A DNA stretch of 41,601 nucleotides from Actinomycetota bacterium. Its GTDB lineage: Bacteria > Actinomycetota > CADDZG01 > JAHWKV01 > JAOPZY01. Within the stretch, counting starts at the first letter, position 1. Every line of letters starts with the position of its first letter. Location: the NCBI GenBank assembly GCA_025963875.1, contig JAOPZY010000173.1, forward strand, positions 1 through 41,601, given 5' to 3'. The notes under the pieces are model-generated. The model saw only the letters and a program-made list of their open reading frames with translations, was not told the DNA's origin and searched no databases. The position numbers and the translations under genes were made by a program. This document shows, in pieces, positions 1-41,601 of this stretch.

Positions 1-2610
1 ATGGACCAGTTGTTCCAGTGACTCGACAAGCTCCAGTTCCTTGACGTTCAGCTCGTCGGCGACCAGGCGGGCCAGGGCGGCCACGTCGGCGCGCTCGGCC
101 GCCGGCACCACGGCCAGGGCCTTCGGCAGCGGCTGGCGGGTCTTCACCTTGGCCTTCGCCCGGGCGGCCCGGCCGAGGGCGACGAGCTGGCGGGCCAGGC
201 GCATCCGTTCCAGGAGCCCCTGGTCGATCAGCCCCTCGTCGTAGGTGGGCCAGTTCTCGAGGTGCACGCTCTCGGCCCGGTGAAGGTTGGTGAAGATCTC
301 CTCGGCGATGAAGGGGGTGAACGGCGCCGTCAGCTTGGCGACCGTCACCAGGCACTCGTGCAGGGTGGCGTAGGCGGCGGCCTTGTCGCCGCCGTCACCG
401 GCGTCGCCGGATCGCCAGAAGCGCCGGCGGCTGCGCCGCACGTACCAGTTGGAGAGGTCGTCGACGAAGGCGTCCAGCCGGCGCCCGCCGGCCAGGGCGT
501 CGTAGTTCTCGAGGGCGTCGGTGACGTCGCGGATCGTGTCGTGCAGCTCGGCGATGATCCACTGGTCGAGCTCGGGGCGCTCGGGCACCGGTACGGCGGG
601 CATCGCAAGGTCGAAGCCGTCGAGGTTGGCGTAGGTCACGAAGAACGAGTACGTGTTCCACAGGGTGAGCAGGTAGCGGCGCAGGAACTCGTCGATCACC
701 GTCGGGCCGAGGCGGCGGTTGGCCCACGGCGACCCGCTCGTGAACAGGTACCAGCGGAGGGCGTCGGCCCCCTGGGACTCGAGCAGCGTCCACGGATCGA
801 TGATGTTCCCCAGGCTCTTGCTCATCTTCTTGCCTTCTTCGTCCACCATGAGCCCGAGGCACAGCACGTCCCGGTAGGAGTTCTGCCCGAAGACGAGCGT
901 GGAGATGGCCATGAGCGAGTAGAACCAGCCCCTGGTCTGGTCGAGACCTTCGCAGATGAAGTCGGCCGGGAACCGCTTTTTGAAGACCTCCTCGTTCTGG
1001 TGGGGGTAGCCCCACTGGGCAAAGGGCATCGATCCCGAGTCGTACCAGGCGTCGATGACCTCGTGGGTCCGCGTCGCCGTCGCACCGCAGGCGGGGCAGG
1101 GGAAGGTCACCTCGTCGACGAACGGGCGGTGCGGGTCGAGGTCCGAGAGATCCCGCCCGGCCAGCGCGGAGAGGTCGGCGCGGGAGCCGATGCAGGTCTC
1201 ATGCCCCTCGGGGCAACGCCAGATCGGCAGCGGCGTCCCCCAGTAGCGGTCGCGCGAGAGCGCCCAGTCGACATTGTTGGCCAGCCAGTCGCCGTACCGC
1301 CCGTGCTTGATGGACTCAGGGTGCCAGTTCGTCTTCTCGTTCTCCGCCAGCAGCTCCTCCCGCTTGGCCGTCGTCCGGGCGAACCAGGAGCTCTTCGCGT
1401 AGTAGATCAGCGGGGTGCCGCAGCGCCAGCAGTGCGGATAGTTGTGCTCGTAGGGCTCGACCTTGAAGAGCAGGCCGCGGGAGTCCAGGTCGGCGACCAC
1501 CGCCTCGTCGGCGTCCTTCACCCACATCCCTGCGAACGGTCCCGCCTCCGGCACGAAGTGGCCCGAGGGATCGACGAGGTTGACAAACGGCAGTCCGTGG
1601 CGCCGCCCCGCGTCCAGGTCCTCGGCGCCGAAGGCCGGGGCGATGTGCACGATGCCGGTGCCGTCCGTTGTCGTGACGTAGTCCTCGGCGATGACGAACC
1701 AGGCAGGCTTGTCGGGCTCAACGAAGCGGAACGGCGGTGTGTAGCGCTTCCCCACGAGCTGGTCGGCGCGCATCGTCTCGATGATCCGGGCGCCGGGCGC
1801 CAGCACCTTCTCGACGAGGTCCTCGGCGAGGATCACGGGCCGCTCGTGGCCCCAGGCGACGAGGGCATACGTCACGTCGGGATTGACGGCGGCCGCCAGG
1901 TTGGAGGGCAGCGTCCACGGCGTCGTCGTCCAGACCAGCAGGTCACCGGGTGCGTCCTCGAGTGGGAACCGCACGTAGACGCTCGGGTCGGTGACGGTGC
2001 GGTAGGACCCCGGGTAGTTGAGCTCGTGGTCGGAGAGCGCGGTCTCACAGCGTGGGCAGTACGGCACCGACTTGTAGTCCTGGAAGAGCAGGCCGGCTTC
2101 GTAGAGGGTCTTCAGGCTCCACCAGACGCTCTCGACGTACTCCGGCTTCATCGTCATGTAGGCGTCGTCCATATTGATCCAGAAGCCGATGCGCTCCGTG
2201 AGCCGTTCCCAGTCGGCGACGTAGCGCAGCACGGACTCCCGGCAGAGGGCGTTGAACCGCTCGATCCCGTACTCCTCGATCTGGGCCTTGCGGTGGAAGC
2301 CGAGCTCCTTTTCGATCTGCAGCTCGACCGGCAGGCCGTGGCAGTCCCAGCCCGCCTTGCGGTGGACGTAGCGGCCGCGCATCGCGTGGAATCTCGGGAA
2401 GATGTCCTTGAAGATCCGGGCCTCCACGTGGTGGACGCCCGGGCGGCCGTTGGCGGTGGGGGGGCCCTCGTAGAAGACCCACTCCTCGGCGCCCTCGTTG
2501 CGCGTAAGGCCGCGCGCGACGATGTCGTGCTCGGCCCAGTAGGCAAGGATCCGCCGCTCGAGTTCGGGGAAGCTCACCTGGGATGAGACAGGAGAAAAGG
2601 GAAGATCCAT
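1..2610 (-). CDS. ileS: Isoleucine--tRNA ligase, type 2 (IleRS2); 3' end lies outside the window
   Basis: Manual minus-strand translation from ATG 2610: MDLPFSPVSSQVSFPELERRILAYW, WVFYEGPPTANGRPGVHHVEAR, GWDCHGLPVE, WTTTPWTLPSN, DEEGKKMSKS (KMSKS at 814-828). Missing from the ORF track because its stop is off the left edge. Confidence 0.96.
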   Translation of the reverse strand, partial: MDLPFSPVSSQVSFPELERRILAYWAEHDIVARGLTRNEGAEEWVFYEGPPTANGRPGVHHVEARIFKDIFPRFHAMRGRYVHRKAGWDCHGLPVELQIEKELGFHRKAQIEEYGIERFNALCRESVLRYVADWERLTERIGFWINMDDAYMTMKPEYVESVWWSLKTLYEAGLLFQDYKSVPYCPRCETALSDHELNYPGSYRTVTDPSVYVRFPLEDAPGDLLVWTTTPWTLPSNLAAAVNPDVTYALVAWGHERPVILAEDLVEKVLAPGARIIETMRADQLVGKRYTPPFRFVEPDKPAWFVIAEDYVTTTDGTGIVHIAPAFGAEDLDAGRRHGLPFVNLVDPSGHFVPEAGPFAGMWVKDADEAVVADLDSRGLLFKVEPYEHNYPHCWRCGTPLIYYAKSSWFARTTAKREELLAENEKTNWHPESIKHGRYGDWLANNVDWALSRDRYWGTPLPIWRCPEGHETCIGSRADLSALAGRDLSDLDPHRPFVDEVTFPCPACGATATRTHEVIDAWYDSGSMPFAQWGYPHQNEEVFKKRFPADFICEGLDQTRGWFYSLMAISTLVFGQNSYRDVLCLGLMVDEEGKKMSKSLGNIIDPWTLLESQGADALRWYLFTSGSPWANRRLGPTVIDEFLRRYLLTLWNTYSFFVTYANLDGFDLAMPAVPVPERPELDQWIIAELHDTIRDVTDALENYDALAGGRRLDAFVDDLSNWYVRRSRRRFWRSGDAGDGGDKAAAYATLHECLVTVAKLTAPFTPFIAEEIFTNLHRAESVHLENWPTYDEGLIDQGLLERMRLARQLVALGRAARAKAKVKTRQPLPKALAVVPAAERADVAALARLVADELNVKELELVESLEQLVH

Positions 2611-2619
2611 GTGCGCAAC

Positions 2620-2626
2620 TACTCTA
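2620..2626. promoter_or_regulatory. Putative symmetric bidirectional -10 element (TACTCTA) for ileS and DUF167
   Basis: TACTCT on + (2620-2625) overlaps TAGAGT on - (2621-2626) in the 24-bp gap between the divergent ATGs at 2610 and 2635. Confidence 0.55.
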
Positions 2627-2634
2627 CAGGCGGT

Positions 2635-2964
2635 ATGAGCCCGGATCTGAGCGCGGCAGTGCGGGAGGTCCCCGGCGGCGTCGAGCTTTCGGTCTTCTGC
2701 CAGCCGAAGGCCGCCCGATCCGCCCTGATCGGCATGCACGGCGGCGCCTTGAAGGCGAAGGTGAAGGCACCGCCGGTCGAAGGGAAGGCGAACCAGGCGC
2801 TGCTCGACCTCCTGGCCGGGGCGCTCGGCGTGCCCCGGGGCCGGCTGACGCTGGTGTCGGGGGAGCAGAGCCGCAACAAGCGGGTCCGCGTGGAGGGCGT
2901 TGACGCAACCACCGCCCTTGGGGCCATAATGGCGGCCCTCGCACCCCTCTCGGCAGACAGGTAG
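2635..2964 (+). CDS. DUF167/UPF0235 (YggU-like) protein
   Basis: Motifs VFCQPKAARS, LKAKVKAPPVEGKANQAL, GEQSRNKRV. ATG 2635 preferred over GTG 2611. Confidence 0.88.
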   Translation: MSPDLSAAVREVPGGVELSVFCQPKAARSALIGMHGGALKAKVKAPPVEGKANQALLDLLAGALGVPRGRLTLVSGEQSRNKRVRVEGVDATTALGAIMAALAPLSADR

Positions 2965-3005
2965 GAACGCCCGGTGGGGAGGACCAAAAATCTCACCCGA
3001 TGATC

Positions 3006-3034
3006 TTGACGGAAATGGGGGTTAGTGGTAAGGT
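3006..3034 (+). promoter_or_regulatory. Putative sigma70-type promoter upstream of the dksA-like gene
   Basis: TTGACG-N17-TAAGGT with TG just upstream of the -10. Confidence 0.55.
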
Positions 3035-3114
3035 TCGCCGAATTTTACGCCCTGAACCCGGCGCAGACCACCCCCATCCAACCCCACTGCTCGTACTTTC
3101 GAATCGGGAACGAC

Positions 3115-3855
3115 ATGCCAAGCAAGGCGTCGGGAAGTCCCAAAGGCAAGGCGACCACGCCGGCTCGCCCCGCCGTCACCAAGTCCAAGGCGAAGGCGTC
3201 CGCTGCAAAAGCGAAGGCGTCCGGCAAGTCTGCGCCTCCGGTTGCGCCCGCGGCTCCGGCTGCGGCTGCGGCTCCGGCTTCGGCGAAGGGGAAGGCCGGG
3301 CCGAAGGCGGCGGTGAAGGCCAAGAAGGCCCCCGCCAAGGCTGCGGCGACGCCCACCCCGGCCAAGCCGGCGGCCAAGGCCACGGCCCCGGCCAAGGCTG
3401 CTCTCACGCGGCGCCCGGCCGCGGCCGCGGCGGCGGCCAAGACGCCACCGGCCAAGGACGCCGTCAAAGTGGTCAAGAAGGGGAACTACGACAAGGACTC
3501 CCTCGGCACGATCCGCAAGCGCCTCATGGAGCAGCGCGAGGAACTCCAGAACCAGCTCACGGCCATCGAGGAATCGGCCACCGGCCTGTCCCAGTCCGAG
3601 ATGTCGGGCGAGGTCAGCTATGACGAGGACTTCGCCGACGCCGGCTCGTTCACCTTCGAGCGCGAAAAGGAGTTCTCCATCGCCAACAACGTCACCGATC
3701 TGCGCTCCAAGACCGACCGCGCCCTCCACAGGATCGAGGAGGGCAGCTACGGGACCTGCGAGTCCTGCGGCCAGCCCATCGAGTCGGCCCGGCTCAAGGC
3801 CCTGCCGCACGTGACGCTCTGCCTGAAGTGCAAGAAAGCCGAGGAGCGCCGGTAG
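3115..3855 (+). CDS. TraR/DksA C4-type zinc-finger protein with Lys/Ala/Pro-rich N-terminal extension
   Basis: EDFADAG acidic tip and GSYGTCESCGQPIESARLKALPHVTLCLKC zinc finger; roughly 115 low-complexity K/A/P residues at the N-terminus. Confidence 0.9.
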   Translation: MPSKASGSPKGKATTPARPAVTKSKAKASAAKAKASGKSAPPVAPAAPAAAAAPASAKGKAGPKAAVKAKKAPAKAAATPTPAKPAAKATAPAKAALTRRPAAAAAAAKTPPAKDAVKVVKKGNYDKDSLGTIRKRLMEQREELQNQLTAIEESATGLSQSEMSGEVSYDEDFADAGSFTFEREKEFSIANNVTDLRSKTDRALHRIEEGSYGTCESCGQPIESARLKALPHVTLCLKCKKAEERR

Positions 3856-4334
3856 GCGCTCCGGATCGAGCCAGGTCCCGGACCATCCTGGTAGCCACGG
3901 CGGCAGCGACCGTCCTCGTCGATCAGGTGTCCAAGGTGCTCGCCGCCAACCTCCTCGCCGACGGCCGCCCCCACCTGCCGGTGGGCGGTTTCTGGGACCT
4001 CGAGCTCACCCGCAACCCGGGCGGCGCCTTCGGGATCCTCCCGCAATCGACGCTGCTGTTCTTTCTGGCGACCCTCCTCATCGTTGGCGGCGTACTCGTC
4101 TGGGGCCTGCGGTCCGGCCAGGCACCGCTCCCGCTCGGGTTGATCGCGGGCGGGGGCCTCGGCAACCTGATCGACCGGGTGGCCCGGGCCCCTGGTGGCC
4201 TACAGGGCCGGGTCGTCGATTTCATCCACTTCCACTTCTGGCCGACGTTCAACCTCGCCGACAGCGCCATCGTGATCGGGGTGGCGTTGCTGATCCTGCA
4301 CGAGGTGCGGCCGCATCCGTCGGAAACCTCATGA
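3828..4334 (+). CDS. lspA: Signal peptidase II (lipoprotein signal peptidase); start codon uncertain
   Basis: Motifs DQVSK, RNPGGAFG, GGGLGNLIDR, VVDFI, WPTFNLADSAI; typical position before rluA. Confidence 0.92.
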   Translation: MQESRGAPVGAPDRARSRTILVATAAATVLVDQVSKVLAANLLADGRPHLPVGGFWDLELTRNPGGAFGILPQSTLLFFLATLLIVGGVLVWGLRSGQAPLPLGLIAGGGLGNLIDRVARAPGGLQGRVVDFIHFHFWPTFNLADSAIVIGVALLILHEVRPHPSETS

Positions 4335-5254
4335 CTCCCCCCGAGTCCTTCGAGGTCGGCGAGGACGGCGCCGGCAAGCGCCTCGACGCATGGATCGCCG
4401 CGGCGGCCGGCCTGTCCCGCGGGGAGGCCCAGAGCCTGATCGAGCGGGGCCTCGTCACGCTCGACGGCGCTCCGGCCCCCAAGTCGCGCAAACTGGCCGC
4501 CGGGGAGACGGTGCAGCTCCAGCGGGACGCCGCCGACCAGGCCGAGGACACCTCCGCCCCCTTCGCCGTCGCCTACGAGGACGAGCACCTGGCCGTCATC
4601 GTCAAGCCGCCCGGCGTGGTGGTGCACCCGGCCCCCGGCAACCGTTCCGGGACGTTGGTCGAGGCCCTCGGCGTCCGGATGCCGCTGGCTCCCGCTGCGG
4701 GGGCCGGGCGCGCCGGTATCGTCCACCGCCTCGACAAGGACACCTCCGGGCTGATAGTCGTCGCCAAGACGGATCAGGCGTACGAGGGCCTCGTGGCCGC
4801 CATGGGCGGGCGGGAGGTCTCCCGGACCTACCTCGCCCTCGTGGCAGGGACCTTCGCCCTCCCGGCGGGCCGCATCGAGGCGCCGATGGGCCGCTCCCCC
4901 CGTGAGCGCACGAGGATGGGGGTGGTGTCCGGGGGCCGGGAGGCCGTGACCGAGTTCAAGGTGCTGGAGTCCTTCGGCTCCTCGACCCTGATCGAGGTCC
5001 ACCTGGGGACGGGCCGGACGCACCAGATCCGGGTCCACCTCGCCCACATCCGCCACCCGGTGGTGGGCGACGCCGTCTACGGCAAGTCCGCCAACGCCCT
5101 GGCCCGCCAACTCGGCCTCGAGCGCCCCTTCCTGCACTCGCACCGCCTTCAGTTCGTGCACCCGGTGACGGGGGTCGCCATCGACATCGTCGACCCGCTA
5201 CCGCCCGACCTGGCGGCTGTCCTCGAGGCACTCCAGGCTGCTGACCGACCTTAG
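4331..5254 (+). CDS. RluA-family (RluD-like) pseudouridine synthase
   Basis: N-terminal S4-like RLDAW, KPPGVVVHP, GIVHRLDKDTSGL, TGRTHQIRVH; ATGA overlap with lspA. Confidence 0.95.
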   Translation: MTPPESFEVGEDGAGKRLDAWIAAAAGLSRGEAQSLIERGLVTLDGAPAPKSRKLAAGETVQLQRDAADQAEDTSAPFAVAYEDEHLAVIVKPPGVVVHPAPGNRSGTLVEALGVRMPLAPAAGAGRAGIVHRLDKDTSGLIVVAKTDQAYEGLVAAMGGREVSRTYLALVAGTFALPAGRIEAPMGRSPRERTRMGVVSGGREAVTEFKVLESFGSSTLIEVHLGTGRTHQIRVHLAHIRHPVVGDAVYGKSANALARQLGLERPFLHSHRLQFVHPVTGVAIDIVDPLPPDLAAVLEALQAADRP

Positions 5255-5290
5255 GAGCCCATCGCGCAAATACGCGCGATAGACGCCTAA
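5251..5290. repeat. Imperfect palindrome/hairpin overlapping the rluA stop
   Basis: TTAGG-agccc-ATCGCGC-aaatac-GCGCGAT-agacg-CCTAA; homologous to 7361-7410. Confidence 0.75.
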
Positions 5291-5333
5291 CTTCACAAGC
5301 CCCCACATTTCTGTACGCTCTTTCACGTGTTTA

Positions 5334-5363
5334 TTGACAAATGTCCTGTCTCTACTCTACATT
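5334..5363 (+). promoter_or_regulatory. Putative sigma70 promoter of module copy 1
   Basis: TTGACA-N18-TACATT; both hexamers are identical in copy 2 while the spacer has diverged. Confidence 0.7.
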
Positions 5364-5421
5364 GAGGTCGAGCAGCGTAGATAAGTGCTGTGATGAGCTA
5401 ATGTGGATGGAGGAGGGCAGA

Positions 5422-5970
5422 ATGAAAGGGAGATGGATAGGGAGCTTCATCGGTATCCTGGCGGTCGTTGCCGTTAGTTTCGTGTGGTCGCCGCCGGTTG
5501 GTGCCACCGGCTTGTCATCGAAGGCCGTCCCTATGTCAGGAGGGCCGAACTGCGGGAAGCGCGCCAAGGTCTATGACAAGATCTGGTCGGTCAAGGCTCA
5601 CGACCATCGGGTAGTGTTCCTCCGCTGCGGCGAATTTCCCAATGGCCCCAGCGAGGGCTGGGGGTGGCGGCACATCATGGCAAAGCAGCACCCGGCCCAA
5701 CTCGGCTGGGACCGGGACTACTTTATGTGGGCGATGCAGCAGACGGTACAGGGGGCCGACCCCAAGTATCAGCCAAACAACGCGACCTTTCTTTACTCCG
5801 CTCCTATCTTCACGATTCGATTTGATAATGCGGCTGGGTCGTATTTCAGGGACGAATACACCTTCAAAGTGGTTGTCATCCGCAGGAATGGCGATGTAAT
5901 AACGGCGTACGGCGAATATCTCAGGACCACCAATTGTCACACGATTGAGCGATGCAAGGAGTACCCATGA
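5422..5970 (+). CDS. Secreted protein, 182 aa; putative BECR/barnase-like RNase toxin
   Basis: GGAGG SD before ATG 5422; Sec-type signal peptide MKGRWIGSFIGILAVVAVSFVWSPPVGA; motifs LRCG, GWGWRHIMAKQH and terminal FKVVVIRRNGDVITAY; four Cys. The CDS is supported by homology to copy 2; the function is inferred. Confidence 0.65.
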   Translation: MKGRWIGSFIGILAVVAVSFVWSPPVGATGLSSKAVPMSGGPNCGKRAKVYDKIWSVKAHDHRVVFLRCGEFPNGPSEGWGWRHIMAKQHPAQLGWDRDYFMWAMQQTVQGADPKYQPNNATFLYSAPIFTIRFDNAAGSYFRDEYTFKVVVIRRNGDVITAYGEYLRTTNCHTIERCKEYP

Positions 5971-6365
5971 AGTCCGGACGAGGGCCGGGTGTCTTCCCTG
6001 TCAGTCTCCCAGAGCAACTGACCCAGATCCTGATGTCCAGGTATGTCGATATGGACGGCAACCCCGCCGACCCGTTCATCGACGAGGACTGGAGCCTGCA
6101 GACGTGCCAGTTCGTCAACGGGGACCCCAGCCGGCTTGAAGTCATCTTCACCGGGATCCTCGGCGGGAGGCTTCGTCTGACGCTGTCGGCGAAAAAGCTT
6201 GGCCAGGGCTGGTTCGAGCCCGGCGTAATCGGGGGAGACGGCGATCCGGCCCTCACCCCGATTGCCAAAAAGCTGAGTACCCTCGTAAAAGAGACAGTCG
6301 AACCCAACCAGCCGGATGTTTCCCTCGACATGGATCTCATCAGGATGAGGCCGTCGAGGATCTGA
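5967..6365 (+). CDS. Small cytoplasmic protein, 132 aa; putative immunity/inhibitor partner
   Basis: AAGGAG SD 5 nt before ATG 5967, ATGA overlap with the upstream stop (alternative ATG 5952). No signal peptide or TM segment. About 80% identical paralog at 7921-8334. Confidence 0.7.
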   Translation: MKSGRGPGVFPVSLPEQLTQILMSRYVDMDGNPADPFIDEDWSLQTCQFVNGDPSRLEVIFTGILGGRLRLTLSAKKLGQGWFEPGVIGGDGDPALTPIAKKLSTLVKETVEPNQPDVSLDMDLIRMRPSRI

Positions 6366-6695
6366 GGACGTTGAGCCCGTGTCAAATGGCGGAGTCCATG
6401 TCGGATGTGACGGCTGACTTTGTGCACCTTCTCCTCGAGGCCGGTTGGCCCATGGGAAAGGACGAGTACATCCGAATCGCCGAGCCCGACGTCTCGAGTC
6501 TCGTGAGATGTTACGGCTCTCGCAGAACCTTCCTATCGTCACGCAATGGCACACGCGGTTGTTCCGGCCAACATCATGGAGTGGTGGCACACGAAAGACT
6601 CCTCGGTGGTCGTCAGCGCCGAGGAAGAGACCTCCAGCTGACAACCTCTCAGCCTTCGAAGCCGCGACGCTGCGCTCACCAAGTACAGCAGGTCC

Positions 6696-7283
6696 ATGAG
6701 CACGGATGAGGGAGGCGCGACTACTCCGAGCAAGTCTGGTGTTCCGCTTATCCGTGCCACACCCGCTCCGTGGGCCCCTCCGACGGTGGAGTTGGTTTTC
6801 GACGGAACCACTCCGGTCACGATGACGGGCTCCCTCTACACCTCGAATTGGGTGACAGCACGAGGCAACTGGACAATATCCCCTGGGGTCCCAGTCGAGT
6901 GGCCGGCGCCCTGCGCGGTCCACGCATCAGCAGGGGCTACGTTGGTCCTTGGTACCACCACACCACCCAAACTCGTCCTCTGGAAGGTCTATAGCGACGT
7001 GGACCCACAGAGCGGCGAGCCTACCTCCGACCCTAGCGCGACGTACCAATGCAACCGATTTTCGGAACCTCGGTGCGCGTTTTCAATAACGGCCGACGAG
7101 ACGGCGGTCGGCGGTTTGCCTTCAGAAATCGTGACGGCCCCCTACATCACGGTGTTCTGCATCTGGTTCTTGCCGCCAGACCAGCAAGGACAGGGGCCAT
7201 CACCCGATTCCTATGCCTCAGCCAGTTGGCTCTTTCGGACCAGCCTGAGTGTCAAGGGCCAGCGATCGGAGCCCGAGCCGTGA
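6696..7283 (+). CDS. Hypothetical protein, 195 aa, Pro/Thr/Trp-rich, four Cys
   Basis: Long ORF with protein-like composition in the AT-richer island; no family recognised. Confidence 0.55.
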   Translation: MSTDEGGATTPSKSGVPLIRATPAPWAPPTVELVFDGTTPVTMTGSLYTSNWVTARGNWTISPGVPVEWPAPCAVHASAGATLVLGTTTPPKLVLWKVYSDVDPQSGEPTSDPSATYQCNRFSEPRCAFSITADETAVGGLPSEIVTAPYITVFCIWFLPPDQQGQGPSPDSYASASWLFRTSLSVKGQRSEPEP

Positions 7284-7360
7284 AAGACGTGACGGTCCTT
7301 CCTTAAGACACCGAGCCCTCGCTTCGTCCTCACAGGAACTCCGTCCACCGCTCAGCCGAC

Positions 7361-7410
7361 CGATGTTGGGAAGCTATCGCGCACATACGCGCGATAGACA
7401 CCCAACTTCG
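7361..7410. repeat. Imperfect palindrome/hairpin
   Basis: CGA-t-GTTGGG-aag-CTATCGCGC-acatac-GCGCGATAG-aca-CCCAAC-t-TCG. Confidence 0.8.
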
Positions 7411-7448
7411 CGCTTCGCATCCTATCGATGCTCCTCGGCACGCACCTA

Positions 7449-7477
7449 TTGACAACGGCGAGCGGCACGTCTACATT
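7449..7477 (+). promoter_or_regulatory. Putative sigma70 promoter of module copy 2
   Basis: TTGACA-N17-TACATT, at the same distance from the hairpin as in copy 1. Confidence 0.7.
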
Positions 7478-7547
7478 GATGTTGTCAAGTGTAGAAGTGT
7501 GTTGTGATGAGAAAAAGGCATATCGACGCAGGAGCGAGGAGGGCAGA

Positions 7548-7939
7548 GTGAGGGGGAGACGAATTGGGAGTTGCGTTGGCATCTTGGCGGTCGTTGTCGT
7601 TGTGGTCGCCGCCAGTTGGTGCCACCGGCTTGTCATCGAAGGCCGTCCCCATGTCAGAGGGCCGAACTGCGGGAAGCGGGCCAAGGTCTATGAGAAGATC
7701 TGGTCGGTCAAGGCGCACGACCGTCGGGTCGTGTTCCTCCGCTGCGGCGAGTTTCAACCTCCCAGCGGGGCCCCATCCTCACGATTCGGTTTGAAAAGGC
7801 CGCCGGGTCCTACTTCAGGGACGAATACTCCTTCAAGGTCGTTGTTATCCGCCGGAATGGCGATGTCCTAAGGGCATATGGCGATTATCTGAGGACCACG
7901 AATTGTCAGACCATTGAGCGATGCAAGGAGTACCCATAA
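7548..7939 (+). pseudogene. Disrupted paralog of the 5422-5970 secreted protein
   Basis: GTG after GGAGG-containing SD. Relative to copy 1: 8-bp and 1-bp deletions near the signal peptide, a 3-bp loss, and a frameshifting deletion of about 145 bp near 7768. The C-terminal part (PILTIRFEKAAGSYFRDEYSFKVVVIRRNGDVLRAY...CKEYP*) remains in another frame. Confidence 0.85.
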
Positions 7940-8334
7940 GATCCAACCGAGGGCCGGGGGTTTTCCCGGCCACCCTTCCCGAGCAGCTCACCCACATTTT
8001 GACGTCCATTAATGTCGATATGGAGGGCAATCCGGCCGATCCGTTCATCGACGACGACTGGCGCCTGCAGGCGTGCCAGTTCGTCGACGGGGACCCCAGC
8101 AAGCTTGAGGTTATCTTCACGGGGATCCTCGGCGGACGGCTGCGTCTGACAGTGTCGGCCAAGAAGCTCGGGCAGGGGTGGTTCGAGGCTGGGGAGATCT
8201 GGGGTGACGGCGATCCGGCCCTGACCCCGATTGCCAAGCAGCTGAGTAGCCTCGTGCAGGAGACGGTCGTTCCCAAGCAGCCGGATGTCTCGCTCGACAT
8301 GGATCTCATCACGATGGGCCGGTCGAAGATTTGA
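7921..8334 (+). CDS. Paralog of the putative immunity protein (open ORF, start uncertain)
   Basis: 137-codon ORF with no indels, 28 amino-acid differences from copy 1 by manual count. The SD-associated ATG of copy 1 is ATA here, so expression would need ATG 7921 or a non-canonical start. Confidence 0.6.
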   Translation: MQGVPIRSNRGPGVFPATLPEQLTHILTSINVDMEGNPADPFIDDDWRLQACQFVDGDPSKLEVIFTGILGGRLRLTVSAKKLGQGWFEAGEIWGDGDPALTPIAKQLSSLVQETVVPKQPDVSLDMDLITMGRSKI

Positions 8335-8373
8335 GACGAATCTGGCGGCGCGGCATCACGAGAATGCCGGAGC

Positions 8374-8829
8374 TTAATCCTCGACCAGTTCCGCCTCCGG
8401 CGCCATCTGCATCGTCCCCACCAGCGTGACGACGAAGAGCAGGAAGGTGATTCCGTGCACCGCCGTGCACCACAGGCACAGGGCGTCGAGGGTGAACAGC
8501 TCCGTGTAGACCAGGTACAGCACCATGAGGATGCCGGCGACGGCGGCCCCAACCCGGGCCCGGCGCACGAGGCCCGACTCGCTGCGCCAGGCGGCGGGGA
8601 GGTGGAGGGGGGTGATGGCCACGAAGTACAGCAGGCCCAGCAGCGCCACCGGCACGCCCAGGATCGCGGACTGGGGGCTCTCGGTCACCTTGGCGCAGTT
8701 CACGATCCCCGTCTCCGGGCAGGCCAGGGTCACCTTGGCGTTGTAGTGGGCGATGGTGAGATACAAAGATACGCCGAGCCCCGCAAGGCACAGCAGCGGG
8801 GCGGCGACACGCACCCAGCGTGCGGTCAC
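8374..8829 (-). CDS. Vitamin K epoxide reductase (VKOR) family protein
   Basis: GLGVSLYLT, CPETGIVNCAKVTESPQSAILGVPVALLG, CLWCTAVH; GTG 8829 overlaps the upstream TGA. Confidence 0.92.
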   Translation of the reverse strand: MTARWVRVAAPLLCLAGLGVSLYLTIAHYNAKVTLACPETGIVNCAKVTESPQSAILGVPVALLGLLYFVAITPLHLPAAWRSESGLVRRARVGAAVAGILMVLYLVYTELFTLDALCLWCTAVHGITFLLFVVTLVGTMQMAPEAELVED

Positions 8830-9821
8830 TGGACCGGGATGCGCGTCTCCAGCCCGGCAATCATGGGATCCGAGCACACCGGGGCAGGCTTGTTGCCCGT
8901 CACAGCGCACAGCGCGGCGGTCATCCAGTTGGCCGTCCCATCGAGGCGCTGCCCGAGCCCGGTCCCCGACGTGGCGGCCGACGCGATCTGCGCCCAGTCC
9001 TTGCCCTCGAGGTCGGAGGCGTTGTAGCTGGCGCCGGCAAGGACCCACCGGTTGCCGATGTCCACGAAGGGGATGGTGCCCGACGTCGCGCCCTGGGGCA
9101 GGGTGGGCTGGTTGTCGAGGGTGTTGACCAGCGTCCCGTCGGCGGTGGGCAGCGTGTCGAGCGACTTGTGGTTGCGGTCCTGTGTCTCGAAGGGGGTGAA
9201 CGACAGGTAGGTGCTCGTGTAGGTGACGCCCGAGAAGCTGAAGGTATTGATGTTCTTGGGGGTGTCGCTGGCGGACGACAGCGCGTAGCGAAGTCCCTTG
9301 AAGGTGCCGAAGCGTGACAGGGCGGCGATCATCGGCCATCGCTGGGTTGCGCAGAACGGGCAGAACAGGCCGCCGACGTACAGCACGCGGGGAAGGCCGC
9401 CGTTGACCAGGGGCGGAGGGTTGCCCGAGGGCAGGCGGAAGTCCGGGGCGAACCCCCCGTCTCCCACCTTGTCGAGGACCGAGACGGGAAGGGCGGTGAT
9501 CTGGGCGACCACCGCCGGGTTGGCGTCCTGCACGGCGGCGGTCGTGTCGGCGGCGGGCTTGCTGCTGAGCTTGAGCGCGATCAGCCCGGCGATGACCACG
9601 ACGACCAACCCGATCGCGCCGTAGGTGAGGACCCGCTGGCGCTGCTTGCGTGCCCGCCGGGCCGCCTCGGCGGCCTTGCGCTCGGCGGCCGCTTCCGCCT
9701 CCGCCCGTTTCGCGGCCTTGGCAGCGGCGACCTTCTCGGGGTCGATGGGGGCGGCGGCAGGCTTTCGGCGCTGGCCGCTTCCTGCCTTGCGCGGCGGCGG
9801 CTTGCGGGTGGGTTCGGCCAT
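8826..9821 (-). CDS. DUF929-family membrane-anchored thioredoxin-like (DsbA-like) protein
   Basis: Basic N-terminus, one TM helix, LYVGGLFCPFCATQRWPMIAALSRFGTF, TIPFVDIGN; coupled to VKOR. TAGAAT lies 8 nt upstream of ATG 9821. Confidence 0.85.
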   Translation of the reverse strand: MAEPTRKPPPRKAGSGQRRKPAAAPIDPEKVAAAKAAKRAEAEAAAERKAAEAARRARKQRQRVLTYGAIGLVVVVIAGLIALKLSSKPAADTTAAVQDANPAVVAQITALPVSVLDKVGDGGFAPDFRLPSGNPPPLVNGGLPRVLYVGGLFCPFCATQRWPMIAALSRFGTFKGLRYALSSASDTPKNINTFSFSGVTYTSTYLSFTPFETQDRNHKSLDTLPTADGTLVNTLDNQPTLPQGATSGTIPFVDIGNRWVLAGASYNASDLEGKDWAQIASAATSGTGLGQRLDGTANWMTAALCAVTGNKPAPVCSDPMIAGLETRIPVQ

Positions 9822-9866
9822 GAGGCGCAATTCTAGGCGAGGGGGCTGTGCGCCGACTGAGCCGAG

Positions 9867-9919
9867 ACCTTCTTTGTGTGAAAAAGGATGATAAACATCC
9901 ATAATCACACAAAGAAGGT
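9867..9919. repeat. Long inverted repeat: 15-bp perfect arms plus inner stem
   Basis: ACCTTCTTTGTGTGA-aaaa-GGATG-ataaa-CATCC-ataa-TCACACAAAGAAGGT. Confidence 0.9.
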
Positions 9920-9945
9920 TGTAGACGCGATATTGGCCCCGACTG

Positions 9946-9974
9946 TTGCACCCCGCTCGGCCCCGGCGTAGACT
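9946..9974 (+). promoter_or_regulatory. Putative dnaE promoter
   Basis: TTGCAC-N17-TAGACT. Confidence 0.5.
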
Positions 9975-10066
9975 GCCCTCGGGTCTAGTTACAGCAGTGT
10001 CATTCTCGCGAAAAAATTGAGCGCTGAGGCGCCCCTCAAGGCGCCGGATAAGAGGAGGTTGAGGGC

Positions 10067-13000
10067 TTGAGCTTCGTGCATCTCCACTCCCACTCGGAGT
10101 ACTCGATGCTCGACGGGGCGAGCCGCATCCCGAAGATGTTCGCCCGGGCGAAGGAGCTCGGGATGCCGGCGGTCGGGCTCACCGACCACGGCGTCATGTA
10201 CGGGGCCATCCCGTTCTACCTGGAGGGCCGGGCCACCGGCATCAAGCCCATCATCGGCATCGAGGCCTACGTCGCGCCGAGGAGCCGCTTCGACCGCCCG
10301 GCGCACCGGGAGACCGCCTACCACCACCTGACGATGCTCTCCGCCAACCCCACCGGCTACCGCAACCTGATGCAGCTCTCGTCGCTGGCGTTCCTGGAGG
10401 GCTACGACTCCCGCTCCCGGAGGCCGCGCATGGACCGGGAGCTGCTGGCGAAGTACAGCGACGGGGTCATTGTCCTGTCCGGTTGCCTGTCCGGCGAGCT
10501 CCAGAAGAACCTCGTCGCCGGCAAGCCCGACGAGGCCCGCCGGGTGGCCGCCGAGTACCGCGAGATCTTCGGCGACCGCTACTTCCTCGAGGTCCAGTAC
10601 CAGGGCCTCACCCAGCAGCCGGCCCTCAACGTGCAGATCGCCGAGATCGGGCGGGAGCTGGGCATCCCGATCGTGGCCACCAACGACTCCCACTACTCCG
10701 AGAAGGACGACGCCGGCGCCCACGACATCCTGCTCTGCATCCAGATGGGCAAGGAGCTCGCCGACACCGACCGGATGCGCTTCGACACCGACCAGTTCTA
10801 CCTGAAGAGCCGGGAGGAGATGGACCTCGCGTTCCCCGAGTACCCGGAGGCGGTCGAGAACACGCTGATGGTGGCGGGGCTCTGCGACATCGAGATCCCG
10901 CTCCACAACGCCCTGGTCCCCGACTTCGAGGTCCCCGAGGGCGAGACCCTGGCGAGCTACCTCTACAAGATGACCGAGGCGGGCGTCCGGCGGCGCTACC
11001 CCGACGTGACCGACGAGATCGAGGAACGGATGCGCCACGAGCTCTCCGTCATCGAGCAGATGGGCTTCCCGGGCTATTTCCTCATCGTGGCCGACTTCGT
11101 GCAGTGGGCGAAGTCGCAGGGTATCCGGGTGGGACCGGGCCGGGGCTCCGTCGGGGGGTCGATGGTGGCCTACGCCCTCGGCATCACCGAGATCGACCCC
11201 ATCCGCTGGGGGCTCGGCTTCGAGCGCTTCCTCAACCCGGGCCGCAAGCAGATGCCCGACATCGACATCGACTTCGACGAGCGTCGCCGCGGCGAGGTCA
11301 TCCGCTACGTCTCCGAGCGCTACGGCGAGGACCGGGTGGCGCAGATCATCACCTTCTCGACCATCAAGGCCAAGCAGGCCCTCCGGGATGCGGCGAGGGT
11401 GCTCGGGCTCCCGTACTCCATCGGCGACCGCCTGGCGAAGATGTACCCGCCCGCCATCCTCGGCAAGGACGCCCCCTTCGAGGCGTGCTTCGACCGCAAC
11501 GTGGAGTGGCCACGCAGCAGCGGCCGCAACGACGCCTACGCCAACGCCGCCGAGTTGCGGAAGACCTTCGAGGAGGACCAGATCTCGGCGCAGGTGATCG
11601 AGGCGGCCCGCAAGCTCGAGGGCCTGCGCCGCCAGCACTCGATCCATGCCGCCGGCGTCGTCATCGGACGCGAGCCGCTCGTCAACCACGTGCCGCTCCA
11701 GCGCACCGACGCCGAGGGCGAGATCGTGACCCAGTACGAGCAGAACGTGGTCGAGATGATCGGCCTGCTGAAGATGGACTTCCTGGGCCTGCGCAACCTG
11801 ACCGTCATCGAGGACACCCTCGCCCACGTGCGCAACAACAGGAAGGAGGAGGCGGACGTCGACAACGCGCCCCTCGACGACCCGCTGGTCTTCCGGTTGC
11901 TGCAGCGGGGCAACTCGCCGGGCATCTTCCAGATGGAGTCGCCGGGCATGACCCGCCTCCTGCGGCAACTCCATCCGGACCGCTTCGAAGAGATCGCGGC
12001 CCTGATCGCCCTGTACCGGCCGGGTCCCATGGAAGAGATCCCCCGCTACGTGAAGGGCAAGCTCGACCCCTCGTCGGTCACGTATCTCCACCCGTTGCTC
12101 GAACAGGTGCTCGCCGACACCAACGGCGTCATCGTCTACCAGGAGCAGGTGACGCAGATCCTCCAGGTGGTGGGAGGGTTCGCCCCCGAGGCCGCGGACA
12201 TGGTGCGCTACGCCATCGGCAAGAAGAAGAGCGAGGTCATGGCGAAGGCCAAGACGTCCTTCGACTCCGGGAGCCTGGCGTCGGGGCTCACGGCCAAGGA
12301 GACCGAGCAGCTCTGGGAGACGATCAAGCCCTTCGCCGGCTACTCGTTCAACCGTGCCCACGCCAACGGCTATGCCCTCGTCGCCTACCAGACCGCCTGG
12401 CTCAAGGCCCACTACCAGGTCGAGTACATGGCGGCGCTGCTGACCTCGGTCAAGGCCAACACCGACCGTATGCGTGCGTACCTCGCCGAGTGCATGGCGC
12501 TGCAGATCAAGGTGCTGCCCCCCGACGTCAACTCGTCGCAGCTCGATTTCACGCCCAAAGGCGACCAGATCCTGTTCGGCCTCTCCGCCATCCGCAACGT
12601 GGGCGAGGCGGTCGCCGAGTGCATCGTGTCCTCCCGCAAAGAGGGCTTCAGTTCCTTCCACGACTTCGCCCGCCGGGTCCCCACATCGGTACTGAACAAG
12701 AAGGTCGTGGAGTCGCTGGCCCGGGCCGGGGCGTTCGACTCCGTCGGCGTCGAGCGCAGCGCCCTCCTCGTCCACGATCCCAAGGGCGGCCTCATGCTCT
12801 CGGATCAGGCGGCCAGGGTCCTCGAGTCCACCATGGCGAACCGCCGCTCCGAGGACGCCGGCCAGTTCTCGCTGTTCGCAGGAGTGGAGGCCGACGACGA
12901 CGCAGCGAGCAACGCCAGCGTCTCGCCCTACAGCCACTTCGGCGAGCAGCTCACCCCCGGCGACATCTCCCGGTCCGACCTGCTGGCCGCCGAGAAGGAG

Positions 13001-13591
13001 ATGCTGGGCTTCTACGTCTCCGAGCACCCTCTTGCCGGGGTGGCGGCGGCGCTGCGCTACCACGCCGACGCGGAGATCTCCGACCTCACGGAGGTGCCGG
13101 ACGGCGCCATCAAGAGCGTGGGCGGCATCCTCTCGAAGCTCGAGCGCAAGTTCACCCGTAAGGGGGAGCTGATGATGATCGGGACGCTCGAGGACATGAA
13201 GAGCTCGGTCGAGGTGCTCCTGTTCCCGCAGACCGTCAACGAGACGCCGCCGGGCCTGCTGGAGGTGGACCGGATCGTACTGCTGAAGGGCCGCCTCGAC
13301 GTGAAGGACGACCACCCGAAGATGGTCGTCATGAAGGTCTCGGCGGTGGACTTATCGGCGGCCTCCACGGCCCTGCGGATCAAGATGCCCCTGCACACCT
13401 GCACGCCCGACCGCCTGGAGGAGCTGAAAGCGGTGCTGGCCGCCCACCCCGGCCCGTCGCCGGTCCTCCTCTACCTCGGCAACCACAACAAGACCACGGT
13501 GCTGCGCCTCGGCGGGGGCTTCACGGTCGAGATGCGCAACGGCCTCTACGGGGAGCTCCGCTCGATCCTGGGGCCCGAAGCCCTCGTCTGA
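10067..13591 (+). CDS. dnaE: DNA polymerase III alpha subunit
   Basis: PHP domain FVHLHSHSEYSMLDGA, LTDHG; GPGRGS; catalytic MPDIDIDF; SIHAAGVVI; LLKMDFLGL; FAGYSFNRAH; OB-fold C-terminus; SD before TTG. Confidence 0.98.
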   Translation: MSFVHLHSHSEYSMLDGASRIPKMFARAKELGMPAVGLTDHGVMYGAIPFYLEGRATGIKPIIGIEAYVAPRSRFDRPAHRETAYHHLTMLSANPTGYRNLMQLSSLAFLEGYDSRSRRPRMDRELLAKYSDGVIVLSGCLSGELQKNLVAGKPDEARRVAAEYREIFGDRYFLEVQYQGLTQQPALNVQIAEIGRELGIPIVATNDSHYSEKDDAGAHDILLCIQMGKELADTDRMRFDTDQFYLKSREEMDLAFPEYPEAVENTLMVAGLCDIEIPLHNALVPDFEVPEGETLASYLYKMTEAGVRRRYPDVTDEIEERMRHELSVIEQMGFPGYFLIVADFVQWAKSQGIRVGPGRGSVGGSMVAYALGITEIDPIRWGLGFERFLNPGRKQMPDIDIDFDERRRGEVIRYVSERYGEDRVAQIITFSTIKAKQALRDAARVLGLPYSIGDRLAKMYPPAILGKDAPFEACFDRNVEWPRSSGRNDAYANAAELRKTFEEDQISAQVIEAARKLEGLRRQHSIHAAGVVIGREPLVNHVPLQRTDAEGEIVTQYEQNVVEMIGLLKMDFLGLRNLTVIEDTLAHVRNNRKEEADVDNAPLDDPLVFRLLQRGNSPGIFQMESPGMTRLLRQLHPDRFEEIAALIALYRPGPMEEIPRYVKGKLDPSSVTYLHPLLEQVLADTNGVIVYQEQVTQILQVVGGFAPEAADMVRYAIGKKKSEVMAKAKTSFDSGSLASGLTAKETEQLWETIKPFAGYSFNRAHANGYALVAYQTAWLKAHYQVEYMAALLTSVKANTDRMRAYLAECMALQIKVLPPDVNSSQLDFTPKGDQILFGLSAIRNVGEAVAECIVSSRKEGFSSFHDFARRVPTSVLNKKVVESLARAGAFDSVGVERSALLVHDPKGGLMLSDQAARVLESTMANRRSEDAGQFSLFAGVEADDDAASNASVSPYSHFGEQLTPGDISRSDLLAAEKEMLGFYVSEHPLAGVAAALRYHADAEISDLTEVPDGAIKSVGGILSKLERKFTRKGELMMIGTLEDMKSSVEVLLFPQTVNETPPGLLEVDRIVLLKGRLDVKDDHPKMVVMKVSAVDLSAASTALRIKMPLHTCTPDRLEELKAVLAAHPGPSPVLLYLGNHNKTTVLRLGGGFTVEMRNGLYGELRSILGPEALV

Positions 13592-13629
13592 TCAGGCCGG
13601 CCGAGCAGGGCCGGGTATCATCCGCCTTG

Positions 13630-14076
13630 ATGCGACGACTGACGTGGGTGCTCGTGCCCGTGCTTGCTCTGGCGGCCTGCTCGAGCAAAGCGAAGACGGC
13701 CACCATCTCCAGGTCCGACTACCAGGCGAGGGCCAACGCCATCTGCTCGAGCATGAACGCCAAGGGCAATTCCCTCCAGGACCCGGGCACGGACCAGGCC
13801 AAGCTGAAGCAGGTCGTGGACCAGGCAATCCCGATCACCTCCGACGGCCTGGCCCAGCTCCGGAAGCTGCCGGAGCCGAAGGGCGACGAGGCGACGATCG
13901 AGGGCTTCTACGCCAAGCTGGACAAGCTCATCGGCGACCTCAAGGACGAGTCGGCGGCGCTGCAGGCCAACGACATGCCCAAGGCCAGCCAGATCGCCAC
14001 GACCTTCAAGACCGACTCCACCGCGGCGAACGACGCGGCCAACGGCTACGGCCTCAGGGTCTGCGGGGCGGGGTGA
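13630..14076 (+). CDS. Putative lipoprotein (helical, hypothetical)
   Basis: Signal peptide with lipobox MRRLTWVLVPVLALAA-C; two further Cys (ANAIC, GLRVC). Confidence 0.8.
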   Translation: MRRLTWVLVPVLALAACSSKAKTATISRSDYQARANAICSSMNAKGNSLQDPGTDQAKLKQVVDQAIPITSDGLAQLRKLPEPKGDEATIEGFYAKLDKLIGDLKDESAALQANDMPKASQIATTFKTDSTAANDAANGYGLRVCGAG

Positions 14077-14083
14077 CCTACGC

Positions 14084-14470
14084 TCAGATGGCTTCCGGCG
14101 GCCCCCACTCCGCGAGCACCGCTGCCAGGACCTTGAAGCTCGGGGGTTTCGTCACGTAGTCATCCATCCCGTGGGCGATCGCCGCGTCCCGGTCACCGCT
14201 CAGGGAACGACCGCTCAACCCGATGATAGGGGTGCGGACGCAGGTGCTCTCATCCTGGTAGCGGCGGATCTGCGCCGTGGCCTCGAAGCCGTCCACCCCG
14301 GGCATCTGGCAGTCCATCAGGATGAGGTCGAATTGCCCGCGGGTGTACGCATCGACTGCCTCGGCGCCGCCACCGACGCCGAGGACCTCGTAGCCCATGC
14401 TCTCGAGCAGGGCCTGCGTGGCGTGCCGGTTCATTTTGTGGTCGTCGGCAAGAAGGATTCGGATGGCCAT
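14084..14470 (-). CDS. Single-domain response regulator (receiver only)
   Basis: ILLADD, DLILMDCQMPGVDG, GMDDYVTKP. Confidence 0.9.
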   Translation of the reverse strand: MAIRILLADDHKMNRHATQALLESMGYEVLGVGGGAEAVDAYTRGQFDLILMDCQMPGVDGFEATAQIRRYQDESTCVRTPIIGLSGRSLSGDRDAAIAHGMDDYVTKPPSFKVLAAVLAEWGPPEAI

Positions 14471-14497
14471 GCGCTTTCCCTTCGGTGAGGAGGTTCC

Positions 14498-14923
14498 CTA
14501 CGGAGTGAGCCGGCGAAAGACCTCTGCTGCGGCCTCTCGGGAGAGCGGCGCCGAGCTCACCAGCGACTCGTGCACCGCGTGCAGGATCTTCTCGCCGCTG
14601 GAGCCCTTCACCAGGTAGGCCCGGGCGCCCGCTCCGATCATGGCCATCACCGTGGTCCGGTCGGCATAGGCGGTGAGGGCGATGATCCGGGTGCTCGGCG
14701 AGCACGTTGTGATCTGGCTGGCAGCGTACACGCCGCCGCCCCCCGGGATCTTGACGTCCAGCAACGCGACGTCGGGCTGGTGGAGCCGGGCCAGCTCGAT
14801 GGCCTCCGTGGCATCGGCCGCGGATCCCACCAGGTCGAGCGACGGGTCGCAGGAGATCAGGTCACCCAGCGCCTCCCTCATCAGGGCCTCGTCGTCGACC
14901 AGGAGCACGCGGATCCCGGTCAT
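14498..14923 (-). CDS. NarL-type receiver-domain protein without an HTH output domain
   Basis: IRVLLVDD, PDVALLDVKIP, IIALTAY, GARAYLVK; ends after 141 aa; ATGA overlap with the kinase stop. Confidence 0.88.
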   Translation of the reverse strand: MTGIRVLLVDDEALMREALGDLISCDPSLDLVGSAADATEAIELARLHQPDVALLDVKIPGGGGVYAASQITTCSPSTRIIALTAYADRTTVMAMIGAGARAYLVKGSSGEKILHAVHESLVSSAPLSREAAAEVFRRLTP

Positions 14924-17490
14924 GGCTTCGACGGCATCAGCGGAGGGATCTCGGGCGGCACCCAGCACTCGATGGTTGTGCCTTGTCCGGGCTCGCTCGA
15001 GATGCGGGCCCACCCACCGGCCATCTCGGCGCGCTCCCGCATCGCCGTCAGACCCATGTGGCCGAGCGGCGACTCGGCACGCTCCCCGGCACTGAAGCCC
15101 ACGCCGTCATCCGTGATCCGCAGCAGGCACCCCCGGTCCAGCGTCTCCAACGCGATCGACACATGGCCCGCTGCGGAGTGCTTCCGGACGTTGGCGAGGG
15201 CCTCCTGTGCCACGCGGTAGAGGATCACCCGGGTCTGGGGCGGCGGCTCGGCCACGAAGTTGTCCTGGATCTCGAAGGCCAGCCCCGTTTCGCCGTCCCC
15301 CGGCTCCAGGTGCTCCCGCAGGGCCACGGCGAGACCGCCCCGGTCCAGCGCCAGCGGGCGGAGGTCGAACATGAGCCTGCGCAACTTGTTCACCGAGAGC
15401 TCCACCGCCTCCTGGAGCTTCCCGACGGTCCGGAGCTGCACCGGGTCGGACAGCTGCATCGCCAGCATCCCGAGCCGGATGCTGACGACCGCCATGACCT
15501 GGATGGAGTCGTCGTGGATGTCGGCGGCGATGCGGCTGGACTCCTCCTCCTGGGCGTTGACGCAGCGGGCAAGGAGATGGCGGCGCTCGGCGTCGACATC
15601 CCGCAGCGTCCGGATGAGATGGGCGGTCTGCTGCTCGGCCCGCTTCGCCTCGGTGACATCGCGGATGATGCCTTCGATGGCGACGAGGGTGCCGTCGCGA
15701 TCGTGGACGGGGACGGTGCGATGTTCCGTCCAGACAATGCTCGAATCCTTGCGGATCCACCGCATCGACAGCCGGCGTCCCGCCCGCTCGCCGGTCATCG
15801 TCATCTCGAGGAGATGCCGGTCGGCGTGATGCACCATGCGCCGTCCGATGTCGGGATCCGCGTAGTGTTCCTCGGGGGTGTAGCCAGTGATCTCCGTCGA
15901 CGAGGGGCTGACGTACTCGAATCCCGCGGGGGCCGGCTTCAGGCGGTACCGGAAGATCAGGTCCTTGGCGTTCTCGGCCAGCCGGCGGAATCGCTCCTCG
16001 CTCTCCCGCAGGGCACGTTCCGCCTTGTTGCGCTCGAAGGTCCGCCCCAGCTGCGAGCCCACCTGCGCCATGGCGTCGAGGATCGAGACGTCCGGCAGCC
16101 CAACCTTGGTCGAGAAGAACTCGACGGTGCCCAGCGCCTCCTCGTGGGAGATCACGGGGAAGCTGAAGGCGCTCCTGAGGCCGGCAGCAGCGGCGCTGCG
16201 CTGCTCGGGGCGCTTCCCCTCGCCGGGCAGGTCGGCGATCCAGGTCGGCCCCGGCCCGGCGGGCGGATCGCCCGGGACCGGGAGCTTCTCCTCGAACCGG
16301 AACGGGGCTTGTTCCGCTGCCGTCTGGAACGCCCGGAATCGCTCGGCATCGGTCACATACCAGCATCCGCATGGACCGTGCCCGGCCACCCAGCCCGTAT
16401 GGGAGCACACGAGCTCGAGGCAGGTCCTCACCGCCTGCTCGATGTTGTCCGCCTCGTTGGCCGCTCCCGCCACCCGCTGCAGCAGCTTGGCAAGTGCCGC
16501 CTGCTCCCGCATCGCCTCAACCCGGCGGCTGTTCGTCAGGACCAGGCTGGCGTGCTCGGCGAAGGCCCGCAGCGCAGCTCGCTCGTTCAGGCTGAAGGAG
16601 ATCCCCTCCCGGTCGGAGGACACCAGCAGGCTCCCGACCACCCTGCCCGCTTCCCGGATGGGCGTTCCCATGGAGGCCTGCACCCCGGCGGCGACGAGGG
16701 CCGGCAGCGCATACGGCAACGAGGGGTAATCCTCCTCCACGATCAGGTGGCCCGCCGTGCAGATCTTGCCGGCCAGGCCCGCCGTCGCGGGCAGCCGGGT
16801 CAACGAATGGAAGACAGCCTGCTGGTGACCGTGGAACGACACGGCGGTGGCGAAGGACGGGTCGTCGGAGTCGATGAGCCGCAGGACGACGGTGGCGCCG
16901 TCGCCCAGGAGCGTCGCCGCGCCGGAGGTGACGGCATCGAAGGCGCCCTGCAGCGACTCGTTGTCGGGGATGGGCTGCTGAATCCTGGAGAGCCGCTCCA
17001 GCAGCTCCCGCCCCGCGGTCACCCCCAGCGGTCCGGTGCTCTCCCGCTCCCTGGGCATCCTCGACGTCAGCGCAACGAGCTGCGCCACGGACCTCAACAT
17101 GGCAACCTCGGGGTCGGTGAACGGAAGGGTGCCGCGGCGCGCGACCACCAGGCTCACGCCGGGTTCGGGATCGTTACCGATTGCCAGCACCCGGCAGACG
17201 CCGATGCCGGGAACCTCCACCGGTTCGTTGGTTCCGGCCAGCGCCAGGAGATCGAACCGGGCAGGGCCGCCGGTGACCCGGCCGCCCGACGCGATGACCG
17301 AGCCGCCACGGATGGCGATCGCGATCTCCGCCCCGACGGCCTCCGCCGCCTGGGTTACGGCGCGGTTGAGCGAGCCCTGCTCCCCCGCGTCCGCCAGGGC
17401 CTCCACCGTCACGCTTTCGCCTTGCGATCGTGCTCGCGGTGCTGAGGTTCGCGTTCCCGTTGACCGGGCCGGGTCCAAGGCATGGTCCAT
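14920..17490 (-). CDS. Soluble GAF/GAF/PAS sensor histidine kinase (HisKA_3 type)
   Basis: GAF-like segments, PAS (FEYVSPSSTEITGYTPEE), RIAADIHDD H-box, YRVAQEALANVRKH, ITDDGVGF, GLTAMRERA; no TM helices. Start uncertain. Confidence 0.9.
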   Translation of the reverse strand: MDHALDPARSTGTRTSAPRARSQGESVTVEALADAGEQGSLNRAVTQAAEAVGAEIAIAIRGGSVIASGGRVTGGPARFDLLALAGTNEPVEVPGIGVCRVLAIGNDPEPGVSLVVARRGTLPFTDPEVAMLRSVAQLVALTSRMPRERESTGPLGVTAGRELLERLSRIQQPIPDNESLQGAFDAVTSGAATLLGDGATVVLRLIDSDDPSFATAVSFHGHQQAVFHSLTRLPATAGLAGKICTAGHLIVEEDYPSLPYALPALVAAGVQASMGTPIREAGRVVGSLLVSSDREGISFSLNERAALRAFAEHASLVLTNSRRVEAMREQAALAKLLQRVAGAANEADNIEQAVRTCLELVCSHTGWVAGHGPCGCWYVTDAERFRAFQTAAEQAPFRFEEKLPVPGDPPAGPGPTWIADLPGEGKRPEQRSAAAAGLRSAFSFPVISHEEALGTVEFFSTKVGLPDVSILDAMAQVGSQLGRTFERNKAERALRESEERFRRLAENAKDLIFRYRLKPAPAGFEYVSPSSTEITGYTPEEHYADPDIGRRMVHHADRHLLEMTMTGERAGRRLSMRWIRKDSSIVWTEHRTVPVHDRDGTLVAIEGIIRDVTEAKRAEQQTAHLIRTLRDVDAERRHLLARCVNAQEEESSRIAADIHDDSIQVMAVVSIRLGMLAMQLSDPVQLRTVGKLQEAVELSVNKLRRLMFDLRPLALDRGGLAVALREHLEPGDGETGLAFEIQDNFVAEPPPQTRVILYRVAQEALANVRKHSAAGHVSIALETLDRGCLLRITDDGVGFSAGERAESPLGHMGLTAMRERAEMAGGWARISSEPGQGTTIECWVPPEIPPLMPSKP

Positions 17491-17658
17491 GGGGCTGGCG
17501 GCCAGTCACGCAATCGAGCGCTGGACTCTCTCTCGGCCTCCACCAGACTGTGGCACGCCGCGGGGGGCGGGACAAGCGACGTCGTGGACCTTGGGACAGG
17601 ACAGAACGTCCAAATTTCACGTATGGTCGGCACCCCGCCGGGGCACTACGCTGGAGGC

Positions 17659-17892
17659 GTGCCCTGCGTGCAGTGCGGCAAACGCCAGACGGACCCCGCC
17701 AAGGGGGCCTCTCCGTGGGCGAGACTGGTCACGAAGGGCCAGCAGGTCCTGCTGTGCCCCGCCTGCCAGGCGGCCGATCCCCTGTGGCAGAGTCGCTCCG
17801 ACCATTGCCCCATGTGTGACAGCACCCGGCTGTCGGTGATGCTGGGCTCGGTCGTCTGCCGGGCCTGCGGGGAGATCCAGACATCGGAGTGA
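17659..17892 (+). CDS. Small double zinc-ribbon protein (four CxxC), 77 aa
   Basis: CVQC, CPAC, CPMC, CRAC. GTG 17659 lies 6 nt after TACGCT; alternative ATG 17623. Confidence 0.7.
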   Translation: MPCVQCGKRQTDPAKGASPWARLVTKGQQVLLCPACQAADPLWQSRSDHCPMCDSTRLSVMLGSVVCRACGEIQTSE

Positions 17893-17930
17893 CCGGCATC
17901 GTCCGGAGAGGCACCGGTACACTCAACGTC

Positions 17931-19208
17931 ATGCGAACGATCGATCTCCGGTCCGACCCGCACACCCCCATCCCTCGCCCGGTCACCGGCGACGAGGCGG
18001 GCAGCGCGGCGCTGGAGGCAGTCCGGGGCGTGATCGCCGATGTCCGCCGGCGGGGCGACGCGGCGCTCCGGGAGCTCACCGAGCGCTTCGACGGCGCACG
18101 CCTGGACGCACTCCGGGTTCCCGAGCAGGACATCAAGGCCGCAGCCGCGGCGGCCCCCGAGACGCTCCTCGACGCCATGCACGAGGCGGCGGCCCGCATC
18201 CGGGCGTTCGCCGAGCACCAGCGGATCGCCCCGTGGAAGGCCATGATCGGGGGCGCGTCCGTCGGCGAGACCGTCCAGCCGCTCGGCCGGGCCGGCGTCT
18301 ACGTCCCCGGCGGCCGGGCCGCCTACCCCTCCTCCGTCCTCATGTGCGCCGTGCCCGCCTCCGTGGCCGGCGTGGCCGAGGTCGCCCTGTGCACGCCCCC
18401 TGCCGCCGACGGATCGGTGCCGGCCCCCACGCTCGCCGCCGCCCACGTGGCGGGCGTGACCGAGGTCTACCGGGTCGGCGGGGCGCAGGCGGTCGCCGCC
18501 ATGGCGTACGGCACGGCGTCGATCCCCGCGGTTGAGGTCATCGTCGGCCCGGGCAACATCTACGTGGCGCTCGCCAAGCGGGAGGTCGCCGGCGTGGTGC
18601 AGATCGACAACGTGGCGGGGCCGAGCGAGATCGCCATCGTCGCCGGCGACGGGGTCGACCCCGCCATCGTCGCCGCCGACCTCATCGCCCAGGCCGAGCA
18701 CGGACCGAACGGATCGTTCCCGCTGATCACGTGGGACGAGGCACTGGTGCCGGCGGTCGAGGCCGCCCTCGAGCGCACCCTTGCCGCAATCGACGCCGGC
18801 CCCGACTTGCGCTCGATCCTGGAGGCAGGCTGCACCGCCGTGCTCGTTGCCGGCCGGGAGCAGGGCCTCGATGCAGCGGAGCGTTTCGCCCCCGAGCACA
18901 TCGAGCTGATCTTCGAGGGCGCGGCCGAGGCAGCGGAGCACTTGCGCAACGCCGGGGCCATCTTCGTGGGCCCGTGGTCGCCGGTGTCGCTCGGCGACTA
19001 CCTGGCGGGGAGCAACCACGTCCTCCCGACGGCGGCCTCTGCCCGCTTCGCCTCGGGGCTCCGCACGTCGCACTTCCAGCGCGCCAGTGCGGTCATCGCC
19101 GGCAACCGGGACTCGCTGCAGGCGGCCCGCCGCCACGTCGCCGCCTTTGCCGAGGCCGAGGGGCTGCCGAACCACGCCCGGGCGGTGGAGGCCCGTTTCC
19201 ATGAGTGA
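17931..19208 (+). CDS. hisD: Histidinol dehydrogenase
   Basis: GVYVPGGRAAYPSSVLM, GGAQAVAAMAYG, VGPGNIYV, AGPSE, QAEH, APEHIEL, GDYLAGSNHVLPT. Confidence 0.97.
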   Translation: MRTIDLRSDPHTPIPRPVTGDEAGSAALEAVRGVIADVRRRGDAALRELTERFDGARLDALRVPEQDIKAAAAAAPETLLDAMHEAAARIRAFAEHQRIAPWKAMIGGASVGETVQPLGRAGVYVPGGRAAYPSSVLMCAVPASVAGVAEVALCTPPAADGSVPAPTLAAAHVAGVTEVYRVGGAQAVAAMAYGTASIPAVEVIVGPGNIYVALAKREVAGVVQIDNVAGPSEIAIVAGDGVDPAIVAADLIAQAEHGPNGSFPLITWDEALVPAVEAALERTLAAIDAGPDLRSILEAGCTAVLVAGREQGLDAAERFAPEHIELIFEGAAEAAEHLRNAGAIFVGPWSPVSLGDYLAGSNHVLPTAASARFASGLRTSHFQRASAVIAGNRDSLQAARRHVAAFAEAEGLPNHARAVEARFHE

Positions 19209-20307
19209 CTTCGAGCTGCGCGAGCGGCTGACCTCACGACCCGACCTGGCGGACCTGCACGCCTACGGCGCCCCGCAGCTCGATGTCGCCGTCCGGCTCA
19301 ACACGAACGAGAGCCCGTACCCCCCGCCGACCGCCTTCATGGAGGATCTCGCGGGGAGGGTGGCCAAGCTGGGCCTCAACCGCTACCCGGACCGCGATTT
19401 CACCGCGCTGCGGGAGGGCCTGGCGCGCCACGTGGGCACGCTGACCGAGCGCCTGTGGGCGGCCAACGGCTCCAACGAGGTCATCCAGCAGCTCGTGCAG
19501 GCCTTCGGCGGCTCGGAGCGCAAGGTCATGACGTTCGAGCCCACCTACACGATGCACTCCCACATAGCGAGGGTCTCGGGCACGCGCCTCATCCGTGCCC
19601 GCCGCAACCCCGACTACACGATGGACCCCGACGCCTCGGCGGAGGCCATCCGCCTGGGCAGGCCCGAGATCGTCTTCCTCTGCTCGCCCAACAACCCCAC
19701 CGGCACGGTGATCCCCGAGGAGACGGTGGCGGCCATCTGCGAGGCGGCGCCGGGCCTGGTGATCCTCGACGAGGCTTACACCGAGTTCTCCGGTGGATCG
19801 CTCTGGCGCCTCGTCGAGGAGTACGAGCACCTGGTGTCGGTGCGGACCTTCTCGAAGGCATGGCGGCTGGCCGGTGCCCGCATCGGCTACATGGTGGCGC
19901 AGCCGTCGGTCATCGAAGAGGTGATGAAGGTGCGGCTGCCCTATCACCTGTCCAGCCTGACCCAGGCCGCGGGGCTCACCGCCCTCGACCACGCCGAAGA
20001 GCTCTCGGCAACGGTCGAGACCATGCGCCACGAGCGGGACCGGTTGTGGAACGAGCTGTCCACAACCAAGGGGATCACCGCCTTCCCGAGCCAGGCCAAC
20101 TTCGTACTCTTCCGCTGCGAGTCCATCCCGGCCCCCGAGGTGTGGCGCCGCCTCCTCGACCGTGGCGTGCTGGTCCGCGACTTCTCGTCCACCCCCGGCT
20201 GCGACGGCTGCCTGCGGGTGTCGGCGGGCACCGCGGAGCAGGGCGAGAGGTTCCTGGAGGCGCTGTCGGACTCGCTACGCCCGACGGAACTCTCGGACAT
20301 CCCGTGA
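19201..20307 (+). CDS. hisC: Histidinol-phosphate aminotransferase
   Basis: LNTNESPY, LNRYPDR, ANGSNE, CSPNNPTG, DEAY, RTFSKAWRLAGARIGY. Confidence 0.96.
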   Translation: MSDFELRERLTSRPDLADLHAYGAPQLDVAVRLNTNESPYPPPTAFMEDLAGRVAKLGLNRYPDRDFTALREGLARHVGTLTERLWAANGSNEVIQQLVQAFGGSERKVMTFEPTYTMHSHIARVSGTRLIRARRNPDYTMDPDASAEAIRLGRPEIVFLCSPNNPTGTVIPEETVAAICEAAPGLVILDEAYTEFSGGSLWRLVEEYEHLVSVRTFSKAWRLAGARIGYMVAQPSVIEEVMKVRLPYHLSSLTQAAGLTALDHAEELSATVETMRHERDRLWNELSTTKGITAFPSQANFVLFRCESIPAPEVWRRLLDRGVLVRDFSSTPGCDGCLRVSAGTAEQGERFLEALSDSLRPTELSDIP

Positions 20308-20903
20308 GCCGCCCCGGGCGCACGGGCGAGGTCGAGCGCACGACGAAGGAGACGGCCATCCGGTTGTCGGTGGACCTCGACGGCACGGGGATGGCGAAGG
20401 TCGCCACCGGCGTCGGGTTCTTCGACCACATGCTGGAGCAGCTCGGCCGCCACTCGCTCATCGACCTGGCCGTCGACGCCGAGGGCGACCTGCACGTCGA
20501 CTCGCACCACACGGTCGAGGACGTCGGGATCGCGCTCGGCACGGCCCTCACCCAGGCACTGGGCGACAAGCGCGGGATCCGGCGCTACGGCTGGGCCGCG
20601 GTGCCGATGGAGGAGGCCCTGGTCCTCGTGGCGCTCGACCTGTCCGGCCGCCCGTTCCTTGCGTTCGACGCCCCCGTGCCCGCCGAGCAGATCGGTAACT
20701 ACGATCCCGACCTCACCGAGGAGTTCTTCATGGCGCTCACCCGCTCGGGCGGCATCACGCTGCACGTCCGCCTGCTGTCGGGGCGCAACTCCCACCACAT
20801 CGTGGAGGGGGTCTTCAAGGCGGTGGCCAAGGCCCTGCGGATCGCGGTCGAGGTGGACCCCCGGGTGGGCGGCGAGGTGCCCTCGACGAAGGGGGTCCTG
20901 TAG
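20304..20903 (+). CDS. hisB: Imidazoleglycerol-phosphate dehydratase
   Basis: RTTKET, FFDHML, DSHHTVED, NSHHIVE, PSTKGVL. Confidence 0.97.
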   Translation: MSRPGRTGEVERTTKETAIRLSVDLDGTGMAKVATGVGFFDHMLEQLGRHSLIDLAVDAEGDLHVDSHHTVEDVGIALGTALTQALGDKRGIRRYGWAAVPMEEALVLVALDLSGRPFLAFDAPVPAEQIGNYDPDLTEEFFMALTRSGGITLHVRLLSGRNSHHIVEGVFKAVAKALRIAVEVDPRVGGEVPSTKGVL

Positions 20904-20906
20904 GCC

Positions 20907-21506
20907 GTGGCGCGCGTGGGCATCGTCGACTACCGGATGGGCAACCTCGCCAGCGTCGCCAAGGCGCTCGAGAAGGTGGGAGCGGAGAGCTTCGTGTCCG
21001 AGGACCGCGACGCCCTTGCGGCAAGCGACATCGTCGTGCTGCCGGGCGTCGGCAACTTCGCGGCCGGCATGGCGAACCTGCGCCGAGGGGGCCTGGACGC
21101 CTTCGTGCGCGAGTGGGCCGGGGCGGGCAGGCCGCTGCTCGGGATCTGCATGGGCATGCAGATGTTCCTCGACCACTCCGAGGAGGGCGACACCGCCGGC
21201 CTCGGCATCCTCCCGGGCAAGGTTGTCCGGCTCCGGGGCGACGTGAAGGTCCCGCACATGGGATGGAACACGCTGCGGGAGACGACCGGCTTCCTCCACG
21301 TCTTCGAGGGCCGCCACTTCTACTTCGTGCACTCCTATGCGTGTGTCCCGGCCGAGGAGGTCACCGCCGCCCGGACGTGCTACGACGAGACCTTCGCCTC
21401 GGCGGTGGAGGCGGGCAACGTCATCGGGGTGCAGTTCCACCCGGAGAAGTCCAGCCACGACGGCCTGGCTCTGCTCACCGCAGCCCTGCAGACGTTCGCG
21501 GCCTGA
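20907..21506 (+). CDS. hisH: Imidazole glycerol phosphate synthase glutaminase subunit
   Basis: GNLASV, LPGVG, LGICMGMQ, VPHMGWN, FYFVHSY, QFHPEKS. Confidence 0.97.
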   Translation: MARVGIVDYRMGNLASVAKALEKVGAESFVSEDRDALAASDIVVLPGVGNFAAGMANLRRGGLDAFVREWAGAGRPLLGICMGMQMFLDHSEEGDTAGLGILPGKVVRLRGDVKVPHMGWNTLRETTGFLHVFEGRHFYFVHSYACVPAEEVTAARTCYDETFASAVEAGNVIGVQFHPEKSSHDGLALLTAALQTFAA

Positions 21507-21517
21507 GGCTCTTTTCC

Positions 21518-22258
21518 GTGTTCGACATCTTCGTCGCCATCGACCTGGTCGGCGGCCGCGTCGTCCGGCTGCTGCGGGGCGACCCTGAGGCGGCCACCGT
21601 CTACAGCGAGGACCCGGTCGCCACGGCCCGGGAGTGGCAGGAGCGGGGGGCGACGTGGCTCCACGTCGTCGACCTCGAGGGAGCGATCAGCGGGGAGCCG
21701 GCCAACGCCGGGGTGATGCGCGGGATCATCGAGGCCGTCGACGTACCGGTCCAGGTCGCCGGCGGCATCCGCTCGCTCGACGCCATCGACGCATGGCTCG
21801 CCGCCGGGGCCGCCCGGGTGGTCGTGGGCACCCGTGCCATCGAGGAGGCGTTCCTGTCGGAGGCGGTGCCCCGCTTCGGGCAGGGGCTGGTGGCGGCGGT
21901 CGACGCCCGCGACGGGATGGTCCAGGTGGGCGGATGGCAGGCGTCGTCGTCGCTCACCGCCGGGGAGGTCGTGTCCCGGCTCTCGGCGGCCGGCGTGCCC
22001 AGGATGCTGTTCACCGACATCGGCCGGGACGGTACGCTCGGGGGTCCCAACCTGACGGCCATCCGTGACGTGCTGGCCGCCTCGGGCATGGGCCTCATCG
22101 CCTCGGGCGGTGTGGCGGGTCTGGGCGATGTCGAGACGCTGCTGTCCCTCGGGCACCCACGCCTCGAAGGGGTCATCGTCGGCAAGGCGCTGTACTCCGG
22201 GTCCCTGGTCCTGGAGAATGCGCTGGCTGCCGTCACCGGCGCACGGGTGGGCTCCTAG
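21518..22258 (+). CDS. hisA: ProFAR isomerase (HisA/PriA family)
   Basis: [43 protein letters not shown]. Confidence 0.94.
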
Positions 22259-22260
22259 CG

Positions 22261-23022
22261 GTGCTGGCCAAACGGGTGATCCCCTGCCTCGACGTCCACG
22301 CCGGACGGGTCGTCAAGGGCGTGCAGTTCGTCGACCTCGTCGACGCCGGGGACCCCGTCGAGCTGGCCGCGTTCTACGACCGGGAGGGCGCCGACGAGGT
22401 GGTGTTCCTCGACATCACCGCGTCGCACGAGGGCCGGGAGACGATGCTCGAGGTGGCCCGCGCCACCGCCGAGAGCGTCTTCATCCCTCTCACGGTCGGC
22501 GGAGGGGCGCGCGGCATCGACGACGTGCGGCGGCTCCTCCGGGCCGGAGCGGACAAGGTCTCGATCAACACCGCCGCGGTCGAGCGCCCCGAGCTGCTGA
22601 CCGAGGGAGCCGAGGAGTTCGGCGCCCAGTGCATGGTCTGCGCCATCGACGCCCGCCGCCGTTCCGACAGCGACGGGTGGGAAGTGTTCACCCACGGCGG
22701 GCGGCGCCCCACGGGCATCGACGCCGTCGAGTGGGCGGCCCGGGCCGAGGCGCTGGGGGCCGGGGAGATCCTGCTCACCTCGATGGACCGGGACGGCACG
22801 AAGGACGGCTACGACATCGACCTGCTCCGCGCGGTGAACGAGGTCATCACCGTGCCCCTCGTCGCCTCGGGTGGGGCAGGCAACCTCGACCACTTCTCGG
22901 CGGCGATCTCCGAAGGCGGCGCCGACGCCGTCCTGGCGGCGTCGCTGTTCCACTTCGGCGAGCTCCGGGTGGCCGAGGTCAAGGCCCACATGGCCCAGGC
23001 GGGCATCCCGGTCCGGCGCTGA
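22261..23022 (+). CDS. hisF: Imidazole glycerol phosphate synthase cyclase subunit
   Basis: [38 protein letters not shown]. Confidence 0.98.
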
Positions 23023-23023
23023 T

Positions 23024-23809
23024 ATGAGTTCCGGACGAAACCCGCTCAGCCTCGTCACCGGGGCATCGGGAGGGATCGGCGAGGAGCTGGCCCGTATCCT
23101 CGCCCGGCACGGCTACGACCTCGTGCTGGTCGCCCGGAGCGCCGACAAGCTGGCGGCGCTGGCGGAGCGCCTGGAGCTGGACCACGGGATCCAGGTGCGG
23201 GCGGTTGCCAAGGACCTGGCCCGCCCCGACGCCGCCGCAGAGATCCACGAATGGCTCGCCGCCGAGGGCCTGACGGTGGACGTCCTCGTCAACAACGCGG
23301 GCATGGGGCTCCTCGGCAAGTTCGCCGAGATCGGGATCGAGGGCGACGTCGAGATGCTGCGGCTCAACGTCGAGGCCCCCACCCTGCTGACCCGGCTTCT
23401 CCTGCCCTCGATGCTCGAGCGGGGGAGCGGCCGGATCCTCAGCCTCGCCTCGACCGCCGGGTTCCAGCCCGGCCCCCTGATGGCGGTGTACTACGCCACC
23501 AAGGCTTATGTGCTGTCCTTCAGCGAGGCTCTGGCCAACGAGGTGGCCGGGACGGGCGTCACCGTGACGGCGCTCTGCCCCGGCCCGACGGAGACGGGCT
23601 TCTCCTCCCGTGCCGGATCGGAGCAGTCACGCCTGTTCAAGGGGCCCACGATGGACGCCCGGACCGCCGCCGAAGCCGGCTACGCCGCCCTCATGGCCGG
23701 CAAGCCCGTGGTCGTCCCCGGCTTCCGCAACCGCATCCTGGCCTTCGGCGTGCGGTTGGCGCCCCGGCGGGTGGTGACACAGATCGCCCGCCGCATGAAC
23801 GAATCGTAG
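23024..23809 (+). CDS. Short-chain dehydrogenase/reductase (SDR)
   Basis: TGASGGIG, VNNAG, YYATK, LCPGPT. Confidence 0.93.
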   Translation: MSSGRNPLSLVTGASGGIGEELARILARHGYDLVLVARSADKLAALAERLELDHGIQVRAVAKDLARPDAAAEIHEWLAAEGLTVDVLVNNAGMGLLGKFAEIGIEGDVEMLRLNVEAPTLLTRLLLPSMLERGSGRILSLASTAGFQPGPLMAVYYATKAYVLSFSEALANEVAGTGVTVTALCPGPTETGFSSRAGSEQSRLFKGPTMDARTAAEAGYAALMAGKPVVVPGFRNRILAFGVRLAPRRVVTQIARRMNES

Positions 23810-23826
23810 GGCCGAGCCTTTTGATA

Positions 23827-23871
23827 TCTGTGAGTAAAAACTGGCGTTGTACACCAGAAAATACTCACAGA
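23827..23871. repeat. Inverted repeat between convergent genes; possible bidirectional terminator or REP-like element
   Basis: TCTGTGAGTA-aaaa-CTGG-cgttgtaca-CCAG-aaaa-TACTCACAGA. Confidence 0.8.
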
Positions 23872-23893
23872 GCCTCCGCCCCGGCGAGCTGCA

Positions 23894-24796
23894 TCACGGC
23901 ACCGTGAGGACGCTGTTGATGCGGGGCAGCCCCGACGCCACGAGCTCCCAGGATTCCCCCTGGTCGAGGGAAGCGTAGACCGAGCCGTCCGGCAGCCCGA
24001 AGGCCGCCAGTTCGCCGCTGGGCACCGCGTCCAGGCAGAGGCTGTCGATGTGGGCACCGAAGAACTCCGGCAGGCCCCTGCCGCCGTGCCGCAGAGAGGC
24101 GCCGTCGAGGTTGCCCCGGTACAGCGCGCTGCGCCTGCCGCGGGGCCCCTCCGCGGCGGACAGCAGCAGGGTGTCGCCGCAGACGGCGACGGCGCGGCAG
24201 TAGCCGGCGTGCAGGCCCTCGTCGTGGAACGTCCAGCCGTGCCCACGGTCGGGGCTCACCGCGAGTCCCCGCGCGGATGCCGCGTAGAGCCGTCCGGGGC
24301 GGGCGAGGACCTTGTGGACGTCGGTCTCGATGGGCAGCGTCGGTTGCCAGGTCCGGCCGGAGTCCTCTGACCGCAGGATCCCCCCGACGTGGACGTTGAC
24401 GTAGACGGCCTCGTCGTCCTCGCTGACGGACCGGGTGTCGGGCGGACCACCCCACGGGGTGAACCAGCGCTCACGCCCGGGCGCCTCGTCGAAGGCGGCC
24501 ACCGGCTCGAGGCCCTCGCCGGCCACGCGGAACAGGTGCGCCTCCGAGGTCCCCACGACCAACCCGGCGCGGGTGCCGGCCAGGCAGGTCGCCTGCAGCC
24601 CGTCCGTGTCTGCGACGTGGGACCAGTCCATCCCTGCGGTGTGCCAGATCTCCCGCCCGTCGAGGATGGCCCACAGCTGGTTGTGCTCCGGGGCCACCGC
24701 CGTGACGTCTCGGCCGGGGTGGCGGATCGCTCCCCGCCGGCCCGAGTCGCCGACTTCGTGGATCCCGTCCGTCGTGCCCACCAGGATGCGCGCCAT
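23894..24796 (-). CDS. BNR/Asp-box (sialidase-like) beta-propeller protein
   Basis: Asp-box repeats RSEDSGRTW, SPDRGHGW, SLDQGESW; start ATG 24796 or 24805. Confidence 0.82.
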   Translation of the reverse strand: MARILVGTTDGIHEVGDSGRRGAIRHPGRDVTAVAPEHNQLWAILDGREIWHTAGMDWSHVADTDGLQATCLAGTRAGLVVGTSEAHLFRVAGEGLEPVAAFDEAPGRERWFTPWGGPPDTRSVSEDDEAVYVNVHVGGILRSEDSGRTWQPTLPIETDVHKVLARPGRLYAASARGLAVSPDRGHGWTFHDEGLHAGYCRAVAVCGDTLLLSAAEGPRGRRSALYRGNLDGASLRHGGRGLPEFFGAHIDSLCLDAVPSGELAAFGLPDGSVYASLDQGESWELVASGLPRINSVLTVP

Positions 24797-24896
24797 GCCA
24801 CCCATATGGTCGCACGGGCCGCCCGACGTCGGGTTGTAGCGTAATTCTGAAAGGAATTTAATCTCCTGAAACGTCTGTTTCCGGTAAAATTGGGAC

Positions 24897-26111
24897 ATGA
24901 GGGCTGCTCGCGCACGAATTCGGCTGCTCTCTGCATTCCTTGGCGGGGCAGCGGTTGCCGCAGCGATTGCAGCTTCGACGGCGGGCGGGGCCTCCGCTGC
25001 CCCTGCGAACTGCCAGCCCGGCTCGGGGCCGCCCTGCCAGCAGGCGTTCTTCCAGATCGACAAGGCCACCGGGAAGGTGGTCGCCGCCGTGGCCCTCCCC
25101 GGCGACAACAAGGAGGGAGCCGACTACGACGGCGTGGACTGCCAGATCGGGGGGTCCGGGCACTGCTTCCTCGCCGCCGACCACGCCGGTTTCCTGCTGA
25201 TGACCTTCAGCTCCTTCACCTGCGACCCCACGACCGCCACGACGCCGATCGGCACCAGCGTCCCGCCGACGATCGACACCATTGCATTCGACAAGGCCAA
25301 CGGAAAGCTCTACGCCGCGGTCGGGTCGCAGCTCAAGGTCGTCGACCAGTCCACCGGCGTCCTCACCGACACCAGCGCGTGGCTCGGCGTCGCCAAGGGT
25401 CCCTCCGGCGACGAAGAGCTCGCCCATGTCGCGGCGCTGACCTTCGACCCGGCGACGGGCAACCTGTTCGGCGTCGAGAGCCGGGGCGCCCGGCCCGCCC
25501 TGCTGTTCAAGGTCGACGCCGGGACCGGCGGCGTGATTCACGACGCGTTCGGGGCGGGGCTGGACTACGTGGAGATCGCGCCGGTCGGCGGCCGCAACGA
25601 CGTCTACGGCATCGTGGTGTCGGGCGGCACGATGTACGCCACCATGAGCCTGAACGACGCCGACCCGCACCTCGCGACGGTGAACACGGCAAGCGGCGCC
25701 ACGGCCGACATCGGCTCGGAGGGGGTGCCGCTCGTCGAAGGGCTCACCTCCGACTCGACCGGCAACCTCTACGGGCTGTCCGGCTCCGGGGGGACGGTCA
25801 TCGGGACGCTGCCCTGCCCGACGCCGAGCCCCACGCCCACCGTGACGCCGACGGTGACCCCGACGACGCCGGCGCCTTCTCTAGCCCCGGTCGCCGCCTC
25901 GGTCCCCCCGACCGAGGTGCTCGGCCTCCAGACGAGCAGGCCACCCGCGGTGGGGAAGACCCTGCCGACCACGGGCTTCAACGCCATGCCGCCGGTAGCG
26001 CTTGCCGCCGCCTTCATCCTGGTGGGCCTGGCGCTCACGAGCTCACGCCCCGCGCGGTCCCGCCCCGACGGGTCCGGCGATGTGGAGGGCGAGATCGATG
26101 GCCGGGGATGA
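24897..26111 (+). CDS. Secreted beta-propeller-like surface protein with LPxTG sorting signal
   Basis: Signal peptide, repeated blades (IDTIAFDKANGKLY, ALTFDPATGNLF, GLTSDSTGNLY), Pro/Thr linker, then LPTTG, a hydrophobic stretch and a basic tail. TAAAAT lies 6 nt before the ATG. Confidence 0.8.
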   Translation: MRAARARIRLLSAFLGGAAVAAAIAASTAGGASAAPANCQPGSGPPCQQAFFQIDKATGKVVAAVALPGDNKEGADYDGVDCQIGGSGHCFLAADHAGFLLMTFSSFTCDPTTATTPIGTSVPPTIDTIAFDKANGKLYAAVGSQLKVVDQSTGVLTDTSAWLGVAKGPSGDEELAHVAALTFDPATGNLFGVESRGARPALLFKVDAGTGGVIHDAFGAGLDYVEIAPVGGRNDVYGIVVSGGTMYATMSLNDADPHLATVNTASGATADIGSEGVPLVEGLTSDSTGNLYGLSGSGGTVIGTLPCPTPSPTPTVTPTVTPTTPAPSLAPVAASVPPTEVLGLQTSRPPAVGKTLPTTGFNAMPPVALAAAFILVGLALTSSRPARSRPDGSGDVEGEIDGRG

Positions 26112-26918
26112 GTGCGTCAGGGCTCCGACCGATACCGCGTCGGGGCCGAGAGCGGCAATGGCGCCCACGTTGGCGAGGGTGATCCCGCCGGAGATCTCGA
26201 GGAACGCCCTGCCTCGCGTCGCCGCCACGGCCTTCGCGATGGCGTCCGGCCCGGCGTTGTCGAGGAGGATCTGCTCGGCTCCGGCCGCCAGCGCCTCCTC
26301 GAGCTCCGCCGCCGAGGTGACCTCGACCTCCACCGGCATCTGCGGCTGAGCCCGTGCCCGCCGGATCGCTTCGTTGATGCCGCCGGCCAGGCGGATGTGG
26401 CTGGTCTTGATGAGGATGGCGTCGTAGAGGCCGGCGCGGTGCAGGGTGCCGCCGCCGGTCGCCACCGCGGCCCGCTGCACCGCCCGCATGCCGGGGACGG
26501 TCTTGCGGGTGCAGAGCACCTTGACGCCGTGGGGAGCGCAGACGCTGACGAACGCCGCCGTCTGGGTGGCGACACCCGAGAGGTGCTGCAGGAAGTTCAG
26601 CGCCACGCGCTCGCCGGCGAGGATCGCCCTGGCCCTCCCCGACAGCTCCGCCACGGTGGCATCCGGCGTCAGCGCCGCGCCGTCGGCCAGCTTCCAGTCG
26701 ATGGCCAGCGCCGGGTCGACGAGCCGGAAGACGGTAGCGGCCACGGCGGTCCCGGCCAGCACCCCGCCCTGTTTGGCGAGGATGCGCCCCCGGGAGGGCA
26801 GCTCCGCCCGAACGATGCGCTTGGAGGTGACGTCGCCGCTGCCGCCCGCGGGACCGAGGTCCTCGGCGAGGGCCCGGCGGGCAAGCTCTTCAATCTCCAG
26901 GGACGGCAACGAGGACAT
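26043..26918 (-). CDS. nadC: Nicotinate-nucleotide diphosphorylase (quinolinate phosphoribosyltransferase)
   Basis: [68 protein letters not shown]. Confidence 0.95.
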
Positions 26919-26959
26919 GGGCCAACTCCAAGGTCTTGGTACGCTGCTACTCATACACC

Positions 26960-27934
26960 ATGACGACGGCACAGGCGGAGATTCCGGAACTCGGCTACCT
27001 GGCATGGGCGCGGGAGGTGCGCTCGCTGGCGGCCGAATGCAACGCGGTCATCCTCGCCCACAGCTACCAGGTGCCGTGGATCCAGGAGGTGGCCCACTTC
27101 ACCGGCGACTCCCTCGAGCTGTCGCGCAGGGCCGCCGCCACCGACGCCGAGGTGATCGTCTTCTGCGGCGTGCACTTCATGGCGGAGACCGCCAAGATCC
27201 TTTCGCCCGACCGCACCGTGCTCATCCCCGACATGGACGCCGGGTGCTCCCTGGCGGACAGCATCACCGGGGCGCAGCTCAGGGCCTGGAAGGACGAGCA
27301 CCCCGGCGCCGTCGTCGTCGCCTACGTCAACACCTCCGCCGAGGTGAAGGCGGAGTCCGACTACTGCTGCACGTCTGCCAATGCCGTCCAGGTCGTCCAG
27401 GCGATCCCCGCCGGCAAGGAGATCCTTTTCCTGCCCGACATGTTCCTCGCCGCGCACGTGGAGCGCCAGACGGGGCGGAAGCTGGAGGTGTGGATGGGGG
27501 AGTGCCACGTGCACGCCGGCATCGAGCCCGCCGACCTCGAGGACCGCCTCGCGGAGTTCCCCGACGCGGAGCTGATGATCCACCCCGAGTGCGGCTGCGC
27601 CTCGCACGCGGTCTGGATGGCCTCCTCCGGGATGCTGCCGGCGAACCGTACCCACGTCCTCTCGACCTCGGGCATGCTGCGCCGCGCGGCGGCCACCGAT
27701 GCCCGCAGGGTCATCGTCGCCACCGAGACCGGCCTCATCCACCGCCTCCGCGTCGCCCAGCCGGAGCGGGAGTTCATCGCCGCCAACGAGGCGGCCATCT
27801 GCCGCTACATGAAGATGATCACGCCCGACAAGCTGCTCGACAGCCTGCGGCTCAACATCCACGAGGTGACGGTGGATCGGGACGTGGCGGACCGCGCCCG
27901 CCTTGCCATCGAGCGCATGATCGCGATCGGCTGA
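26960..27934 (+). CDS. nadA: Quinolinate synthase
   Basis: [56 protein letters not shown]. Confidence 0.97.
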
Positions 27935-27941
27935 GAATTTG

Positions 27942-28259
27942 ATGAACGACATCAAGTTCGACGACAAGGGCCTCGTCCCGGCCATCGTCCAGGACGCGGA
28001 CACGAACGAGATCCTGATGATGGCCTGGATGAACGAGGAGTCGCTGAACCGGACACTCGAGCAGGGCACGACCTGGTTCTGGTCGCGCAGCCGCCAGGAG
28101 TTCTGGAACAAGGGGGCCACGTCGGGCAACCTGCAGCACGTGACCGACGTGCGGTACGACTGCGACGGCGACGTCCTGCTGGTCAAGGTGCACCCCGACG
28201 GCCCTGCCTGCCACACCGGCGAGCGCACCTGCTTCTTCCGCTCCCTGACCAGTTCCTGA
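27942..28259 (+). CDS. hisI: Phosphoribosyl-AMP cyclohydrolase
   Basis: [42 protein letters not shown]. Confidence 0.97.
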
Positions 28260-28260
28260 A

Positions 28261-29742
28261 ATGCCTCAGTACCGCCCCTCCCGGGAGGAGTTCGAGCGGC
28301 TGGCATCCGACTATCCCGTCGTGCCGGTGTGGCGCGAGGTGATCGCAGACCTGGAGACCCCGGTCTCGGCCTTCTGCAAGCTCGCCTCCTCCCCTGAATC
28401 CGCTCACGCCTTCCTGTTGGAGTCGGTCGAGGGCGGTGAGCGCTGGGGCCGCTACTCGTTCATCGGGGTCGATCCGTTCCTCGTGATGGTGTGCAAGGAC
28501 GGCGTCGTGTCGTGGGAGGGAAGCCCGCCCGCCGCGGCCGCTGCGATGCCCGACGGCTCCAGCCCGCTCGAGATCCTCCGCACGGTCCTGGAAAGCTACC
28601 GCACGCCGGCCCTTGCGGGCCTGCCCCCGCTGCACGCGGGGGCCGTCGGATACCTCGGCTACGACGTCGTCCGGTACCTGGAGCGGCTGCCCCAGACGAC
28701 CACCGACGAGGTGGGCGTCCCCGAGATGATGCTGATGTTCCCCCGCAGCCTCGTGGTCTTCGACCACCTGCGCCAGCGCATCGCCTTTGTTGCCAACGTC
28801 ATCGACGGGGACAGCTACGACGATGCCGTGGCGCGCAGCGAGGAGCTGGTGGCGGCCCTCGGCAGGCCGCTGGCCTACGACCCGCTCGAGCTGACGCCCG
28901 TCGAGGTCGAGCTTCCCCCCTCGACGATGAAGCGGGAGGAGTTCGAGGCCGCCGTCGAGGCTGCCCGGGAGTACATCGCCGCCGGCGACATCTTCCAGGT
29001 GGTCGTCGCCCAGCGCTTCTCCGCCCCCATCACGGCCGACCCGTTCGACGTCTACCGGGTCCTGCGCCTGGTCAACCCCAGCCCCTACATGTTCTACCTC
29101 CGCCATCCCGACATCACCCTGATCGGGTCGTCGCCCGAGCCGCTGATCAAGGTCCAGCAGGGCCACGTGACCCAGCGCCCCATCGCCGGTTCACGGCCGA
29201 GGGGCGCCACCGAGGAGGAGGACGTGGCGCTGGCGGAGGAGCTGCTCGGCGACGAGAAGGAGCGCGCCGAGCACGTGATGCTGGTGGACCTCGCCCGCAA
29301 CGACGTGGGCCGGGTCTCGACGTGGGGGAGCGTCAAGGTCGAGGAGCTGATGGTGGTGGAGCGCTACTCGCACATCATGCACCTGGTCTCCCAGGTGTCC
29401 GGCGAGCTGGCGGAGGGCCGGACGGCCCTCGACGCCCTCTACGCCTCGTTCCCGGCCGGGACGGTCTCGGGGGCTCCGAAGATCCGGGCGATGGAGATCA
29501 TCGACGAGCTCGAGCCCACCCGGCGGGGCCCGTACGCGGGGATCGTGGGGTACTTCGACTTCTCCGGCAACCTCGACACGTGCATCGCCCTGCGGACCGC
29601 CTACATCGCCGGCGGCACGTTCCACATGCAGGCGGGGGGCGGCATCGTGGCCGACAGCGAGCCGTCGAAGGAGTACTGGGAGTCGGTGAACAAGGCGAAG
29701 GCGCTCCTGACGGCGGCGCAGATCGCCGAGCGCCTCCGGTAG
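28261..29742 (+). CDS. trpE: Anthranilate synthase component I
   Basis: DLETPVS, FLLESVEGGERWGRYS, NPSPYM, SSPE, EHVMLVDLARND, PAGTVSGAPK, QAGGGIVADS. Confidence 0.96.
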   Translation: MPQYRPSREEFERLASDYPVVPVWREVIADLETPVSAFCKLASSPESAHAFLLESVEGGERWGRYSFIGVDPFLVMVCKDGVVSWEGSPPAAAAAMPDGSSPLEILRTVLESYRTPALAGLPPLHAGAVGYLGYDVVRYLERLPQTTTDEVGVPEMMLMFPRSLVVFDHLRQRIAFVANVIDGDSYDDAVARSEELVAALGRPLAYDPLELTPVEVELPPSTMKREEFEAAVEAAREYIAAGDIFQVVVAQRFSAPITADPFDVYRVLRLVNPSPYMFYLRHPDITLIGSSPEPLIKVQQGHVTQRPIAGSRPRGATEEEDVALAEELLGDEKERAEHVMLVDLARNDVGRVSTWGSVKVEELMVVERYSHIMHLVSQVSGELAEGRTALDALYASFPAGTVSGAPKIRAMEIIDELEPTRRGPYAGIVGYFDFSGNLDTCIALRTAYIAGGTFHMQAGGGIVADSEPSKEYWESVNKAKALLTAAQIAERLR

Positions 29743-29743
29743 G

Positions 29744-30820
29744 TCAGCGGGGTATGGCGGGGGGCACGGCCACGTAGGAGAGCAGCCAGCCCGTGATGCC
29801 CGCGACGGCCACGGAGCCCAGCCACAGGTGGATCGACCACCAGATGCCGGTCGTCGCGAGGAGGCTCAGGAAGTACACGAAGTAGAAGATCGCCGGGACC
29901 CCGAAAGCGAAGAGGCGGAAGGCGAGCTGGCCGTTCCGAACCCGGTTCCCCCGAAGGGCCGCGTAGAGTGTGTCGGCGAGTAGCCCTGCCACCAGGGCGG
30001 CCGGGACGAGGCTGAGCCCGCCACCCCACCCGCCGACCTGCCTGCTCAGGAAACTCAGGCCGAAGGCGTTGAGCCCGAGGATCGTGGTCAGCGTCCCGAA
30101 CGTGAGGACGAAGCGCCGGGCGGCGAGCAGCACGAGGCCCATCACGACGGCCGTCTGGATGACGACGCCGCTGACCCCGAGGGCCTGCTGGTAGAAGACG
30201 AAGCCGCGGAAGTCCGACGCCGACCCTGCCGCCTGCGGGTTCACCAGGGGGTGCGCGATCTGCAGGAGGAATGTGATCACCGCGAGCACGGCGGTCACCG
30301 ACAGCACCGCGGGCCAGGGCATGACCGCGGGCTCGTTGCCGGGGTCGGCTCGTCGCCAGGCGGAGCGGAGGGGTCCGCTGGCCAGCAGCACGCCACCGAT
30401 GGCAAGGACCAGGTGCGTCGGGCTGAACAGGGCGTCCACGTTGGCCTCGATACCGAAGACGATGTGCCAGGCCATGTCCGCCACGCCGCCCACGAGGAAG
30501 ATCGCAGCTCCGAGCAGCGAGAGCTCGTAGCCGGGCGGCACCGACTCCCGCAGCGCAAGGCCCCGCCGGAGGCCGGCCCGCGCGGTGACGCCGACGACCG
30601 CCGCCAGCACGAGAAATCCCGAGTACAGCACGGCGTGCCAGGGAGTGAAGAAGGACTGGTCGACGTGGCCGTGGACGTGCGCCCACCCGTCCAGGTAGAG
30701 CCCTCCCGCGAAGGCGGTGCCCAGGATCGCGACCATCCCGTCGAAGCGCTTCGATGCGGGGGGCCTCGGGGTCCCGCGCTCCCGAAGGGTGGTCGGGGGG
30801 GCGGGAGCGGCGAGGCGCAT
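29744..30820 (-). CDS. Polytopic membrane protein of unknown function with His/Asp motifs
   Basis: About 9-10 hydrophobic segments; LDGWAH..FFTPWH and DMAWH..LFSPTH motifs. Start at ATG 30820 assumed, to avoid overlapping the kinase. Confidence 0.78.
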   Translation of the reverse strand: MRLAAPAPPTTLRERGTPRPPASKRFDGMVAILGTAFAGGLYLDGWAHVHGHVDQSFFTPWHAVLYSGFLVLAAVVGVTARAGLRRGLALRESVPPGYELSLLGAAIFLVGGVADMAWHIVFGIEANVDALFSPTHLVLAIGGVLLASGPLRSAWRRADPGNEPAVMPWPAVLSVTAVLAVITFLLQIAHPLVNPQAAGSASDFRGFVFYQQALGVSGVVIQTAVVMGLVLLAARRFVLTFGTLTTILGLNAFGLSFLSRQVGGWGGGLSLVPAALVAGLLADTLYAALRGNRVRNGQLAFRLFAFGVPAIFYFVYFLSLLATTGIWWSIHLWLGSVAVAGITGWLLSYVAVPPAIPR

Positions 30821-30851
30821 GGAACCATGATCGCGCCGACCGGCCTGGATA

Positions 30852-33629
30852 ATGTCGTCCACGATGAACGCGACGACCAACGACGGCCTTCCGCTCGGGC
30901 ACCGGTACCTGCTGCACGAGGTGATCGGCCGGGGAGCCATGGGCGAGGTCCGGCGCGCGACGGCACGGGACACCGGTGAGGAGTTCGCCGCCAAGGTGCT
31001 CCGCCCGGAGCTTGCCGCCGACGAGGACGTGGTGTCCCGCTTCCTGCAGGAGCGACGGATCCTCATGCGCATCTCGTCGCCCAACGTGGTGGCGGTGCGG
31101 GACCTCGTCGTCGAGGCGGACACCCTGGCGATCGTGGCCGACCTCGTGCGGGGCCCGAACCTTCGCACCTACCTCGACGCCGCCGGCACGCTGGCCCCCG
31201 CGGAGGCGGCTGCCGTGGCGGTCCAGGTGCTGCACGGCCTGGCCGCGGCCCACGCGCTCGGCGTCGTGCACCGGGACGTGAAGCCGGAGAACGTCCTGAT
31301 GGACACCAGCGGTCCCACGCCGGTGGCCAAGCTGACCGACTTCGGCGTCGCCCGGCTCGCCCAGGGCCCGTCGTCGGGCCGGATGACGGCGCTCGTCGGC
31401 ACCGTCGCCTACCTCGCCCCCGAGCTCGCCGAGGACTCCCGGGCCACCCCGCCGTCCGACATCTGGTCCACCGGCATCCTGCTCTACGAGCTCCTCTGCG
31501 GGACCACCCCCTTCTCGGTGGGCTCGGGGGGCAACCTCATTGGGATGATCAAGGCCGCTGCGGAGCGCGAACCGGCGCCGCTGCCCGGCGTCCCGGCGGA
31601 CCTCTGGATCGCCATCGCCTCCATGCTGGCCAAGGCGCCCGACCAGCGGCCGGCCGCAGCATCGGCAGCGGGCGGTCTGGACGAGCTGCTGCCGTCGCTC
31701 GCGGGCATCGCCGCCCTGCCGCGACTCGCCGCCCCGCCGGGCGTCCCGCCCCATCCCTACCGCACGGTCGTGCTGCCCCGGAGCGCCACCGAGGCGCCGG
31801 CACCCCCGCAGCCCGTCGCCCCCCCTGCCCGTGCCCCGGCCCCGGCCACGGCCCCGGCTTGGCGCCGGCCGCCGGTGTGGCTCCTCGGCGCCGTGGGCGG
31901 TGCCGTGCTCGTCGTAGCGCTGGTCGCCGGCGGCCTGGCGCTTGCCGGGCGCCGCCCGGCGACGGTGTCGCAGAGCTTCCCGCCCGTGCTCGTGGGTGCC
32001 ACGGTGTCGAGCCAGCGTGTCTGGCACCTGTCCGGCGACCGCCTGACGGCGGAGGTCAGCCTCCGCAACGTCGGGTCGTCCCCGGCGGACGTCACCTACG
32101 ACGAGGTGGTTCCCGAGACCGCGGCCCCCAAGTCGGGCGACCTGCGGCAGGTGGCTCCCGGCGGCTACCAGGTGGTCAAGGCGGACCCGGTCCTGCGGTG
32201 GGCCTTCGCCCAGATGCCGCCGGGATCGGTCCAGACCCTGACCTACCAGGCGACGACGAAGTCGCAGCCCAACGCCGGCTCGCCGCGTGGGCGCCTCGCG
32301 GCGCTGGTGGCCGACCAGCAGCGGGAGGAAGCGCTCTACGCCGCGCAGGCCCGCATCTCCATCCGGGTTCTCCATGCGCTCGTGGTCGTGCCCCCGGTCG
32401 TCACGATGGCTCCCGGCGGCACCGTGCCGCTGGCGGTCGCCGGCACGTTCGACGACGGCACCGTCGCCCCCGCCGAGGCCTTCAAGCCGACGTTCGTGTC
32501 GAGCAACCCGGCGGCGGCGGTGGTTGACGACCACGGCACGATCAAGGCCACCGGCACCGGCGGCGCCGTGGTCAGGGCGTCGGTGGGCAGCGTGTGGACC
32601 GACGTGCCGGTGTCCGTGGTGGCCGCGTCGCCCTCTCCACGGCCCCTCCCGGCGGCTTCCCCTCCGACCCCAAAGCCCGCCCCCCCGCCGACCGGGCCGG
32701 CCACGCCCTCCCCGCAACCCACCACGCCCAGCGCGCCCGTTCTTTTGCTGCCCGGGGTCCCGCATGGCCCGGACGACTACGGGAGCGGGCCAGCGGTGGC
32801 GGTCAAGCCCGACGGAACGCAGGCGACGTTGTGGAAGGGGACGGACGGCGACCTGTGGGCCGCGGTCTGGGACGGCAAAGCTTGGAGCGGCCCCACCCGG
32901 CTGGGGATGGGGCCGATGGCCTCGGAGCCCGCCGTCGGCGTCGACGGCAGCGGCCACGGCTGGGCCTACTGGAAGGGCCCGGACGGCCTGCTTCGGGAGG
33001 CGTTCTCCGACGGGACGAAGTGGAACGGCCCCATTGTCCTCTCGCAGTTCGGCGCCGTGGCGTCCGAGCCCGCCGTGGCGATCGCGCCGAGCGGCCATCA
33101 GTACCTGTCCTGGAAGGGGGCGGACGGCCACCTGCTCCTTGTCCACTGGACGGGATCGGCCTGGGAGGGGCCGACGGAGCTCGGCATGGGGCCGCTCAAC
33201 TCCCACCCGGCGGCCGCCTTGGATGCCGCCGAACATCCCTACGTCTACTGGAAGGGGACCGACGGCAACCTCTGGCAAGCCTTCTACGACGGGGCGAGGT
33301 GGACCGGCCCGAAGAGCCTCGGCATGGGGACGCTCGGGTCCGCCCCCGCCGTCGCCGTTGCATCGAGTGGTGCGCAGTCCGTCTACTGGAAGGGGACCGA
33401 CGGCAATCTGTGGGCTGGGGTGTGGACCGGCCAGGCCGCCTCGCCATGGGTCGGCCCCCTCAAGGTGCTGGGCGCCTCCATGGCCGCAGGACCCACCATC
33501 GGCCTCGACGCCGCCGGTCATGCGTGGGTGTACTGGAAGGGCACCGACACGGTGGCGTGGGGAGCGTACTTCGACACGAAGACGTGGATCGGTCCGGTCA
33601 CAATCCCGCAAATGGGTCCCTTCGGCTGA
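30852..33629 (+). CDS. Transmembrane Hanks-type Ser/Thr protein kinase with extracellular Ig-like and lectin-like propeller domains
   Basis: GRGAMG, AAK, HRDVKPEN, DFG, YLAPE, DIWSTG; TM helix; Big_2-like segment (FVSSNPAAAVVDDHGTIKA); Pro-rich linker; six WKGxDG repeats. Start ATG 30852 or 30864. Confidence 0.92.
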   Translation: MSSTMNATTNDGLPLGHRYLLHEVIGRGAMGEVRRATARDTGEEFAAKVLRPELAADEDVVSRFLQERRILMRISSPNVVAVRDLVVEADTLAIVADLVRGPNLRTYLDAAGTLAPAEAAAVAVQVLHGLAAAHALGVVHRDVKPENVLMDTSGPTPVAKLTDFGVARLAQGPSSGRMTALVGTVAYLAPELAEDSRATPPSDIWSTGILLYELLCGTTPFSVGSGGNLIGMIKAAAEREPAPLPGVPADLWIAIASMLAKAPDQRPAAASAAGGLDELLPSLAGIAALPRLAAPPGVPPHPYRTVVLPRSATEAPAPPQPVAPPARAPAPATAPAWRRPPVWLLGAVGGAVLVVALVAGGLALAGRRPATVSQSFPPVLVGATVSSQRVWHLSGDRLTAEVSLRNVGSSPADVTYDEVVPETAAPKSGDLRQVAPGGYQVVKADPVLRWAFAQMPPGSVQTLTYQATTKSQPNAGSPRGRLAALVADQQREEALYAAQARISIRVLHALVVVPPVVTMAPGGTVPLAVAGTFDDGTVAPAEAFKPTFVSSNPAAAVVDDHGTIKATGTGGAVVRASVGSVWTDVPVSVVAASPSPRPLPAASPPTPKPAPPPTGPATPSPQPTTPSAPVLLLPGVPHGPDDYGSGPAVAVKPDGTQATLWKGTDGDLWAAVWDGKAWSGPTRLGMGPMASEPAVGVDGSGHGWAYWKGPDGLLREAFSDGTKWNGPIVLSQFGAVASEPAVAIAPSGHQYLSWKGADGHLLLVHWTGSAWEGPTELGMGPLNSHPAAALDAAEHPYVYWKGTDGNLWQAFYDGARWTGPKSLGMGTLGSAPAVAVASSGAQSVYWKGTDGNLWAGVWTGQAASPWVGPLKVLGASMAAGPTIGLDAAGHAWVYWKGTDTVAWGAYFDTKTWIGPVTIPQMGPFG

Positions 33630-33723
33630 GACCTCGTTCGTGCCAGCGGTTTACAACAAAGCCGTCACAGCTTCTCAACAAACGTTGCGGGCCCAGATCG
33701 CCGTTCACCGTAGGATCTAGACC

Positions 33724-34458
33724 GTGAACCCGGCCCCCGCGCAGCGACCGATCGCTGCGCGCACCATTCTCGTCGTGGACGACGAGGCGGCACTCGTCGA
33801 GGCGGTTCGAGCGCGCCTGGTGAGCGAGGGCTATTCGGTGCGGGTCGCGGCCGACGGACCGAGCGCCCTGGCGGCCGTCGAGGCGGAACGCCCCGACCTG
33901 GTCGTGCTCGACCTCATGCTGCCCGGCATGGACGGCCTCGAGGTCTGCCGCGAGATCCAGAAGCGGGACTGGGTCCCGGTCCTCATGCTGACCGCCCGCA
34001 CCGGCGAGACCGACAAGATCGCCGGCTTTGCCGTCGGCGCCGACGACTACCTCACCAAGCCGTTCAGCCTGCGGGAGCTGGCGGCGAGGGTGCGGGCCAT
34101 CCTCCGCAGGATGGAGCGGGCCGGGGCGCTCGGCGCGGCAACCCCCGACGTCACTCTCATCCGGTTCGATCTCGTCATCGACCCGTCGCGGCGGCGGGTC
34201 CAGCAGGCGGGGACCGACGTGGCGTTGACCCCTCTGGAGTTCGAGATCCTCCTCGCGCTCGCCCAGGCCCCCGGCGTCGTCTACGCGAGGGAGCAGCTCA
34301 TGGAGCGGGTGTGGGGCTACCGGGACCATGCCGGCGGGCGTGTCGTCGACAGCCACGTCGCCCGGATCCGGCGCAAGCTCCGCGACGAGGCGGCCGAGCC
34401 CCGCTACATCCGGACGGTGCACTGGGTCGGCTACACGTTCCGCGAAGCCGGCATGTGA
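33724..34458 (+). CDS. OmpR/PhoB-family response regulator
   Basis: ILVVDDE, DLVVLDLMLPGMDG, ADDYLTKPF, winged helix LTPLEFEIL..VVDSHVARIRRKL. Confidence 0.95.
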   Translation: MNPAPAQRPIAARTILVVDDEAALVEAVRARLVSEGYSVRVAADGPSALAAVEAERPDLVVLDLMLPGMDGLEVCREIQKRDWVPVLMLTARTGETDKIAGFAVGADDYLTKPFSLRELAARVRAILRRMERAGALGAATPDVTLIRFDLVIDPSRRRVQQAGTDVALTPLEFEILLALAQAPGVVYAREQLMERVWGYRDHAGGRVVDSHVARIRRKLRDEAAEPRYIRTVHWVGYTFREAGM

Positions 34459-35918
34459 GAAATTCCGTGTACGTCCGGCCGCTTGACCGCCTGTCCTCCA
34501 TCCGGGTCAAGCTGGGATCGATCACCGTCCTCGCGGTCCTCGTGACCATCGGGACGCTCTACGTGCTCATCGGCTTCGCCCTCCGCAACTCCGAGCGGGA
34601 GGTGGCGTTGCGCCAGTCGCTCGGGTCGGCCCGTGACCTCTCGACCCAGGCCTTCGACGCCGGGGGGCACCGGACGGCGTCGCTGCCGGAGGCAGCCGCC
34701 CGGGCGGGGCACTTCGTCCTCGTCGTCGATGCCCAGGGCGAGGTCCTGCAGGCGAGCATGCCCGTCCCGGGCACCGTCGCCAAGGCCCTGGCGGGCTCGG
34801 TCGATACCGGCATCGTCGACGGCCTGGAGTATGTCGGCGTCCCGGTGGTGCGCAGCGGCGCCGTGACCGGGGCCGTCTACATCGGCACCCCCACCGGTAA
34901 CGGTCTGAGCGCCCTCTCGGCGACAGCGGATCTCCTCCGGGGGTACTGGTGGCAGCTGCTGCTCGCGGGCGCCGTCGCCGCTTCGGTCGCCCTCGTCATC
35001 GCCCGCTTCCTCGCCCGCGGGATGACGACGCCGCTCAGGGAGATGGCGGCAGCCGCCCGCCGGATGTCGCAGGGCGACTACCGCAACCGGGTGGCCGCCA
35101 GCACCCGCGACGAGGTAGGTCAGCTCGCGAGCGCCTTCAACCGGATGGCGGCCCAGCTCGAAGGCGTCGAGGCCAGCCGGCGGGAACTGGTGGGCAACGT
35201 CTCCCATGAGCTGAAGACGCCGATCTCGGCACTGCAGGCCCACCTCGAGAACCTCCTGGACGGCGTCGAGGAGCCGAACCCCGAGGTCCTGGCCGTGATG
35301 CTCGCCCAGTGCGAACGCCTGGCCCGCCTCGTGGACCAGCTGCTCGACCTGTCCCGCCTCGAGTCCGGCGACGTCCCGCTCGAGCTGCAGCCGGTGTCCC
35401 TCGGGGAGCTGGTCGACCAGGTGGTGGCGGAGGTCGGCGTGTCCCGCCCCGACCGGGCGGTGCAGGTGGTCAACGATGTGGGCCCCGGGCTCCCGCCCCT
35501 GCGGGCCGACCGGGAGCGGCTGCACCAGGTGCTCTACAACCTCCTCGACAACGCCTTCCGGTTCACTCCCGCCGGTGGGACGGTCACGGTCGGCGCGCAC
35601 GGCGAGAACGGCTTCTGTTCGATCTCGGTCCACGACACCGGTGCCGGCATCCCCGAGGAGCACATCACACGGGTCTTCGAGCGCTTCTACCGGGTGGACA
35701 GCTCGCGGGCCAGAAGCGGCGGCGGGACCGGTATCGGGTTGGCCATCGCCCGCTCCGTTGTCGAGGCCCACGGGGGCACGATCTGGGCCGAGCCCGGGGG
35801 CCGCGGGGGAGCCACCTTCCGGTTCCTCGTCCCGTTCTGGGACCTCGCACCGGCTTGGGACGCCGGACCCTCGTCACCTGCGATACTCCTGCACGCCAAC
35901 GGAGGGACCCCTAAATGA
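34455..35918 (+). CDS. HAMP-domain sensor histidine kinase (BaeS-like)
   Basis: Two TM segments, HAMP (DEVGQLASAFNRM), VSHELKTP, NLLDNA, DTGAGI, FERFYR, GTGIGLAI; GTGA overlap with the regulator. Confidence 0.93.
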   Translation: MRNSVYVRPLDRLSSIRVKLGSITVLAVLVTIGTLYVLIGFALRNSEREVALRQSLGSARDLSTQAFDAGGHRTASLPEAAARAGHFVLVVDAQGEVLQASMPVPGTVAKALAGSVDTGIVDGLEYVGVPVVRSGAVTGAVYIGTPTGNGLSALSATADLLRGYWWQLLLAGAVAASVALVIARFLARGMTTPLREMAAAARRMSQGDYRNRVAASTRDEVGQLASAFNRMAAQLEGVEASRRELVGNVSHELKTPISALQAHLENLLDGVEEPNPEVLAVMLAQCERLARLVDQLLDLSRLESGDVPLELQPVSLGELVDQVVAEVGVSRPDRAVQVVNDVGPGLPPLRADRERLHQVLYNLLDNAFRFTPAGGTVTVGAHGENGFCSISVHDTGAGIPEEHITRVFERFYRVDSSRARSGGGTGIGLAIARSVVEAHGGTIWAEPGGRGGATFRFLVPFWDLAPAWDAGPSSPAILLHANGGTPK

Positions 35919-36364
35919 GATCGTTGACCACCAACCTGCAGCTCACCCCGACCTGCCGGCACGACATCATCGATGTGACCGACGAACTGGAGCGGGCCGT
36001 GAAGGATTCCGGCGTCACGGACGGCTGCATCGTCGCCTTCTGCGCCCACACGACCGCGACCCTGGTGCTGGGGGAGTGGGAGGATGGCCTGCTGGAGGAC
36101 TTCCGCAAGCGGCTCCTCGATCTCGCCCCCCCGGACGTCTACTACGCCCACGACGACCTCACCCGCCGCACGCAGAACATCGGCGACTGGGTGGAGCCGA
36201 TCAACGGCCACTCCCATATCGCCCACATGATCATGGGCGGCTCGTCGCACACGATCCCGGTGGGGGCCGGACGGCCGCTGCTCGGGCGGTGGCAGCGCCT
36301 GTTGCTGGTCGAGCTCGACGGCCCCCGCCCGCGGGACCTCGTCTTCCACTGCTTCGGGGAGTAA
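35915..36364 (+). CDS. YjbQ/UPF0047 family protein (secondary thiamine-phosphate synthase family)
   Basis: HTTA, YAHDD, NGHSHI, LGRWQRLLLVELDGPRPR. Confidence 0.9.
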   Translation: MRSLTTNLQLTPTCRHDIIDVTDELERAVKDSGVTDGCIVAFCAHTTATLVLGEWEDGLLEDFRKRLLDLAPPDVYYAHDDLTRRTQNIGDWVEPINGHSHIAHMIMGGSSHTIPVGAGRPLLGRWQRLLLVELDGPRPRDLVFHCFGE

Positions 36365-36387
36365 GCCCTCTGGTAGGGTCCCCCGAC

Positions 36388-37194
36388 GTGGAGACCTACC
36401 TCGATACGATCCTCGACCGCACCCGCGTCCGGGTGGAGCTCAGCCGTCGCGAGCACCCGTTCGAGGAGCTCGACCGGGAGAGCCGCAACGCCGGGCAGGC
36501 CCGCGACTTCACCGGCGCCATCCGGGCGGAGGGCATGTCGCTCATCGCCGAGTTCAAGCGACGGTCGCCCTCCAAAGGCGTGATCCGGGCGGACGTCGAT
36601 CCGGCCGAGGTGGCCGGCGCCTACGAGCGGGGCGGTGCCCGGGCGCTCAGCGTCCTCACCGAGCCGGAGTTCTTCTCCGGCTCCCTCGACGACCTCGCCA
36701 GGGCACGCGAGGCCACCACGCTCCCGGTCCTGCGCAAGGACTTCGTCGTCGACCTCTACCAGATCGTCGAGACCCGGGTGGCGGGCGCCGACGCCGTGCT
36801 CCTCATCGTGGCGGCCATCCCCGACCGAGCCCTCTTGGCGGAGCTGGCCGACGCCGCCTCCCACTACGGTCTGCCCGCCTTGGTGGAGGTCCACAGCGAG
36901 TGGGAGCTCGACGACGCCTTCGAGGTCGAGCCTGGGTTGGTCGGGGTCAACCAGCGGGACCTGCGAACCTTCGACGTCGATGACGGCCTTGCGATCCGGC
37001 TCCGCCGCCGCATCCCCTCGGAGGTCGCGATGGTCGCCGAGAGCGGCATCGTCGACCGTGCCGGCGTCGAGGCGCTGGAGGAGGCAGTCGTCGAGGGGAT
37101 GCTGGTGGGGGAGACGCTGATGCGGGCGGACGACCCTGCCCGCGCGGCGCAGGAGCTTCTCGGAACCGCGGGCGGCGACGAGGGCCCCGACTAG
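36388..37194 (+). CDS. trpC: Indole-3-glycerol-phosphate synthase
   Basis: [54 protein letters not shown] 36388. Confidence 0.96.
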
Positions 37195-37205
37195 ACTTGG
37201 CACCG

Positions 37206-38414
37206 ATGCCTCCCTCCTCGCGCCTTGCCCCTGCCACCGTGCCCGACGAACGCGGGTGGTTCGGCGACTACGGCGGCCGCTTCGCCCCCGAGGTGCTCAT
37301 GGGGGTGCTGGAGGAGCTCGACCGGGCCCGGATCGAGACCCTCGGGGACCAGGCCTTCAACGACGAGTTCCACTCGCTCCTGAAGGAGGTCGCAGGCCGG
37401 CCGACCCCGCTGTACCACGCCCGCCGCCTGACGGCCGAGATCGGGGGCGCCGACATCTGGCTGAAGCGGGAGGACGCCGCCTTCACCGGCTCGCACAAGA
37501 TCAACAACACCCTCGGCCAGCTCCTGCTCGCCCGCCGGATGGGCAAGCGGCGGGTGATCGCGGAGACGGGCGCGGGCCAGCACGGCGTCGCCACCGCCAC
37601 CGCGGCGGCCTGGTTCGGCATCCCCTGCGTCGTCTACATGGGCCTCGAGGACACCCGCCGGCAGGCGCTCAACGTCGCCCGGATGAAGCTGCTGGGGGCC
37701 GAGGTCCGGCCGGTGGCCGCAGGCTCGCGCACCCTCAAGGACGCCATCAACGAGGCCTTCCGGGACTGGGTGGAGAACGTCGAAACCACGCACTACGTCA
37801 TCGGGTCGGTGGTCGGCCCGCACCCGTTCCCCACGCTGGTTGCGGAGTTCCAGCGGGTGATCGGCGACGAGGCGAAGAGCCAGTTCCAGCGGGCGACCGG
37901 CACGCTGCCGGACGCCGTGGTGGCCTGCGTCGGCGGCGGCTCCAACGCCATCGGCATCTTCCGGGCCTTCGTCGACGACCAGGTCCGCCTCTACGGCGTC
38001 GAGGCCGCGGGGGACGGCCTCCAGACCACGCGCCACGCGGCCACGCTGTCCCGCGGCGAACCAGGCGTGCTCCACGGCGCTCGGTCGTACCTGCTGCAGG
38101 ACGCCTCCGGGCAGGTGCAGGAGGCACACTCGATCTCGGCGGGGCTCGACTATCCGGGCGTCGGCCCCGAGCATTCCTGGCTCAAGGACTCGGGGCGGGT
38201 GCGCTACCTCGCCGCCAGCGACACCGAGGCCCTGGAGGCCTTCAGCGTTCTGTCCCGCTCCGAGGGCATCATCCCGGCGCTGGAGTCCTCGCACGCCCTG
38301 GCCCGGGCGAAGGACCTCGCCCGCGAGCTCGGCCCCGGCTACAACGTGCTCGTCAACCTTTCGGGGCGCGGCGACAAGGATGTGGAGATCGTGGCCCGGG
38401 CGATGCGTCTGTGA
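37206..38414 (+). CDS. trpB: Tryptophan synthase beta chain
   Basis: [61 protein letters not shown]. Confidence 0.98.
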
Positions 38415-38446
38415 TCCTCGCGGTGCTCGTCAGCTTCTCCGGCTAG

Positions 38447-39253
38447 ATGGGGACCCGGCCGGCCGCCGCCGAGGCGACGGACCTGGAGCGCCGCCTGAAC
38501 GAGGCGCGGGCCGGCGGCCGCAGGCTGTTCGTCCCGTACCTCACCGCGGGGCTGCCGTCGCCGCAGCGCTTCGTCGACCTCCTGTCGGAGATGGCGACCT
38601 GCGCGGATGCGATCGAGGTGGGCATCCCGTTCTCCGACCCGGTGATGGACGGCCCGGTCATCACGGCGGCCTCCACCCAGGCGCTGGAGGCCGGTATCGG
38701 GGTGGACCGCTGCTTCGACCTCATCCGCGACGCCCGCCGCTATGCCGGCGTCCCCATCGTCGCCATGACCTACTACAACCCCGTGCACCGCATGGGGGTC
38801 GACGCCTTCGCCGAGGCACTGCACCAGGCGGGGGCCACCGGGATGATCGTCCCGGACCTTCCCTTCGAGGAGTCGGCCGCGCTGCGGGGGGAGCTGGCGC
38901 AGCGCGGGATGGCGCTCGTGCAGATGATCGCCCCCACGACGCCGCTCGAGCGCGCCGCGGTCCTGTCGAGGGGCTCGGGGGGCTTCGTGTACGCCGTGTC
39001 GCGCCTGGGGGTGACCGGGGAACAGGCGACCCTCGGCGGGGCGGCGCTCGCGGTGGTTGTGCGCATCCGACCGCACACCCGGCTCCCGGTCCTGCTCGGC
39101 ATCGGGATCTCCAACGGGGAGCAGGCGGCCGCGGCGGCCAAGGTGGCCGACGGCGTCATCGTCGGCAGCGCCATCATGAAGCGGGTGCTCAACGGCGAAC
39201 CGGACGGGGCGGCGGCGCTGGCCCGGGAGATCCGGCGAGCCTTGGATGCATAA
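38447..39253 (+). CDS. trpA: Tryptophan synthase alpha chain
   Basis: PYLTAG, EVGIPFSDPVMDGPVI, MTYYNP, PDLP, GVTG, ADGVIVGSA. Confidence 0.97.
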   Translation: MGTRPAAAEATDLERRLNEARAGGRRLFVPYLTAGLPSPQRFVDLLSEMATCADAIEVGIPFSDPVMDGPVITAASTQALEAGIGVDRCFDLIRDARRYAGVPIVAMTYYNPVHRMGVDAFAEALHQAGATGMIVPDLPFEESAALRGELAQRGMALVQMIAPTTPLERAAVLSRGSGGFVYAVSRLGVTGEQATLGGAALAVVVRIRPHTRLPVLLGIGISNGEQAAAAAKVADGVIVGSAIMKRVLNGEPDGAAALAREIRRALDA

Positions 39254-39278
39254 CTCGATACGGAAAGGAGGGACTGCG

Positions 39279-39497
39279 GTGGCGGGTTGGGGCGACGATC
39301 CGATCCTGGAGGAGCTGCGGACGCTCATCGAGGAGGGCTGGGAGGTCGTGAGCATCGAGGAGGACGTCGACACCGACGACGGCCCCGCCGACCGGGTGGT
39401 GATCCGTCCAGCGGCAGACGGGGAGTCCCGGGAGTTCGTCAGCGACCATCTGGCGTTCCACCGCTACGTCACCGGCTTGCAGGGGGAAACCTACTGA
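39279..39497 (+). CDS. Small acidic hypothetical protein, 72 aa
   Basis: AAGGAGG SD before GTG 39279; high-GC codon usage; its stop is 1 nt before the next ATG. Confidence 0.65.
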   Translation: MAGWGDDPILEELRTLIEEGWEVVSIEEDVDTDDGPADRVVIRPAADGESREFVSDHLAFHRYVTGLQGETY

Positions 39498-39498
39498 C

Positions 39499-40158
39499 AT
39501 GACCGAAGCCGGGTCTGAAGCTCGTGGGGCCTTCCTCATCGACGTGGACGGGACCCTCGTCGACACGAACTACCACCACGCCATCGCCTGGTACCGGGCA
39601 TTCCGGCGCCATGAGCTCACCCTGCCGCTGTGGCGGATCCACCGCTCGATGGGGATGGGCGGGGACCAGCTCATCAAGGCCCTCGCGGGACAGGAAGTGG
39701 AGGACAGCCTTGGCGATGCCATCCGGGCTGCCGAGAAGGGGCTGTACGGCGAGCTGATCGGGGAGGTCCAGCCCCTGGAAGGGGCGCGCGAGCTGCTCGC
39801 CGACCTTCATGCGGCGGGCCGTTGCGTCGTGCTCGCCAGCTCGGCGAAGCGGGAGGAGACAGAGCACTACCTCGACCTGCTCGACGCACGCAAGGTCGTC
39901 GACGCCTGGACGGACGCATCGGACGTCAAGGCCACGAAGCCGGAGCCCGATCTGATCTACGCGGCCCTCGAGAAGGTCGGGGCCTCCACGGGCACCATGA
40001 TCGGCGACTCGGTGTACGACTGCATCGCCGCGCACCGGGCGGGCATCCCGTCGCTCACGGTGCTGACGGGGGGGTTCTCCCGCGAGGAGCTCCGGCAGGC
40101 CGGAGCATCGGACGTCTTCGAGTCGGTGGCGGAGCTCCGGCGCAAGTTGCTGCCGTAG
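39499..40158 (+). CDS. HAD-superfamily hydrolase
   Basis: DVDGTLVD, ASS, KPEPD, IGDSVYD motifs. Confidence 0.93.
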   Translation: MTEAGSEARGAFLIDVDGTLVDTNYHHAIAWYRAFRRHELTLPLWRIHRSMGMGGDQLIKALAGQEVEDSLGDAIRAAEKGLYGELIGEVQPLEGARELLADLHAAGRCVVLASSAKREETEHYLDLLDARKVVDAWTDASDVKATKPEPDLIYAALEKVGASTGTMIGDSVYDCIAAHRAGIPSLTVLTGGFSREELRQAGASDVFESVAELRRKLLP

Positions 40159-40165
40159 CCCGCCG

Positions 40166-41554
40166 TCAGTAGATCCTCCGCAGAAGCCGCTGGCGCAGCT
40201 TCGTGTAGGGCGGGTACTGCAGGGGCGGCTCGGGGAGGGTGGGCTTTGTCATGACCGCCTTGCGGTGGCTGAAGGTCTCGAAGCCCCACCGCCCGTGGTA
40301 GGCCCCCATGCCGCTCTCGCCGACGCCGCCGATCGGGAGGCCGGGCACGGCGAACTGGACGATGCAGGAATTGACGCACGCGCTGCCCGACGAGGTGCGT
40401 GCGAGGACGTCGTCGGCGACCCGGTCGTGGCTTGTGAAGACGTAGAGGGACAAGGGCTTCGGGCGCTGGTTCACGAAGCCGATGGCCGAGTCGATGGTCG
40501 GCACCGAGATGACCGGGAGGATGGGGCCGAAGATCTCCTCCTGCATGACGGGGGCGTCGGGCGAGACCCCCCGCAGGATGGTGGGCGGCAGGTAGCGCTG
40601 CGTGGGATCCGCCGAGGCGGTGCCCCCGATCACCGTCTCGGCGTAGCCGCCGGCGTCCAGGAGGCCCTGCAGTCGGTGGAAATGCTGATCGTTCACGATG
40701 CGCCCGTAGTCGGGGCTTGCCTTGGGGTCCTTGCCGTAGAACTCCTCGACCATCGCCGAGAGCCGTTCCAGGAGCGGAAGCTCGACATCTCCATGCACCA
40801 GGATGTAGTCGGGTGCGACGCAGGTCTGCCCGGCGTTGACGAACTTGCCGTAGGCGAGGCGGCGGGCGGTGACGTCCAGGTTCACGTCCTTGTCGACGAT
40901 CGCCGGTGACTTGCCGCCGAGCTCGAGGGTGACCGGGGTGAGGTGCTTGGCGGCGGCCTCCATGACGACGTGGGCGACGCGGGCACCGCCTGTGTAGAAG
41001 ATGTGGTCGAAGCGTTCCGCCAGCAGGGAGGTGGCCACCTCGGCGCCGCCCTCGACGATGGCGACGGCGTCCTGGTCGAGGTGGCTCGGGATCAGTTTGG
41101 CCACCGCGGCCGAGGTGGCGGGGGCCAGCTCGGAGGGCTTGCCCACGACCGTGTTGCCGGCGGCGATGGCGGAGGCCATCGGCAGGAGCAGGAGCTGAAC
41201 GGGATAGTTCCAGGGAGCGATCACGAGCGCGACGCCCAGCGGCTCGGGGACGATCTTCGCCCGGGCGGGCTGCAGGACGACCGGCACGTGGACGTGGTCG
41301 GGCCGCATCCACCCGTCGAGGTGGTGCAGCATGTGGGTGATCTCCCGCTGGACCAGGCGCAGCTCGGATACCCAGCTCTCGGCTGGTGCCTTGCCCAGAT
41401 CCTCCCGCATCGCCCGGCACAGTTCGTCCTCGCCCTCGGTGAGCAGCCGGCTCAGGCGCTTGAGCTGGTCCTTGCGCCAGGCGGCGGAGCGCGTCTGTCC
41501 CGAGTCGAACGTGTCGCGCAGCATGGCGACGGTCTTGGCGATCTCAGTGGTCAT
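40166..41554 (-). CDS. Aldehyde dehydrogenase (ALDH3-like)
   Basis: APWNYP, KPSE, TLELGGKSP, NAGQTCVAPDY, EEIFGPILP; AAGGAGG SD. Confidence 0.95.
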   Translation of the reverse strand: MTTEIAKTVAMLRDTFDSGQTRSAAWRKDQLKRLSRLLTEGEDELCRAMREDLGKAPAESWVSELRLVQREITHMLHHLDGWMRPDHVHVPVVLQPARAKIVPEPLGVALVIAPWNYPVQLLLLPMASAIAAGNTVVGKPSELAPATSAAVAKLIPSHLDQDAVAIVEGGAEVATSLLAERFDHIFYTGGARVAHVVMEAAAKHLTPVTLELGGKSPAIVDKDVNLDVTARRLAYGKFVNAGQTCVAPDYILVHGDVELPLLERLSAMVEEFYGKDPKASPDYGRIVNDQHFHRLQGLLDAGGYAETVIGGTASADPTQRYLPPTILRGVSPDAPVMQEEIFGPILPVISVPTIDSAIGFVNQRPKPLSLYVFTSHDRVADDVLARTSSGSACVNSCIVQFAVPGLPIGGVGESGMGAYHGRWGFETFSHRKAVMTKPTLPEPPLQYPPYTKLRQRLLRRIY

Positions 41555-41601
41555 GGGCTTCCTCCTTGGGGCCTGATGGGCAGGTGGAGCGCCCCCGGCG
41601 C

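Follow-up and report, generated by a model that had tools for sequence, protein, structure and literature searches.

A probably Sec-exported protein with a predicted BECR fold and its coupled putative immunity protein at a variable chromosomal site of an actinobacterium

The window analyzed here, a stretch of 41,601 nucleotides from an Actinomycetota bacterium (contig JAOPZY010000173.1), contained a variable island of low GC content at positions 5255-8373, located between an RluD-like pseudouridine synthase gene (4331-5254) on its left and a VKOR-family gene on the minus strand (8374-9951) on its right, both assigned using Pfam. The GC content was 0.57-0.62 over about 5200-8400, compared with 0.68-0.75 outside. 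Two modules, designated A and B, were found in the island, each with a toxin gene followed by a partner gene. A promoter-like site on the plus strand belonged to each of them, at 5334-5363 in module A (TTGACA-18-TACATT, with 10 of 12 consensus matches) and at 7449-7477 in module B (TTGACA-17-TACATT), and three promoter-like sites were counted in 5100-8600 versus a shuffle mean of 0.7. Judging from its consensus match, the module A site may act as a promoter. The dedicated promoter in an AT-richer island of the original prediction corresponds to this promoter-like site and to the low-GC island. The Pfam scan of the flanks and the island ORFs returned DksA/TraR, LspA, RluD, VKOR, and DnaE, and no peptidase S8. 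The arrangement of the two modules was contained in assembly contigs of two samples, which ran from one module into the other with no mismatch to the window (5502-7644 in X1 record 4; 6105-7636 in X3 record 23). Of these samples, X1 may be the one from which the window itself derives.

The toxin gene of module A (5422-5970, plus strand) encodes 182 aa and has a GGAGG sequence 5 nt upstream of its ATG. The N-terminus of the protein, MKGRWIGSFIGILAVVAVSFVW, comprises a basic n-region and a hydrophobic core of 18 residues followed by SPPVGA|TG, a pattern from which cleavage after VGA is expected. The protein has a Sec-type signal peptide at residues 1-28 and, in the structure model, a BECR-fold domain at residues ~41-182, with a gap of only ~12-15 residues between them (29 to ~40, the domain start being taken from the alignment with RHS tips). 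The mature protein had a computed pI of ~9.1 and a net charge of ~+5. The motif GWGWRHIMAKQH occupies residues 79-90, GDVITAY occupies residues 157-163, and the four Cys residues are at positions 44, 69, 172, and 178, so that every feature originally read from this ORF, from its length and Sec signal to its terminal GDVITAY, was recovered. The conserved Cys residues suggest disulfides suited to extracellular life, and they would fit a purely extracellular RNase equally. No receptor-binding or translocation domain was present in the protein. Two other export routes were considered and rejected: a Tat signal, since the MMRRW start of some homologs is replaced here by KGRW without a twin arginine, and a lipoprotein, since no lipobox precedes C44.

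The putative immunity gene of module A (5967-6365, plus strand) encodes an acidic protein of 132 aa with a computed pI of 4.9, no signal peptide, and no hydrophobic segment; its residues 28-41 are DMDGNPADPFIDED. Its ATG overlaps the TGA of the toxin gene as ATGA at 5967-5970, preceded by AAGGAG at 5956-5961. While copy A also has an in-frame ATG at 5952, the partner homologs in the database begin at the overlap ATG. The coupled cytoplasmic partner with its Shine-Dalgarno sequence, ATGA overlap, and acidic patch was thereby borne out.

Downstream of the pair, the island carries two further ORFs on the plus strand without Pfam matches, ORF112 (6371-6709) and ORF195 (6696-7283). The ORF112 region was partly conserved 3′ of the partner gene in the loci L017-L019. 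ORF195 was 92% conserved in L025, and genome G004, although devoid of the module, has a gene with 35% identity to it. Both ORFs probably stand outside the toxin/partner pair.

Module B, at 7449-8334, had been overlooked in the original prediction, and consists of a gutted toxin gene and an intact partner ORF. The toxin gene (7548-7936, plus strand) is frameshifted within the part that encodes the signal peptide and has suffered a 145-bp deletion with its junction near 7770, with losses of 8 bp, 1 bp, 3 bp, and 145 bp relative to copy A. The largest loss removes residues ~79-127, and with them GWGWRHI, H90, Q107/T108, and Y125. The orphan immunity gene (7936-8334, plus strand) is 79% identical to copy A and has a pI of 4.6. 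Its coupled ATG has become ATA, with an in-frame ATG 15 nt upstream at 7921, and its expression is therefore uncertain.

Between copies A and B, dN/dS was 0.17-0.33, surviving toxin parts included, with a value of 0.19 for the partner at a dS of 0.61. Since homologs of the toxin gene formed 23 clusters and those of the partner gene 64 clusters in the sequence database, and given these dN/dS values, both module A genes were considered to be real rather than chance ORFs. The surviving toxin parts of module B still fall within the same dN/dS range, indicating that the damage is recent. The low dN/dS of the module B partner mostly dates from before the toxin broke.

Neither protein could be assigned to a known family by sequence. 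Pfam-A scans of the toxin at E up to 1, and of 20 members of its family at E up to 10, matched no BECR sequence family among those looked for (Barnase, EndoU_bacteria, Colicin D/E5, RelE/ParE, and Ntox7/19/21/35/36/41/47-50). The NCBIfam scan of the window's toxin gave no match, including to the RHS core TIGR03696, and the profile of the toxin family found nothing among the PDB sequences, including the toxin of 7M5F. The ESM Atlas look-alikes of the toxin were unnamed Actinomycetota clusters and EndoU_bacteria at 0.78, which was taken as a lead only. For the partner and 37 aligned relatives, the Pfam, NCBIfam, and PDB-sequence scans returned no match, in line with the expectation that it belongs to no recognized family, and the ESM Atlas gave no usable match for the partner. 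The complex prediction of the mature toxin (alignment A4) with the partner (alignment A3), which was run without controls, had a score of 0.00 and a mark of 0.32, values that weigh neither for nor against binding.

The fold of the mature domain was examined in a structure model, which had a pLDDT of 91.7 and a pTM of 0.85. It replaced a first model of the full-length protein based on alignment A2, in which the mean pLDDT was 62, the motif region was below 50, and no Foldseek match reached E ≤0.001. Alignment A4 was derived from A2 by removing four rows: P0015 has an internal gap, the N-terminus is frameshifted in P0018 and divergent in P0023, and P0020 ends in a foreign C-terminus. The elements of the mature-domain model follow the order β-hairpin, kinked helix pair, core helix, four-strand meander, and short helix, with helices at 42-48, 51-55, and 59-72 and strands at 76-78, 83-96, 101-114, and 119-132 in mature numbering. 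[quoted passage not shown]

Foldseek found one significant match to the mature model, 7m5f_C, with an E value of 2.2e-4 and a probability of 1.00, which agrees with the BECR fold that had been expected from this search. The same chain was at the top of an independent search of 48,161 chains, with an rmsd of 4.0 over 101 of 119 residues, 22% identity, and a Z of 8.5, which barely exceeds the 7-8 that models without relatives often reach according to the search tool's own note. Its Z value stood 3 units above the next row of that search. The following rows were the CdiA-CT toxins of NC101 (Z 5.4), Y. kristensenii (5.0), and Kp342 (4.9), and the entries just below 7m5f_C were the tRNase/RNase toxins 5i4q_A, 5e3e_B, and 6cp9_A, followed by a toxin-antitoxin entry and by colicin D at rank 6. 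The matches after the CdiA-CT rows included colicin D, RelE, BrnT, ParE, YxiD, colicin E5, and Nsp15. Of these, colicins D and E5, RelE, and BrnT scored within a Z range of 4-5.6, as did the CdiA-CT tRNases. Colicin E5 ranked 21st in the first fold search and 4th in the second, and barnase was absent among the best 50 matches. NTF2-like cones were among the weak matches at Z ~3-4.2, and the NTF2-like fold was placed under BECR on the basis of its Z of at most 4.2 versus 8.5. With BECR toxins heading this search too, the mature toxin domain is predicted to have a BECR fold.

The residues conserved in the family were consistent with an active site in this fold. Across 20 family sequences with identities down to 29%, H84, G81, G95, Q107, T108, P128, and I129 were invariant, and R63, R83, H90, Y125, Y146, and T161 were conserved at a level of at least 90%. 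Only G81 and H84 of the originally highlighted G-x-G-x-x-H-I motif were invariant across the distant relatives. T161, the Thr of ITAY, is in strand 4 of the predicted model, and the descriptions of BECR enzymes in PMC3482391 and PMC9424270 place a catalytic Ser/Thr in the fourth strand. Together with the conserved basic and His residues H84, R63, R83, and H90, as seen in the alignment and the model, T161 provides the set of residues expected of a BECR active site. H84 and H90 may correspond to H47 and H52 of the 7M5F toxin.

It is nevertheless conceivable that the pair consists of a BECR-fold toxin and its immunity protein without RNase activity, and that the toxin acts on another target, as ParE poisons gyrase, or has another enzyme activity. 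A common fold does not show function, ParE-family toxins were present among the fold matches at Z 3.8-4.4, and the active site of 7m5f, the closest structure, is presented in PMC8616854 as a proposal. However, the invariant His, the nearly invariant second His, the two Arg, and the strand-4 Thr correspond to the residue pattern that PMC3482391 and PMC9424270 describe in BECR RNases, and the fold matches right below 7m5f_C were tRNase/RNase toxins. We therefore regard a non-RNase toxin as distinctly unlikely.

Distant homologs of the toxin domain were found at the C-termini of RHS proteins, in Acidimicrobiales and in other metagenomic sequences, and these homologous regions begin exactly at the start of the mature domain. 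In P0094, residues 1-43 matched positions 33-76 of the 76 positions of TIGR03696 with 42.5 bits, against a cut-off of 32.5, and the homologous domain follows directly. P0103, a protein of 499 aa named RHS protein by NCBI, contains YD repeats followed by TIGR03696 at 322-369 (36.5 bits), and from residue 369 onward it is 40% identical to toxin residues 41-172 over 132 residues. Since these homologs sit right after the RHS-associated core, the domain forms the tip of polymorphic toxins, and the case for a toxin becomes stronger. The TIGR03696 core was present in both P0094 and P0103, with YD repeats in P0103, whereas the window's gene has neither core nor repeats. Thus, the domain belongs to the RHS tip repertoire, while the window's gene itself is not an RHS toxin. 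The original statement that no RHS, LXG, or WXG carrier is involved holds for this gene, with the rider that its distant homologs are RHS tips.

The wider search showed how narrow the stand-alone family is, with 2 of 113 genomes of the class containing it, both in one genus. Searching with P0103 led to eight RHS loci that matched by their shell only; their tips are different ones, and none had a homolog of the toxin domain or of the partner at E 10 or better. The five genomes behind these loci gave one distant match in a whole-genome search, at the locus L040 of a Microthrixaceae genome. This very distant relative (35.7 bits) has neither a signal peptide nor an RHS shell, and no partner of the P0002 type was found within ~1.4-1.5 kb on each side. 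The scan of genome contigs with A4 gave 31 pattern matches, with none confirmed. Three candidate homologs from the representative library were rejected as spurious: P0100, with MAM repeats and a GFGWRV motif; P0102, with Ig repeats; and P0101, whose match was confined to the foreign C-terminus of the chimeric A2 row P0020.

The RHS-tip homologs also bear on the idea that there is no toxin pair at all, and that a secreted protein with another role, such as an NTF2-like binding protein, is merely co-transcribed with an unrelated cytoplasmic protein. The NTF2-like cones among the weak fold matches (Z 3.2-4.2) and the missing family annotation of both proteins are in keeping with it. It does not account for the RHS-tip homologs, for a CDI toxin as the only significant Foldseek match, or for the strict overlap-coupled pairing, the orphan partner genes, and the hot-spot location described below, and was accordingly judged highly improbable.

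To assess the pairing of the two genes, 12 metagenomic loci were fetched, of which 8 could be assessed because the 3′ end of the toxin gene was intact and was followed by more than 64 nt of sequence. The partner started at the ATGA overlap in all eight, complete in seven and cut by the contig end in one, and two of the eight loci, L023 and L024, carried two partner genes in tandem. In the sequence database, too, partner clusters (64) were more numerous than toxin clusters (23). Among 61 related genomes, both genes were found in 2 and neither in 59. The sister genome G001 had two loci with internally deleted toxin remnants, accompanied by a full-length partner on C145 and a contig-end-cut partner on C9. 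The co-occurrence anticipated for the two genes was thus observed, with the partner even outliving damaged toxin copies. As is typical of toxin-immunity genes, a co-oriented gene directly downstream of the toxin is kept as a pair, with the exception of the very distant L040.

The rluD-VKOR site was shared by related loci with a variable module content, with nine other loci located after rluD and two before VKOR. The pair diverged faster than the flanking rluD in three of the four loci that could be compared over at least 100 rluD residues; in L022, for example, the identities were 90% for rluD, 73% for the toxin, and 68% for the partner. Orphan or surplus immunity genes and allelic diversity were found together at one locus (module B, G001, L023, L024, and the rluD-VKOR site). 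At this hot spot, related strains differ in their alleles, and some have additional immunity genes or retain an immunity gene next to a wrecked toxin gene. Such variety, with its extra and orphan immunity genes, is the signature of strain-against-strain antagonism.

These results also weigh on a strict barnase/barstar type of function, in which an extracellular RNase scavenges nucleotides or phosphate without ever entering other cells, and the partner has the sole task of guarding the producer against enzyme that has folded prior to export. In architecture the two systems are alike, each joining a signal peptide to a small basic domain of RNase fold and coupling it to an acidic inhibitor in the cytoplasm, and both the lack of a translocation or receptor domain and the four conserved Cys would suit a stable extracellular enzyme. 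However, an inhibitor serving self-protection only should vanish with its enzyme, and partners instead persist intact beside the wrecked toxins of module B and G001 C145 (the C9 partner being cut by the contig end). This argument may be weak, since the toxin damage may be too recent. The tandem partner genes in L023 and L024, the use of the domain as an RHS toxin tip, and the faster divergence of the pair than of its housekeeping neighbor likewise speak against scavenging, which we consider unlikely.

Taken together, we propose, with a probability of roughly 0.7, that this chromosomal hot spot harbors a Sec-exported, carrier-less toxin of the RNase type together with an immunity protein from a new family. 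The original reading was supported, as all of its computationally testable parts were borne out. The toxin would be a small basic protein exported by the Sec pathway, its mature form being almost only the BECR domain of ~140 residues, which is most likely a metal-independent endoribonuclease. Acid-base catalysis would fall to H84 and H90 on the kinked helix and phosphate binding to R63 and R83, with the strand-4 residue T161 as the remaining member of the active site. From the genetic context, the acidic cytoplasmic partner would bind the toxin and block it, mainly to stop molecules delivered by neighbors but also those that fold in the producer prior to export. Other bacteria use the same domain at the C-terminus of RHS polymorphic toxins, as their tip.

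A bolder extension is that the bare cationic BECR domain of ~15 kDa is a complete diffusible weapon, which enters neighboring monoderm actinobacteria without a receptor-binding or translocation module or an activating protease. We regard this as possible but doubtful. If true, it would represent, in minimal form, the use of the membrane potential that has been proposed for ABP toxins, the orphan and tandem immunity genes of the hot spot would record a strain-level arms race in soil, and the fold of the partner would be a new one among immunity proteins.

The RNase-toxin reading adds one unnamed toxin family and one unnamed immunity family, neither of which has a Pfam or NCBIfam model, to the repertoire of BECR polymorphic toxins, and links the stand-alone Sec-exported form and the RHS-delivered forms of one domain. 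On the strength of the model, the CdiA-CT BWH57 structure, so far an orphan, would for the first time have a fold relative that does not come from a Gram-negative CDI system. Should the carrier-less protein intoxicate its neighbors, no simpler diffusible protein toxin would be known from Gram-positive-type bacteria, and it would be a handy model for cationic nuclease domains crossing the membrane. If it does not enter cells, it would be an ordinary secreted RNase like that of barnase/barstar, with a sequence family that is new and an uncultured lineage from soil as its host.

Among known systems, the best and only significant structural match was CdiA-CT/CdiI of Serratia marcescens BWH57 (PDB 7M5F; CASP14 target H1065), in which chain C (119 residues) is the toxin, given that the CASP targets have lengths of 127 aa (toxin) and 98 aa (CdiI). 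PMC8616854 describes this toxin as BECR, names H47/E51/H52/R89 as active-site candidates, and reports that an acidic patch of CdiI faces a basic face of the toxin. In agreement with that description, our model has an N-terminal β-hairpin, a kinked helix, a core helix, and a four-strand sheet, as well as two conserved His on the helical segment and an Arg, which were proposed there as the active site. Both pairs combine a basic toxin with an acidic immunity protein (PMC8616854), although neutralization is putative here. By contrast, the two toxins have no detectable sequence relationship, the His spacing is H-x4-H in the 7M5F toxin and H-x5-H here, and the CdiI of 98 aa compares with a partner of 132 aa. 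Delivery differs as well: in the Gram-negative bacterium, a giant CdiA filament carries the BWH57 toxin at its tip and has a separate domain for entry into the cytoplasm, whereas the actinobacterial protein consists of little more than a signal peptide and the toxin domain.

RHS polymorphic toxins, with a TIGR03696 core and a variable C-terminal toxin, share a homologous tip domain (40% over 132 residues), whereas the window's gene has only a signal peptide and a short linker in place of RHS repeats or core. The ABP/S8-PTS systems, composed of the toxin AbpT, the protease AbpP, and the immunity protein AbpI, are described in PMC13460014 and PMC9424270 as having Sec-exported, diffusible, strongly cationic toxins, with BECR RNases in 9 of 16 toxin families, cytoplasmic immunity proteins, and a distribution in Bacillota and Actinomycetota. 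Unlike in those systems, the ~12-15 residues between signal peptide and toxin domain leave no room for an ABP BetaH domain, and no adjacent secreted S8 protease (AbpP) was found in the island or the scanned flanks.

The tRNase domains of colicins D and E5 and the CdiA-CT tRNases (NC101, Kp342) share the BECR fold with the model at Z 4.0-5.6, and PMC3482391 describes a conserved strand-4 Ser/Thr in colicin D-like enzymes, as in the toxin here. The likeness is at the level of the fold only, with 3-17% identity, and their catalytic residue sets differ. They are delivered by the colicin or CDI machinery with receptor and translocation domains.

In the barnase/barstar system of Bacillus amyloliquefaciens, the RNase is small and basic, belongs to the BECR assemblage in its wider sense, and is exported by means of a Sec signal peptide, with its acidic inhibitor remaining in the cytoplasm. 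This system and kindred secreted microbial RNases follow the same gene logic as the window's pair. In contrast to this likeness, no Pfam-level sequence match was obtained, the barnase and barstar families included, and the orphan and tandem partner genes and the RHS-tip relatives point to antagonism over scavenging.

Two forward-strand open reading frames, gene 1 (5422-5970, 182 aa) and gene 2 (5967-6365, 132 aa), were found at the positions of the original prediction, and its description of their features was confirmed. The gene 1 protein begins with a basic n-region and an 18-residue hydrophobic core followed by SPPVGA/TG (maximum Kyte-Doolittle value of 2.45, residues 6-20), and it carries the four expected cysteines (residues 44, 69, 172, and 178) together with the motifs GWGWRHIMAKQH (residues 79-90) and GDVITAY (residues 157-163). 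The gene 2 protein (pI 4.9) has no hydrophobic segment and contains the predicted patch DMDGNPADPFIDED. The genes are translationally coupled as proposed, since the ATG of gene 2 overlaps the TGA of gene 1 and is preceded by AAGGAG 5 nt upstream, and a promoter-like site, TTGACA-18-TACATT, lies upstream of gene 1 (5334-5363). The reported AT-richer island is visible as a drop in GC from about 0.70 to 0.57-0.62 over 5200-8400, flanked according to Pfam by housekeeping genes (DksA/TraR, LspA, and an RluD-type synthase upstream, VKOR and DnaE downstream).

Neither protein had a meaningful match in Pfam, NCBIfam, or PDB sequences. Scanning 20 gene 1 and 37 gene 2 aligned relatives singly at E ≤ 10, as well as comparing the family profiles of both proteins with PDB sequences, likewise returned nothing meaningful. 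A word-indexed search of 5.8 billion proteins yielded 23 gene 1 relatives with at least 51% identity and 64 gene 2 relatives, all of them unnamed or "hypothetical" and some from "Actinomycetota bacterium" MAGs.

The mature domain of the gene 1 protein was modeled using A4, a more diverse alignment of its family, with a pLDDT of 91.7 and a pTM of 0.85. In full-length numbering, the model comprises a β-hairpin (53-58/64-68), helices 81-87 and 90-94, a core helix (98-111), four strands (115-117, 122-135, 140-153, and 158-171), and a short helix (175-179). Foldseek returned one significant chain, 7m5f_C (E 2.2e-4, probability 1.00), which in an independent search of 48,161 representative chains scored Z 8.5 (rmsd 4.0, 101 residues, 22% identity), where by the tool's own warning Z 7-8 can arise without kinship. 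The rows below it were almost purely of the Barnase-EndoU-ColicinE5/D-RelE (BECR) fold, namely the CdiA-CT toxins of NC101, Y. kristensenii, and Kp342, colicin D, RelE, BrnT, PrpT, ParE, YxiD, colicin E5, and Nsp15, and NTF2-like cones reached Z ≤ 4.2 in the same search. We accepted the BECR assignment on the strength of the Foldseek probability and because the top rows belong uniformly to one class, so that the model supports the predicted fold.

Chain C of 7M5F comes from S. marcescens BWH57 and is a CdiA-CT toxin. Its depositors (PMC8616854) assign it a BECR fold built from a hairpin, a kinked helix, a core helix, and a four-strand sheet; they name H47, E51, H52, and R89 as active-site candidates and describe a basic face covered by the acidic surface of its immunity protein CdiI. 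Among 20 sequences of the gene 1 family, H84 was invariant down to 29% identity, and R63, R83, H90, Y125, Y146, and T161 were at least 90% conserved; the likely catalytic residues are predicted from this set and may line one cleft. In the model, H84 and H90 lie on a kinked helical segment like H47 and H52 of 7M5F, and T161 lies in strand 4, where many BECR RNases have a conserved catalytic Ser/Thr (PMC3482391). Acid-base catalysis by two histidines has been described for BECR enzymes (PMC9424270). RNase is the most likely activity of the gene 1 protein. That it is a BECR toxin with some other activity appears improbable; the activity of the nearest structure, 7M5F, is itself only proposed, which also counts against the toxin reading.

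When 1.84 billion representatives were searched exhaustively by profile, 16 matches reached E ≤ 0.001, and three of them were rejected: P0100 (MAM repeats) and P0102 (Ig repeats) were spurious, and P0101 matched only the foreign C-terminus of P0020. The latter, a row of family alignment A2, joins a toxin-family N-terminal half to an unrelated C-terminus common to P0101, probably represents a metagenomic gene that is chimeric or rearranged, and accounts for that match. Database protein P0094 starts with the last 44 positions of TIGR03696 (RHS-associated core; 42.5 bits, cut-off 32.5 bits) and continues directly into the homologous domain; P0093 and P0097 have the same kind of junction by eye, with no significant model match. 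P0103 (499 aa, Acidimicrobiales; RHS repeat-associated core protein in NCBI) emerged when longer forms were sought; in it, a YD repeat is followed by TIGR03696 at 322-369 and, from residue 369 on, by a domain with 40% identity to residues 41-172 of the gene 1 protein. The junctions of P0103 and P0094 therefore place the start of the RHS tip exactly at the start of the mature gene 1 protein. Polymorphic toxin systems carry their toxin in the segment that follows the RHS core (Zhang, 2012; PMC3482391).

The single module originally recognized (module A) is present, but a second one, module B at 7449-8334, had been overlooked. It shares 82% mean column identity with module A over the aligned DNA and has the same promoter-like site (7449-7477). 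Compared with copy A, the first gene of module B carries four deletions: 8 bp and 1 bp within the signal-peptide region, a further 3 bp, and finally 145 bp (A coordinates 5657-5801), the last of which removes the conserved His-bearing core and shifts the frame. The partner ORF is intact (79% identity to copy A, pI 4.6), with the overlap ATG changed to ATA and an in-frame ATG left at 7921. Between the copies, the partner genes have a dN/dS of 0.19 (dS 0.61) and the surviving toxin-gene pieces have values of 0.17 and 0.33, which indicates that the modules are old diverged alleles, that both evolved under constraint, and that B was damaged recently. Since contigs from two samples (X1, possibly the source sample, and X3 from the same study) bridge the A-to-B junction without mismatch, the arrangement is not a binning or assembly artefact. 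A contig from an independent soil sample (run X2) joins window position 5772, in the A toxin, to 7769, in the B toxin remnant, across 24 other letters. It resembles an allele that is recombinant or lacks the deletion, a weak indication given a shorter side of 27 letters.

The predicted co-occurrence of the two genes was borne out in metagenomes. Among 12 loci with gene 1 relatives, eight had an undamaged 3′ end and more than 64 nt downstream, and in all eight the partner begins at the overlap (it is complete in seven and truncated in L022, where the contig ends). The L021 and L028 sequences stop too soon for assessment, and L025 has both genes damaged. In L027 (1162-2132), gene 1 is interrupted at residue 138 by inserted DNA that codes for DUF6788 and for a weakly UPF0236-like protein (E 0.0099, below the Pfam cut-off), and no partner is left; the insert is probably a mobile element. 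No intact gene 1 without a partner was seen in this clade. Two loci carry tandem partner genes: in L023 (1182-2004) and L024 (405-1227), two unlike immunity-type genes (77% and 79% identity to the gene 2 protein), 35 nt apart, follow one intact toxin gene. Both genes were matched in two of 61 related genomes and neither in the other 59 (class-wide, 2/113). At both loci of the sister genome G001, an internally deleted gene 1 remnant precedes the partner (complete on contig C145, truncated on C9, where the contig ends); because G001 has 6% contamination, two strains may be the source of these loci.

The module always follows rluD (nine loci) and precedes VKOR where visible (two loci), and it is usually more diverged than rluD: identities for rluD, toxin, and partner were 90%, 73%, and 68% in L022, 93%, 73%, and 77%/79% in L023, and 93%, 82%, and 86% in L019, the smallest gap, with 88% and 71% for rluD and toxin in L028. 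L017 is the exception (toxin 97%, partner 96%, rluD 94% over only 35 residues). In L026, a fragment resembling the RluD C-terminal part (871-1047) sits downstream, not upstream, of the pair, which hints at rearrangement at the hot spot.

We consider a toxin-immunity cassette the best explanation of genes 1 and 2, at a probability of roughly 70%, because an exported basic BECR domain is coupled to an acidic cytoplasmic partner, the partner gene survives and increases in number where the toxin gene is decaying, divergence of the pair is rapid, the cassette occupies a fixed hot spot, and the toxin domain has RHS-tip homologs. The main rival, a scavenging RNase of the barnase/barstar kind that does not enter cells, is unlikely; the orphan-immunity pattern speaks against it, an argument weakened by the recency of the toxin damage. 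The four conserved cysteines suit extracellular life and count against the cassette reading. A secreted protein that is not a toxin at all seems very improbable. Also counting against the cassette is a very distant toxin-domain relative (35.7 bits) in L040, a locus of a Microthrixaceae MAG (1462-1896, forward strand; 144 aa, LRCG...WGYRHIAKDH). It has neither signal peptide nor RHS shell, lacks a gene 2-type partner in the roughly 1.4-1.5 kb to each side, and adjoins a split, frameshifted Mutator-family transposase; an overlapping 78-aa downstream ORF with no family assigned could be a different immunity gene.

The island carries further cargo. ORF195 (6696-7283, forward strand), between the modules and with no Pfam match, is a real gene, 92% conserved upstream of the B-type module in L025 and with a 35%-identical homolog in G004, a genome without the toxin module. 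ORF112 (6371-6709, forward strand), just after the immunity gene, is partly conserved in L017 (1246-1669), L018 (1482-1777), and L019 (1482-1598) in pieces that suggest frame changes and make it at most a candidate coding region. The VKOR-family gene (8374-9951, reverse strand; 525 aa) encodes a VKOR domain (disulfide-bond formation) in its last ~125 residues, with no Pfam match in the first ~380; its position beside an exported toxin with four conserved cysteines is probably coincidental. At 1-2739, large ORFs overlap on both strands (262-2586 forward, 774 aa, no Pfam match; 1-2739 reverse, 913 aa, open-ended).

Literature on CdiA BWH57, BECR/Rhs immunity, and Sec-dependent actinobacterial polymorphic RNase toxins comprised general works with no description of the gene 1 family, and no Pfam or NCBIfam model matches it; the family could coincide with one of the S8-BECR1-3 families (Li et al., 2022). 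Unlike the ABP systems (AbpT toxin, AbpP protease, AbpI immunity; PMC13460014), the gene 1 locus has neither a delivery domain nor a protease next to it, which counts against the cassette reading. Systems of this type, in which a BECR toxin is combined with an immunity protein, Sec export, and RHS tips, are well known.
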